A program made the position numbers and the translations under genes. From Heteronotia binoei (taxonomy: Eukaryota): DNA of 64,000 nucleotides. Of the stretch, positions 1 through 64,000 are shown piece after piece. The stretch lies in assembly GCF_032191835.1 (NCBI RefSeq), contig NC_083239.1, positions 20,708,001 to 20,772,000 on the forward strand. Direction: 5' to 3'. The notes below the pieces were generated by a model. It was not told the DNA's origin, did no database searches, and saw only the letters and a program-made list of their open reading frames with translations. Positions within the stretch are counted from its first letter, which is position 1. Each line of letters opens with the position of its first letter.

Positions 1-1563
1 CCCCTGCCTGTTTATGTAAAAGACAGTGGCTACGTTGTCCGAGGTTACCTGGACATGGGAGTTCTGTAGAGATGGAAGGAATAACCTCAGAGCTCTGTGG
101 ACCGCAAGAAGCTCTAGGCAGTTGATATGGAGCGAGCTTTCGTAGTTCGTCCATTTGCCTTGGACTGTGAAGGCTCCCAAGTGGGCTCCCCATCCCCACT
201 TGGAAGCGTCTGTGGTGACGATCATGGAGGGAGGTGCCTGTTTGAATGGCATTCCCACAGAGAGGTGACGTTGTATCGTCCACCATCTTAGGGATGGGAT
301 GATGTGAGACGGAAGAGTCAGTAATATGGACTGATGCTGCCTCTGAGGGTGGAAAGTCCTGATAAACCATAGTTGTAGAGGGCGCATGTGGAGCTTTGCA
401 AAGCAGAGGACTGCAGTGGTGGCTGCCATTAGACCCAGCATTTTCTGGTAGACGAGTGCTGTTTGGCAGCGGTGAGCAATAATTGTGTTGGCTAGAGATT
501 GGATGCTGTGTATTCTGTCTTGAGGTAGAGAAGCTGTTTGGGAGACCGTAGAAATATTTGCTCCTATGAACTGTATTGATTGAGTTGGGGTCAACTTGGA
601 CTTTGCTGTGTTGACTTGGAGGCCGAGGGTGGCTAGAAGAGAAAGAGTGGTGGAGACGTCCAGTTGGAGTTGTTCCCTTGTGGGGGAAACGATCAGCCAG
701 TCGTCTATGTAAGGAAAAATTGATATTTTTCGTTGACGCAGGGTTGCGGCCACCACCGCCATACATTTGGTGAAAACTCTCGGCGCCGTCGAGAGACCGA
801 AAGGGAGAGAGCGGAATTGGAAATGTTGATTTCCGATGGCGAACCTCAGAAACCTTCTGTGGTGGTGAGTGATTGTTATGTGGAAATATGCATCCTGTAA
901 GTCTATCGATGCCATCCAGGCTTGTTCTGGGATAAGAGGCAGGATTGACTGAAGGGTGATCATGCGGAATTTCTTGTAGGTGATATGCAGATTGAGTTTG
1001 CGGAGATCGAGGATAGGACGGAGTCCCCCGTCTCTTTTCGGCACCAGAAAGTAGCGGGAGTAGAATCCGGTACGATGATACTGGGGCGGTACCGGTTCTA
1101 TCGCACCCTTGTCCAGCAAGGAGGAGATTTCCGCTTGAAGAGGTACGGAAGGTGGTGTGGTGATGAATCTGTGATGTTTTGGGGTGGATCTGAATTCTAT
1201 TGTATAACCCCTGTGGATGATGGCGAGGACCCATGAGTCCGATGTTATGGACTCCCACTTGGGGTAAAAGGGTAGGAGACGGATGTCTGAGTGATGATGT
1301 GGCTGAAGCAGAATGTCTGGACGTCTTAGAGGGGTAGGGGAGTCAAAGAGACTGTTTGGTGGTAGGAGTGGTCTTCTTTGATGTTTGTGGGCGAGCCCTT
1401 TGTTGATAGAGCTGTTTGGATTGAGGAGGCTTACGTTTCCAAGCTTCTGGTTGTCTAGGAGATCTTGAGCTTTTATAGTAGTAAGGTCTCCAATTTCTTT
1501 GCTTGGCAAGGTGAGGTTGAGGCTGAGTGACTCCCAGTCTCTTGGCTCTCTTACGGCTATCGT
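1..1563 (-). CDS. DIRS ORF2 (reverse transcriptase + RNase H), open to the window edge, missing from the ORF track
   Basis: Hand translation shows no stop from 1563 to 1: WESITSDSWVLAIIHRGY, GFYSRYFLVPKRDGGLRPILDLR, SIDLQDAYFHI, LPFGLSTAPRVFTK, FPYIDDWL, then RNase H TTDASKWGWG, HINCLELLAV, SDNVATVFYINRQG. First in-frame ATG is at 963, inside the RT domain. Confidence 0.93.
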
Positions 1564-3553
1564 CTACATTGGTGAGGATGTCGTCTGTGGTGGCATTAAA
1601 CAGTCCAAGACCATCGAAGGGAAGGTCCTCAATTTTAAACTTAATATCTGGTTGGAGCGAAGAGGATCTGAGCCAGGCATGCCTGCGTAGAGCTATGGCC
1701 GAGGCTAAAGTTCTGGATGAACATTGAGCAGCATGGCATGCTGTGTTAATTTGTTGCTTGCACACTCTGGCAATCTCTTGCAGGGCATTGGTAGCTGGTT
1801 TCTGTGTCTCTTCCGGCAAGGAAGGGATCAGAGTGTTGAGATATGAAGTCAGGTTAAATGTATAGGCTGAGAAATATGCCATGCAGTTATGGATTTTAGT
1901 CGTGGCAGTGGTAAGGGAGTAAATCTTCCTCCCGATGGTGTCTAGTTTCTTGCCTTCCTTCTCCGGAGGCACAGGGTGTCTGGTTTGCTTGGATTTAGAG
2001 GAGGAATGAACTATCATAGAGTTCGGTGCAGGGTGGTTGAACAGAAACTTAGATTCTGGAGCATGGACCTTGTAGAGTGCCTCAACTCTTTTGGAGGTTG
2101 GTGGTACCGATGCCGGCTTGTCCCAGGCTTCCTTGAGAGTCTCTAGGTGAACGGGAAGCATGGGAAAGGATGAGCCAGCAGGGAGGTCAGCATTCACTAG
2201 GTCGTATACAACGTCAGAGACTCTAGGGGCATCAGAGGTGAGTTTAATATTAAGCGAGTTGGCCATATTAGCCAAAAGGTCCAGGTAGGATTTAGGACCT
2301 TCAGAAGGCGACAGTTCTGCCGGCTTGGCTATGTCAGAAAGTGGAGAGTGAGGGTCCGAATTCGAAGAATGAGAAGAGTCGGATTGCTCGGCTTCGGAGT
2401 CGATATCGGGTTCGATATCGGGTTCGTCTCGAGGTTTGGCCGGAGGTTCTAGGGTAGGAGGCTGTTTCTTTGAAGCCGAAGAAGTGGACCTCGCTGGAGA
2501 CGTCGGTATGGGTTTAGAAATGTAGCGAGCCGATTCTTCTCTGTGTCGAGGTCGTTCGTCATAGCAAAGGTAACGTTTGTGAGGAGAGTAATCGTAGTAT
2601 CGGTCTCGATGATCTCTGTAGACTCGATCATGGCGTCGAGGAGAGTCTTGTCGGAAATCATCACGGTACCTAGGCTCCGCCCGACAATAAGGATCTAGAG
2701 AGGGAGATCTTCGAAGTCTCCGACGGTCCCGGGGAGACGGCAATCTGGACCTCGATCTGGACCTCGAAGGGGAATAGTAGTAATAACGTTCCCTATGGTG
2801 GCTTCGGGATCGTTGTGTTCGCTGACGGAGTGGTACATCCTTAGGAGTCAAGGGTTCTCTGGTCAGGGAAAGGGCCGACAGAGGTTGCAGAGGTACTTCA
2901 CGGAAGGAGCGTCCATCGAGAGTATTGAGACGCTGGCTTTTAGGTGAGTCAATGTCCAGTATTTTCTCCGGTGGAGAGCCGTGGATAGAAGGCGATTTAG
3001 ACGACATACGGACTATCTCGAGCGGCGTAATGGCAGGGGTCGAAGTCGATTTCGAGCCCGGCAAGATAGGAATCGAGACGTTGGAGGTTGTCATCGGGTT
3101 CGAAGTCGAAGGCCTCGAGTCGGAAGGCTTGTGAACGGTCTTAGACTTCTTCGCTGTTTTAAGGCCGGTCGAATCCGAATGAGTCGAATCGGAACGATGG
3201 CGCTTTTTGGGGTCATCCGATTTTTTAGGATGTTTTCCGGACTTAAGCTTGCAGGGAACCTGAGCCACGGAAGCTGCCGGCTGCGCCGCTCCCGTAGTAG
3301 TTAGGGAAGCTGGCGTAGATTGGTGGGCCGCGTGAGACATATCTGGTCTAAGGGAGGATTCCAGGAGATGGCTCTTAAGCCGCGCGGTGCGGTTTTTACG
3401 GGCTTGCTTGCCGAACTGAATGCAGTGATGGCAGGAGTCCGTATGATGCGCCTCGCCGAGGCAGAAAAGGCACAAGGAATGTCCGTCAGAAGAGGGGATT
3501 TTAGCAGAGCAGCGAACGCAGAGTTTGAAGGTGATTTTGTCTCTTCCTTCCAT
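1343..3553 (-). CDS. DIRS ORF1 (gag-like, 736 aa): N-terminal PHD-like Cys/His finger, Arg/Ser-rich middle, LAP2alpha-like C-terminal region
   Basis: ORF track. Motif CVRC-x9-H-x2-C-x2-CLG-x2-H-x4-C-x2-C; RSPSRSRSRS tract; C-terminal LRRHAWLR...DLPFDGLGLF typical of vertebrate DIRS gag. Confidence 0.9.
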   Translation of the reverse strand: MEGRDKITFKLCVRCSAKIPSSDGHSLCLFCLGEAHHTDSCHHCIQFGKQARKNRTARLKSHLLESSLRPDMSHAAHQSTPASLTTTGAAQPAASVAQVPCKLKSGKHPKKSDDPKKRHRSDSTHSDSTGLKTAKKSKTVHKPSDSRPSTSNPMTTSNVSIPILPGSKSTSTPAITPLEIVRMSSKSPSIHGSPPEKILDIDSPKSQRLNTLDGRSFREVPLQPLSALSLTREPLTPKDVPLRQRTQRSRSHHRERYYYYSPSRSRSRSRLPSPRDRRRLRRSPSLDPYCRAEPRYRDDFRQDSPRRHDRVYRDHRDRYYDYSPHKRYLCYDERPRHREESARYISKPIPTSPARSTSSASKKQPPTLEPPAKPRDEPDIEPDIDSEAEQSDSSHSSNSDPHSPLSDIAKPAELSPSEGPKSYLDLLANMANSLNIKLTSDAPRVSDVVYDLVNADLPAGSSFPMLPVHLETLKEAWDKPASVPPTSKRVEALYKVHAPESKFLFNHPAPNSMIVHSSSKSKQTRHPVPPEKEGKKLDTIGRKIYSLTTATTKIHNCMAYFSAYTFNLTSYLNTLIPSLPEETQKPATNALQEIARVCKQQINTACHAAQCSSRTLASAIALRRHAWLRSSSLQPDIKFKIEDLPFDGLGLFNATTDDILTNVDDSRKRAKRLGVTQPQPHLAKQRNWRPYYYKSSRSPRQPEAWKRKPPQSKQLYQQRARPQTSKKTTPTTKQSL

Positions 3554-4348
3554 CCGCCCGGAGGGAAAGGAGGGGAAGGGGGGGGGGTAGGGAAGGAAAA
3601 GACCGAAATAGCAAGGCCTTTTTTTTTTTTAATACGATACCAGAAGAAGTAAAGTGAAGAAGCTGAAGAAAGCTGGAAAGGAACGTTGAAGGTAGATTGC
3701 GATGAAAAAGCAGGAGACTCAACGAGGTAGGTATGATCCGGACGGCGGTAAAAAAGAAACTGAGTGGGCTAGCGCCTCCCCCTCGTCCAGGAATGCGCAG
3801 ACGGTGCCTCCTCCCCAGGACGAGGAGAAGGCGCGCCAAATTTAACGCTTAAAGATTGCTTTGAATTCTCCGAGGTCGGGCCCGATCCTGCGGATTACCC
3901 ATATGTGGGACTGCACAGAGACCACAATGAAGATCCTCAAATTAAGCAATCGTCCTCCAGTTTCACATGGAGCTGTTTCCTTTTAACAGCTGGAGCCCCA
4001 AGAAAAGATCTCCCTTTCCAATCTGAAGCACTACAGTTATGCTACTCGACAGTATCTCCCAACCATGGAGAAGCTGCTGCAATAGGGCTAAAATACTTAT
4101 GCCAATTTAAGAAAATTCTGTGAGGTTTGCAGATGGGGGAGGGGGTCCTGCCACTCATTAGGGATGGCACTGCTGCCAGTCTAACTGCTACAGGCCATAG
4201 AACCTCTGAGCTCCAGAACTAGTTCATACTCTTGCCTTTGAAACAGGTTTAACTGCAGGTTGAAATGCCTGTCAGTGTGTCTGACAACCAACAAAGAACC
4301 ACCAGCATACTTATCTAGAGAAAAAAGTCAGCTCCCATATGATCTTAA

Positions 4349-5910
4349 GGCGAACTATCGGCCGGTGTCAAACCTTCCCTTCCTGGGTAAGGTCATAGAG
4401 CGGGCGGTGGCGACTCAGCTGCAGGGATTCCTGGAGGACACTTCCGCACTGGATCCATTCCAGTCCGGCTTTCGGCCAGGTCACGGGACGGAGACAGTTC
4501 TGGTCGCCCTCATGGATGATCTTATGCGACATCTGGATCAGGGCGGCTCTGCAGTGCTGCTGTTATTAGATCTGTCAGCCGCTTTTGACACGGTTGACCA
4601 CCAGCTACTGACTGACCGCCTCACCGATGTGGGGATACAGGGATCTGCCTTGCAGTGGCTGACTTCCTTTCTCCAAGATCGGGGACAAAGGGTGGTGATA
4701 GGGGAGGAAGCATCCCAGAGGCACTCCCTTAGTTGCGGGGTGCCGCAGGGAGCGGTCCTATCCCCGATGCTATTTAATATCTATATGCGCCCCCTTGCCC
4801 AGATTGTCAGGAGGTATGGACTGGGTTGCCATCAATATGCGGATGACACCCAGCTCTACCTAATGATGGGTGGCCAGTCTGACTGTACCCTGGAAAATCT
4901 AGACCTGGCATTACAAGCCGTGGCCTCCTGGCTCAGACTAAGTCGGCTGAAATTGAATCCGACGAAGACGGAGGTTCTCTACCTGGGTCGGGGCGGTCCG
5001 GGGAGAGAGATCCAGCTGCCGGCCCTTGATGGGGTGCCACTAATACCGGTCCCCAAGGTCAAGAGCTTAGGCGTGCTCCTTGAGTCCTCCCTTACAATGG
5101 AGGCTCAGGTGGCAGCCACTGTTAGATCTGCCTTTTTCCATCTTCGGCAAGCATGGCAGCTGGCCCCTTACCTGGACCGCAGCGACCTAGCGACGGTAAT
5201 CCATGCTACGGTCACCTCAAGAATAGATCACTGTAATGCTCTCTACATGGGGCTACCCCTGACGCTAACCCGGAGACTACAACTAGTGCAGAACGCTGCG
5301 GCACGGCTGTTAATGGGGCTACCACGACGGGAGCACATTCGGCCAGTGCTGAGAGAGCTGCACTGGTTGCCTGTTGTGTTCCGAGTTCGCTTCAAGGTGT
5401 TGGTATTAACCTTTAAAGCCCTTTATGGTCAGGGACCTGCCTATCTACGGGACCGCCTTTCCCCATATATCCCCCAGAGAGCACTGCGATCAGGGACAAA
5501 AAATCTGCTGTCTGCCCCTGGCCCAAAAGAAGCCAGGCTATGCGCAACAAGATCTAGGGCCTTCTCGGTGGCAGCACCAGAACTCTGGAACACCCTCCCA
5601 GAAGCTATAAGGGCCCTGCGGGATTTGTCGGTGTTCCGCAGGGCCTGTAAGACCGAACTGTTTAGACAGGCTTTTCTGGTTGACTGAAAATGGGCTGCCA
5701 CCGGACATCCTACAGAAGCTGGTGGTCATAGTCAGAACCGAATACCGCCAGACTGAATTGAGATAGCGTGATAGTTTTAAACTGATAAATGTATTATGGT
5801 TTTATATGTTTTATGGAATTGATTGTTTTTATGATACTGTAAGCCGCCCTGAGTCCGCTTGCGGAGAGGGCGGGATATAAATGCAAAGTAATAAATAAAT
5901 AAATAAATAA
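4349..5910 (+). mobile_element. L2-clade LINE, 5'-truncated, RT C-terminal half uninterrupted to the stop at 5687, (TAAA)n tail
   Basis: ORF 4260..5687 (first ~30 aa are flanking DNA) has QSGFRPGHGTET, LLDLSAAFDTVDH, GVPQGAVLSP, QYADDTQLY, LHWLPV, LWNTLP. 3' end CTGTAAGCCGCCCTGAG...(TAAA)n. Homology to the second copy starts at 4349. Confidence 0.93.
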
Positions 5911-8900
5911 GGACAGGCAGCGGGAGAAAAGCTGAGCAATCAATCTTTTCCACTGTGGAGGAAGATGTCATTTAACAAAATCAACTTAAATTATCATTTA
6001 AACGTTTACACATCAACAATATCTAAGCCATATTCATATTCTAACACATCATTCTACTACTAACTTTTAAAGAAAAATTAACATTTCAGTCTTATGCGCA
6101 GATGGTTAATAATAAGACTAGCATTGGAAAATACTCACCACACAAGCAAAGACAATCCTAGAACACACAGGTAACCCTTTTCCAAACCTTGGAAAATGTT
6201 TACAGCTATATATAAACAGTAAATACAACTTTTACTGTTTAAACACTGAAAAGTTCAGAGTTACCTTCAAGATCCCATATAAAGTGTAGAGGGGATTCAG
6301 AGTCAGGAGAACCTCACAGTGACCAAATACACTCATATTTAAGGAGGTTTTTGCAATAAAATATAAAGACCGAGGGCGGGGGGAAGGACAAATGATTTTT
6401 CTGGGGGGTTTTTTCCAAGTTTTTTTTCACTTCCCCAAACATGTAACTAATTTTTTGCACAATATTTATTTACAAGATATTTATCCCACATTTCTGCCCA
6501 ATCAGGACCACCTAATACGCTATGCGTACAATATACTGAAGAGTTTTCAATGTTTGAAGTTCAACCTGATATTGAAACATGTAGCTGGCTATTAACTGTG
6601 TGAGACTGTTTTTGGACAGATAAATGCATTTTCTTGTTACTTTGAAATGCAATTTTTTGCTATCTGAGAGCAAGAAAAAAAGAAAGATACATGTGCTAAG
6701 GAAATGGTGCAGCAGTCCACATCTGTCTTTCTTTAGTACTAGGCATACTTCTGCTTGTAGGATACTTAGGCATTCAATTTTAAATTTTATAAATATGCCA
6801 AAGAGTACAATTTGACAGGCTAATTAAGCCATACACGATACGTTTTATGGTGTAACACCAATAAAATAAAGAAAATATTGCTTATATTTCAATTTTTTTA
6901 CATGGTTTCTACATTTCTAGAACTTTTACATCTCTACTTTTTTCCATGATTCTTTTTTTCAGTGTTGAGGGGTATCAGCAGATGTCCACACCCAGCACTG
7001 CACCTAAGGTATCTTTGCCATTTTCTGTTGGCCCAAATAACTGTTCTGTTCAGGATAATAATTCACCGCACCAAGCACACAATCCCCCTTAAAAACATGT
7101 GGGACAGTGGGCCTTATAAAGGCTAATTAAGGGCTAGGAGAGTAACAGTCTAGAGCAAAGCCTGCCCCACCCATGTAAGCACTCAGCCCACATTCCATTC
7201 TCTCCTGCCTGCACTTCCCAAACAAGCTTATGACACTGGAGAGACCAGCCCAGATGATCCAAGAGACAGCAGAAGCACAAGATTATTAGCAGGGCATTTG
7301 CAGGTAGTGAATAGGAAGGAAAGATGACCTAAAGCCACCAAGCCCCTCTCAGAGGGTCTGCCAGTAAGTCATTCTGCTAGTTAAGAGAGATATATTTCAA
7401 GTATATCTATGCTGTCAGCATAATCTGATGTACAAAGTGTGTCACTGACTAGAATACCTCATATTCAAACCAGTGAATAGGCATGACTGTGCCCACATGC
7501 TATGATTCCACAGTAATTCAGAATGTACTTCCACATTCAGAGTGACCTTTCCTTTTATAGTTTCCAGCCATTCAAGCTTCAAAGCATGTGGGCAGCACCT
7601 ACTGAAGCATTCTATGCTTTCATTAGTTCAGGGTCCTCCAATAATTATAATTATGCTGCTGTACAGCAGGTGTTCTTAAACATGCCTGTGCACATGCGCA
7701 CACACAACCAATCAAGAGATATCCCATCAACCCACAATGGATTACTATAGCATTGTACCTCTGGTGCAGCAAACACCACTGCAGACAACCTCACAACACA
7801 AGAGCATACATGGAATGTGCCCCTTCTCTGACCAAGCCAGTTTGTAAACAAGGAAATAAAAGAAAAGCATTTTGCTATCTAGGAAGTCAAGCTATTGCTA
7901 TAAATGGCCTTTTCACATGTTGGTTAAACTGCTCCCCCAGCATCACAACAGGTGTCAGATGCCAAAGTCCTGACACTGTGTTCTCTCAACACAAGCAACT
8001 CAGAGTGACGAAGCTCAATGAGGATACAGACAAGGCCAAATCACACTACGTGACTGCACTATAGGTTACATTGGGTGGTACCTATCACCAGGACTAGGGG
8101 AGAAACAGCATTACAAAGTCTTAAAAACGAAGTATCCAAGCAGCTGTAATTTTTCCAGCCTTTCCATATCATCCAATATGAATGAGTGGGGTTTTGACAG
8201 ACTCCATGAATATTTTGACAACAGCACCACAGCAAGAGAAATGACAGCCAGAGGGCTGTCAGACTAGAGGCTGCCCAATCCTGGAGCAATTTAACTGGCA
8301 CTTACTTGTTCCAGCTGGATGCAGCAATTTGGGTTCTGATAAGTGTTAAGACAATAGGGCTTACCCCCACAGAAATTCAGAGTGCAGAACCATAACCACC
8401 CTCATTGCAGATTATTTATTAAAATATCTATAGCTCACTTTTGCTCTGGCTCAAGGCAACTATGTTATGATGTTGCTGATGAATCAGGATTTTCAGGTGG
8501 GAACAGAAGTGTAAGCTATATGTCACTAGACTTTTCTTGGCTATTTAGATTTGTCATACAGGCATTAATCCAGGCTCTCTCAGTGTTTTCCCATGAGACC
8601 TCCCTTCTAATTCCCAAACACGGAGGAGATATTACCTGCAGTATGGGAGACAATACAGACAGAAAGGATTGTTTTAAGTTCTAAACTTGTTGCCAAATTA
8701 GTCTGTTGCAGAAAGTAAGGGGACGGGGAGCCTTCTGGCATTCTAAAGCACTAACAGATTTACTGTGAATTACCACATTACATAGGTAAGTTTGCTAGTC
8801 TTTAAAATGCCAGATTACTGCAGTTTTACAGCTGTTATAAGTCTCATTAGAAGACTTTATGAAGTGCTTTATAAAAAGATATAGTACTACTGCTATATGC

Positions 8901-11900
8901 AGCAATCTAAATTCCACACTACTTGCAGGTAGCAAAGTGCTTTTTCAAAACAGGGCCAACTGCTGAGTCCAGTTCAGATGTGGTGTCACAGCATCCAACC
9001 ACACACACACCACGTACGTACCCTTGAAACTTCTCCATACACGCTCTAGCTAATTCTACTCTGGCATACAACATAGTAAACCCAAGGACAGCCCTGACTT
9101 CTTAAAGACTTATTGAATAGATTACAGCTTTACCTAAATGCACAAGACAAACTCCAGACCTGAAACTCTTTGAAAATTGCATCATTCCAAGATAATTCTT
9201 GGGTATCAATCCCAAGATCTCTCCCTTCCTTACAACCAGGCATCAAAGCTGACAGTATTGTGAATTTATCTTGATATCTTCTAGAATAGTGCAGTTATAT
9301 CAGGAACACTCAAAATATCACAATGGGCAAAAGATTTCAAGTTCCTAAGAACTCAGACTGGGTATTGTGTCCCCCCCCCCCCGTTCCTAATGCCCCAAAA
9401 GAAGAAGTGGAGAAAAAGATGTTTCAGGGCACCGCTTTAAAGCCCTGTAGTCTTTAAAGCCCCCACTCACCATTTCGTTTGTATTTAACATTTGGTCTGA
9501 GGGTTTTGAGGGACCCGAACGCCTGCATTCATTATTCTATTTCAGTTCTTTTTTTTATTTAAAAAAGGGGAGGGAAATATCACACTACTGTGCCTGGAAT
9601 TCTACTATAGATCACCAATCTTAATATGTGTTTGCTTCTTAAAATAAAGAAAATATAGATTATCTATTCAAGCTGCAGGTCCACTCATTCAGCTGTCTTA
9701 AACTATTTCCCAATGGGAATTTACTGCCACAAGGCATAGTGATGGATGGTTACTAATCTTAGGTACTTTTAAAACAGGAATTAAGACAAACTGGAGGAAG
9801 AGAGATCTAAAAGTAACTACTAGCCATGAATCTTCCATAAATATTACACTGGCACCTAACAGTACAATTTTCTGTTCAGCTCAGCAAGGGAAATGGTGTC
9901 AAGTGTTATCCTGTCTGCCAGTAGGAGCTAAGTGTGGGGAGCCTTGAGTAAGAGTAGGTCTCACACAAAACCACAATACAACTGAAAATCCACCCATGAA
10001 AGGGTCAAGAGTTGAAAGAGCTGCAATTTTAATTTGTTCTTTGGCCTCCACTTCTGAATCACCCATCAGTTCTCAGGCTAGCGATCTCCACAGTCCTAGT
10101 TGTCATGAAATCTCACATTCTCTCATTCACAAGCTTGTAAGCCAACTATGCAGCAAAACAGGGCCTCTTCCTAGCATACCAACTGTATTACTAGATGGCG
10201 AAAGAATTTTATACTAGACATAACAACTCTTCCACCATTTGGTCCTACAGACCCCCCAAGTAAAGCTATAATTTAGACAAAAAAGGTTCTTTCTCTGTAG
10301 AAAAGCAAAAGCATCAAGAATATTTGTTGCAATGCTGGGGTGATTTACCCCACCATTCTTTTAAATGCAGTAATAAATAGGCAAGTATAATCAGGAGCCT
10401 GCACAGTCAAAGATGTTCACAACAATCCTACTGTACACTGCCAGAGGCCCGAAGCCAGGCAGGGGCACACAGGGCAACACTCACACCTGGTTCTGCCCTG
10501 CCCGTACCCCCCAGGTCTGCTGCTGCCACTTCATGCTGACCACAGCGATGGCTGCACCAGCTGTGGTGTGCAAGAGGAGCCCCAACCAGGCAGGCAGAGC
10601 AGCAGGTGAGTTCAGCAGCTCTCTGCACTCTGGGGGCAGGCTGGATGGAAGGGGAAGAAATCAGAGCGGCAAGGAGTCCCCAATGCTGCTGCTGCACCCA
10701 CCCATTGGATGTTCAGCAGAGGGAGGGAGGCTGGCTGGGCACAATACAATCAAAGACCATGGAAAAGCCAAGGAGAAGGCTCTTGGTTGGTCCAGCTGCT
10801 TCATTTGGCAGCCCTGCAGTGATTTCAAACCTGGAGCTGCAGACGTGATGGGTGCCATTGCACCCATCCATTGGCTGCTCAGTGACATCACCCCACCAAG
10901 TGATGTCACCACATCAGGGACATGTCCCCCACACAAAAAAAATCTGGCTATTGAGCTGTATCACCACAAAATGTGAGGAAGGCATCTAGCCCCCAGTATT
11001 TTAGGAAACTGCAAAACCAAAAGGACATTTGAGGGTGGTTAGCAGTAATTGGACTTTTATTGCCAGATCCTGACTTGTTTTAATTGCTGTGGGGTTTTGT
11101 TAGCCACTGGGAGTCCCTCTTTGTGGGAGGGTGAAGCAGAGTACAAGTGTCTCAATATAAGTAAAACCTCTGCATGTAACATGAGAACTGAAATACTAAA
11201 GCAGCGTTACCCATTTACTGAGATTTCAACTACAGTCAAATTGACACATCTGCCTTTCAGACTCACTGAAGAACCATTTATCACTATCACACTTTAAGAA
11301 CTGAACCCAGTACTCTACTCAGGTAGTAATTGATCCAGGAGGAATGTGCATGGGCTTAGGAACATAAAAATTGTGGTTGTTATTCCCCCCATCAAGTCTT
11401 TTACAGATTAGCAAACAGCCACTTGTCTGGCTACCTGTGGCAAGTAAGAAATGCCTCTGGACGGCTAGGGAAGCTTTTTCTCAAAATCTAGCAGACTTGG
11501 TGGGCCTCCCAATGATTTTAAAAGTTTGTGTTTGAACAGGTGAGCTAGTAAAAATATATGCAGACTAATAATTTTTCCATATTTGTGGCACCAGTTTATG
11601 AGCAGTACAACAAACTATTTCTGGCTACAAATCATATTATAGCCGTTATAATTCTTCCTAAACTAAGAATGTGAACTAAGCAATGAGAAAGCCCAATCTA
11701 AGCCACTTTTGTAGTGATACTAAAGGACCACCTAATTTCAGCATCACTGAAATTGCTTTATTGTTCATTGTATGGAATGCCTGTGATATTAACTATTATC
11801 AACATGCCTGGAGCAGATTCACAGAATATAGCCATTTTGTGTTTAACTAAAGTTGTGAATTGTAATTTATTGATCTGATGATTTTAGGATTTTAACAGAT

Positions 11901-12479
11901 TAATGTATATGTTTTATATAGTTACCCATACTGAGCTTGTCTTAGCAGGATGGGAAGGATATAAATCCCTTCAATAAAATATATAAAATTTAAAAAGCTG
12001 CAACAGACAAATACTCTCAGAAAAGGTTTTGAGGCATAGAGGCAGAGCAGAGCGTACACTACACAAACAGGTCTCTCGTTCTTATACCAGCATATGACAC
12101 CAGGGAGCCAGGGCTCAAGACAAAGGCAGTGAGTCAAAATAGAACTGCTCTAGATAAAGCAATGGCCTACTGCTAACATCAGTGTTCACACTGCCCCCAT
12201 GGAAACATGCCGTCACACAAACTGCACTGCAAACAAGACAACCCAGAGAGTTACTCAGCACTAATAGCGTTTCCAACCTCGAGGTGGGGCCTGGAGGTCT
12301 TCCGGAATTACAACTGATATTCAGACTACAGAGATCAGTTCTTATGGAAGAAACAGCAACTTCGACAGACAGAAGCTACGGCATCACATCCACACTGAGT
12401 TTCCTCTCCTCCCCAAACAACCAAGATTTTCCCAAGTTAGGGCTGGCTGTTGGCAACCCTCAGCATCAATGCTGGAGTA

Positions 12480-13400
12480 AATTAAGCCATTGGTGTGGAC
12501 ATGGTTAAAATGCTTCTTCCCTCCAAAGAGTTTTCCAGAACGGATGGGGACCGGGAACGAAGGCTGGTTGGGCCCAAGGAATCGCCCGGCATCCCTAACA
12601 CCACGTGGGAACATAATCTACAGCACAGGGAAAGAGCACGGCCAACCCGCCCTCCTACGAACTGCTCGTCGGGGGGTGAACCACGACGGCAAGTGAAGCT
12701 GCAGGGGACGGGGAGACAGCGGACTGCGCTACCCTTTCCGAGGCGGCCTACCGGCCCCCAGGAAGCTATTGAGACTCTCGGTCGGGGGCGGGGGGAACGG
12801 GAAAACAAAAGTGCGTCTGAGGAGACGAGACGCTCCATTCGTCCAGGCGTAGCGAGCCAATCCCCGTTGCTGTTTCGTGCCCCAAAACTGGCGGTCCAGA
12901 ACAGCAGAAACTGAAGAAAACGCCGGCCACCGCCCCGAGGCAGCCTCAAGAAGGGAAGGCCCAGCGGGGAGAGGGCTTGCTGGAAGGAGTCACCCCATGC
13001 GTGGTGGGAGGAGGGAAGGGAGGCTCTGGGCCCCAAGTGAAGCTAAGGGTCCGTCTCTCACCCATGACTGCGAGTCCCTTTCCCGCACGCGCGCTCCTGC
13101 CTTCCTTCCCTCCCTCCCTCCGGCAGCAGCTCCGGCGGCGACAATATGGCGGGCAGGGGAAGCCAGTCCAATGAGCCAAGCGGCCCGCGAGGGAGGATGG
13201 GGCTAAAGAGGAAGCCGAAGGCAGCCGAAAGGGGACAGAACGTCTCGGCGATCTCGGACTCCCGAGGCAGCCCGCGGGCCACGCCCCCTTTTAAAGAGAT
13301 AGGCGTTCAAGGGGCGGGAGCGAGGGTTGGAGGATGGGCGGGGGAGGAGGCATCATTGCGGCAGAGTCTGTCTCAAGGCACCGCAAAGACCATAGAAGTT
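12480..13400 (-). promoter_or_regulatory. CpG island / promoter of a leftward-transcribed gene
   Basis: High CpG density; YY1-like CCGCCATATTGT (13141-13152), CCAAT (13168-13172), GC boxes (about 13279-13288 and 13311-13320). Confidence 0.8.
13062..13065 (-). CDS. Putative 4-nt coding part of a first exon (ATG G | GTGAGA); downstream exons not found in the window; KPNA6 is a tentative candidate
   Basis: Minus strand reads GCAGTC ATG G|GTGAGA: strong Kozak context directly followed by a consensus donor inside the CpG island. Identity is inferred only from synteny and recalled exon structure. Confidence 0.55.
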
Positions 13401-13540
13401 TAAATCTTTGTCACAATAAATTTCCCATGACTTTCTGTTGCTACTTTATAGTGTGCACGAGAGGCAACTTAATTAACAAACAAGGTTGCGGCACCTTAAA
13501 GAAGCCGCGCGAGTGTAAATATATATCTAACACGCACTAA

Positions 13541-13813
13541 GAGCGCCAGTTTGGTGAAGTGGTTACGTGTGCGGACTCTTATCTGGGAGAACCGGGTTTG
13601 ATTCCCCACTCCTCCACTTGCAGCTGCTGGAATGGCCTTGGATCAGCCATAGCTCTGGCAGAGGTTGTCCTTGAAAGGGCAGCTGCTGTGAGAGTCCTCT
13701 CAGCCCCACCCACCTCACAGGGTGTCTGTTGTGGGGGAGGGAGATAAAGGAGATTGTGAGCCACTCTGAGACTCTTGAGTGGAGGGCGGAATATAAATCC
13801 AATGTCTTCTTCT
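13541..13813 (+). mobile_element. tRNA-derived SINE with L2-type 3' tail
   Basis: Box A TGGTGAAGTGG, box B GGTTTGATTCC; tail GTGAGCCACTCTGAG...GGGCGGAATATAAAT; a second copy lies inverted at 23231-23492. Confidence 0.85.
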
Positions 13814-14333
13814 ACTCCCTCACTATGTGCCTGTGTATATGAAAACAGTCCTGCAAGGCGGGTTCCCGGAGGATAGGGTTAAGGAAATTTATACCTGAGT
13901 TATGTGTAATGAGGTAGCAGAATGGAGCTGGCCTCTGTTGAATGACCCAAAACAAAAAAACATAGCAAGTAGAAAACTTATCTAGGTTCTCGGCACTTCT
14001 ATCGGCAGCACTGAAGTGCCACTAGAAGGGAACTATTAACCTTTGGAAAACATTTTTAAAAACAGCTTAATAAAAAGTTCTAGAGAACTTAACAGCTTGC
14101 ATGCTGCTTTGTGTTGTTAAGTGTGACCTGCAAGACCTCCTTATGACTCCAGACACACAAGAACTAAGATCTACCACGGAAAGGAAGCGATAACCTTGAG
14201 GTGCTTTGAAAATAGATATCTTTATGTATTTAGTTATATATTAAGGTGTGTGTATTTGGTGAGCTACACACAAGATCTACAGTAGTTCTATGTCTCTTTT
14301 TGGTTGATAGAAAATGCCAGTGTGTAAAACTAA

Positions 14334-14410
14334 GATATATATGGAGATATATATATATATGCATGTGTATATGTACATATATGTGCATATACATGTGTAT
14401 ATACATATAC
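14334..14410. repeat. Degenerate (TA/CA/TG) alternating purine-pyrimidine microsatellite
   Basis: gatatatatggagatatatatatatatgcatgtgtatatgtacatatatgtgcatatacatgtgtatatacatatac. Confidence 0.85.
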
Positions 14411-16439
14411 ACAGGATACTTTGTTTTAAAACCCCAAGCCTGTTTTTGTTATTTTTACATGTAAATAAGTGACTGACAAAAAAGCAATTAAGATAAAACT
14501 TTTGTTATTTAAGAAAACATTTAACTGTTTTTTTTCCTGGCAAGGCTAATGAATTAATCCTTTTTGCCAGGGATAATTACTGTTTCATGCACCAAGGAGC
14601 CAGGACCCAGATTAATGTAACTCCCAAGGAGCCAAGGATACAGAGCCCAGTTTAATGCAACTCCCTTTAGCTCTTGACTCATTCAGAACAAGATATTCTT
14701 CCTGCATTTTTTAACCTGTGCCTGTTATGGCATGAACAGGCATCAAACTGAGATTAAGGAGCTCTCACACATGCTGGGATCAGAGCAGTTGGACGTGAAT
14801 CAATCCCAATAAGGCATTGTCAATAGATGGTACCACATGCATCCAGCCACTTATTGTCAGTTACTTTATTTACTTCATTTACAGCCTGCCTTTGGCAATG
14901 AGACTCATGGTGAATTACCAAATGGATTTAAAAATTCAATCCAACGGCATACAATTGAGGCTCAATTAACATGCCAGTGTGCACAGCACTGGCATCCAGG
15001 AACCATTTAAAACAATATTACACCCTCCTAAATTCAGATTATTTGCCTTCTCCCCAAAAAGGATTCAAATCTGCATATAACACTGTACCTCTTCCATTTT
15101 ATTCTCACAGCACCAACACTGAAGGCACATTGGCTGAATGTGTGTGACTCGGCCAGAGTCATCCAGAGAGTTTCTGTGGCAGAGTGGGAACCAGAGTTTG
15201 GCTGTCCCAAATCCTAATCTATCTGATACGCCATGCTGCTTGTCAATGGATTCAGGAAGATGTAACTCTGGGTGGCAGTTCCTGCATTAAGTATCACCTC
15301 AGCCTTGTATTCATTCACTGACTCTAGGTTCCTAGGTTTTGACCACTGATTCTCCTATTTAGCCAAAATATGAGCATTATAATTGTGTCCTATCTCACAA
15401 GGCTGCTATAGGCTTAACACAAAAGGAAAAGTTTTAAGGAACGGAAATGAAACATGGGCAGATGAATCTGCCTTATACTGAATCAGACCTTTGATCCATC
15501 AAGGTCAGTTTTTTGCCCCAAATGGTCAGTACATAATTAGATAGGGTGAGGAAGATAATCAAGGAGGACAAGGAATAGGAAACCACCTCAGAATGTATCT
15601 TGCCTTGAAAACTGTATTGGGTCAGAAGACAGCTGTGACTTGACGGCAAAAAGTATAATTCTTCCCTTTAAAACTACCTCTTTCTCCTCCCAGATGGCAG
15701 AACAGCATGGCCTTTGCTGGATTAAGGACAGGCACCTTGGCAGCCCTAATGAAGGCAGAAAAGTAATATATACCTTTTGTAAACTAATAAATGGTCAAAC
15801 AGACCTTCTGCATTCCAGAACATAAAGAAGAGGGCTGCATCTTCTGAAACAGCCAAATGACCACAAGTGGGCACTGGACCATCAAAGAGAGTCCTGCAAC
15901 TCCCTTAAATATGATTTCTTGCATTTTGTCTTGAGGCTTATTCAGATCATTCTTCCTACTCATCTGAAAGTGCGTCCCAGTTTACAAAGCCAGAATAAAC
16001 ACACCTAGAAGGCTCGGGCTATGTTAATTTCTCATGATATAGTTGCTTGCATGGAAACCAGGCACTCCTTCTAAATCCTAACTGTACGGAGGACTAGCAG
16101 TGGCAAGAGAAAGGTAATCTGCAGGTGAACAGCCACATTCTCCTATTACGTGTCCCAGGGCTGAGTCCTGGCTTCAGATTCTGAGGCTCCCCTCCCCTTT
16201 ATATGTTCTGGCCTTCTGCTTAGCTTACTGACTGGTGAGCAAGGAGAAACCCACAGCAGACAGAAATGAAATGGAACTTCAGGAAGGACCCCCCCCCCCA
16301 CAGAAACATTTTAAGGTGTCCTTTTATTAAAATGTGCGTCACTGTTCTGTGTGGCTTGCTTTGCTGTTGTCTGGCTGTCAGAGTGTTTCCTGGGACAGCT
16401 GCTGTGGCCTCAGCACTTGAGCCCGACCTGGGGGAGACT

Positions 16440-16542
16440 TCAGGTTGTTCGTGGCCTGTGGCTCCCACCCATGGCAATGTAGACGTCAATGGGAACGTTG
16501 GGCAGGGTCAGGCAGTGGCACCCTGGACATCTTCGCAGCTGC
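16440..16542 (-). CDS. FAM229A: FAM229A last coding exon
   Basis: Acceptor TTTTTGGGCAG|G; encodes (R)QLRRCPGCHCLTLPNVPIDVYIAMGGSHRPRTT*, matching the FAM229 C-terminal motif; AATAAA at 16328-16323. Confidence 0.92.
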
Positions 16543-17179
16543 CTGCCCAAAAATAGAAAGGTGACAAAGAGATTATCCCCATGCTTCTTCAGGGCCTCGG
16601 CTGGGCCAATCCACACACATGATAGGAGGGATGATGAACATGATCCAGAATGGGAGATCATAAGGAATAAGTCCTCCCTTTCTTGCAGAGAAGCAGCCCA
16701 AGTAGCCAAAGCTCTGCCAGAATTTGAAAGTTAAGCAGGATGGGCTACAGTTAGTACTTAAATGGAACAACCACCAAGGAAGACTGTGGTTGGGACATGG
16801 AGAAAGGCAATAGCAAACCACCTCTATTGGTCTCTTAACTGAAATGCCCCATGACTTCCAGTTATGACACAATGACATTGTTGTTCTTGTAGAGATGAAT
16901 TTCTGAGCTTTATCATTATGGACCAGGAGTTCAACATACAAAGACTGCTAATCCATGCAATCTGCTAGGTCAACCTTGGACACAAGTCTTACACAATTCC
17001 TATTCTTTTTAAATGAACTTAATTTCAAGGGGGTTGTGCCCAAAATTAATCCACTTATTTATTCAGCAAGCTATGCAGGATTCACTATAAGGGGAAGCAG
17101 TGAGGGACACAAGGACAGATGGCTTTGGAAGAGACTTAGACAGTCCTGGCGAAGAAGAGGTCTATCAATAGCCTACTAG

Positions 17180-17355
17180 TCTTAGTCACTCCATAGTCAG
17201 AGGCAGTAATCCTCTAAATCTCAGAACACCAGAAGGCAATATCAGGGGAAAGGCCTTAGCTTCTATGTCTTATTTATTGACACACCAAAGCAACCAGTTG
17301 GCCACTGTGTGAAACAGCTCGTTGGACTACATGAACCGCTGGTCTGATCTAACAG
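17180..17355 (-). mobile_element. CR1 LINE 3' end fragment
   Basis: Shares the GGCCACTGTGTGA...TGGACTA...GCTGGTCTGATC 3' UTR with the CR1 at 43691-44023. Confidence 0.6.
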
Positions 17356-17504
17356 AGATCCTCTTACAGTTTTATGGGGCGGGGAGTGACAGGAGCATCT
17401 GGATTTTCCACTCAAAAGGTCAAAAAGGTGTCCATGTAGATGTGCTTTAAAGATGATATATCTAGCAAGACTTTCACACACAACCCCAAGGGCTGCCCAC
17501 AGGA

Positions 17505-17700
17505 CTTATAGCAGGCTAACCCAGTCTTATCAGATGTTGAAAGCTTAGCAGGGTTAGCCTTGGTTAATACTCAGATGGGAGACCACCAAGGAATTCCAGG
17601 ATTGCTATGCAGATGTAGGCAATGGCAAACCACCTCTGTTCATCTCTTTCCTTGAAAATCCTACAGGATCACCATAAGTTAGCTGTGACTTAACAGCAGG
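17505..17700 (+). mobile_element. 5S rRNA-derived SINE with Sauria/BovB-like tail
   Basis: Head AGCTTAGCAGGGTTAGCCTTGGTTAATACTCAGATGGGAGACC aligns with 5S rRNA box A to box C; tail GGCAATGGCAAACCACCTCTG...CCATAAGT. Confidence 0.75.
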
Positions 17701-17837
17701 AAAAAAGCTCATGTGAGGGAGTCCTGCATTGAACCTTCAATAGACAATTGTTTTTAAAGATGTTTTGAAAAGATACATGCAGATTCTATAAATGTAAAAC
17801 TAAAAGTTAAACTATTTATTGTAGGGATGCTTGCTTT

Positions 17838-18025
17838 TGCCCTGGATCACCCAGGCTAGCCTGATCTTGTCAGATCTCAGAAACCAAGCAGGGACTATCA
17901 AGGAAGTCCAGGAGTACTATACAGAGGCAGGCAATGACAAACCACCTCTGAACATCTCTTGCCTTGGAAACCTCAGGAGGGGTCATCATAAGTCAACTGC
18001 AACTTGATGGCACTTTCCACCACCA
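17838..18025 (+). mobile_element. 5S rRNA-derived SINE, internal deletion in the head
   Basis: CCCAGGCTAGCCTGATCTTGTCAGATCTCAGAAACCAAGCAGGG, then the same body and tail as 17505-17700. Confidence 0.7.
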
Positions 18026-18976
18026 CGTTTGCTTTCAGTGTATACTACAAGCACCATATTGGAATAACATGTAAAACAAAAGTCCCTTTCCGAACAGTCA
18101 CTTCCTTAACTGTCTCTGCACCTTGAAAATTAACTTATTCTAACATTGGACCATTTGCTCCTCTATGCCCCAATTTTCAGCTTTGTTCAGGCGAAGCATT
18201 ATTTGCTGAATTACTGCCAAATTTGGTGGTTGAGAAGAGGTAACTGGGTCTTGAACTACCACTGGAAGATTCAGCAGATGACTGCCATTTCTCCAGGGAT
18301 GCTGGAAAGAGATGGCAGTGATGGGTTAGGAAGAGGGAGAGTGCCACTCTTTTTGCCCACTTTCATTTTCATGTTCACTTGCACAGTGCAAGAAGTTGTA
18401 CAATCACCCAGCAATCTGCAATGGTTAGCCATAGAGCCAGTACAGAACCAAATGTAGGTCTATTAAAAAGCAAATGGTATATTAAGGTCTGTGGAAGGAG
18501 TCGGTGAGAGGGATGAGTGAAGGGAATGGCAAAGATTGGGGGAGGGGGTACTAAAGGGCTCCTCAGAGATGCTTAACAGAAAGGGAAGTGATAGAAGTGA
18601 GCAGCTGCCAGAAATCCAAGTGTGAACCACACAGAGATTCATGCCAGTGCACTAGAACAATCATGCAGGGTGTGCCTGTATCTTTATTATTTATAGTGAG
18701 GCTTTGTGTGTGCCATTTGCTAATAAAGGACTCACAACAACCAGCATTTGGACTATGGAAATGTTATGGATTATTAATCAGTATACCAGTTATGAGGCTG
18801 TATCTTTTCGATTATACACATAGGCATTCTTATACTGGTTGTTTGTTGATCTCTGCTTTTGAATGTTGACATTTTGGCTCTTTAATGGTAAAAGGTTGTT
18901 AACCTTCCCTGAGAACCACCATTCTGTGCACAGAACGGACCCTGGCATTGTTATTCCACTCCTACCCAATCCTTAC

Positions 18977-19095
18977 CTCGTCGCAGTGCGCTCAGGGGCA
19001 ACCGGCTCCTGGGTATCAGGGGCAGTTGCCAGGCTGGGAGAATCTCCTGCCTCTATGGGAAATCTCCGAGCTTGTGGGGTCTCTTGGGAGCTCAT
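18977..19095 (-). CDS. FAM229A: FAM229A first coding exon (from the conserved Met)
   Basis: MSSQETPQARRFPIEAGDSPSLATAPDTQEPVAPERTAT, then AG|GTAAGG (phase 2, matches the next exon); 119+103 nt = 73 aa + stop. Confidence 0.9.
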
Positions 19096-19391
19096 GTCCG
19101 AGCCCCAGACCTGTCTGATTAAAAGAAGAAGGATGAGTGGAATAAGGTCCCCCCAGTCCACTGCTGAGTTCCACATCAGATCCAGGCACTGTCCGAATAA
19201 AAGACCTAATGGAGGTCACAAAGCTGGTAGGGTTGAGCAACCTTGCAATGAAGTCTACAGGGTAGGAAATGCAGAAACTCCCAGGCAGTGGACAGGGCAC
19301 AACCACATCCTGGGAAATGGATAGCATATCTGTCTATAGCATTTCTACACTGATGATTGTTGGCGGCTGGGGGCTAGAAGTCAATGAGCCT

Positions 19392-19592
19392 TCACCTGGA
19401 TGGCCCAGACTAGCCCAACCTCATCAGATCTCAAAAGTTAAGTGGGATCAGCCCTGGTTAATATTTGAATGGGAGATCACCAAGGAAGAAGTCCAGGGTC
19501 ATGCAGAGGAAGGTGACTGGCAAACCATCCCTGAAATGTCTCTTGACAACCCTAGGGTTACCATAAGTTGCCTGCAATTTAACAGTAATTTC
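19392..19592 (+). mobile_element. 5S rRNA-derived SINE
   Basis: TAGCCCAACCTCATCAGATCTCAAAAGTTAAGTGGGATCAGCCCTGGTTAATATTTGAATGGGAGATCACC resembles 5S; same tail as above. Confidence 0.75.
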
Positions 19593-21445
19593 TACCACCC
19601 AATTCAACCTCCCCACCCCAACTCTACCGAAATAGCAGACGCTCATGTTTACAAGGAAAGTGCCCTTCTACCCTAGGTCTGGAAGCTTTCCTTTCTCATC
19701 CTAGTAAGGCTGCCCACCTTCTTTCCTTAAAAAACACCACCACAATGTGTCTTTGAACAGCAGAAGCAAAGCAGGAGAAGCTTTTCCCAGTATTAGAAGC
19801 TTCAGCACCTAGATTCTCAGAAAACCAGAAGATACAAAGGCAACATCCTCCCCACCCAGATATGTGGGGTGCCCTCCTCATTGCTGAAAAATGTTCTCAG
19901 GGGCATAAGCTCATTTGAGAACAAGGGGCAAGCATTCCAAAGAGGTTCAAGGCATTGCAGAAAGCTTGACTTAAGGCAAACCATCCTGTGAGATCCAATG
20001 GGCACAGCTTGGCCTCCAGATGCTTGCTGTCCCCAGCCATACCTATCAAAGGCGGTGGAGTGCTCCCTAGAGTCCACTGTGCAGCTTGAAAGAGCCTATT
20101 GCAAAGGGCAGGCTCAGACGGAGCCCAGAGAGAGGCAGCAACACTGCTGCATTGTGACCTGGACAGCAGTGCTTGCATCACAATGCATATGGGCCATGAC
20201 TTCTCTGTACTCCTCTAAAGCTCGGGAAGGAGCCCCCACTGGAGAACTTTCTGAGCCCTGTACAAACTTGGGAGCACTTTTCCCTCTTCCAAAACCACTT
20301 CCCTGTATCTCTTATACACTCCTGTATTAGATGAAGAGACCTTATATGTGTTCTGGAGCCCCCAGGAAGGTACTCAAATGGGGTGGGAACAGAAGGAAAT
20401 TCAGGTTCAAGTTTATGCCCTGCTTGGTTTGCTCTCCTCCATCTTCAGCCATGAAAAGAACTCCTTTCTCTACATCACCAGCACCAGTATCTTTTATCAC
20501 CTTCAGGTAAGAGCTTGCTTCCTCCTAAGGAGTGGCAGACATTAGCTGAAATTTTAATCTCCAGCAGTAACAGATGCTGGATTTTTAGCCATATGCCCTT
20601 AAAATAGTGCCCTCCTTTTCAACCCCTTTCTCTTAGGTAACTGCTCTTCCTCAATCACAGAGGTGAGATTAGAAAGTCTGATCTTGTTTCTGCCTTTGTT
20701 GAAGTTTGAGTGCATGTGTTCATATGAAGACGACGGAGAGACTGAACTCCAGGGATCTGTTCTTCTAACAGTTCTACTTTCCACAAGCTCAAGAAACTTT
20801 GTCCACCGACACAAAAGACTTCTGCTAGAAACATAAGTCTGCAGGGCCAGAGAAAAGCACCATTCTTAGCAGAATGGATTCCTGGAATTCAACCCAGTGC
20901 CTCCAAGAATACCAGGCAGCTATTACAGATGCAAACCATGTAGGAGTGTTTAGAAAGAGAAATACTGTGTTGTAAATCATGGGTCAGAACTGGATGAACA
21001 TGACAAAACCATTTATCTGCTGATGAACACAAAGGGAGAAGAACTGGTCTTCTAGACTGGAAATTTTGATGCAAGACATGGAGACATCTGGCAAAAAAAT
21101 AACTTTATATTGGCTGCATGGGCAGTGTCCAAGCTGGCTACTTCAGATTTACCAAGCATCAACAGCAGCCCAGTGTTCACTGATTTTAGAATGAAGTCAT
21201 AAGACAGCATGTAACGAACAAATCTTAGACTAACTGTGGCATAAAACCCCCATCTTCTGTCTAATAGTACTCAGAAGTCAACTTTAACAGAGATCGCTAG
21301 TTTTTAATTGAGGCAGCTGTCTGTAGCATCAGACTGCTGAAGCAGGGGCCTAGCAGACTCAAAACCTACCCCCCCCCCAAAAAAAAAAAGCAGTTCTTGT
21401 GCTTTTCTTGGCAAAGCAACACCTCTTAGCTCTGATACTCCTTAC

Positions 21446-21530
21446 CTGGGAGATTTTGTGTGGCCCCACATAAATCAGACCAATTTCGTTTACAACAGTA
21501 ACCAGCTGTCCTTCCAACCAGCTTTATATA
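21446..21530 (-). promoter_or_regulatory. Candidate FAM229A TATA box and first exon
   Basis: Minus-strand TATATAAAG (21530-21522) followed ~85 nt later by a consensus donor CAG|GTAAGG at 21446/21445; no transcript evidence. Confidence 0.4.
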
Positions 21531-22340
21531 TCCTACTCTTCCTCCAAAGAATTCAAAACATCAGAGGTTGATTAAGCTTGGAAGATAGCAACCTGCAAGC
21601 TTCATACCTAAACTGGGATTTGAACCCCATGCCTCACTCTGGCCATGCTCTCATGCCTGTCCTCTCTGGACTAACTAGTCCAACCATGGTTTCCCACCCC
21701 ATGCACTATATCCTGATTCCCCAGCATATTCCACAAACACAAATTCCATGGGAATCACCTCACTTGATAAGAGGGTTGAGGGAATCCGAATACTTACTCT
21801 TAAGACTTGCCCGATGTAACTAGACCCAAACCCTGCCACGCAGTCTCAAGCCAGCAGACTTCCATGGTGGAGAGAAAAAACAGAAACTTAACCTTCCATT
21901 TTCAGTGCTAACAACTAGCTGGCCTACCTACACTATATTACACACTACATTAATCTCTTACCCAAGGCCACAGCTGTAGGCCTCTTGGCAGGTTAACCCA
22001 TCACCCCCTGGAGGGCACTGTTGAGAGGCAAGCTCAAGGCCAGATTTTTGTCCTTTGGAGAAATATGAATGGCCTCTTCCCATTGGTGCAATCCCAATGC
22101 CTCTACCCCGTGGCCTTCGGGTAACACAAGATTGCATCACAATGAAAGCTCAAAGTTTTAACATGTCCAACCTCAGTTTCACCCCTCATCAAAGGACCTT
22201 GTCTAGGCAGGAAAAATGATCTAGCATTCTGGGCTGCTACCCATGCAGGCCCTGGTGTGAAAGGAGAAGGACAGCGATGTGTATACTTTGTGATGACATG
22301 ATGCCTTGAGAGGATGACCGATGAGCAGGTTAAAGATACG

Positions 22341-22485
22341 ATGGAGGAGTTCCTTCTCTCCCATGGTTACCAAGTGGGCAAAACCATTGGAGAAGGGACA
22401 TATTCAAAGGTCAAAGAAGCTTTTTCAAAGAAACACCAGCGAAAAGTGGCCGTGAAAATTATTGACAAAATGGGAGAACCAGAAG
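22341..22485 (+). CDS. TSSK3: TSSK3 coding exon 1 (testis-specific serine kinase 3)
   Basis: MEEFLLSHGYQVGKTIGEGTYSKVKEAFSKKHQRKVAVKIIDKMGEPE + G|GTAAG (145 nt, phase 1). An in-frame ATG at 22314 could add 9 aa. Confidence 0.96.
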
Positions 22486-23230
22486 GTAAGATGAAAGAGA
22501 AGAGCTGAGGATAAGCTCAATAAAGCAGATTGTCCTTGTGACAGGGACCTAGGACTGTTTCCAGGGGGCAGATTTTTCTGATGAATGCTTCCATTGCAGA
22601 TATGGTTTCCTTTGATCAATCCAGATACTGCTCTTGCAAATAAACCTTTTCCAAAAAGTGGTTGGATTGCCCCTGCAGATACACGCCTCATTAGATTTGA
22701 CTGTTTTTTCCATCAAACAAGTTGCTTCCAGGTTGCTGAGAAATTTTCCTTGCAGCGTTTGTTAATTCTGCAGCCTTCTCACACAGTCTTTGGCCATGCA
22801 TTCATCCCTCAAACATAGATAATTTTTGCCAATGACAATTGGCTACTGCTATATTTAAGGAGTCCTAGAATAATCGGAGGCATCTTGACCCTTTGTTGGG
22901 AAACATGGAGGAGGTCCTTTAATTGCCATCTTCCTGCACAGGAACTGCCTTTGCATTAGTATTTAAATGAACCAAGCATATGCGGGGAGGGGAGGAGAAT
23001 GCACAACTGCACAGGAAACATTGATAGAATTTTCTGTGGTTAACACTGCCCAGGTAGCACTTGCCCACATGGTGAGGGTTAATTTACATGCTAGTATATA
23101 ACAAACTCGTTACAGGACAGGTATGCCAGACATTGATAACACCAGCTTCCGCCAAGATTGACCCAGAATTCATGGGCATTTGAAGGGCACTCTTAGCTTT
23201 GTGCCTGACTGAGCTTGGATCTTAATTTTA

Positions 23231-23492
23231 GAAGAAGGCGGCATTGGATTTATATCCCGCCCTGCACTCCAAATCTCAGAGTGGCTCACTATCTTTCTCC
23301 CCCACAACAGACACTCTGTGAGGTGAAGGAGGCTGAGAGAGCTCTCCCAGAAGCTGCCCTTTCAAGGACAATCTCTGCCAGAGCTATGGCTGACCCAAGG
23401 CCATTCCAGCAGGTGCAAGTAGAGAAGTGGGGAATCAAATCCAGTTCTCTCAGATAAGAGTTTGCACACTTAACTACACCAAATTGGCAGTT
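23231..23492 (-). mobile_element. tRNA-derived SINE with L2-type tail in the TSSK3 intron
   Basis: Reverse complement of the family at 13541-13813, with boxes A and B retained. Confidence 0.85.
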
Positions 23493-23734
23493 CAAAACCT
23501 ATTCCTGGGTCATATTTCAGACTAAACTGCCCACATGCCATGCTTTTATTTAAAATATGTATTTTTATAGCACTCAAGCTTAAGAGACTGAAAGGTGGAC
23601 TTAACAACTTTGCAATTGCTTGATAGATTCCCGCATATTTCTTCAGTTCCTGAAGACAGTATCTATTCAGATTATGCTACAGAGAGTGGTCAGATTCACC
23701 ATGTTGGAACTTAAGGCAACAGCCATAACACTTA

Positions 23735-23805
23735 AGAACATAAAATAAGCCATGTTGGGGCAGGCCAATGACCCATCTAGTCCAACACTCTGTCACATAG
23801 AGGCC
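23735..23805 (-). mobile_element. CR1 3' tail fragment
   Basis: TAAGAACATAA...CCATGTTGGGGCAGGCCAATGACCCATCTAGTCCAACACTCTGTCAC. Confidence 0.7.
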
Positions 23806-25129
23806 AAAGAAACTTGCCTTGGAGTAAACCCCACTGAATAAAATGGGACTTAGTTCCAAGTAGACTTTCTTAGGATTGCTCCCCGAGTCTCAGCTTCAGT
23901 GCTTCTAGGTTCACAACAGCCAGTGTTTCTGCCTGCCAGATCATTCCTTATCAGGAAGGCTGAGAGATCTCCTGAGCAGCTAAAATGATCTGAAGTCTAG
24001 CCATCAATATTTACTGATGGTTCCCCTCTTGCCATCAAAAGTAGGTCTGACAGCAAGAAACAGTCTTTTCTTGTTGGCATCACAAGAGGTAAGGAAAGGA
24101 AACAGTCTACTAAGTTTTCATGAAGGTTTTATAAACCTTCCTCTCTAAACTGCTTTTTAAATAGATGAGGTGTGCTAGAGTGAAAGGGAAGAATGATAAA
24201 ATGGTCATTGGAATGCTGAAAGCAAATTTTGCATGTAGTTTTAAACTCTTAGTTATTGGGCCTTGTTTGTCCCTATTGGATGTGTGCTTGATTCATGGTG
24301 CTAGCCCCTTAAGGCCAGGAATGACTTATACATCCCTCTATATAACCAGCTCACTGAGCTTTTGCTCATCTCTGGCACTGCTGTCTTCGTTCTCCATCCC
24401 TTGCTCTGCATCATTTGCACCAGCTGCTGCAACTCTCAGAGGAGTCCACAAAGTCATACACAATTGCAGCGACATTAAAAAAAACATGGCAGCCCCAACA
24501 GGAGGCAGGGCCATAGGATTGTGCATTGGATGTATGATGGCCCCACATCACTACATGGTACTTCTAACCCTTCATATCCCATTCTGAATTACAGGGAATC
24601 CACAGTCAGGCATTGGCAAATCATCTCTTTCTCTCTTGCTTTGAAAACCCTATGGGGTCACTATAAGTCGGGTGCAACTTGAGAGCACTTTCCACTAGCA
24701 AAACCATGAACACAACAGTAGAAACCATGCAGCTTCTCTTAGAGCAGATAGCTTTGTAGTAAAGCGAGCCACAACTAAGCAGATAACTTAAAGGGTCTGT
24801 TTGGGAGTTATAAACTTTCTCAAGATACAATGGTTAGAGCATCTTCCAAGAATCATGATTGCTCTATTCAGCCACCTCTCTGAATATCTTCTAGGCCACC
24901 AGTAGGGGTCAATCACCAGAGATCGACTGACTTCTAGATGCAAACACACTTGCACACAAAAATATATATACAAAATACGAAAAAAAAGAATCATGATTGC
25001 TCCAGAAATACAAGATGGGACTATGTCCTCCTGTAGCCACCTGAGCACCCATTGATGCACCTTGGTCAACTGTTCAGCTACCCATTTTTTGCAATAATCA
25101 AATTGTTCCTTTTCCATTTTCCTTTCCAG

Positions 25130-25791
25130 AGTTTATCGAGAGATTCCTTCCCAGGGAACTTCAGATTGTCAAGCGTTTGGATCACAAGAACATCATCCGC
25201 GTGTACGAGATGCTGGAATCACCTGACGGGAAAATCTACCTGGTGATGGAGTTGGCAGAAGATGGTGATGTCTTCGACTGTGTCCTGCAAGGTGGGCCCT
25301 TGCCTGAGAGCCGAGCCAAAGCCCTTTTCTGTCAGCTGGTAGAGGCAATCCGCTACTGCCACAGCTGTGGTGTGGCGCACCGTGACCTAAAGTGTGAGAA
25401 TGCCCTCTTACAGGGCTTCAACCTGAAACTGACTGACTTTGGATTTGCCAAGCTGCTCCCCAAGAACCGCAAGGAGCTGAGCCAGACGTTCTGTGGCAGC
25501 ACTGCCTACGCCGCCCCCGAGGTGTTGCAGGGTGTGCCCCATGATAGCAGGAAGGGCGACATTTGGAGCATGGGGGTGGTTCTCTATGTCATGCTCTGTG
25601 CCAACCTGCCTTTTGATGACACAGACATCCCCAAGATGCTTTGCCACCAGCAGAAGGGGGTTTCCATCCCTGGCCACTTGGGAATTTCCGAGGAATGCCA
25701 GGACCTTCTTAAAAGCCTGTTGGAACCAGACATGATCTTGAGACCTTCCATCGAAGAAGTAACTTGGCATGCATGGTTAGCAAACCCCTGA
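25130..25791 (+). CDS. TSSK3: TSSK3 coding exon 2
   Basis: Acceptor TTTTCCTTTCCAG|AG; kinase motifs HRDLKCEN, DFG, TFCGSTAYAAPE; 145+662 nt = 268 aa + stop; AATAAA at 25821-25826. Confidence 0.97.
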
Positions 25792-28700
25792 GAAGAGGAC
25801 CATGTCCACAACTCTCCCCAAATAAAAGGGGACAGGTCGTTTCCAAAACGCTCACATATATTTTAATGTTATGCTCAGTTTTGTAGTCTATCCTTACCCC
25901 AGCCTTCATTCATGCCTGGGAAAGGGGTGGGGTGGGGTGGGGAAAGGAAAGGAAAGGAAAAAAACAGATTTGTCAATCTCACCATTCCCCTCAGAGCAGG
26001 GATTCTACTCATTTGCTGTAATAGCACTGGCCTACCAGGAGAATGGGAACTTAACCCAGAGCCACCAAATGGAGAGTATTCCTCTGCAACCAAAAGGCAC
26101 ACACATCTGGCCTTCTTCCCAAGGCTGTATCTTAAAGAACATCAACAAAATTAAAAGGGAGAGTACACTGAACAACAGAAGGGTCTGACAGCCTCTTCCA
26201 CAGCTCTCCTTTACAAGCATCTTTGCAGGGAGGATTACACAGCAGGACTTGCTGGTGGTACAGAAAATATTCCCTTACTTTCCATCACATGCCCCTAAGA
26301 AGACTGCCTCCTGCCATCAGGCAAACTGATACTGGTCCATTCCAATTAGCAATGGCTCTCCCTCAGCAGGGTCTCCCAGGGAGGCAGGGAGTGGAGTCGT
26401 CTGCAGATGCCAGAACTTCCAGATCCTCTACAGCTGAGACCTAAGCAGCAGTGGAGGATTGCTCACTCCTGGCAATGTTTGCTCTTGCTCACTGAGACCC
26501 AGAGTGTGAATTCTGCAAGGAGCTGCTGAAGGAAGGAGATACTTAAAAGAAATGCCTCAAGCAGCCAGGTTGGCCCTGCATCACCCCAACTTCTTCCTCC
26601 TTTTGCTCTGAGCCTCACAGATCCTTGCCTGGACAAAAAAGCTCCTTCACTTCCAATCCTTATCCCCAGCCTGTCTCCCCTATCCCTCCCATCACTGTGA
26701 TGAGAACACACAGCATGCATTCCAGAACATCAGACAATTCCCCCCATGCGCGCGCACACACACAAACACACTTGCACAATGGATTCTGGTGGGGAGAAAA
26801 AGAAGAGACTGACTCCTGCAGTCTATTTCTGTAGAACTCCTTTAATTGCTCTTAACGGCCAGTCTGTAAAAGGTTCAGGAGAAAGTCATTATTACAAAAC
26901 TAATAGCTGTTAGAGAGTCACTTGTTTGCCCCCAGCTAGAAAACGGCCTAAGGAGATGTGGTATAATTAAAAAATAAGAGAATATTGCACAACCAAGAGA
27001 AAAGGAGTGGGGAGGGAAGACCTTAAAGGAGAATTATGAAGAAATCGGAGCCCCAGCACTTTCTTTCAGTCCCAAGTGGGCATCAGGCCTTCCACGGGAA
27101 TAGTCTTCCTGGAACTTAATTTCGCTTTAAGTTACCAAATCCTCTTCCACCATCTCTTAAAAGCAGGCTCTGCTAGGGCCCAAGCATTTCTGTTCAGATC
27201 TGTAGCTCAGCTAGGCAAACAACACAACGCAGCTGTAAGGCTTGATATGGTCCGTTCTTTGTGTATTTGCAGCAGCCCAAATGCCAAAACATTCTGCAGC
27301 CCTGCAACTGTAGCAGGTTCAAAGGCCCTGGTCTTCAAGGGGATGAAAAAACAGAGCACAGCAGGCTTTGTGATTTGCACCTCCTGCCCCAACAAACTGT
27401 GAGGTTTGATGGGTCCTAAAGACACAGCCAAAGAGCAGCTTCCCTAGCAACAGCTCTACAAACCCACATGCCTCGCATCCCCCATCCAAACTGCTGCTAT
27501 GAAACAGCACTAAATGTCTGGCTTACTCAAAAACCCTACTCTGCTCACTGTGGCCAAGTGTGCTTCAAAAGTAGGGCACTCCATCTTCCCTGAACCTGCT
27601 TCTAACTCTTGACTGCTGCATTCAGTTTTTTCCCCAAATGAGTTTGTTTCCACGCTCTGTTTCAAAACAAGAGCCTGTGAATGAGCCTCCACTTGATCAG
27701 AAGCTTCTCACTGTCTATAGCAGCTGCCGATCTGACAGCTGCTACAGCCACCAGTGAAGACTCTCCCCGGGGTTTTTTCCACCCACTCACTTGACTCCAC
27801 CAGCAGTGCCTGGCCAATTTTCAAAGCAAGAGGAGAACAAGGAAAGCCACAGTAGCTTTCTTCTTACAACAGCAGAGTGGAGGAGGTAGTCAGACACTGC
27901 TGGAGGGAGAGTGAGCAACTGAGTCAATGAGCAGCCAAAGTACCAAGGATGGCAGCAGCAGCTGTTAAGACCTGAGAGGAGTGCCAGTCACCCAGAAGCT
28001 TCTGATTATGTGAAGGCTTGGTCAAAGCCTGTAGCATGAACCCATTGTGAGTTATGAAAACCAGGCCATCTTATAACATAGTGGAAGTGTGGGGTGGGGG
28101 TGGAGGATGTGCATTTTCTCCTGTTGCTACATGGAACTGGGAGATGATGTGCTCTCTCACGCTGCTCCCATCCATTTCAGTGGAGCTGGCACAGGAGAAC
28201 TTCCTGGCAGATCGTACCCCAAGGAGATAAATCTCCAGTTTGGACCCATATTAAAGAAGTGTTTCAAACAGTGGTGCGAGTTCTTCCACGGCCCTCCTGC
28301 AAAGTGGAGGAGGGATGCATTCTTCTTCCCCATACCATTTCCTCCTCACAAAAAAGAAAGAGAAGATGTCTACAGAAAGAACGCACGGAAAGAAGAAACA
28401 GTGCCTTGGAGGCAGCGTTCGGATGGGCATATCCAGACTGACAATTTTCTGAATGGGTGTAGGACAGGTGATGCCCGGTATGGCAAAGAGTGGCCTCAGA
28501 TGGATGCCGGTGGACAGGGATCAGTGGGTGCTACCAAATGGCATCAGCACATGGGGAAGAAGAAAAGCAAGAGGTTTTGGCAAACACCAGCCCTTCAGAG
28601 CAGACCATGCCACCGAAGCAAGTCTAGCAAGGCAACCGGCCAAGAGGAACCAAGCTAATGATGTAAGCAACAGGGCCCTCCAAAGATGGAAGGCAGAACC

Positions 28701-29597
28701 CAAGGGGGATGCCTCCTGTCCAACTCCCAGTCATTTCATGGCAGCTTCTGTAGGAGACGGTTCCTGCTTCAGCGCAATATTTTTTTCAAAGTTTAAAAAG
28801 TGCTTCAAGTCCTGCAAGGGAGAAGAAAGAATGGGCCAGAAACATGGGAGGGAAACTGAGGTAGGGAAGTGCTCCAGTTCCTAGGAAAAAAGCTGAGCTG
28901 CTATGTGGGGAGGCAGATGGGGTGTGTGTGAAAAGATAGCCTGTGGCCATGCTACAGGTTCTCTCCCCTTATGATGGGTTTGTAGGTCACAGTGGGAAGG
29001 GGATTTACCCTCAAGTTTCCTCACCCCTCCCCAAACCCCCCGCCCCCCAAAAAACCTTGCTGCATTTCAGTAAAGTCACACAAAGGGGAACACTGACAGC
29101 CTACAGAGCAAGTGCTCAAGAGCTATCTTTTCTCCTATAGGTGCAATCAAACTCAGCGACACTCTCCCCCATCCCATTGTCCAGGTATTCCCCCCCCCCC
29201 CGCCCAACCACCATCACTTGACACCCACCTCAAGCCAAAAAAGAAAATAAAGAACAGAAAAACTAAAAATCCACACCAGGGCAGTTCCAAGAGTAGTTTT
29301 AGTCCAGAGGTTCCACCGGAAAGATGTGCCTAGTGCCACTTTCTACACATGCACACACCCCAGGACAATGCTCTTCAGCACCCCCTCATGCGATACCAGC
29401 CACCATCAGAATCCAAGTGTGCTGTGGTCCAAGATACCCCAACAGAGTTTTTAGCAGAGATGAGATGCATCCAGCCTGGAACACATTTACACAGGAAGAG
29501 AAACCATTTGCTTTGTGATTTAATTCACATTGGATGGTGCAGAGGAGGGGGCGGGGCAGGGGATGAGCCCAGGATGCACGGCACGGAGCAACGGCTA

Positions 29598-29630
29598 CTA
29601 CTCCCAGTTTTCCCATTCTTCATCATCCAG
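29598..29630 (-). CDS. BSDC1: BSDC1 exon 11 (last coding)
   Basis: TCACCTATAG|CTG...; encodes LDDEEWENWE*, matching the BSDC1 C-terminus. Confidence 0.9.
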   Translation of the reverse strand: MDDEEWENWE

Positions 29631-30004
29631 CTATAGGTGAGGAGAGAGAAAGCACAGGAAGATGGTGTTAGATAGTGTGCCCGAGAAGGACAACATTTCC
29701 CCAGCATTGACAGTGACTTCATAAAAGGCTGAAGTGGATTATAAACTGCCAAAGAATTGTTAGTACCCCGCTTCGGTGGGGTAGGGCGGGATATAAATCG
29801 AATGAAATAAATAAAATAAATAAATAAAATAAAAATAGTACATCGGTCAGTTAAAAGGCAAATGTTCGAATGCCATTGATACGTTTGACTATGTCAACCT
29901 GAATTTAAGTGCATCTTTTTAAAATATTCAAAACCAAGAACCACAATACAAAAGGACATTTTTCAGGCGGATAGTGGTATTAGTCTATAGAGCAAAACAG
30001 AACT

Positions 30005-30150
30005 TCAAGCCCAATGGCACCTTAAAAACCAACAAAGTTTTCTGGGATACAGCTTTTGTGATTCATAGTTCACTTTGCCAGGTCTGACCCTGGAAGCTTA
30101 GACTCTAGAAAACTGTCTTGCTCTTTGAGGTGCTACTAGACTCAAATATA
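30005..30150. mobile_element. Degenerate fold-back Penelope-like remnant
   Basis: TGGCACCTTAAAAACCAACAAAGTTTT arm and its diverged reverse complement; same family as 51150-51609. Confidence 0.55.
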
Positions 30151-31189
30151 GAAAGAAAACAACAGCCTTCTCAGTGAAGAGTTCTTAATTCACTAACCAT
30201 CTGACCGTGAACAAACTAAATTTAAAATCACATTACACATCTCCAACCAAAACAAACTACTGGCACTATTTTGTAGATAACTGAAGAAAGCACAACAAAA
30301 CTTAAAATACAGCAAAAGAAAGCTACCACTGAAGAAGAAAATGCCAGATTTAAATTTCATTTCTGTTCCTCACCACAGTAACACAAGAGAACCAAAACAA
30401 TTTTGGAACAGAAGCACTCTTTTTTATCTTCAGCTTTGCCAAATTTGGCCTCCCTGATAAATCAGTGGAAGCTTATTTAAACTGAACTGAAATATGCATG
30501 ATGCTCATTTGACCACCAATGGATGGAGAAATGAAACCAAGTCACCCCCAAACCAAGTAAACAAACTCCAAGTCACCTAAATTTCAACACACACGCCACG
30601 TCCCATCTTTTTATTTTTAAAAGTCTTTTAAGAGAAGGACCTTCTTTTGTCTCAAGTGATTTACAGCCTCCAAGGCTCTCTTCCTATCAGAAGAGGGACT
30701 GCAGCTGTCAATGCAGTCCAGTGAAGGGGTTGGAATGTTTACTGGATAAACGCCATCATGGCTTTTCCCCTGGACTTGTGAATATGGCTGAGGCAGAGAG
30801 GAACAAAGAAAGGAGATGTCTAGAAAGAGAGCCAATTGTTTTGTATCTGTTCATAGGGGTGTGCACACGCACACACAAAAATGCTATTTTGGGGGGTATA
30901 TTGAGCCCAAAACATATTGGTATTTCATGATATTTCTGGTATGGTATTGGGATTCAGGAAACATTCAGGATTGCTGAATTTTTTCAGTTCCATTTATAGT
31001 CAATCAATCTGGAGGTATCTGGGGCTCTGGCAGGGGGGCTCCTCAAAACCCCTCCAAGTTACAAAAAAATTGGACCAAGGTGGCCCCATCCTCCACTCTT
31101 AAAGGGACATAGTCCCTTTAAATGCCTTCTCCAAGCCGCAACACAACTCCACACAAGTGAAGTCCAAAGGCATTTAAAGAGACCATAGT

Positions 31190-31523
31190 TATTTATTTAT
31201 TTATTATTAGTTTATTTATATTCCATCCATTCCCCCATGAGGGCTCAGAGTGGAGTACATCATAGTAAAAACGAAATCACAATAAAATCACAGTAACATC
31301 ACAACAAAAACCAGTTACAGTATTTAATAAAAGTACAACAGGATGGTCCAGCAAGATGGTATAGCAGAATGGTACAGCAGAACAGCACAGTAAGGGAGGC
31401 CAACCAATCTAATAGATAGATACCCACCGCCTCATCCAAAAGCCTGGCGGAACAGCTCCGTTTTATAGGCCCTACGAAATTCTAACATGTCAGGTAGGGC
31501 CCAGATCTCCATAGGGAGCTAAT
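31190..31523 (-). mobile_element. Older L2 LINE, 3' piece, split by the younger L2
   Basis: Minus strand encodes LPMEIWALPDMLEFRRAYKTELFRQAFG* plus an L2 tail; continues at 34771. Confidence 0.75.
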
Positions 31524-34500
31524 AACTTATTATTTATGGTTATTTTTTGGGTCTTAAATTGATTTAAAATTTGATTGAATGACTTTATTTAGACCTAAGG
31601 GATTATTTATCCACTAAATTGAGATAAGATAGTTGACCAATTAATTAGAAATTGAGAGTGGGGGGAGGGGGTGAACTAAAATAACATTTAAAAAAAATTA
31701 TTTATATATATATTCTTTTTTTTTCTCTTTAATTGGCTGAGATGATTAGTAGTGGTTAGAAAATTTTTAGGTACAGTGGGTGAAAGAACAGAATACGTTT
31801 GTGTAGCTGTTGATTCAAGATAGTGACCCAGACTTCGGAAGATCTTTGATAAATGATGTCGGGCCAGGGGATTCCAGTGCTCCTGGGGAGGGGAAAGTAC
31901 ACCGGTGGGAGCAGGCAGAGTGTGAATGGAAGGAGTTCGAGACACAAGAGGGCTCGCTCCCCTTCCAGCCTGTGTCCCATCCCAAGGATGGCAAGTGGGA
32001 GGGCCAAGTGGAGATACTCGCTTCCGTCCCTGGTAATGTGCAGTGCCAGGTTCATAAATAATAAAACCTCAGTCCTGCAAGATTTTTTCATCAGGCAGGA
32101 CATGGACCTGGCTTGCGTGATGGAAACCTGGGTGCGGGAGGGGGAGAGAGTTGCTCTCTCCCAAGTGGCCCTGCCTGGGTTCTCCATCCTTCACCAGGCC
32201 CGGACTAGCGGGCGCGGGGGAGGGGTGGCCTTTTTCATACGGGAGGATTGCTCCTTCAGGATACTTCCGCCGCCAGAGATCAAGGGCGTCGAGTGTGTGG
32301 GCCTGGTGTAAGACGTTGGGGAAAGTTTGGCAATCTGGCTGGTGTACCGTCCGCCTAACGCACCGGCCAGTGCCCTACCATCCCTGATGGAGGCTGTAGC
32401 AGGCTGGGCATTGGAGCACCCTCGACTTATAGTCCTGGGTGACTTCAATGTCCATGCTGAGGACGCAGCTTCCACTCGTGCGACGGACCTGGTGCTTTCC
32501 ATGGCAGCACTAGGACTTTCCCAATATGTAACAGCGCCCACACATCAGGCTGGGCACACACTAGACCTGATCTTTGCGGCGGGAGTAGTAGTGGGTCAGA
32601 TATCTGCCGAGGCAGTGCCATGGTCTGACCACCAGGCCCTGAAGGCCCGTGTGGACATGCCACCCCTGTCCCGTTTAGGCGGTGAGCAGATTTTGGCTCG
32701 CCCGCATAGTCAGATGGACCCGTTGCGGCTTCAAATGGCTATACGGGATCCCTGGCCCTCCAGCAACTCGTTGGATGAGCTAGTGGAGACCTGGAATGAC
32801 CGGCTCTCCGAGGCCATCGATGAAATAGCTCCCCGACGTCCTCTTCATCCTTGATCATGATCCGCTCCGTGGTATACCCTGGAGTTGCGATCAATGAAGC
32901 GACGATTAAGACGACTAGAGAGACAATGGCGCCACGCTCGTGACGAAGCTACGAGAACATCATATAGGTCATTTATGCAGACCTATGAGATGGCTGTTCG
33001 GATTGCAAAGAAGGATCACTTTGCGTCCAGAATCGCATCTGCGACCTCGCGCCCAGCACAATTGTTTAGTATAATTCGGTCATTAACAGAACTGCCGCAG
33101 GGCAAACAAAACATTAGAGAATTGGAAATAGGCTGTGAGGCTTTTGCGAGCTTTTTCGCAGATAAGGTCTCGTCGCTCCGACACGACTTACCTGCCATAA
33201 TTAATACAGTAGAGGAACTTGGGGCACTGAGCACGTCTTCTGGTCCAATTCTGGACTCTTTCAGTCCACTCAGTCTGGAGGAAGTCGACAGGATCCTTGC
33301 AGCTGTGCGCCCTACGACCTGTAGGTTGGACCCGTGCCCATCTTGGCTTAAAAAGGCTAGCCAAACGTGGCTGCATGAACCACTACAGGGCATTATCAAC
33401 AGGTCCCTGACTGAAGGGATCTTTCCCACACCTCTTAAAGAGGCAGTGGTCCGCCCCCTCTTAAAAAAAACCGTCAGCAGACCCGGCCATATTGGCGAAC
33501 TATCGGCCGGTGTCAAACCTTCCCTTTTTGGGTAAGGTCATAGAGCGGGCGGTGGCAACTCAGCTGCAGGGATTCCTGGAGGACACTTCCGCACTGGATC
33601 CATTCCAGTCCGGCTTCCGGCCAGGTCACGGGACGGAGACAGTTCTGGTCGCTCTCATAGATGACCTCATGCGACATCTGGATCAGGGCGGCTCTGCGGT
33701 GCTGTTATTAGATCTGTCAGCCGCTTTTGACACGGTTGACCATCAGCTACTGACTAGCCGCCTTGCCGATGTGGGGATTCAGGGATCTGCCTTACAGTGG
33801 CTGACCTCCTTTCTCCAAGATCGGGGACAAAGGGTGGTGATAGGGGAGGAAGCATCCCAGAGGCACTCTCTTAGTTGTGGGGTGCCACAGGGAGTGGTCC
33901 TATCCCCGATGCTATTTAATATCTATATGCGCCCCCTTGCCCAGATTGTCAGGAGGTACGGACTGGGTTGCCATCAATATGCGGATGACTGTTAGAGCTG
34001 CCTTTTTTCATCTTCGGCAGGCGCGGCAGCTGGCCCCTTACCTGGAGCGCAACGACTTAACGACGGTAATCCATGCTACGGTCACCTCAAGAATAGATCA
34101 CTGTAATGCTCTCTACATGGGGCTACCCTCGATGCTAACCCTAGTGCAGAATGCTGCGGCACGGCTGTTAATGGGGCTGCTGCAATGGGAGCACATTCAG
34201 CCAGTGCTGAGGGAGCTGCACTGGTTGCCTGTTGTGTTCCGAGTTCGCTTCAAGGTGTTGGTATTAACCTTTAAAGCCCTTTATGGTCAGGGACCTGCCT
34301 ATCTATGGGACCTCCTTTCCCCATATATCCCCCAGAGAGCACTGCAATCAGGGACAAAAAATCTGTTGTCTGCCCCTGGCCCAAAAGAAGCCAGGCTGTG
34401 TGTGACGAGATCCAGGGCTTTTTCAATGGCAGCACCAGAACTTTGGAACACCCTCCTAGAAGCCATAAGGGCCCTGCGGGATTTGTCTGCATTCCGCAGG

Positions 34501-34770
34501 GCCTGTAAGACAGAACTGTTTAAACAGGCCTTTGCTGTTTGACTGAAAAAGGGCTGCCACCGGACATCTTATAGAATGCTGGCGATCACAGTCGAGAATT
34601 CAATACCGCCTATACTGTACTGAAATAGCACTATAGAATGGTTTTAAAATTGATATAAGTAAATTATGGTTTTATATGTTTTATTGGATTGATTGTATTT
34701 TATGATGTTGTAAGCCACCCTGAGTCCGCTTGCGGAGAGGGCGGGATATAAATTGAAAGTAATAAATATA
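31524..34770 (+). mobile_element. L2 LINE with near-complete but disrupted ORF2 (APE endonuclease + RT), in BSDC1 intron 10
   Basis: APE motifs (DLACVMETW, GRGGGVA, YRPP, LGDFNVH, THQAGHTLDLIF, SDH) and RT motifs. Stops at 32309 and 32852, a frameshift near the A8 run at ~33465 and a 272-nt deletion at 33989/33990. Roughly 95% identical to copy 1 by manual count over ~500 nt; TAAT repeated at both junctions. Confidence 0.92.
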
Positions 34771-35235
34771 TAATTCCACCAGATCGTGGTCCTGGTAGAG
34801 GCAAGACAGGCACCTCTTGGGCCGGGGACGGTTAAAAGATTTCAGGAGGCCGAACAAAGAACCTCTGAGGGAAGAGACGGTTCTGAAGGTATGTTGGTCC
34901 CAGGCCATGCAAGGCTTTAAAAGTCAGAACTAACACCTTGAAGTGGACCTGGTACTCTACAGGCAGCCAGTGCAGGCCGTGGAGCACTGGCCATATCCTC
35001 ACCAATACAGGTGATGCAGTCAGCAGGCGAGCTGCTGCACCCACTGCAATTTCCAGATCCGTTTCAAGGGCAAGCCAGTGTAGAGCGAGTTACAGTAATC
35101 CAACCTGGAAGTGACCATTGCATGGGTCACTGTGGCCAGGTCTTGGGAGAATAGGTATGATGCTAGTTGCCTGATCTGCCATAGATGGTAAAAGGCAGAC
35201 CCAGTAGTCGCCATGACCTGGGCCTCCATAGAGTC
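34771..35235 (-). mobile_element. Older L2 LINE, upstream piece
   Basis: Degenerate MEAQV...AFYHLWQIRQLASYL...VTSRLDYCNSLY and LHWLPVEYQVHFKVLVLTFKALHGLGPTYL; joins the 31190-31523 piece across TAAT. Confidence 0.8.
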
Positions 35236-35657
35236 CATTTAAATGCCTGAGAGTTCACTCCGAAGGCATTTAAATGGACTGAGAGCCCTTTAAATGCCCT
35301 GGAACTGTGGCTATCCAGCAGCCCCAAAAAATCCCAAATATTTTCAGGTTTTTTCAGAGCAGCCATTTTTGGATAGCTGAATCAGTCCCCTTGGTGATCA
35401 GCTGAGAAAATACCTGATTTTGGCTTGGTTTATACCTATCCGGTCTCCATTCTAGGAAGAGGCACATTCAGCATAGGCAACAATAAACATTCAGGTTTCA
35501 AATAGCAACCAGAGTTTTTGCCAGGGAGGACAGAATCTGCATCCCAAAAGCATTCAGGGCTTGCTTCCAGATGCCTGGCTGAATAAAGAAAATCACCAAG
35601 AGATTTCAGAGAGCTTTCTATAGCCAGGCTAGGCCACAAGCTATTGCAAACACTGAC

Positions 35658-35761
35658 CTCCTCTGAGATATCCACCTTGGAGAGTGCCAGCTGCACCTCC
35701 TCCTCGGTCATGTCCAAGTCAAAGTCCTTTTCCCAGTCCTCGCTGACATCTGTGCTGGAGC
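35658..35761 (-). CDS. BSDC1: BSDC1 exon 10
   Basis: TTGTTTTAG|GC; (G)SSTDVSEDWEKDFDLDMTEEEVQLALSKVDISEE|GTCAGT; 104 nt. Confidence 0.93.
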
Positions 35762-36705
35762 CTAAAACAAAAGGGAGCAGAGGGGTACTCTTGGTGACTC
35801 TGAAGCCCTGAACAGAAGCCCTGGGACCACACCAACCCCTGCCAAGCGCACCCCAACCCCAAGCAAGGAGTGGCCCTCGCCCAAAGAGAGGTGGTCATCA
35901 CTACCACAGTTGTAATCTTTCAACTGCCTAAGTGCTGGACTGCAAGCACGTAGTCACATGGACAGGCTCAAGTGGCTGCAACCAGCATTGAGCAAGCGAG
36001 AGCAGCTGCTGAAACAACCCTCAGAGGATGGGCGGTCACAAGCAGCCCCACAGGAATCTGCCCCTCCTTTCCACTTCCTCCAGGGACAGACCTAGGGCCC
36101 TTTTCAGGACAGCTTTTGCTGCCCAATCTGCTCCTGACCTCTGAATGCAGGGCATCAGTGACAAGGCTATAGGAAAGGGGGTGGGGGCACACTGCCTAAC
36201 AGCTGATTGCCTTGGCTGCTGCCCTAAATTCCCTGGCCCCTGCTATGACTTGAAAGGACAGAGAAGCAAACCATAGCGATGCTATAGCAGGTAGGAGGCA
36301 CAAGTAGCTGCAGGCAATTGCCTCTGCATCAAGCAACAGCAGCTGCTGCCACAACCCTGAAAGGATAGGCAGTACAGAGCAGGCCACCCCACAGCACAGG
36401 GTCTGAGTGTAGCTACATTGCCCCTGAAAAAGAAAGTTGCTTGGGGAGGGATTCTCCTGAAACACCTTCCCCATCATGTAACATAAAGAGCCTCTAAAAT
36501 ATACAACACAAAAACAATTTCTACTGTCAGGGCTGTGTAGATTTCCACACACTCACACCTACACTACATAAATATGGAATGTGTGTATTCCAGTGATGAG
36601 AGAATGAGGACAAATATGCACACAAAGTGATCATATGCAACCCCCACACCTACAGGGACAGAACTATAAACCTGGGTTGCTTGCTGTACTATTTCTGAAA
36701 CTCAC

Positions 36706-37221
36706 CTTTCTTCCCGTTATTGGAAGGTGTGGATTTCCCACTGTCTGAGTTGAGTTCAAAGACTCGCAGATCCGTGGGTGCATCCTCCCGCACAGTCTCT
36801 ATCCTGTTTGCCGGCTTACTCTCCACTTGCTCCTTGGGCTTCTCTGGAGAAGGCTTCACCTCCTGTGAGGCTGGAGGCGGCCGCATGGGCTCCTCTGGCT
36901 TTGGCAATGAGGCTGGCTCTTCTGCACTTGCTTCCTGCAGCCTCTGAGAGAGGTCTCCCGCACCAAAGAGCTGGGCTCCAGTCTGTAAAAGGGAAGTTGG
37001 CACGGCCAGGGGGTTTGCAATCTGAGTCACCAAGGAGACACTCTCGCTGCTTTCTGATGGGGTTACCTCCACTGGGGTGCTCAGCATAGCCCAGCTTTCC
37101 ACCGATGCCTCCAGGGTTGGAGTGTCAAATTCCACAGAGATGGGGGAGGATGGCTTCATCTCTTGGGGAGACTGTATGTCAACGTGAGATTGGGGGGCTG
37201 GCGATGACCCGAGGAATTCCT
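36706..37221 (-). CDS. BSDC1: BSDC1 exon 9
   Basis: GCAACAG|AG; contains VTPSESSESVSLVTQIANP and APTDLRVFELNSDSGKSTPSNNGKK G|GTGAG; 516 nt. Confidence 0.93.
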
Positions 37222-38294
37222 CTGTTGCAAGAGAGGCAGGAGGAGGGGGAAAAGGACAGCCAAAGGGTTTGACTGATGGCATAACAGGCAGCAAACAATT
37301 TACACTGGAAGAGCACAGTGGAGTGTTTAGTGGATAAAAGCCCTCTTCCTTCCATTTTCCCTCCCCAGTTTAAGACAAGTCAAAACAGAAGAATATATGT
37401 CAGAACTAAACCCAATCACAGAACTTGCTGCCCAAGTGATTCTCTAGAAGGGTGGTGGTCTTATGTCAAGCTTGGCCTATTTTGTATGTCACTTCTGAGT
37501 TCAAAGGACAGGACTGATGCTCCAGCAGGATGTCATTACTGGAAATACTTTGGTCTCCTGCCCCAAAACAGCAAGGACTCATGTGGTGCAAACTTGAGTA
37601 AGCCCAAGAAGAAAGGACAATGCAACATGCCCCAGTGTGTCTGGTGGCCTTACAGGACAGTGAAATGCTTGCAAAGGGCCTCGGTAACCACTAGCTGTGA
37701 TAACCAACACAAGGCCACCAGGCACACTGCCTTCTGTCTCACAGTGATCATGAACATCAGGACCAGATGATGCTGTAACATCGGGTCTGTTCACAATCAA
37801 TTTTTGTCAAGAGAGATTATCACCTCTATAACAATCAACCTGACAGTTTAAACATCAGAATTTGGCCCTAGCATAAATGTAAAGCAATATTTTGTTTGCT
37901 GATGTGCCAACCAACTGTTACAAAAAGCATGAGGAGAGTTCCATGTCAACTGCTTATTACTCTTCCACTCTTCCCTAGATGGAAAGCTTGAGATTGTACT
38001 TTTGAATACCAAAGTGATCTGATTTAACTACACTCAACTAGAAGCAGGGAGTCCTGCTCCTCTTCAAGAATCATCTTTCAGACCAAGTTCTGGATTGGCT
38101 TATACTGGTCAGGGGGTCAGGGGTCCAGTTTTCTATAAAGTTTGCTTATAACCATTTGAGACAAGTTTTCCAAGCATGGTCCAATAATCCCATCAGGGCC
38201 AGAGTTCATATCACTGCATCCCCAACATGCAGCTTTGTTACTGATGTTGATCTGAAAACACTGTAAGCTGATTTGAAGATATCATAAGCTGCAT

Positions 38295-38313
38295 ATTAGC
38301 CACAGTGTATATA

Positions 38314-38346
<33 letters not shown>

Positions 38347-38430
38347 TTTGGCCACTGTGTGACAGAGTGTTGGACTGGATGGGCCATTGGCCTGATCCAA
38401 CATGGCTTCTCTTATGTTCTTATGTTCCTT
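38295..38430 (+). mobile_element. CR1 3' UTR fragment with embedded (TG)n/(TA)n
   Basis: GCCACAGTG...GGCCACTGTGTGACAGAGTGTTGGACTGG...(TTCTTATG)2. Confidence 0.75.
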
Positions 38431-39382
38431 TTCATGTATGTACATGTACATAACAAGACGGATTTCATTATATTATTGCACCTGCTTATTCTTCCCTTAT
38501 GTTTAAGCATGAACCACTTTTTAAATCTTTTCAATAAAGCCTGTGGTTTTACTGGTGTGTTCTACAGCATGTGTGCAGGGGTGGAAACTAATCAAAGGGT
38601 CAAAATTACCTATTTTACTGACTAAAATTAAAAAAAAAACCCGGCCAAATACTGACAAAAACCTGAACAATTTAATTTCAGCCTATCAATAAATTAAAGT
38701 AAAATTGGGACTTTCAAGTAAGTTTCTGTTCCCTGTTCAAGGTCAATAGTAAAAATCATGCATAAAATAATCATGAGAACAAAACATAATTACTTGTCTT
38801 TGCTTTTACTTTATCTTTGGCTTTTTGCTGAAAAAAGAAGTTATTAATGAAATCCTTCATTTCTCAACAGTATTCTACACTGCATCTGCAAGCATTTTTT
38901 TCTTCTCCTTTTCTTCCCTTAAAATTCAGTAACAAAAACAAAAATGCACAAATTGTATTCATAGAAACAAAGAAATATTGACTTTAATTAATGCCCAAGA
39001 TAAAAAAAAATCTGACTTTTTACTGATTTTACTGACCATTTTCCACCTGTGTGGGAGAGACCCCAATCCCAGTCTCAATCAAACTATAAGAGGAGGATTT
39101 GTTCCAGGGTCCTAGTCTGGTTTGAGGACAGGGGAATCAAAGCATCCTTGCAAGGGTGTGGTGGGTCTTTGACAACCTTGGCAGATGCAAGGAAGGGCTT
39201 ATGCCCCGGCCCAGCCACAGGCTGAATACTTCTGGGCATACCAAACCTAAACTGTGGCAGACTATTCAATGTATAGCCCTGAGACTCAAAGCTGACTAAA
39301 AAGTTCTAACAATGAAATAAGGACACACAGCAGACAAAGCCAGTGACTCTCCGGAACTGGGAAGCAATTGCAGCTCACTTAC

Positions 39383-39464
39383 CCTCCTCCTCCTCCCAGC
39401 CTGGTTCCTCGAAGTGAACACTCTGCTCAGCCCGCTGCTTCAGAGCCTCCCTTCGAACTTCCTC
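39383..39464 (-). CDS. BSDC1: BSDC1 exon 8
   Basis: TTTTCCACCCAG|GAG; EEVRREALKQRAEQSVHFEEPGWEEEE + G|GTAAGT; 82 nt. Confidence 0.92.
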
Positions 39465-39871
39465 CTGGGTGGAAAAGAATTCCTACAGCTGAGAGAAGCT
39501 GCCTCAGTGGGTCCCCTGCTGATCAGTAAGACATCACATGGCTCCCTAGTGTCACAAGGTTTTATGTTATCCCTGCCACATGGCAAACATGCATTATGGA
39601 ACAGGACCAGTGTGAGGACATTCTGGAACTGAGATCTATAGGCAAGGTGGGGAAGCCAAGCTGGAGTTGCACCTCTAGGGACTACTAAACAAGGCAAACG
39701 CAAAACAGGACAGACGGGATGGAGATGTAAAGAAGGAACAATGGCCCAGAGAAGGAGGCTACATTCCTTCTAGGGTGCAAATTCACATCTATTTAGTTTG
39801 GAGAAACCTCCCATCCTAACAGGAGAGACAACAAATACCTAGGAAGGATCATCAGAGCCACATGTCAAGAC

Positions 39872-40058
39872 CAATACCCCTTTAAGCTACAGAGTCTTGT
39901 GAGCAAAAATTCTACTTTGTGAATTAAAGCAGAATTAAAGTTGTGAGCTACTGCATAAATTAGCTTGCTCTGGTGCCATTTTCCTGATCTAAGACAAAAA
40001 TGTGTGAGCTGGAGGCTAAAAAACTGAGCTAGCTCACATTAGCTTAGAGAGAACACTG
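39872..40058 (+). mobile_element. hAT-type MITE (CAGTGTTCCCTCTAAGC TIR family)
   Basis: Perfect 8-bp TSD GTCAAGAC (39864-39871 and 40059-40066); second copy at 63522-63710. Confidence 0.85.
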
Positions 40059-40683
40059 GTCAAGACAGTTAGCTCTATGGCTATTTTCAGAGCCCCAGAT
40101 GCTGCAATACCAGCATCAGGTGCAAAGTTTGCTATATCACCAAGAAGCTCTGTTACCAGGTAGACTTCTTGGCCAACAGGGACTATTTAAAAATATACTA
40201 TGTATACTAAAGTTATGGCCAAGCAGCAACCTTGCCCTTGCTGCCTTCTGTCACTGATATGCAGCCACCTCCTTGGCAACCTTGAAGTTTCAGGCAGCTT
40301 GTGATGCTTTTAAACCACAGTGACCAAAGCATTCCCCCAGAATTCTGATAGATAGTCTGCAAGGCTTCCAGAAGTCTAGTCTCTCTCCAGGGACTCCTCT
40401 CCATAAGGCCTGTGGGATGCACACTCTTTGTATTAGTGAAACCACTCAAGGGTCAGGCTTAATGTTTATTCACAAGAAGGCTGCGTATGGAGGAGTGCAC
40501 ATGGAATAAAGGAAAAAGCACTCAATTATTGTCTTTCCCAGAGCTCAGCAACTCTCTCTCTTGAAACATGGTGAAGGACGTTTTCTCCAAATAACCTTTT
40601 GTGCAATATTCAACCGTAGCCTGCATCAAAACAAAACTGCCTGCATACCAGCTCTCACCCTCAGGGCATCTCTGTAAACTTAC

Positions 40684-40752
40684 CTGCTCCAACTGATGGA
40701 CTTTATAGAAGTAGCGTTGCCAGAACTCTGAGTGGGACACAGCCACTGGTAC
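40684..40752 (-). CDS. BSDC1: BSDC1 exon 7
   Basis: TGACTCAG|GTA; VPVAVSHSEFWQRYFYKVHQLEQ|GTAAG (BSD domain); 69 nt. Confidence 0.95.
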
Positions 40753-41160
40753 CTGAGTCATCAGAAGGAAACAGAAGAATAAGCAAAGAATGAGGACTTT
40801 ATTGGTATGGCTTCCCTGAAACAAAGTTACATATGAAAGATCTCTTCCTGGGCCATCTCATCAAGTTAACCCCAACTACAGACACCTAGGCTAAACACTA
40901 AATCTGTCACTCTTGGATCCTTGGCAACCCCAGTCAGAATGGAAGCTACCAGTTCCCTACTGACAAGAACTCTGCAGAGGAACCGGAAATGAAGTATTTT
41001 CTCCTTTGTATGATTAGTGCTTTAGTGGAGCAGCCTTGGCCTACTCTTCTAAAGACTGACGAATGCCCTACTTCCACCCATAATGTGCTCAGGTAACACC
41101 ACAAAAGCCCAGTATCAGCAGTGGCTGCAGGAGAACAAAGCTACACTGGGGCCACCTTAC

Positions 41161-41276
41161 CATTTTGGTGTACAGCGAGCGGATGGATGGGCTGCTCCCC
41201 AGCAGTTCTGAGATCTCTTTTTTCTTCTCTTCTAGGTTGAAGTGTAACAGCCAGGCCTCAAACAGCTCAGAGGGTC
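41161..41276 (-). CDS. BSDC1: BSDC1 exon 6
   Basis: CCCACAG|GA; (G)PSELFEAWLLHFNLEEKKKEISELLGSSPSIRSLYTKM|GTAAGG; 116 nt. Confidence 0.95.
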
Positions 41277-42994
41277 CTGTGGGGAGGGAACCAAGACCCT
41301 CAGACCAAAGCTGCAAGTAACCAATGCACACTCAAAGGAGTGAAACACACAGAGGTGTTATTGGAGACATTTGATGCCACAACTGTAGTCACCCACAGGG
41401 GAGCGCAAAATACTGCATTATCGTCTATTATTCCACTCAGAATAACCAGATGCATGAGGAAATTGCATTCTTTTCATCACAGGAAGAGCAACATGGATCC
41501 AGTCACAGGACATAGAAGCAGCAGCTGGAGTGAGTTGGTTTCCCTGCCCCAATTGCCAGTTGTTTTGGCACTGCAGTATGCTCCAGCCTCCATCATCAAT
41601 GAGAAGATGAAAGGCCACAGGACAGTCATGTCATCTCCCTCCAAACAGGATGAGAAGCCAAACTGGACATAAATGCAGAGGACCAACCTGATCTCTGTCT
41701 ACCATTTTCCTCACTCATCTTTCCTTGTAAATTTTGCCTTTTTTGCTTGTGAACTGCAGGGAAGGCCAGTTATCTCTTTACTCGTGGGCGTTACTTTGAC
41801 AATCATCTCAAAAACAGGACAAAAATATGGCCAGTGGCAGTACTTTGTGACCGATGGAAGGGACAAAGACAATGTGAATCTGCTTTCCCTGTAAAGGAAG
41901 TTTAGATCCCAGTGAGAGTTAAACTTGGCCTCCTTAAATCTCCCATTTAATTTTAATTTAATTTAATTTGCATTTATACCCCGCCCTATCCCGCAAAGCA
42001 GGCTAAGGGCAGTTAACAACATTAAAACATTACACTAACAATAAATAAACATGTCAAATTAAACACAATTTTAAAATCTCATAATACATACAGATTAAAA
42101 TAAGAAGACCATGATTCTACCAAAGGTACAGCCTGAGGCCATAATTCAGCAGCTGGTACAACTTAGTAAAGCTTCAGATCATTGATCCAATTGGGATCCA
42201 AAGCAACTTACATCATTCTTGCCTCTCTTTTATCCTTACAACAACCCTGTCAGGTGGATTAGGCAGAGTGCATGCAACTGGCATAATGTCACTAAGCAAG
42301 TTTCATGGCAAAGCGGGCATCTGAACTTGGATCTCCCAAATCCTAGTGTGACACTTTAACTGCTACACTATGCTGGGATCTCTGACCAAATAAAGTGAAG
42401 TCTGCCTATCTGTGTTGGATGACCAGCACAGCAGAAGAGCCCAGATGGACCAGATGGATATTCCATTAGCAGATGATTGCCAGCATTTGATTATAAACCT
42501 CAAGAGAGGCAGTACAGATCTCAGCACTACAACTCCCACCAACAAAGTCCTTTGTATGCACTATTTAAAAGACTTGCAGGGTTTTTTCCTGTCCCAAACT
42601 CTACTGAATTGGATGAGACAAATTGTGAGCATTTCTGAGACAGGGGGGAAAGTGTATCCCATGACAATTTTATGAACCTTTAGCAAGTCACGATAATAGC
42701 AGACCTACATTCAGATCAAGTAATGATTTTGGGAGTATGAGCTTTCAAGAATCAAGGTTCCCTTTGTAATTGTAGTTCTTTTAAACTGGAAGCCCCCTTG
42801 TCTCTGTCTTCACAGAGAAGATGCTGATGCAACCCCCCACCACACTCCACCTGCAAGACCCAGTCGTGAAGACAAGAAGGTATGGAGGTACAAGGAAAGG
42901 AGACAGCTACTCAAACAGTTCCAGCCAGGGGCAACAATCGGAAGGTTTCTGGAGTTCTGGCCCCACTAGTGGGCCTCCTGATGGCACCTGGTTT

Positions 42995-43070
42995 TTGGCC
43001 ACTGTGTAACAGAGAGTATTGCACTGGTTGGGCCACTGGCCTGATCCAACATGACTTTTATGTTCTTATG
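42995..43070 (+). mobile_element. CR1 3' tail fragment
   Basis: TTTTGGCCACTGTGTAACAGAGAGTATTGCACTGG...CCTGATCCAACATG...TTCTTATG. Confidence 0.7.
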
Positions 43071-43690
43071 CCACCCTTATGTATCTACAGACTACTCATT
43101 CCATCCTCTCTGGAACAAGCAGGCGTCCACCTGTAGACTTCCCACCTGTCTGCCTTGCCTTATATATCTAAAGCAGAAGTGAGGAAAGCTCAGGTTATTG
43201 GGTGTAGCCTGGTAATCCCAAGGCCTATTCCTCCACCCTCCACTTCTGCAATCCTGTCACTAGCTCAGCTGCCTTCCTCCTCTGCACAGAGGAGACAAAC
43301 AGGCAGACCTGCCCTGCTAGTTCTGAGGTTGATGTGTGCACTGTCCTTTCTGACCTAAAAGAGAAGCACTTGTGTGCATCCATCCACAATTGAAAAGTGG
43401 AGAAGGGGCTTATGTGGGTTGTCCATGACAACCTCAAAGAGCTGAGATAGCAAGGATAGTTCTGTGTGCCCTTCCCTGGCTGGGCAAAAAGCACTACAGT
43501 AGTGTAGTGGGGAGAATTTATGGGGAAGCAACAACAACAACAGTGGAGGTGGAATGGCAGATGCAAACATGGCTCTCACTAGAGGCAACTCCTCTAGAAT
43601 CCTTATTTACTTGAGAATTTCTTGTCCAGGATACTAGGCACACTTCATGGCCAACCAGGAATTTGAACTTGGAACCTTTTTTTTTTTTTA

Positions 43691-44023
43691 GAGAAGCCAT
43701 GTTGGATCAGGCCAACGGCCCATCCAGTCCAACACTCTGTGTCACACAGTGGCCAAAAATTTTATATACATACACTGTGGCTAATAGCCATTGATGGACC
43801 TCTGCTCCATATTTTTATCTAAACCCCTCTTGAAGGTGGCTATACTTGTGGCCGCCACCACCTCCTGTGGCAGTGAATTCCACATGTTAATCACCCTTTG
43901 GGTGAAGAAGTACTTCCTTTTATCCGTTTTAACCTGTCTGCTCAGCAATTTCATCGAATGCCCACGAGTTCTTGTATTGTGAGAAAGGGAGAAAAGTACT
44001 TCTTTCTCTACTTTCTCCATCCC
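43691..44023 (-). mobile_element. CR1 LINE 3' end (ORF2 C-terminus + UTR)
   Basis: TRTRGHSMKL...RKYFFTQRVINMWNSLPQEVVAA...FKRGLD is the CR1 ORF2 C-terminus. Confidence 0.9.
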
Positions 44024-44372
44024 ATCCCAACCTTGCCACAATAGAACTCAGCACCCCCACCCATTAGACCAATCCTCAATCATTCCAATCAATTACAGTC
44101 ATGTACCATCCAGAATCATTCCCCATATGCTTTGACTTCTCTATACAGTTCCTTTAGGAAAAAAAAAAACTTCCTTTCTCTTTTGATACAACCTTTATTT
44201 AAGGATTCTGGTCAATCTACCCCACACTTGGCTTTATGAAGGCAAATGGCAAGCCCCCGCAAATGCAAACAGCACTGCTAATAAATGGATGCCTGCCCTG
44301 TTTTATGAACAGCTCTAACACCACACATCTCCCTTGCTCTAACATTCTCACATCAGCCAAACCCTGATTTAC

Positions 44373-44427
44373 CATCTGGTTCATTGCAATAGGTGGCCGG
44401 GTCGGACTGAAGGCTGTATAGCCGGGC
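44373..44427 (-). CDS. BSDC1: BSDC1 exon 5
   Basis: TCTCTTCCAG|GCC; ARLYSLQSDPATYCNEPD + G|GTAAA; 55 nt. Confidence 0.95.
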
Positions 44428-44546
44428 CTGGAAGAGAACAGACAAGGAAATGTGTGTGAACACAAAGAGACCACTGTCCTGTGTGCATAAATCTCCACAG
44501 TACAAGCATAGAAAGACAGGGGGAGGGGAAGCAGCTGAAGAAGCAC

Positions 44547-44714
44547 CTTGGCACTATCGTACAATTCGGTGGTCCCGGAAGGTGTCGCCATCAGAGTTAT
44601 GACATCACAGTCAATAGTCTTGTCTGGCGAAGGTGCGAAGGTGTCTGAGATGACGCCCAGGAAGTTGGAGAGTCCTTTTCTCACTTTCTCTGTTGTGCCC
44701 GAAGAACCCTCGGT
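44547..44714 (-). CDS. BSDC1: BSDC1 exon 4
   Basis: GAGAAG|ACC; TEGSSGTTEKVRKGLSNFLGVISDTFAPSPDKTIDCDVITLMATPSGTTELYDSAK|GTGC; 168 nt. Confidence 0.94.
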
Positions 44715-44976
44715 CTTCTCAAAGACAAAAGAAGGGATGGTAAGGGGGCGGAATGAAAGCAGAGGTATCACAGATAGTGCTAACTTATCCCATTTTTAGT
44801 ATTTGTTGGAGGTGTGATGTAACAAAGTAATACAGAATAGTACATCGTGTTGAAGATTTGATGTAATTAAGTATTACAGAGAAGAATAAAGTATTGCAGT
44901 TGATAGGATATTAGTAAAATATCCTCCCACCCTCTCCCACCTCCATTCCCTTTTTTGGCTCATGGTGCCCACTCAC

Positions 44977-45093
44977 AGCCAGCTTCTCTTTGACCACGCT
45001 GGCAGTGGCTGCGATGGTGCAGGCTGTGTCATGCTGGACCACCTGGCTGAACTCAGTCAAGTCCCGTTTCATGAACTCCAAGGCCTCTGTGGA
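44977..45093 (-). CDS. BSDC1: BSDC1 exon 3
   Basis: GCTGCAG|TCC; STEALEFMKRDLTEFSQVVQHDTACTIAATASVVKEKLA|GTGAGT; 117 nt. Confidence 0.96.
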
Positions 45094-46011
45094 CTGCAGC
45101 AAAGAGAGAGAAGGACAGACTCATCATATTGCTGAGCACACCTACAGTGACCACCAAAGTTCTTTAAAGCTGAAGCCAGAAACCTCTCAGCAAGTCAAAG
45201 GAGTACTGTTCATATTGCTAAGTGTCTGGCAGCTCTTGCCTGTTTGAAGTTTTTACTACAGCTTCACGATCTTCAGATCCTCTACTCTTGGCAGAACGGC
45301 CACCGTCATGGGAAGAGGTGGGCACAAGACACAGTGGTCCTACTGGCTGCCCCAGGACAGTTCCAAGAGTGCAAGTGAAGGAGAACATCTTTCTCTGCCC
45401 AAGAAGAAAAACTGGGCAAGTTCCTTGACTCCAGCAAAGCAACTTTATTCCCTTCTTCAGTCTTTTCCTTATGTTAAAAAGCATATGCTGGGCACTGGCC
45501 AGGGGCAGAAGGAGAGAACTGCTATCATCTTATCATCCATTACAGGCAGGTAATCCACTGCCCTTTAGAGCAGGGGTGTCAAACATGCAGCCCACGGGCC
45601 GGATCTGGCCCACAGAGGGCTCCAATCAGGCCCTCCAACAACTGGCTGTTGTCTGCTTCATTCTCCCTTGCCTGCTGCGTTCGGTTGCCATTTTGTGTTT
45701 CTCCCCAGCAATCAGCCTGCCAGCAAAGCAGCCTTTCTTGGCTCCTTCCCTCTCTCCCTCCCTTTTCCCAAAGGGAGGAGGAAAGAGGAGGAACCTCTGC
45801 CTATGAAAGAGCCTAGCTCTATAGCTCTGCTGGGTGATTAAGTTTGTCAGACTCAATTAATCACCCTGCAGAGCTACTGAGCCCAGCCTCTCTTCCTTCC
45901 CGGCTGAGGCTCCTCCCTCTCCTTGTGCCCTGGGGGAAGGAAGGAAAGAGCCAGAGCTTCCTTTGCCCAGTTCTCACCATCGGGAAAAATACAAAGAGCA
46001 CTTTTAAGACT

Positions 46012-46790
46012 CTCTCTCGGCTTGACTTCGCGAACGAAGATTTAAGAAGGGTGCAGTAGTCCACGTCTGCTGCAGGCTCGCTGGTGGCTGACAAGACCAA
46101 TGCGGGACAGGCAGATCCGGCCACAGTGGCTGCAGGGAAAAGTCTGATTTGGGGTTGGTGCTGTCGTCTCCGGGTCAGCATCAGGCAACCAATACCCTGA
46201 ACCGCCTACATGCAGGATCGGGACTGCGGCCTCCAGTGGCATCTTCCACCTGCCGTTTCGCCCCTTGCCCATCGCTGCAGGACTTGGTGTGTTGTGGGTT
46301 GTGGATGTGGATATGCCCTTCAGGCCTGCGCAGAGGAATTTTTAGGTGAAGCACAGTGTGCGCAGTACTGGCTCCACCCTTTCACCTTGGGGTCATCTGC
46401 CATGGCCCAGTAAGCTGGGACGCCAGCAGCGAGTCCTCCAGGTGGTAGGTGTTACATTAACGAGCTCTATCTGCCCGGGTTTGATGTTAGAGTTTTCCCT
46501 CTCTTGGCTGGCGAGGTTGGTGAGCCCAGCCTGCCCATCCGGTTATACCGCCGGACATTCGGTCGCACCATGACGTGGCAAACTCTGTGAGAAACGGGGG
46601 GGGGACCAGTGGGAAGGTGTTGCCACGGATGCAGTAATGCAGGAGAGGCCACTGCAGTGACCATCTGCCAGGCATAGCCGGACTGTGACCACGCGGCGTT
46701 CACTACACCGGGAAGGAGAGGCTATGTATTGCGCATACACTTTCCCTGGGGGGGCAGGATACCCAAGAGGGAGCCCCCCCTCCCCCCCCA
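46012..46790 (-). mobile_element. Internally deleted RTE-clade retroelement (5' UTR joined to the ORF 3' end)
   Basis: Perfect 12-bp TSD ACTTTTAAGACT (46000-46011 and 46791-46802). C-terminus FPCSHCGRICLSRIGLVSHQRAC typical of RTE; 3' end TAAATCTTCGTTCGCGAAGTCAAGCC(GA)n. Confidence 0.85.
46575..46789 (-). ncRNA. Predicted HDV/CPEB3-like self-cleaving ribozyme at the RTE 5' end
   Basis: Helix order fits the HDV topology: P1 G-run (46789-46782) with C-run (46604-46596); P2 GUGGCAAC / GUUUGCCAC; P3 ACC/GGU; L3 UUCCCACU; G-U after P1'; J4/2 CAGA. Manual fold only. Confidence 0.6.
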
Positions 46791-48822
46791 ACTTTTAAGA
46801 CTAGTGAGGTTTTATTGAAGGTATGAGCTTTTTGCCTTGTTACAGAGAGGGGAGGAGGGAGATTTGTTGGGCTTGTTATGGGTGCAACTGGGTTCCCCTC
46901 ATCTTTTTCATTGTATTAATGCCCTCCAGTCTTTCTCAATAGGAAAGCATGTGAACTAGTTAGAAGAGAAATAACAAGCAAGCATTAGGCTGAGTGTATG
47001 CAGCCCAGGTTTACCCAGGAAATTTCCATTGATTTTTCTTTCACATTTTCCTTTGATTGGGGATCTTGAATTTAGACTTCCCAGATAGTAGGCTGATACT
47101 AATCACTGTACATGGCTGTCTGTTCTTGTACTGCCACATAGGAGTTGTAGTTATTTTTCTGGAGAAGACTATAGTTTTGCAGACAAGCACATAGCCCTCA
47201 ATCTGTGCCATGGTGCCTTCACATAGTCTTGACCAGCACATGAAGCAACTTATGTACAAAAGCTCACAATGCCCAGATGCTTCATGTTTTCCTCTAGGTC
47301 TGAGGCTCAAAGCATTGACTATGAGATCTTTGTAATGAATGTCAATAAATCAAAAGTAGGTTTGCAACTTATAGATGTGCACACTTGAACAACACCTGAA
47401 CAACATATTTAAGATTGGTACAGTACAGGCATTGTCTGCAGCTTTTGATGCAATAATTCATAGCAAGAGATGGCATTTATCAGACTGTAAAACAAAATAT
47501 TCCAAGAGTGCTAATGTTTTAAGTAAAAAAAAAATTGTTTGTGCCCCCTTTATACGGTTTATATGTCTGTTACCTGACATTACATCTTATGACACACATG
47601 GCCTGGCCCGACAAGGTCTTATTTTTGTCAAATCCAGCCGGCATGAGTTCGACACCCCTGCTTTAAAGCATTGTTATTCTGAAGACTCAACAGAAAGCAT
47701 TCACAACTGACTAAATGAGTTTACTATGCTAGTCACTTTGCATAACAAACAAGCAATTATTATTTCCATTTTAATAGCTAAGGAAGTGAGACATAGAGAT
47801 AAGTGACTTGCCCAAAGCCGTTCCGCAATTTGTAACCAAGCAGGAATCTGAAGTTGCATTTCAGCACTCCAAGTCAAACAGCCCTGGCTAGAAAGCCACA
47901 CTGAAGGACAAGCTACACATTACATTTAACATGTAACTGCCATCGGGACTTGCAGCCATGCAGTTTCCCCATGGCAACACAATTTAGAAGTACCACAGGG
48001 ACCCAATTTGTCTTACAAATGCAACACAGGAGGAGCAGAGAAACTGAATCTGAAACACTCCAAGGGGAACATAATTTGCTGTGTCACTCAAGGGATGCAT
48101 GCATACTGACCACTTCCCTGGACTGGTCAAATAAACACCCCATTGGAGCCTTTCAGTCTGGGAAAACAGCGTGATGTGGAGCCTGCTTCCTCATACTGTA
48201 TATCAGCATTGGGCCTGCAACACTTTGAATTGAACTGCTAGACCCTGTAGTAATCATGTGTTAAACATACTGCACAGTTTGGCCTTGAGACTTGATTTAA
48301 GTTTGATGGCTTTGATAAAAGTTGTCTCCACCCAGGGACTCTGCAGTCGCACTGAATCTATTTTGAACTGGACTGCTCCACGTGCACCGCAGCCTTCTTC
48401 TGATTAGGAAAAGGACAGAAGACAGCACATACCAAAAAAACCCCTATGTGGGATGGGAGCAGGATAAAAGGTGGTCAGTCGGTAACAAGCCAGCTTCAGG
48501 AGTATGTGTGCCTTTACCTTCCTGCAAACCCAAGACTTAAATCCACTCATGCACAAAGTAGTCCACTGACTAACCTAATTTTCAAACAGGAAAACAGGCT
48601 CAAAACCATTTCTTCCAGCTCCAGTTTTAAGAAATAGGCTACAACAAGTGAAATCATACACCTCCAAACCAAGAAGCACTCAACGGAACATTCTCACTCT
48701 GGAAGCTGCTCAATCATGCTGTGGAAAAGCCCACACAATTCACTAGTATTTTTGGCTGTGTCTTTCTGACAAAATTCTTCATCCATACCCCTCCAGCTTG
48801 ACAAAAAACAGATGGTACCTAC

Positions 48823-48883
48823 CTTCTCTTTGACAGTTTGAATGCTTTGCTGTAACCAGCTCCTCCACCAGCCTCCATCTTCC
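48823..48883 (-). CDS. BSDC1: BSDC1 exon 2
   Basis: CTGTAACAG|G; (G)EDGGWWRSWLQQSIQTVKEK|GTAGG; 61 nt. Confidence 0.95.
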
Positions 48884-49521
48884 CTGTTACAGGACAAACA
48901 TATGAAGCTGAAAGTGGGAATTTTACAGCGTAAACTCATGCCAAGGAATGCCTTATGAACACCAGAATATTTCCAACAAGCCCTATAGCCATCAATTCTG
49001 CTTCAGAACTAAACTAATTTCTTTAACACAACATCCTTTTGTCAAAGCTCAAAAATACTTTACATTCCCAGGCATTAGGACCACTTGTTCCAAAATAATC
49101 TGTGAGACATTGTTAAATGTAATTACAGCAGAGGGCTAAAGAGGGCCCTCCTTTCCTTCAGGATATTTTTGTGGTTGCCTTTCAGCAACATCTCCCAACA
49201 TAACCATTTGGAAGCTTTTTTTTTAAGTAACCTAACAACATTCTAGGGCCTAATTTTTGTCTAAGGGATTACATTGTGTTAGTAGTGATTGGGCCAAGTC
49301 TAAGCACTAGTTGTGAATAGTGGCATCCACCAGAAAAAGAAAAACATGACCTGTGTGTCAAAAAATGAGATAAGTATATAACAGTGATTTGTATGAAATA
49401 CATTACTGTGGCTGAAGGTACAAACCAAACTACTGCAACTTTTATAACAGCCCTTTAAAAAGAAAGATGCCAAAACAACATAATTTATCAGATTACTACA
49501 GTACACAGCCCAATGGTACAC

Positions 49522-49730
49522 AAGAACACATTAAGCTGCCTCATACTGAATCAGACCCTAGGTCCATCAAGGTCAATATTGTCTAATCAGGTTGGTAATG
49601 GCTCTCCAGAGCCTCAGGCAGAAATCTTTCACATCACATACTACCTGGCCCTTTTAACTATTAATGACAGGTGCTGGAACCTGGGACCTCATTCATGCCA
49701 AACAGATGTTCTATCACTGAGCCCTGTCCC
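49522..49730 (-). mobile_element. tRNA(Ala-like)-derived SINE with CR1-type tail
   Basis: Reverse complement of the family at 61926-62128. Confidence 0.75.
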
Positions 49731-50279
49731 TTCCCCTCTCAAAAAAAAAATAAAAGTAAAAATTAGAAGTGATTATACACCATCTTTAAACCAGACTAAT
49801 TAACCCGGATGAGAGAAAAGGAATACAGGTTCACTAAAATATCACTCCCCCACAAGCATTTTTGACATAAGAATCCTTCTGTATTCTTTGTGCTCAGTAC
49901 ACTGAACAAATAATTTTGTAAACGAACAAACCGCTATTATTGAACCGTGTAACACCTATAGCATACAAAAGCACTTCGCGGGCAAGCAGAGGAAGCTGGG
50001 CTTCAGATCCTCATTTAGCCATCAAGGTCTTTAGGAAGGCGGTTCATCCCCCTTTCCCTATACAAAAACCACGGGAAGGAACTGCCTACTGCAAACACGA
50101 AGCACAGCAGTGCTTACCCATCGCTTCACCTCACAACAAGCTTGATCCTGGGGGCCCTTCCCGAACGAGTCCCCCTGCCTTCTTTCAACTCCAAGGGCTA
50201 CCTCTCACTTCCTATGTCCAGCCCAAGCATCCAGAGCCCGTGTAACCTACAAGCTGGCCAAGAGCTCTCTCTCACCGTT

Positions 50280-50730
50280 CCCCTCTAGGGCCGAGACTCC
50301 ACTCTGGAAGCGGGGATGGAACCAGCTGTGCTGGTTCCGGGAAGAAGCACCAAGCCACTCTGTGCATGTTCAGAGGCCCTCATTTCCGTCCGGATACTTC
50401 GGACAGCCTCTCTTCCTCCCCGCCCCTCCCACTTCTCCCCGAATCCCCCCAGCCTCCCCCGCCCGGGCAATGGCACCGCCCCCAGCGCTCCATCTTATTC
50501 TTACCCTTCCGCCATCTTGGTCTTCTGACGTCACCTCTATTTACTGACCTTTGACCCGCTGGAAGAAGCCCCGCCCCTTCAGTCCCTAACCGCCGTTTCC
50601 GGCATTTCCCTCACTTCCTTCAGGGGTTCCGGGCTCAGTAGAATCATAAAGATATTTCCGGTTCCCACTTGAACCCACAAAGCCACTGACCTGAAAGAAG
50701 AACAGGGCACCATAGTGATACACCGGCTTC
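50280..50730 (-). promoter_or_regulatory. BSDC1 CpG-island promoter
   Basis: YY1 motif AAGATGGCGG over the ATG; CRE TGACGTCA 50526-50533; DR1 TGACCTTTGACCC 50545-50557; GC box 50568-50577; ETS-like TTCCGG at 50597, 50627 and 50656. Confidence 0.85.
50505..50515 (-). CDS. BSDC1: BSDC1 exon 1 coding part (MAEG)
   Basis: CCAAG ATG GCG GAA GG|GTAAGA. The eleven exons sum to 1332 nt = 443 aa + stop with consistent phases. Confidence 0.93.
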
Positions 50731-51149
50731 CTCTGATTTGTACACTCGAGAGAGAAAATGGAATCGCTCTCTGTGTGTATTGTGTGTCACACATATTTTT
50801 GTCTTGTGCTCCTGTCACTCAGATGGAAGCGATTTAACAAAAATCGGAAGTGATAATTATGAGCAATCCTTGCCTTTTATGCCTCTATAAACAGCGGCTG
50901 ATGGCACCTCTGTTGATCCAAACGCAAAAGCCAGGGAACGCGTTTTATTAAAAGCAGGCGCGGGCAGTTTGTTGGGAGACATTTCTTAGCTCTCCATTTT
51001 GCTTTGGATCAGCTTGTAGCCTGTGTCTAGTTTGTAAATACCAGCTTTGAATTAGTGAAAAAAGGGACTCTTCAGCTAGGAGAAAATAATGTAGTAGAGG
51101 CGGTGTTTATCGGGTTTTGGCTGGGCTTTCCTTGACTCTTGATCTACAC

Positions 51150-51609
51150 GTGAACAAAATGTGAGTCCATTGGCACCTTAAAGACCAACAAAGTTTTATT
51201 CATGATATAAGCTTTCGTGTGAAAGCACCGTTCTTTAGAAACAGTGAAACAGATTTTCCTCGACCATTATAGAAAGCGGGGAGGGGAGCGGTAGTTGCCA
51301 GGAAGGGCTAGTTAAGAGTCAACATAGAAACAAACATGGAAATTACCCGTTCATACATAACGGGTAGAGGGTGAGTAGTAAATTATCATACATCATAACG
51401 TATGTATGGAGTGGTGATTTCCAATTTTGTTTCTGTTTCTGTCTTGATTCTAATCGGTCCTTCCTGGCAGTGAACCCTCCCTTTCTATATGTATTGGCTG
51501 AGGAAATTCTGTTTCACTGTATCTGAAGAAGTGTGCATGCACACGAAAGCTTATACCTCAAACTTTGTTATATTACTTCAAACCAATATGGCTACCCAAC
51601 TGAATCTTA
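51150..51609. mobile_element. Penelope-like element remnant with inverted pseudo-LTR copies
   Basis: 12-bp TSD TCTTGATCTACA (51138-51149 and 51610-51621); ~140-bp diverged inverted repeat (about 51205-51345 vs 51423-51560); TGGCACCTTAAAGACCAACAAAG motif recalled from reptile PLE repeats. Confidence 0.75.
51519..51556 (+). ncRNA. Minimal type I hammerhead ribozyme motif
   Basis: gtat-CTGAAGA-a-GTGTG(catg)CACAC-GAAA-gct-t-atac: stem I GUAU/AUAC, stem II 5 bp, palindromic stem III AGCU. Confidence 0.65.
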
Positions 51610-52734
51610 TCTTGATCTACATGTTGGAGATGTTTGATCAGTGACTGTTATGTATATTTTCTGCCAGATTCTTCCATTTTTCCTATTTTTTGCATGAAGG
51701 CTGAACTTGCAATCTAATGGGCAGTAAAATAGATCAGTTGTGGATGTTCACTTCATGCATTTGATGAAGCAAGCTCTGACTTATGAAGTCTTGTACATTA
51801 TATGCATTAAGAGAAAAAGCACTTCCAGACCAATCTGATGCAGGTTTACCTGGAAATTAAGTTCCAAGGGACTAACTAGTAAGCACACAATGAATTGTAG
51901 CATCAATGCTATGTAATAATTAATATGCATGTGCATTCAATAATCCTTATAACAGCACAGGGTGATTCAAAAATATGGTTAGAAAAATATACTGAAATCT
52001 GCATTTATTCCTTAGCATGTGAGAGGACAGGATGGACTGTCAGGCAGATTGCCTTCATCATTTGATGCATCTGATGAAATTCCCCTTGGGCTACAGGTTG
52101 GATTTACAATCTGTCTGGAAATCCTTCTGTGCTAGCCTCTTTTACTCTACATATGCAAATACATGCACATAAGTCCTGCTGAATCCTTCTGTTAGCTGAA
52201 AGCAAATTTTCAACGTGGTAAGGAGGGAGATAGCTCCAGTGTCAGCCTTTCTGCATCCAACAGAACACAGCTGCTGCCCCAGATATTAGCTGTGGAAATC
52301 GGTTCTGGAAACACAAAGGCTGGGAACAAAGCATCCTTCAATTTCCAAGGTGTGTGTTCAAAGGAAGCACCAGTTCAGTGTGTGTTTGCGTGAGGCCGTT
52401 GTGTGGCTCTGGAACAGGTGACTAAGAGCAATTGGCTCTCAGCACAATGCAGAGTGTATCTCCCTTGTCAGTGGATTAGCAGAGCTGGCCTTTGTTCAAA
52501 CCCTCACTCTGTTATGAAGCTTACAGTGAGATCTTGCAGTGACTCTCTCAGCCTAATCTACCTTACAGAGTTGTTGTAGGCACAAAATGAAGGAGAGAAT
52601 AATCATGTATCTTGCCTTGAGCTCCTTGGAGGAAGAATGGGATGAAATGTACTAAATAAATATATAAATAAAATACCTTGTTTCTGTTCAAGAGAGTTCA
52701 GCATCCCACAAATTGACAGCACCAATAATGTTAA

Positions 52735-53580
52735 TGGCTGTACCATCAAGTTGATGCTTACTCATAACCCCAGACTCATCAGTTTTCAAGGCAAGAGATA
52801 TACAGAGGTCATTTGCCATCCTTTTCATAGCAATGTTAATCTTCTATAGCAGGGGTGTCAAACATGAAGCCCGAGCACCAAATCAGGCCCCTGGAGGACT
52901 CCTATCAGGCCTGTGAGCAAAACACCATAATCTGCTTCCTTCTCTCTCTCTTGCTTCCTTCTGCATCACGGCTTGCTCAGCTACACAGGAGCTACAGAGC
53001 AAAGCCTCTATTTTCTCAATTGGCTGACCAGCACAGAAAGCAATTTATGTGCAAAAGCTTGCAGTATCCAGCCATTTCATGTTTTCCCCTGGGTCTTAGA
53101 CTCAAAGCATTGACCATGAGATTTCTGTAATAAATGTCAATAAATCAGAAGCAGGTTTGCAGCTTACAGAGACACAATACCTGAACAATACCTGAACAGC
53201 ATACTCAAGATTGCTACAGCACAGACACTGTCTCCAGATTTTTATGCAATGATTCATAGCAAGGGGCGTCAGTTATCAGAAGCTGTTAAATAAACAAAAT
53301 ATTGCAAAAGTGCTAATCTTTTAAGCATGAAGTTTAAAAAAAATCTTTAATTGTGTCTGTATCCTTTATAAAGTTTATATCTCCACTAACTTGCACTACA
53401 TTTTGTGACACATATGCCCTAGCCTGACAAGGTCTCATTTATGTCAGATCCAACCCTCATAACAAATTAGTTTGACATCCCTGTTCTATAGTGGTTTCCT
53501 ATCCAACTTCTAACTGTGGCCAACCCAACTTAGCTTCCAGGCTCTGGCCAGATCAGGCTAGGGTGGGCTACCAGGCTGCT
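52735..53580 (-). mobile_element. 5S-derived SINE interrupted by a hAT MITE
   Basis: Sauria-like tail at 52735-52849 and 5S-like head at 53484-53580 flank the hAT insertion. Confidence 0.6.
52850..53483 (+). mobile_element. Non-autonomous hAT (same family as 45571-47660)
   Basis: TIRs CAGGGGTGTCAAAC / GTTTGACATCCCTG; perfect 8-bp TSD TTCTATAG; shared internal transposase remnant. Confidence 0.9.
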
Positions 53581-54072
53581 ACAAAAGCATCAATAAAAAT
53601 ATGAAATTCAGATCTGTCAAGTAGATGAACCAGGAAAAACAGCCAGGGCTTTGCAAAACACCTTAAAATAAAAGTTCAAGTCCAAGGGTTTTTAAATTAT
53701 TATTATTATTATTTAAGAACAAAGCAATCTTTACCTCTAGGATAACTCCTGCTTGTCTTCTATTTCATTTGTGAAGAGGTGGGGAGGGGCTTGTAATGAA
53801 TTATACCCTCAGTAATGACAAACATCCAAAGCGAATAGTGACTGAGTAACTAGACAGTGAACCTGGATGTCCCCAGTTAACATCTTACATCTGTCACAAG
53901 CTCAGTTGCAACACAGTCCTATGCCAAGTTACCTCAAGTCCATTGATTTTCACAGTTTACATTGGACTAAATCTGCACAGGATTGTGCTATAGGTAACCT
54001 GAGGCCAATCTCTCTGCTGTTTGCAGTATAGGGACGGCGAAGCTTTCCTGCTGAGCAAAGCTCTTGTCAAGC

Positions 54073-54309
54073 TAGGGTTGGCAGCTCTGGGTTGGGAAAT
54101 TCCTGGAGATTTTTCTTTGGGGTGGGGAACGAAACCTGGCAATGACAAGGTTTGGGTAGGGGAAAGAAGAGACATCAGCAGGAGGTGATCTGTAATGCCA
54201 TAGAGTCCATCCTCCCAAGCTGCAATTTTCTCCAGGGGAGCTGATCTCTGCAGTCTGGAAATCAGTTTTAATTCCAGGAGATCTCCAGTTGCCACCTGGA
54301 GGTTGGCAA
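54073..54309 (-). mobile_element. Short TAGGGTTGCCA-ended repeat (hAT-derived MITE family)
   Basis: Core GGAGATCTCCAG...CAGAGATCAGCTCCCCTGGAGAAAAT recurs near 12270, 55720, 56800, 57900, 60970 and 63300. Confidence 0.65.
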
Positions 54310-56209
54310 AAATACAACAATTTGCATATTATTGTTGGGAGGGGGGGAGAGTGAAGTTCCCTAGGCTTTTTTTATAGTCTCCTAGGAAGTTCTGTCTATT
54401 GCTCTTCACTGCAAATGCTTTTCTTTCTTATTTAAGAAGCATTTAGCCCAGCCTTGGCTCAACAGGGCTCTAAAGTAGCTTATAGAGAGGCGTCCAAATC
54501 AGGCTATTTCATAATGGCAAGAAAACAATGTATAAAACTATTGGGACATTAGGTTAATATAACAGAGTTTGCCCAGTCATAGAAGTGTGATACTGAATGC
54601 AGTAAATAAATCTTCCAAGAAGTATATTGCAAAAAAAAAGGTAAAGTTACACAAGTAGATCCAGCTCACATTCAGATTGCAGTTGAAAGAAGAGAAAGAA
54701 GCCTAACTGAAAGAGTACTTTCCCTATCACGAATGGCCAGCTAATCCCCGGCATCATGTGCATAGGAGTATGAGGACTTTGAGTCTACAGGAGAGACCTG
54801 CAGAGACATGTGTCTCCATGGAAGGGCTTCTGAAGTGAGTGAGAGGACAAAGAGAGGGAGGGGACAGAGGGCAACTCCCAAGTTAAGACAAAGTGAGGTA
54901 TCCCTTTCAAGGAGATAACACCTATACAAACTTAGTGATGTAGTGCCCCTCAATGTCCAGGCATGCTGAGTCACTCTCACTCCAACAAAAACTGTGCAAA
55001 GTACTGGGCACACAATAAAACACAGCAGAGCTGATTCAATGAGACATCGCATGGAATGGAATCGGTTGTCAAATAGAGAACCTCCACATTCAGAGGTAGG
55101 TGCTGTGAAAAGAGGGTTTTTGTACACTGCTTGTGAGCTTTCCAGATGTATTTGGCTGGCCACTGTAAAGAACAGGATGCTGGACTGGCGAGGCAATGCT
55201 TTATAAAACAACAGCTTCTTGAATGACAAATATAGAAGCAAAGATGACTGGTTATGACTCAGAATCAAGTATTCTGCATGAAATATACATTGTTTGCATC
55301 AGAGAGATGTCCTTTTCTCTCTCCCCCAATTGACATGATCTTGGATAGTTATGAATCAAGTGTAATGTCATAGAAATCTTTCTGTGAGAAATACATTTCT
55401 AGTTTGGGCAGGATGCTTTTATTTGTATCTTAGTTTGAGACATAAAGGAACCTAGAGGGTCCTCCTTTGTAATGCCTACAGCTACCAAATGGTGCTTTTA
55501 TAGTTTGCTCATGATTGCAGGCTGCATGAACTTGTGAAACCAGTGACTTATAAGTTTTGTGTAATTTTTTCTGAAAGTTTTGATGTGGTGCAAGACTTTG
55601 TGCTTACAGAGAAAAGGGCCAGTTGCTTTATAGACTCCCTAGGACTCGTCAAAGCCAGTTTTAAAAATGTACTTAATTAGAAATAGTCTTGCCACACGTG
55701 ACTTTGGCACCGAGTTGCCATGTACCAGGTTGGACCTGGAGATATCCTGGAATTACAACTGATCTTCAAATGACAATGATCAATCTCCCTGGTAGAAGTG
55801 GCAGTTTTTGAGGGTAGACTCTATGGCAGGGGTCCCCTCCCCAGCCATTTTGAGCCTATGGACACATCTGGAATTCTGGCACAATGCAATGGGCACAGTT
55901 ACAAAATGGCTGCCTCAGAGGCAGGGCCAACCACAAAATGTCAGAGACCGAGGTGATATATAATTCTTAAGATTACTTCTTCACCATTTCAGGCAGAAAC
56001 TCTCTTTAACAGAATCAGCCAATCAAAAAGCCCTGCTGGGCAAAAGTCCCACCTACTTTCTAAAAGCACTGGCGTCACCAAGAAAAGGGTCATCAAGCGC
56101 TATGGTGCCTATAGGCACCACTGCGGACCCCTGCTCTATGGCAATTACATCCCTGAGTCTATTTGCCAAACTCCGTATGGGGCTAGAGATCTAGAATTTC
56201 AACTGCTCT

Positions 56210-56716
56210 TAGGGTTGCCAATCCCTAGGTGGGGGCAGGGGATCCCCCGGTTTGGAGACCCTCCCCCCACTTCAGGGTCATCAGAAAGCGGGGGGAGGGG
56301 AGGGGAATGTCTGCTGGGAACTCTATTATTCCCTATGGAGATTTATTCCCATAGAAAATCATGGATAATTGATCTGCGGGTATATGGGGCTCTGGGGGGC
56401 TGTTTTTTGGGGTAGAGGCACCAGATTTTCAGTATAGCATCTAGTGCCTCTCCCCAAAGTACCCCCCAAGTTTCGAAAAGATTGGACCAGGGGATCCAAT
56501 TCTATGAACTCCAAAAGAAGGTGCCCCTATCCTTCATTATTTCCTATGGCAGGAAGGAATTGAAAAGGTGTGATGTCCCTTTAAAGGTGATGGCCAGAAC
56601 TCCCTTTGCAGTTCAAGTATGCTTGTCACAGCCTTGATCTTGGTTCCACCCCTAATGTCTCCTGGCTCCACCCCCAAAGTCCCCAGATATTTCTTGAATT
56701 GGACTTGGCAACCCTA
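56210..56716 (+). mobile_element. hAT MITE with TAGGGTTGCCA TIRs
   Basis: Perfect 8-bp TSD ACTGCTCT (56202-56209 and 56717-56724); TIRs TAGGGTTGCCA / TGGCAACCCTA. Confidence 0.9.
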
Positions 56717-57246
56717 ACTGCTCTCCGTACTACAAAGAACAGTTCCCCTGGAGGAAGTGGCAGCTTTGGAGGGTGGGCTCTATGGAATCACTTCCTTGCT
56801 GGACATAAGGTTGCCAGCCTCCAAGTGGGGCCTGGAGAGCTCCTGGAATTACAAATGATCTTCAGGGTACAGAATCAGATTGATTGGAGAAAATGGCTAT
56901 AATGCTTTGGAGGATGGACTCTGAGGTATTTATACCTTGCTGAGGTCCCTCCTCTTCCCATGCATGAAATATACCTCTTCAGGCTCCACCCCCCAAATCT
57001 CCAGGTATTTCCCAGCTTGCCAGTGGTAACTGTAGACTGAGGCTCCCTCTTGCCTTTTCTAGGCTTTCCTTAAATTTCCGGGAAACTGGAGTTGGCAATG
57101 CTTTCACATGGAGCATCCTCTCAGTCTTGTTCTCAAATTGTGCTGCTATCCTCTTTTCTCCATCTGCAATATAGCTCTTTCACAAACTTGCTTTACAAGG
57201 GCGCTTTTAAAAAATCCGTAGTTGCTATAATTTCTCATATTTTTAA

Positions 57247-57262
57247 CAGCCCTCTGGTGGTG
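57247..57262 (-). promoter_or_regulatory. Candidate CTCF site
   Basis: Minus strand CACCACCAGAGGGCTG matches the CTCF core CCACCAGRGGGC; motif match only. Confidence 0.45.
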
Positions 57263-59457
57263 TGAGTGGGAAAATGACAGCTAGTGGAAGAAAGCATGAA
57301 AAGAACACCTTTCCATCATTGCGCATACATGTCCCTGTGTATTCACAGCAAAGATTAATGCAAAATGGAAAATCCATGCAAATGTGGCTGGTTCTAGAAA
57401 GCTTTTTTCTCTCTCAGAGGATCATGTCGAACAAGGGTTTGACATTCGTACAAAGATCACTCCTCTTTGACCATGTATTTTTCTTCACTTACTCTTCTTC
57501 TTTGTCCTCAGTGGGGGATTCAAAGCACTTCACACATACTCCTCTCCTCCATTTTATCCTGCAGGCTATGCTGAGGCTGTGTAACTGGCCCAAGGTCACC
57601 CAGTAAGCTTCCATGGCAGAGTGAGAGTTTGAACTTAAGCCTCCCAGATTCTGATCTGAAACCACTGCAACACACCATTTCCAGTCCCAGGTCAGAGTTC
57701 CAGATAGACATGTAGGATATGGGATCAAATACAGGATAGAATAAAAGGATTAAAAATGATCCTACAAGAAGTTCAAATGTGATTAAACCTTGAGAAATCT
57801 CATAAGAGTGCAGATGAATATGGTGCCTGACCTGCAAGGGTTTGAAGACAAAGAAAAGTTTGTATCCTTTAGCTTTCCTGGCTAATTTGTCATATATGAT
57901 GCTGGTTGCCAGCCTCCAGGTGGGGCCTGGAATCCTCTTGCTTTTACAACTGATCTCCAGCTGGCAGAGATCAGCTCCTGTGGAGAAAATGGCTGCTTTG
58001 AAGGGTGGACTCTATGGCATTGTACCATGCTGAGTGAGGCCACTTCCCTCCCCAAACCCTTCCCTCTCCCATCCCCATCCCCAAAGTTTCCAGGTATTTT
58101 CCAACACAGACCTGGCAACGCTTTCCTTGAATTAGCAGATCTACATCTTGGAAGCATCCATTTGTTGAATCCTGGGATTTTTACAAGGCAACAAAAGTAG
58201 TGGATTGCTTTTCCAGGCACATACAAACAGATGCCTGGAAAATGCAAACCAGGCATTGGTTTTCCATAAATTCTGCTTCCAGACAGAGCCAATGCATTTT
58301 GTTCAGGGCTGGACTGGCCCTTTAACTTACAGGGAGGGTTCCTGATAGACTGCGGCTCTGAAGGATGCTTGGACCTGGCCACTGCTGGCAGTGGCAGGCA
58401 CTGTCTTGCCTGTTGGCTCCTCCCGCACCACCAGCAGTTGGCTCAGACCTGGCAGGCAGCTGCACAAGAGGAAACGACAGGCGAGCCTGTGAAACCGCTC
58501 AGCTCAGCATGTTCCAGGGGCATTTGAACAGACCTATCAGTCCCCTGTTATTAACAGAAGAACTATCAAAGTTAGGGAGATTTTGATGTTTTGATATTTT
58601 ACGTGGAAGATGCTCTGTGCTCACTTAACCTATGCAGGTCTTTGCCAAGCTCTTCTTGTGTTCTTCTGCTATTTATAGAGAAGAATGCCTGTGCTGGCAT
58701 CTCTCTCTTCCTTTCCCATCTCTCCCTTCTTGCCTGGAGGGGATTTCCAGAGGAAATACGCTTGGCTGCTAAAATAGCCCATGAATTCCCATCATCTGTT
58801 TCCAATCAGGGTTTGTCAGCCTCACAAGGGTCGGTGGGTCTGAGTATTTCCAGGGAAGGCTCCCCAACCCATGCCGGAAAGGGCTCTTCAATTCCCTCTC
58901 CCTGCAATTAAATTGCCTGCAATTGCATCCTCCCTCCTGGGGGATAATTTGGAGCTGCGGGGGATGGAGACGAGTTCTTCTGCTGTGGGGCACAGGCTGC
59001 TTGCATCCCAGCTAGCCTGCATCACGGCTTGATTTGCATGGGGGCACTGCTGCTGGCTGGCCTGTTTCTCATCACATGCTGGGGGAGGGGAACCATCTGT
59101 GCCTTCATCTCTGTACCCAAACCACAAAACCAGGTTCTGTTATTGTATGGAAAAACAGCATCTCATTTCTGTTCAGAGCTCTGAGTGGCAAATCTCTCTC
59201 CTTATGGAAGCTTCCTGGGGAAAGCTGCCAAGGACCGCAGCCAGCAGGCCCAGGTGGGATTCCAGGCACAGCGTATGCCCAGGGGTCTCTCAGCTGTCTC
59301 TCCCACCTGCCACCCTTGGCAATGGCTTTGCAGCTTCCCTTTCTTGTTTTTGCTCCAAAACTGAAGCTCACAAAAGAATGAAGGGATCTGTATTGCATTT
59401 TAAACCATTCAAATAAAAATGATAGTAAACAGGAGAATAAAAACATATGTTCTTGAG

Positions 59458-59471
59458 GGGGACGGACGGAC

Positions 59472-59543
<72 letters not shown>
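59458..59543. repeat. (GGAC)n(AGAT)~17 tetranucleotide microsatellite
   Basis: Directly visible tandem repeat. Confidence 0.97.
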
Positions 59544-61473
59544 GATACACAGACAGACAGACATTTTCTTCACTTGTTTGTGTATATGTAATTCTAAAAT
59601 AAAAGGTACTTTAAAAAGGGGGGATCCAAAAAGGAAACATTTGTGTTTACAGCAGGGCTTTATGGTATTAAAATACTTTCACACACATTATAGGAAGAAT
59701 CCTTATGATAATGCTATAATGCGGAACACTATTTTTATTCCTGTATTATAGATGAAAAACAGTCTGCCCAGTGTGTTTGTGATGCTGGAGACAAAGCACA
59801 GTTCACATGGTTAGCAATCACACAGCGTCAGCCACATCCACAGTACAGGGATTTTCACTGTCAATGATTTTCTTGTACCTATGCTGCCAGCAGTTAGAGA
59901 GTAGGATGACAACTGCAGAAACCTGGATTCAAATTCCTACTCACAGGGTGACCTTAGGCAAGTCACTGTTGCAAACTAACCACTGTCAGCCTCTTCATGC
60001 TACATCCCTCAAACCAGATGCAACTCTCATCCTGCTTAAAGGATTCCCCTCCCTCCTCTTGCTTTGCGTGAACGAGAAAGGCTGCTTTTGTGGTTATTGA
60101 AACTGATCTGTAGATACTGCATCTGTACTCTAGGTTGCCAAAAGAGCTGAGAAATTCCTGGAGCTTTGGGGATGCAACCTGGAAAGGTCTTTGGGGAGGG
60201 GAAAGACCTTAGCAGTGCATCATGCCATAAATACACCCTTTGAAACAGTCACTTTTTATGCCTGTACTTTGGAAATTGATGCCTGTACTTTGGAAATTGG
60301 TTTTCATCCTGGGAGATCTCCAGACCTCAAGGGACATTGGCAATCCTAACCCCAGCTTTCCTCAGGCTGGATAGGAGCAAAACCTTCTCTTGCCAAGCCT
60401 CCCCACCCCACAAAAAAAATCTCCAGGAATTTTCCAAATCAAAGATGGTAACCCTGCCCTTTCCCTCACAAGCTGATCTAGGTACTTAACATGGTACGCC
60501 CTCAAGAAAAACCAACCTGATTCATCTGCCTCTCTGGTGAGGGGAACTGGCTCTTGTGCTGCCACCACTGCTCTACTCTCAGTTTGCCCCATTGCTGTGA
60601 CCTAGGCCTTGCTACTCTTTTGTTCCTTGGCTCTTCCCTCAGCAGCTCTGTGGGATTTTGCTCCACATCTTTCCAGATTGCCACTGACAAGCTGCCTTGA
60701 TGCGGACCACACCAGCTGCAGCCCAGGCCCATTTATAGATAAGGTTCCCATCCCCCTGCCTCCAGTAAGTTTTCCCCAATTTCAGGGCCTCCAACCTGCC
60801 ACAGCAGAGCTGGCTGGCAAGGGAGTACTGTCTCCGAAGAGCACCAGCACATGCAACATGATGACATCACCCAGAAGTGATGTCATCGCACCAGACACAT
60901 TGCATGGGGGACATTGTAGCATTTGAGGAGAAACTCTATGATAACCATATCATAGAAGTCATCTTCTATGTTTCAAGGCAATTGATTTTTTTTACCCAAT
61001 ATAAACAAGGCCAGTTTCTTGACAGAGGGAGATCAGCAAGGATGTGCTGCCATAGAGTCAACTCTCTAAAGCTGCCATTTCTTCCAGGGGAACTGATCTC
61101 TGTTGTCTGGAGATCAGTTGTAATTCCAGGAGAATTCTAACCTCACCTAGAGGATGGCAACCCTAGCTGGGCCTCTGACATTCTCACCTCTGGCTGACTA
61201 GGGTGAAGGGGGGGGGGTGGATCTGGGGAATGAAGACTATTATGGGGTAGAAGGGGGAAAATGACTGTAGCAATGTACTTCTTCTTGCACTCTGATCTGC
61301 AAAAGATGGCCTCGGTCCATAAAATATCTAATTGCATCTCCCATCTACAAAAGCTATGGTGGTGAGCTGGGCTGACTAGACTTTGTAATGTGCTGGAAGA
61401 TCTTCAAGATTTTAGAAGTATCAACTGTAATTAGAAGCTTCAATGATCTTGATTGATGCAGAACTGCATTGTT

Positions 61474-61894
61474 TAGGTTTGCCAGATCTGACTCAGGAAA
61501 TATCTGGGGACTTTGGCAGTGGAGCCAGGAGGAAGGTTGTGACAAGCGTGACTGACCTCCAAAGGGATTGCACTCCTTTTAAATGCCTTCCCTTTATTGG
61601 AAATAATGGATGGGGCAGCTTCTTTTGGGGTTCATAGACATGGGCCCCCTGGTCCAATCTTTTTGATCCTCAGGGAGGGGGGGTTGAGAAGAGGCACTAG
61701 ATGCTATGCTGAAATTTTGGTGCCTCTGCCTCAAAAAGAGCTCCCACCCCGAGCCCCAGATACCCACAGATCAATTCGCCATTATATCCTATGGGGACAG
61801 GTTCCATAATGGAGTGCTCAGTAGATATTTCCACCCCACCCCCCGCTTTCTGATAACCCTGAGGGCCTCCAAACCAGGGGGACTGGCAACCCTA
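61474..61894 (-). mobile_element. hAT MITE, inverted copy of the 56210-56716 family
   Basis: Ends TAGGTTTGCCA / TGGCAACCCTA; internal sequence is the diverged reverse complement of 56210-56716. Confidence 0.8.
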
Positions 61895-61925
61895 GCCATT
61901 GACCCAGCTCCAAGGATCTTGGGGA

Positions 61926-62128
61926 GGGGTTGTGGCTCAGTGGAAGAGCATCTGCTTGGAATGCAGAAGGTCCCAGGTTCAACCCTCAGCATTTCCAGTT
62001 GAAAGGACCAGGCAGTAGGTGATGTGAAAGACAGCCTGAGACCCAGGAAAGCCACTGCCATTCTGAGTAGACAATTCTGACCTTGATGGACTGATAGACT
62101 GTTTCAGTATAAGGCAGCTTCATGTATT
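61926..62128 (+). mobile_element. tRNA(Ala-like)-derived SINE with CR1-type tail
   Basis: GGGGTTGTGGCTCAGTGGAAGAGCATCTGCTTGGAATGCAGAAGGTCCCAGGTTCAACCC head; tail GACCTTGATGGAC...TCAGTATAAGGCAGCTT. Confidence 0.8.
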
Positions 62129-63521
62129 CATCTGACAGTCCAGCAACTGTGCCAGAAGCCCTAGCAACACCACACCATCCCACATACCAACCACAGAGTA
62201 GCATGAAAATAACACCCCCATGACAGCCAAACAATGCATGCCAGTGCTGGCTCACCTCCCTGACATCATCCTGCCTTCATATGTAGAGAAAACACAACAT
62301 CCTTCACTGTAGGAAGGACTATGGCATAATGCTCACAAGGAGCCCAGTGGCTGCCATACATCTGCAGGTGGGCCACATGAATCCCCTTTGACTGTCAGAC
62401 GCTCAGGGAAGAAAGCATGGCCTTTCCAATGGTAGCCCCCAGCTACCTGCTGAGCTCACTCAGAAGAGGAAACTTCAAAGAAGTCCATACCATCTCCCAG
62501 GCAAGGGTTGCACTTTGGGGTGGGGAACAATGGTTTGAGGAGCAGTTTTTTGCAAGACAGGGAAACACAGGCTCTAAGATGAGGATGCACAGCTGCATAG
62601 TCACAGAAGGCATTTGTGTGCCAGGCAGGAATCATTTTGGTTAGCACCCTCTGCTGGCTTCAGAAGGGCCATTACTACAACCACAATTCATCTCAGCAAC
62701 CTTTGTTTTCTATACCTGCCCCACCCGGTCCTGTAGCCCCCAGGGTTTATCACCCACCAAAGGGATTATAGAGCCTGTCCCTCCCCCTTTCCAGAGCACA
62801 ACCCTGCAGAAAGTGCACAAGTCCCATGATGCTGAAGACAGCTGAGGCTAGTAAGGAGTGAAGGGGGATAGATCCCCAGGTATTCCATTTTTGTGCAAAC
62901 CCAAATTATATCCCCATGGTTGTTTTGACTATACAATGGTGGAGGGAGGGAAGGAGGGCAACAGACACCCCCTAAGAGCTTTGGAGGAAGGATGTAAATT
63001 AAAAAGCAACATGTATATCATGTAACAATATAACTATCATATAAATATATGATGTATATTAATACATATTTTGGGGGAGAAGCCTCTGGGACTTCTCAGT
63101 TTAGAAGACAGTTAATGTGTGAAATGGTAAAGGTTTATGAAATTGTGCATTTATTTACTTTATATATACTCTGCCTTTCTCCCCAGGCCTCACCAGGAAG
63201 ATGGCAAACCAAACTCTCAGGGGCACTCAATTATGTTATTGGACAATGGGTACAGGACAGATAAAGCAATTAAAAGGTGGAATTTGCTATAGGTTCTCCC
63301 AGCCACTCCCAGGAGAGTTAGGGTTGCTGTATCCACGTTGGGAAACTCCAGGATATTTCGGAGTCCACTCTCCAAAGCATCCAGGAACTGATCTCTGTAG
63401 TTTGGAGATTAGCTGTAATTCTGGGGGATCCCCAGGTCCCACCTGGAGGCTGGCCATGAGCATGAATGGCTTTAGAACGGGAGTTGAACATTTTTATGAT
63501 CAGCAATGGCTAATAGCTGTC

Positions 63522-63710
63522 CAATGTTCCCTCTAAGCTGCAGAGTCTTGTGAGTAAAAATTCTACTTTGTGAGCTACTTGCGTTAAAGTTGTCAGCTAC
63601 TGCATAAATTATTGTGCTTTGGGGTCATCCTTCCTGAGACAAAAATGTGTGAGCTGAAGGCTAAAAATCTGTGAGCTAGCTCACGCTAACTCAGCTTAGA
63701 GGGAACACTG
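63522..63710 (+). mobile_element. hAT-type MITE (same family as 39872-40058)
   Basis: TIRs CAATGTTCCCTCTAAGCTG / CAGCTTAGAGGGAACACTG; no clear TSD. Confidence 0.8.
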
Positions 63711-64000
63711 GTGGTGACTAAAGAGAACCTCCCTGTTCAGAAGAAGCAAACCTCTGAATGTCAGGTAGGCAACATCTGGGGAAAGCCAAGGCCTCTGTGA
63801 CTGCAAAGAGGTAGGTCTATTAGCTGTTGGAGCAAAATAAAAAAAATCATCTTGCACCTTGAAGGCGGACAACTTAAAGGACATCAATTTCAGCATGAGC
63901 TTCGCCCCAGCTTTAGATATGTCCTGTTTGTTTGTTGGCCCGCCAGGAGGACCAGTTCCAGCTTATTTATTTATTTAATTTATATCCGGCCCTCCCCGAG

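What the first reader, a model, noticed from the sequence alone, without database searches (positions are those of the whole stretch)
1342..1348. CUU-UGA-C shifty stop links DIRS gag to an AUG-less pol by a +1 frameshift
Seen: ORF1 ends ...CAG UCU CUU UGA C. ORF2 is in the +1 frame and reads ...CUC UUU GAC across the same bases, so tRNA-Leu slipping from CUU to UUU lands in pol. The pol frame is open from 1563 but has no AUG until 963, well inside the RT domain, and DIRS-typical pol motifs begin only ~25 codons after the gag stop. Established: CUU-UGA-C is the +1 site of bacterial prfB; antizyme uses a P-site codon plus UGA; Ty1 uses CUU-AGG-C. Inference: this DIRS makes a Gag-Pol fusion (736 aa plus at least 448 codons in the window) by stop-codon-dependent +1 recoding. 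I am not aware of this being described for vertebrate DIRS elements.
Basis: partly seen in the sequence, partly recalled or inferred. Interest (0 to 1): 0.85.

Follow-up and report, generated by a model that had tools for sequence, protein, structure and literature searches.

The report
DIRS gag stop: frameshift-and-readthrough branch point
The stop codon that ends the gag gene of this DIRS retrotransposon sits exactly where two further reading frames begin (reverse transcriptase in +1, tyrosine recombinase in frame), an arrangement kept in about 60 related elements from reptiles, fish and aquatic metagenomes, so it very probably is a programmed recoding site, which gives a testable answer to how these elements make their enzymes.

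Summary
On the minus strand an intact 736-codon gag ORF (3553-1343) ends CAG TCT CTT TGA C. The RT/RNase H frame is +1, runs to the window edge, and has no ATG before 963.

Comparison supports a +1 shift at this stop.
- In 11 of 11 named reptile, turtle and fish elements pol is +1, the stop is TGA, and the last codon is NTT (8) or NCC (3).
- In 53 of 62 metagenomic DIRS-like loci pol is also +1.
- Over 62 unique junctions the stop is TGA 54, TAG 8, TAA 0. The next base is C in 37.
- Substitution phase switches from the gag frame to the +1 frame within about 30 nt of the stop.

The gag frame also stays open past the stop: 447 codons here and about 990 in complete relatives. It ends in the tyrosine recombinase, with zero stops where synonymous shuffles expect 13-36. 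So the same stop is probably also read through.

YUU is clade-specific, not universal, and a few lineages use other offsets. No RNA or protein data were available. Other notes of this scan record the same site in other copies in this genome. I found no published description.

The parts
3554..3940 (-). 5' leader including the left terminal inverted-repeat region of the element (approximate limits)
   Evidence: this stretch (3753-3940 in window coordinates) matches the Heteronotia locus L005 in both orientations, at the two ends of that copy, as expected for DIRS inverted terminal repeats. The outer boundary was not mapped.
1343..3553 (-). gag ORF, 736 codons plus TGA, intact
   Evidence: Weak LAP2alpha hit typical of DIRS gag. 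Relatives found in geckos, Anolis, Pogona, a cordylid and turtles.
1349..1357 (-). AAA CAG TCT, the conserved Lys-Gln-x codons just 5' of the shift codon
   Evidence: Gag ends K/R-Q/R-x-[LVFI] in many relatives. The third positions vary synonymously (AAA/AAG, CAG/CAA), so conservation is at the peptide level in the gag frame.
1342..1348 (-). CTT TGA C: proposed recoding site (P-site CUU, A-site UGA, 3' C)
   Evidence: It is the most conserved block within +/-150 nt among four gecko-lineage elements whose gag proteins are only 42-51% identical to the window's.
1345..1563 (-). stretch upstream of the stop where the +1 frame is also open (73 codons); not evidence of coding
   Evidence: composition explains it, P = 0.34; the +1 translation here is not conserved against L005, the gag translation is; substitutions here show the gag-frame signature.
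1..1347 (-). pol ORF in the +1 frame (slip codon TTT 1347-1345, then GAC...), 448 codons, cut by the window edge
553..1044 (-). reverse transcriptase domain (RVT_1)
   Evidence: residues 102-265 of the +1 translation, E 4.8e-24.
22..225 (-). RNase H domain (RT_RNaseH)
   Evidence: residues 375-442, E 1.1e-05.
1..1342 (-). continuation of the gag frame behind the TGA, 447 codons with no stop, overlapping pol; this is the 5' part of the recombinase (YR) ORF and is cut by the window edge
   Evidence: 0 stops observed against 12.8 expected under synonymous shuffles of pol, 0 of 2000 shuffles as low. In complete relatives this frame runs 956-1142 codons and ends in a tyrosine recombinase.

Best explanation
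The element is a young DIRS1-type tyrosine-recombinase retrotransposon. Its full-length RNA is translated from the gag AUG. The gag stop codon (CUU UGA C) is a programmed branch point with three outcomes. Most ribosomes terminate and make Gag. A fraction shift +1 while the poorly recognised UGA-C sits in the A site, with peptidyl-tRNA-Leu moving from CUU to UUU and the next codon read being GAC. These ribosomes make Gag-Pol (RT, RNase H, methyltransferase). Another fraction decode the UGA and continue in the gag frame through a roughly 650-codon spacer that overlaps pol, reaching the tyrosine recombinase and making Gag-YR. Shown here: the anatomy, its conservation, the place where the coding signature changes frame, and selection that keeps the gag frame free of stops across pol. 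Inferred: that the ribosome, and not splicing or internal initiation, makes the frame changes; the tRNA-slippage detail; and the proportions of the three products.
For: The anatomy is intact in this copy and in several relatives.
- Gag and pol are both intact here. Gag and at least the RT-RNase H part of pol are also intact in Hemicordylus L006 and Pogona L007; in Anolis sagrei L008 that part of pol is intact but gag is broken. All have the same +1 offset.
- All 11 named vertebrate junctions have TGA and pol in +1. The last codon is CTT in 5, TTT in 2, ATT in 1, TCC in 2 and ACC in 1. The fish site TCC TGA T is identical to the mammalian antizyme site as I recall it.

The wider survey agrees.
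- Of 62 metagenomic loci with an upstream ORF, 53 have pol in +1.
- Of 62 unique junctions, 54 have TGA, 8 TAG and 0 TAA. The next base is C in 37.
- NUU or NCC last codons occur in 19 of 51, against a 14% background (p = 4e-5).
- 30 of 45 gag representatives end in L, V, F or I.

Pol has no usable start of its own. There is no ATG in the pol frame before the RT domain here, and none at all before the conserved pol match in 17 of 51 relatives.

Substitution phase in 12 element pairs localises the frame switch.
- Upstream of the stop the signature is gag-frame. From +30 nt onward it is +1-frame (Fisher p = 0.004).
- The 30 nt after the stop are the most conserved bin.
- After the pol stop the signature returns to the gag frame.

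Readthrough is supported by the frame-0 ORF.
- The gag frame is open 956-1142 codons after the stop in 35 complete loci, and at least 440 codons in 13 more.
- It has 0 stops where 13-36 are expected, in each of 7 elements tested.
- Its first ATG lies anywhere from 1 to 550 codons downstream.
- Its C-terminal part is a tyrosine recombinase.
Against: There is no RNA, ribosome-profiling or peptide evidence: no sequencing run was listed for this genome. No stimulatory RNA structure was found 3' of the stop (z = -0.32, mean z = -0.69 against -1.04 in a control region). In many non-reptile clades the last codon (CAA, CAG, AAA, AAG, AGA, CAC...) cannot re-pair in +1, so simple slippage is not general and another mechanism, or another nearby site, may operate there. 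Seven loci appear to have pol in +2 and two in frame 0, although some automatic calls are unreliable (L025 and L028 are near-identical yet were called differently). The identity of the gag and YR frames would also follow from +1 and then -1 shifts, so only the stop-free overlap argues specifically for readthrough.
Confidence: 0.6

Rival explanations
1. Only the +1 frameshift at the gag stop is real. The recombinase is reached some other way: a second shift back at the end of pol giving Gag-Pol-YR, reinitiation, or its own start. The gag stop is not read through.
For: The +1 evidence is as above. The identity of the gag and YR frames is automatic if pol is +1 and YR is -1 relative to pol. The overlapped frame-0 stretch shows no amino-acid-level constraint of its own (the pattern in the RT region is a pure +1 signature).
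Against: This does not explain why the gag/YR frame is kept free of stops over all 450-730 pol codons (0 observed against 13-36 expected, 0 of 2000 shuffles, in 7 elements). It also does not explain why that frame is open from the gag stop even where its first ATG lies 150-550 codons downstream, nor why TAA is never used.
Confidence: 0.15
2. There is no ribosomal frameshift. Pol (and YR) are translated from a spliced or subgenomic RNA, or by internal or non-AUG initiation (for example the UUG near 1509). The conserved frame relation reflects other constraints.
For: Nothing here shows the ribosome changing frame. 34 of 51 relatives do have some ATG in the +1 frame upstream of the conserved pol part. 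Some gene models join the gag N-terminus to pol through predicted introns (P0198).
Against: The gag tail and linker vary greatly in length and sequence, yet the offset stays +1 in 85% of loci and the stop type and context are constrained. 17 of 51 relatives, and this window, have no ATG at all in the relevant stretch. The +1 stretch upstream of the stop shows the gag-frame signature and not a pol-frame one, so a start at about 1509 would add an unconserved peptide. The intron-bridged gene models sit on frame breaks and are probably prediction artefacts.
Confidence: 0.13
3. A +1 shift does occur, but not on CUU_UGA. It occurs at another site nearby, upstream in the overlap or a few codons downstream in ribosomes that have read through.
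For: The last codon varies widely between clades. The phase test only localises the switch to about +/-30 nt.
Against: The stop and its last codon form the most conserved block of the region. NUU and NCC last codons are enriched. Gag-frame peptide conservation runs right up to the stop. A shift after readthrough would multiply two small efficiencies.
Confidence: 0.1
4. The frame offset is decay (an indel in a dead copy), and CTT TGA C is a chance match to the prfB motif.
For: Many copies in other genomes are decayed (L001, L002, L003, L004, L009, L010).
Against: Both ORFs are intact here. The same offset, stop and position recur in about 60 independent elements.
Confidence: 0.01

Closest known systems
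Bacterial prfB (release factor 2) +1 frameshift site CUU UGA C
   Same: The heptamer is identical. The logic is the same: a shift-prone CUU in the P site, a slowly decoded UGA followed by C in the A site, and tRNA-Leu able to re-pair on UUU (established knowledge; sequence).
   Different: prfB depends on an upstream Shine-Dalgarno-like element and on RF2 autoregulation, neither of which exists in eukaryotes. Here the product is a retroelement polyprotein, and the zero frame is also open behind the stop.
Eukaryotic ornithine decarboxylase antizyme +1 frameshift (UCC UGA U)
   Same: A eukaryotic +1 shift on a sense codon plus UGA. The fish element L010 has exactly TCC TGA T, and Anolis elements have TCC or ACC TGA C. 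TCC is the commonest last codon in the metagenomic set.
   Different: Antizyme uses polyamine sensing and, in vertebrates, a 3' pseudoknot. No 3' structure was detected here. Antizyme has no zero-frame continuation.
Yeast Ty1 (CUU AGG C) and Ty3 (GCG AGU U) Gag-Pol +1 frameshifts
   Same: The purpose is the same (a Gag to Gag-Pol ratio set by a +1 shift), and Ty1 uses the same CUU P-site codon. Ty3 shows that +1 shifting can occur without re-pairing, which is relevant to DIRS clades ending in CAA, CAG or AAA.
   Different: The Ty sites pause on a rare sense codon, not on a stop. They are LTR elements of fungi.
Gammaretrovirus gag-UAG-pol, alphavirus and UGA-CUA type stop-codon readthrough
   Same: A single leaky stop separates gag from a long in-frame ORF. 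UGA followed by C is the leakiest context, and CTA, CTC or CTT follow the stop in 20 of 62 junctions.
   Different: MuLV needs a 3' pseudoknot, and none was detected here. Here the readthrough ORF is overprinted on pol for about 650 codons, and the enzyme reached is the recombinase, not RT.
Dictyostelium DIRS-1 and published DIRS1-like elements (three ORFs, long pol/YR overlap)
   Same: The element class and the overlap are the same. The held literature describes the long pol/YR ORF overlap (PMC3266345). [quoted passage not shown]
   Different: That suggestion concerns the YR/RT ORF pair of the amoeba element. I found no description of the gag stop as the shared entry point, of its sequence conservation, or of a gag-YR in-frame relation.
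Euplotes +1 frameshifting at AAA-UAA/UAG
   Same: A stop codon in the A site triggers +1 shifting after an A-rich codon. Several DIRS clades end in AAA or AAG plus TGA or TAG.
   Different: In the ciliate this is a genome-wide property linked to altered termination. Here it is a single site in a mobile element of animals.

Membership tests
DIRS1-like tyrosine-recombinase retrotransposon | Gag-like ORF1 (LAP2alpha-related domain in vertebrate DIRS) | tested here: met
   Intact 736-aa ORF. The LAP2alpha hit is weak (E 0.0099). The profile search finds 1742 relatives, the named ones from reptile genomes. Xenopus DIRS gag is reported to carry this domain (PMC9210276).
DIRS1-like tyrosine-recombinase retrotransposon | RT and RNase H, with no protease and no DDE integrase between gag and RT | tested here: met
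   RVT_1 and RT_RNaseH are present, and the RT motifs start about 100 codons after the junction with no other domain between.
DIRS1-like tyrosine-recombinase retrotransposon | Tyrosine recombinase ORF overlapping pol; methyltransferase domain | tested here: inconclusive
   The window ends inside pol, so YR and MT are not in the window. The overlapping open frame is present. In relatives the frame ends in a YR (Phage_int_SAM_1 at 24.4 bits; R...HxxR...Y conserved; weak Cre matches), and a weak Dam hit lies in pol.
DIRS1-like tyrosine-recombinase retrotransposon | Inverted terminal repeats and internal complementary region | tested here: inconclusive
   The left terminal region matches both ends of the Heteronotia copy in opposite orientations. 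The right end and the ICR lie outside the window.
Stop-codon-dependent programmed +1 ribosomal frameshift (prfB / antizyme kind) | Shift-prone sense codon directly followed by a stop, with the essential downstream ORF in +1 and lacking its own start | tested here: met
Stop-codon-dependent programmed +1 ribosomal frameshift (prfB / antizyme kind) | Conservation of site, stop and offset among diverged relatives | tested here: met
   11 of 11 named elements and 53 of 62 metagenomic loci. TGA 54, TAG 8, TAA 0. The frame switch lies within about 30 nt of the stop. The identity of the last codon is conserved only within clades.
Stop-codon-dependent programmed +1 ribosomal frameshift (prfB / antizyme kind) | Cis stimulators (5' element; 3' pseudoknot in vertebrate antizyme) | tested here: not met
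   There is no 3' structure above control. A conserved 5' Lys-Gln-x peptide or codon block exists, but its role is unknown.
Stop-codon-dependent programmed +1 ribosomal frameshift (prfB / antizyme kind) | Demonstrated trans-frame protein product | not testable with these tools
   No sequencing runs were listed, and no proteomic data are available.
Programmed stop-codon readthrough | Long conserved ORF in frame behind a single leaky stop | tested here: met
Programmed stop-codon readthrough | Readthrough-promoting context or 3' structure | tested here: inconclusive
   UGA-C is the commonest tetranucleotide (C at +4 in 37 of 62 junctions), and CTN follows the stop in 20 of 62. No 3' structure was found.
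Ty1-type +1 frameshift (sense 'hungry' codon) | Pause on a rare sense codon in the A site | tested here: not met
   The A-site codon is a stop in all +1 junctions.

The most novel reading that the evidence does not exclude
One stop codon works as a three-way translational switch: terminate, shift +1, or read through. This switch is conserved across DIRS1-like retrotransposons of animals and sets the Gag : Gag-Pol : Gag-recombinase ratio from a single unspliced RNA. The roughly 650-codon frame overprinted on pol is kept open only as a translated spacer, with no amino-acid constraint of its own.
Probability: 0.45. Interest if true: 0.85.

Novelty: new variant of a known kind. Interest (0 to 1): 0.72.

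Why it matters
How DIRS elements express RT and recombinase from their overlapping ORFs has been open since the founding element was sequenced. The held literature only says that a +1 frameshift is possible and undetermined (PMC5006619). This work pins the problem to a 7-15 nt site that can be put in a reporter. If confirmed, it would add a whole retroelement superfamily of vertebrates and invertebrates to the few eukaryotic cases of stop-dependent +1 frameshifting (antizyme, Euplotes). It would also be a case where the same stop codon feeds two different recoding events, which is useful for studying the competition between eRF1, near-cognate tRNAs and P-site slippage. There is a practical side too. 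Gene predictors currently bridge these junctions with false introns, or name gag fragments as host proteins. Knowing the rule allows correct annotation of DIRS elements.

Tried and rejected
- **Exact look-up of this gag protein:** not on record.
- **Sequencing runs:** two searches (whole element, and junction only, RNA) listed none. Read laying could therefore not be used, and neither copy-number variation nor expression was examined.
- **Pleurodeles (amphibian) locus:** the DNA could not be served, so no amphibian junction was seen.
- **Long +1-open overlap upstream of the stop as a sign of an upstream shift site:** rejected, because composition explains it and the substitution phase there is gag-frame.
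- **3' stimulatory RNA structure:** none in the window and none above control across 62 junctions.
- **Anolis L003 appeared to have a 991-codon +1 ORF with RT in yet another frame:** most simply explained by a small frame-breaking indel near 8485 in a decayed copy that swaps the two open frames. It is not a different architecture.
- **Gene models that fuse gag and pol (P0006, P0258, P0198):** the two examined (P0006, P0258) prove to be deletion derivatives or intron-bridged frame breaks; P0198 was seen only as protein.
- **Automatic junction calling is noisy:** L025 and L028 are near-identical yet were called differently, so the counts of 7 '+2' and 2 '0' loci are upper bounds.
- **Literature:** six full-text searches found no description. 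Goodwin and Poulter 2001 and Poulter and Butler 2015 are not held, so prior mention there cannot be excluded.
- **Consensus or repaired sequences:** none was built or used. The consensus lines that the alignment tool prints for proteins were not used to build any sequence.

Full report
**What is in the window.** On the minus strand, an intact ORF runs from ATG at 3553 to TGA at 1345-1343 (736 codons). Its product has the weak LAP2alpha-like signature of vertebrate DIRS gag (PMC9210276). The ORF ends ACC AAA CAG TCT CTT TGA C, so the coordinates given (1342-1348) are exactly CTT TGA C.

The +1 frame reads CTC TTT GAC over the same bases. It carries RVT_1 (E 4.8e-24) and RT_RNaseH. It is open from 1563 to the window edge, and its first ATG lies 127 codons after the junction, at 963. 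The window holds no second copy.

**Is the offset real or decay?** Both ORFs are intact here. The same arrangement recurs in other genomes.
- Gag relatives were found in geckos, Anolis, Pogona, a cordylid and turtles. I fetched DNA for ten loci.
- Junctions, written as last codons, [stop], next base:
  - window: CAG TCT CTT [TGA] C
  - Heteronotia L005 (intact gag): CAG TCT CTT [TGA] C
  - Logan contig L001: TCT CTT [TGA] T
  - Gekko L002: GGC CTT [TGA] C
  - Pogona L007: TAC CTT [TGA] C
  - Hemicordylus L006: TCT TTT [TGA] T
  - Macrochelys L009: AAT TTT [TGA] A
  - Anolis sagrei L008: CGC ATT [TGA] C
  - A. carolinensis L003: CGC TCC [TGA] C
  - A. carolinensis L004: CGT ACC [TGA] C
  - the carp Cirrhinus L010: TCA TCC [TGA] T

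- Pol is +1 in all eleven.
- In the four gecko-lineage elements, whose gag proteins are only 42-51% identical to the window's, CCAARCAGnnnCTTTGA is the best conserved block within +/-150 nt.
- Among 45 gag cluster representatives whose match reaches the C-terminus, 30 end in L, V, F or I, typically K/R-Q/R-x-[LVFI]. The Lys and Gln codons vary synonymously between species, so that conservation is in the gag frame, up to the very last codon.

**A wider sample.** A pol alignment pulled 80 DIRS-like contigs out of metagenomes.
- Of 62 with an upstream ORF of at least 100 codons ending near the pol start, pol is +1 in 53, +2 in 7 and in frame in 2.
- Pooling with the named loci gives 62 unique +1 junctions. 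The stop is TGA in 54, TAG in 8 and TAA in none. The following base is C in 37, G in 14, T in 8 and A in 3.
- Last codons of type NUU or NCC make up 19 of 51, against 14% of codons in the same ORFs (p = 4e-5).
- The rest are mostly CAA, CAG, AAA, AAG, AGA, CAC and AAC.
- On a pol tree the reptile/turtle elements form one group (8 rows: NUU in 6, NCC in 2). The last-codon class is clustered but changes many times across the tree.
- So +1 plus a leaky stop is the general rule. CUU/YUU is a clade feature.
- The exceptions include a long-branch lineage with the classic -1 heptamer A AAA AAG directly before TAG TAG (L055, L057, L059). Some automatic calls are unreliable (L025 against L028).

**Where does the frame change?** The 73-codon stretch upstream of the stop in which +1 is open is not evidence. 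The basic gag tail has few codons with T at position 2, and 34% of codon shuffles give no +1 stop.

A direct test is the phase of substitutions in 12 pairs of related elements.
- Upstream of the stop, the third position of the gag frame is the most variable.
- The first 30 nt after the stop are the most conserved bin at all three positions.
- From +30 nt onward, the third position of the +1 frame is the most variable (Fisher p = 0.004 for upstream against the first 90 nt downstream).
- In the RT region the pattern is a pure +1 signature (0.50, 0.23 and 0.15 at frame-0 positions 1, 2 and 3).

The switch is therefore within about 30 nt of the stop. Pol has no ATG before the RT domain here, and none at all in that stretch in 17 of 51 relatives. 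This is what a shift at the stop predicts.

I tested this.
- In the window the gag frame continues behind the TGA for 447 codons to the window edge without a stop. The third frame has dozens of stops.
- Across the 62 unique junctions, the gag frame is open 956-1142 codons (median 989) in 35 complete loci, and at least 440 codons up to the contig end in 13 more.
- The +1 ORF is 567-991 codons (median 690) in 47 loci. The third frame closes after a median of 16 codons.
- Synonymous shuffles of pol predict 13-36 stops in the gag frame. The observed number is 0 in each of seven elements (0 of 2000 shuffles each), while the third frame has the expected number.
- The part of this frame that lies beyond the pol stop shows a gag-frame coding signature. 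It is a tyrosine recombinase: Phage_int_SAM_1 at 24.4 bits, weak Phage_integrase, invariant R...HxxR...Y, and weak Cre matches on the catalytic segment.
- The first ATG in this frame lies anywhere from 1 to 550 codons after the gag stop, and beyond 150 codons in 16 of 58 elements.

A frame kept open for hundreds of codons with no start of its own, and with no amino-acid constraint of its own, is best explained by ribosomes entering from gag through the stop. The long pol/YR overlap is published (PMC3266345). I did not find the in-frame relation to gag, or the shared entry point, described.

**Mechanism.** I infer that UGA followed by C is decoded slowly by eRF1. While it waits, three outcomes compete.
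- Release gives Gag.
- A +1 movement of the peptidyl-tRNA followed by reading of GAC gives Gag-Pol. The movement is CUU to UUU here; NCC to CCU in Anolis and the carp, as in antizyme.
- Near-cognate decoding of UGA gives Gag-spacer-YR.

The absence of TAA, the excess of C at +4 and the frequent CTN after the stop fit both recoding events. No RNA structure stands out 3' of the stop. The only extra conserved feature is the Lys-Gln-x peptide block, which might act through the nascent chain; that is speculation. In clades ending in CAA, CAG or AAA, re-pairing is impossible. There a Ty3-like or Euplotes-like shift without re-pairing, or another nearby site, must be assumed.

**Limits.** Everything is comparative. 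No sequencing run was listed for this genome, so there is no evidence on transcripts, footprints or peptides. A spliced or subgenomic RNA cannot be excluded. Most metagenomic loci have no known host. No amphibian DNA could be fetched. Elements are related by descent, so counts are not independent events; the arguments that carry weight are the contrast with diverged flanks, the shuffles and the phase test.

**Novelty.** Six searches of the held literature gave no description of a programmed shift or readthrough at the DIRS gag stop. [quoted passage not shown] Two key subscription papers are not held. Several other notes of this scan record the same site in other copies of this genome. I rate the site as a new variant of known recoding kinds, resting on strong comparative evidence with no experimental test.

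Noticed in passing
window 4260-5684 (+): A 475-codon ORF with a strong RVT_1 hit (E 3.6e-38) lies just beyond the 5' end of the DIRS copy, on the other strand. It is another retroelement, probably a LINE. Its relation to the DIRS insertion was not examined.
   Followed up: partly
L055:2290-2330, L057, L059: A long-branch DIRS-like lineage in metagenome contigs has pol in the -1 frame. The classic slippery heptamer A AAA AAG lies directly before TAG TAG, and the pol frame opens only 2 codons upstream. This lineage switched to -1 frameshifting.
   Followed up: partly
L011, L025, L067, L082 (junctions): Four loci end gag with TCC, GCC or TTT followed by TAG CA, and appear to have pol in +2 after a long linker (170-670 nt). 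It is not resolved whether this is a real alternative arrangement or an artefact of indels or of the automatic call.
   Followed up: partly
L043:2700-2760, L075:1480-1510: Two loci have pol apparently in frame with gag behind a single TGA (L075: TGA CTA). L043 still carries an internal AAA CAG TCT TTT, where relatives have their gag end.
   Followed up: no
pol region of all complete elements, e.g. L007:5335-7220: The gag/YR frame overprinted on pol shows no amino-acid constraint of its own: its third position is the least variable, being the second position of pol. Yet it never acquires a stop. It looks like a translated spacer and not a protein domain.
   Followed up: yes
gag C-termini; window 1349-1357: Gag proteins of many reptile and turtle DIRS families end K/R-Q/R-x-[LVFI], with synonymous variation in the Lys and Gln codons. 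This suggests peptide-level selection on the last four residues next to the recoding site.
   Followed up: partly
P0002, P0003, P0004, P0010, P0082, P0168: Public gene models containing DIRS gag or pol are named as host proteins: prolactin-releasing peptide receptor-like, TAF1D, nucleolar and coiled-body phosphoprotein 1-like, proteoglycan 4-like, OTUD6B and RAD51 homolog 2. Some bridge the gag/pol frame break with predicted introns. These are annotation artefacts.
   Followed up: partly
L003:8480-8490; L033; L009: Copies in which the long open frame seems to jump to another frame are most simply explained by single frame-breaking indels inside pol that swap the two open frames. This is a useful diagnostic of decay in this dual-frame region.
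   Followed up: yes
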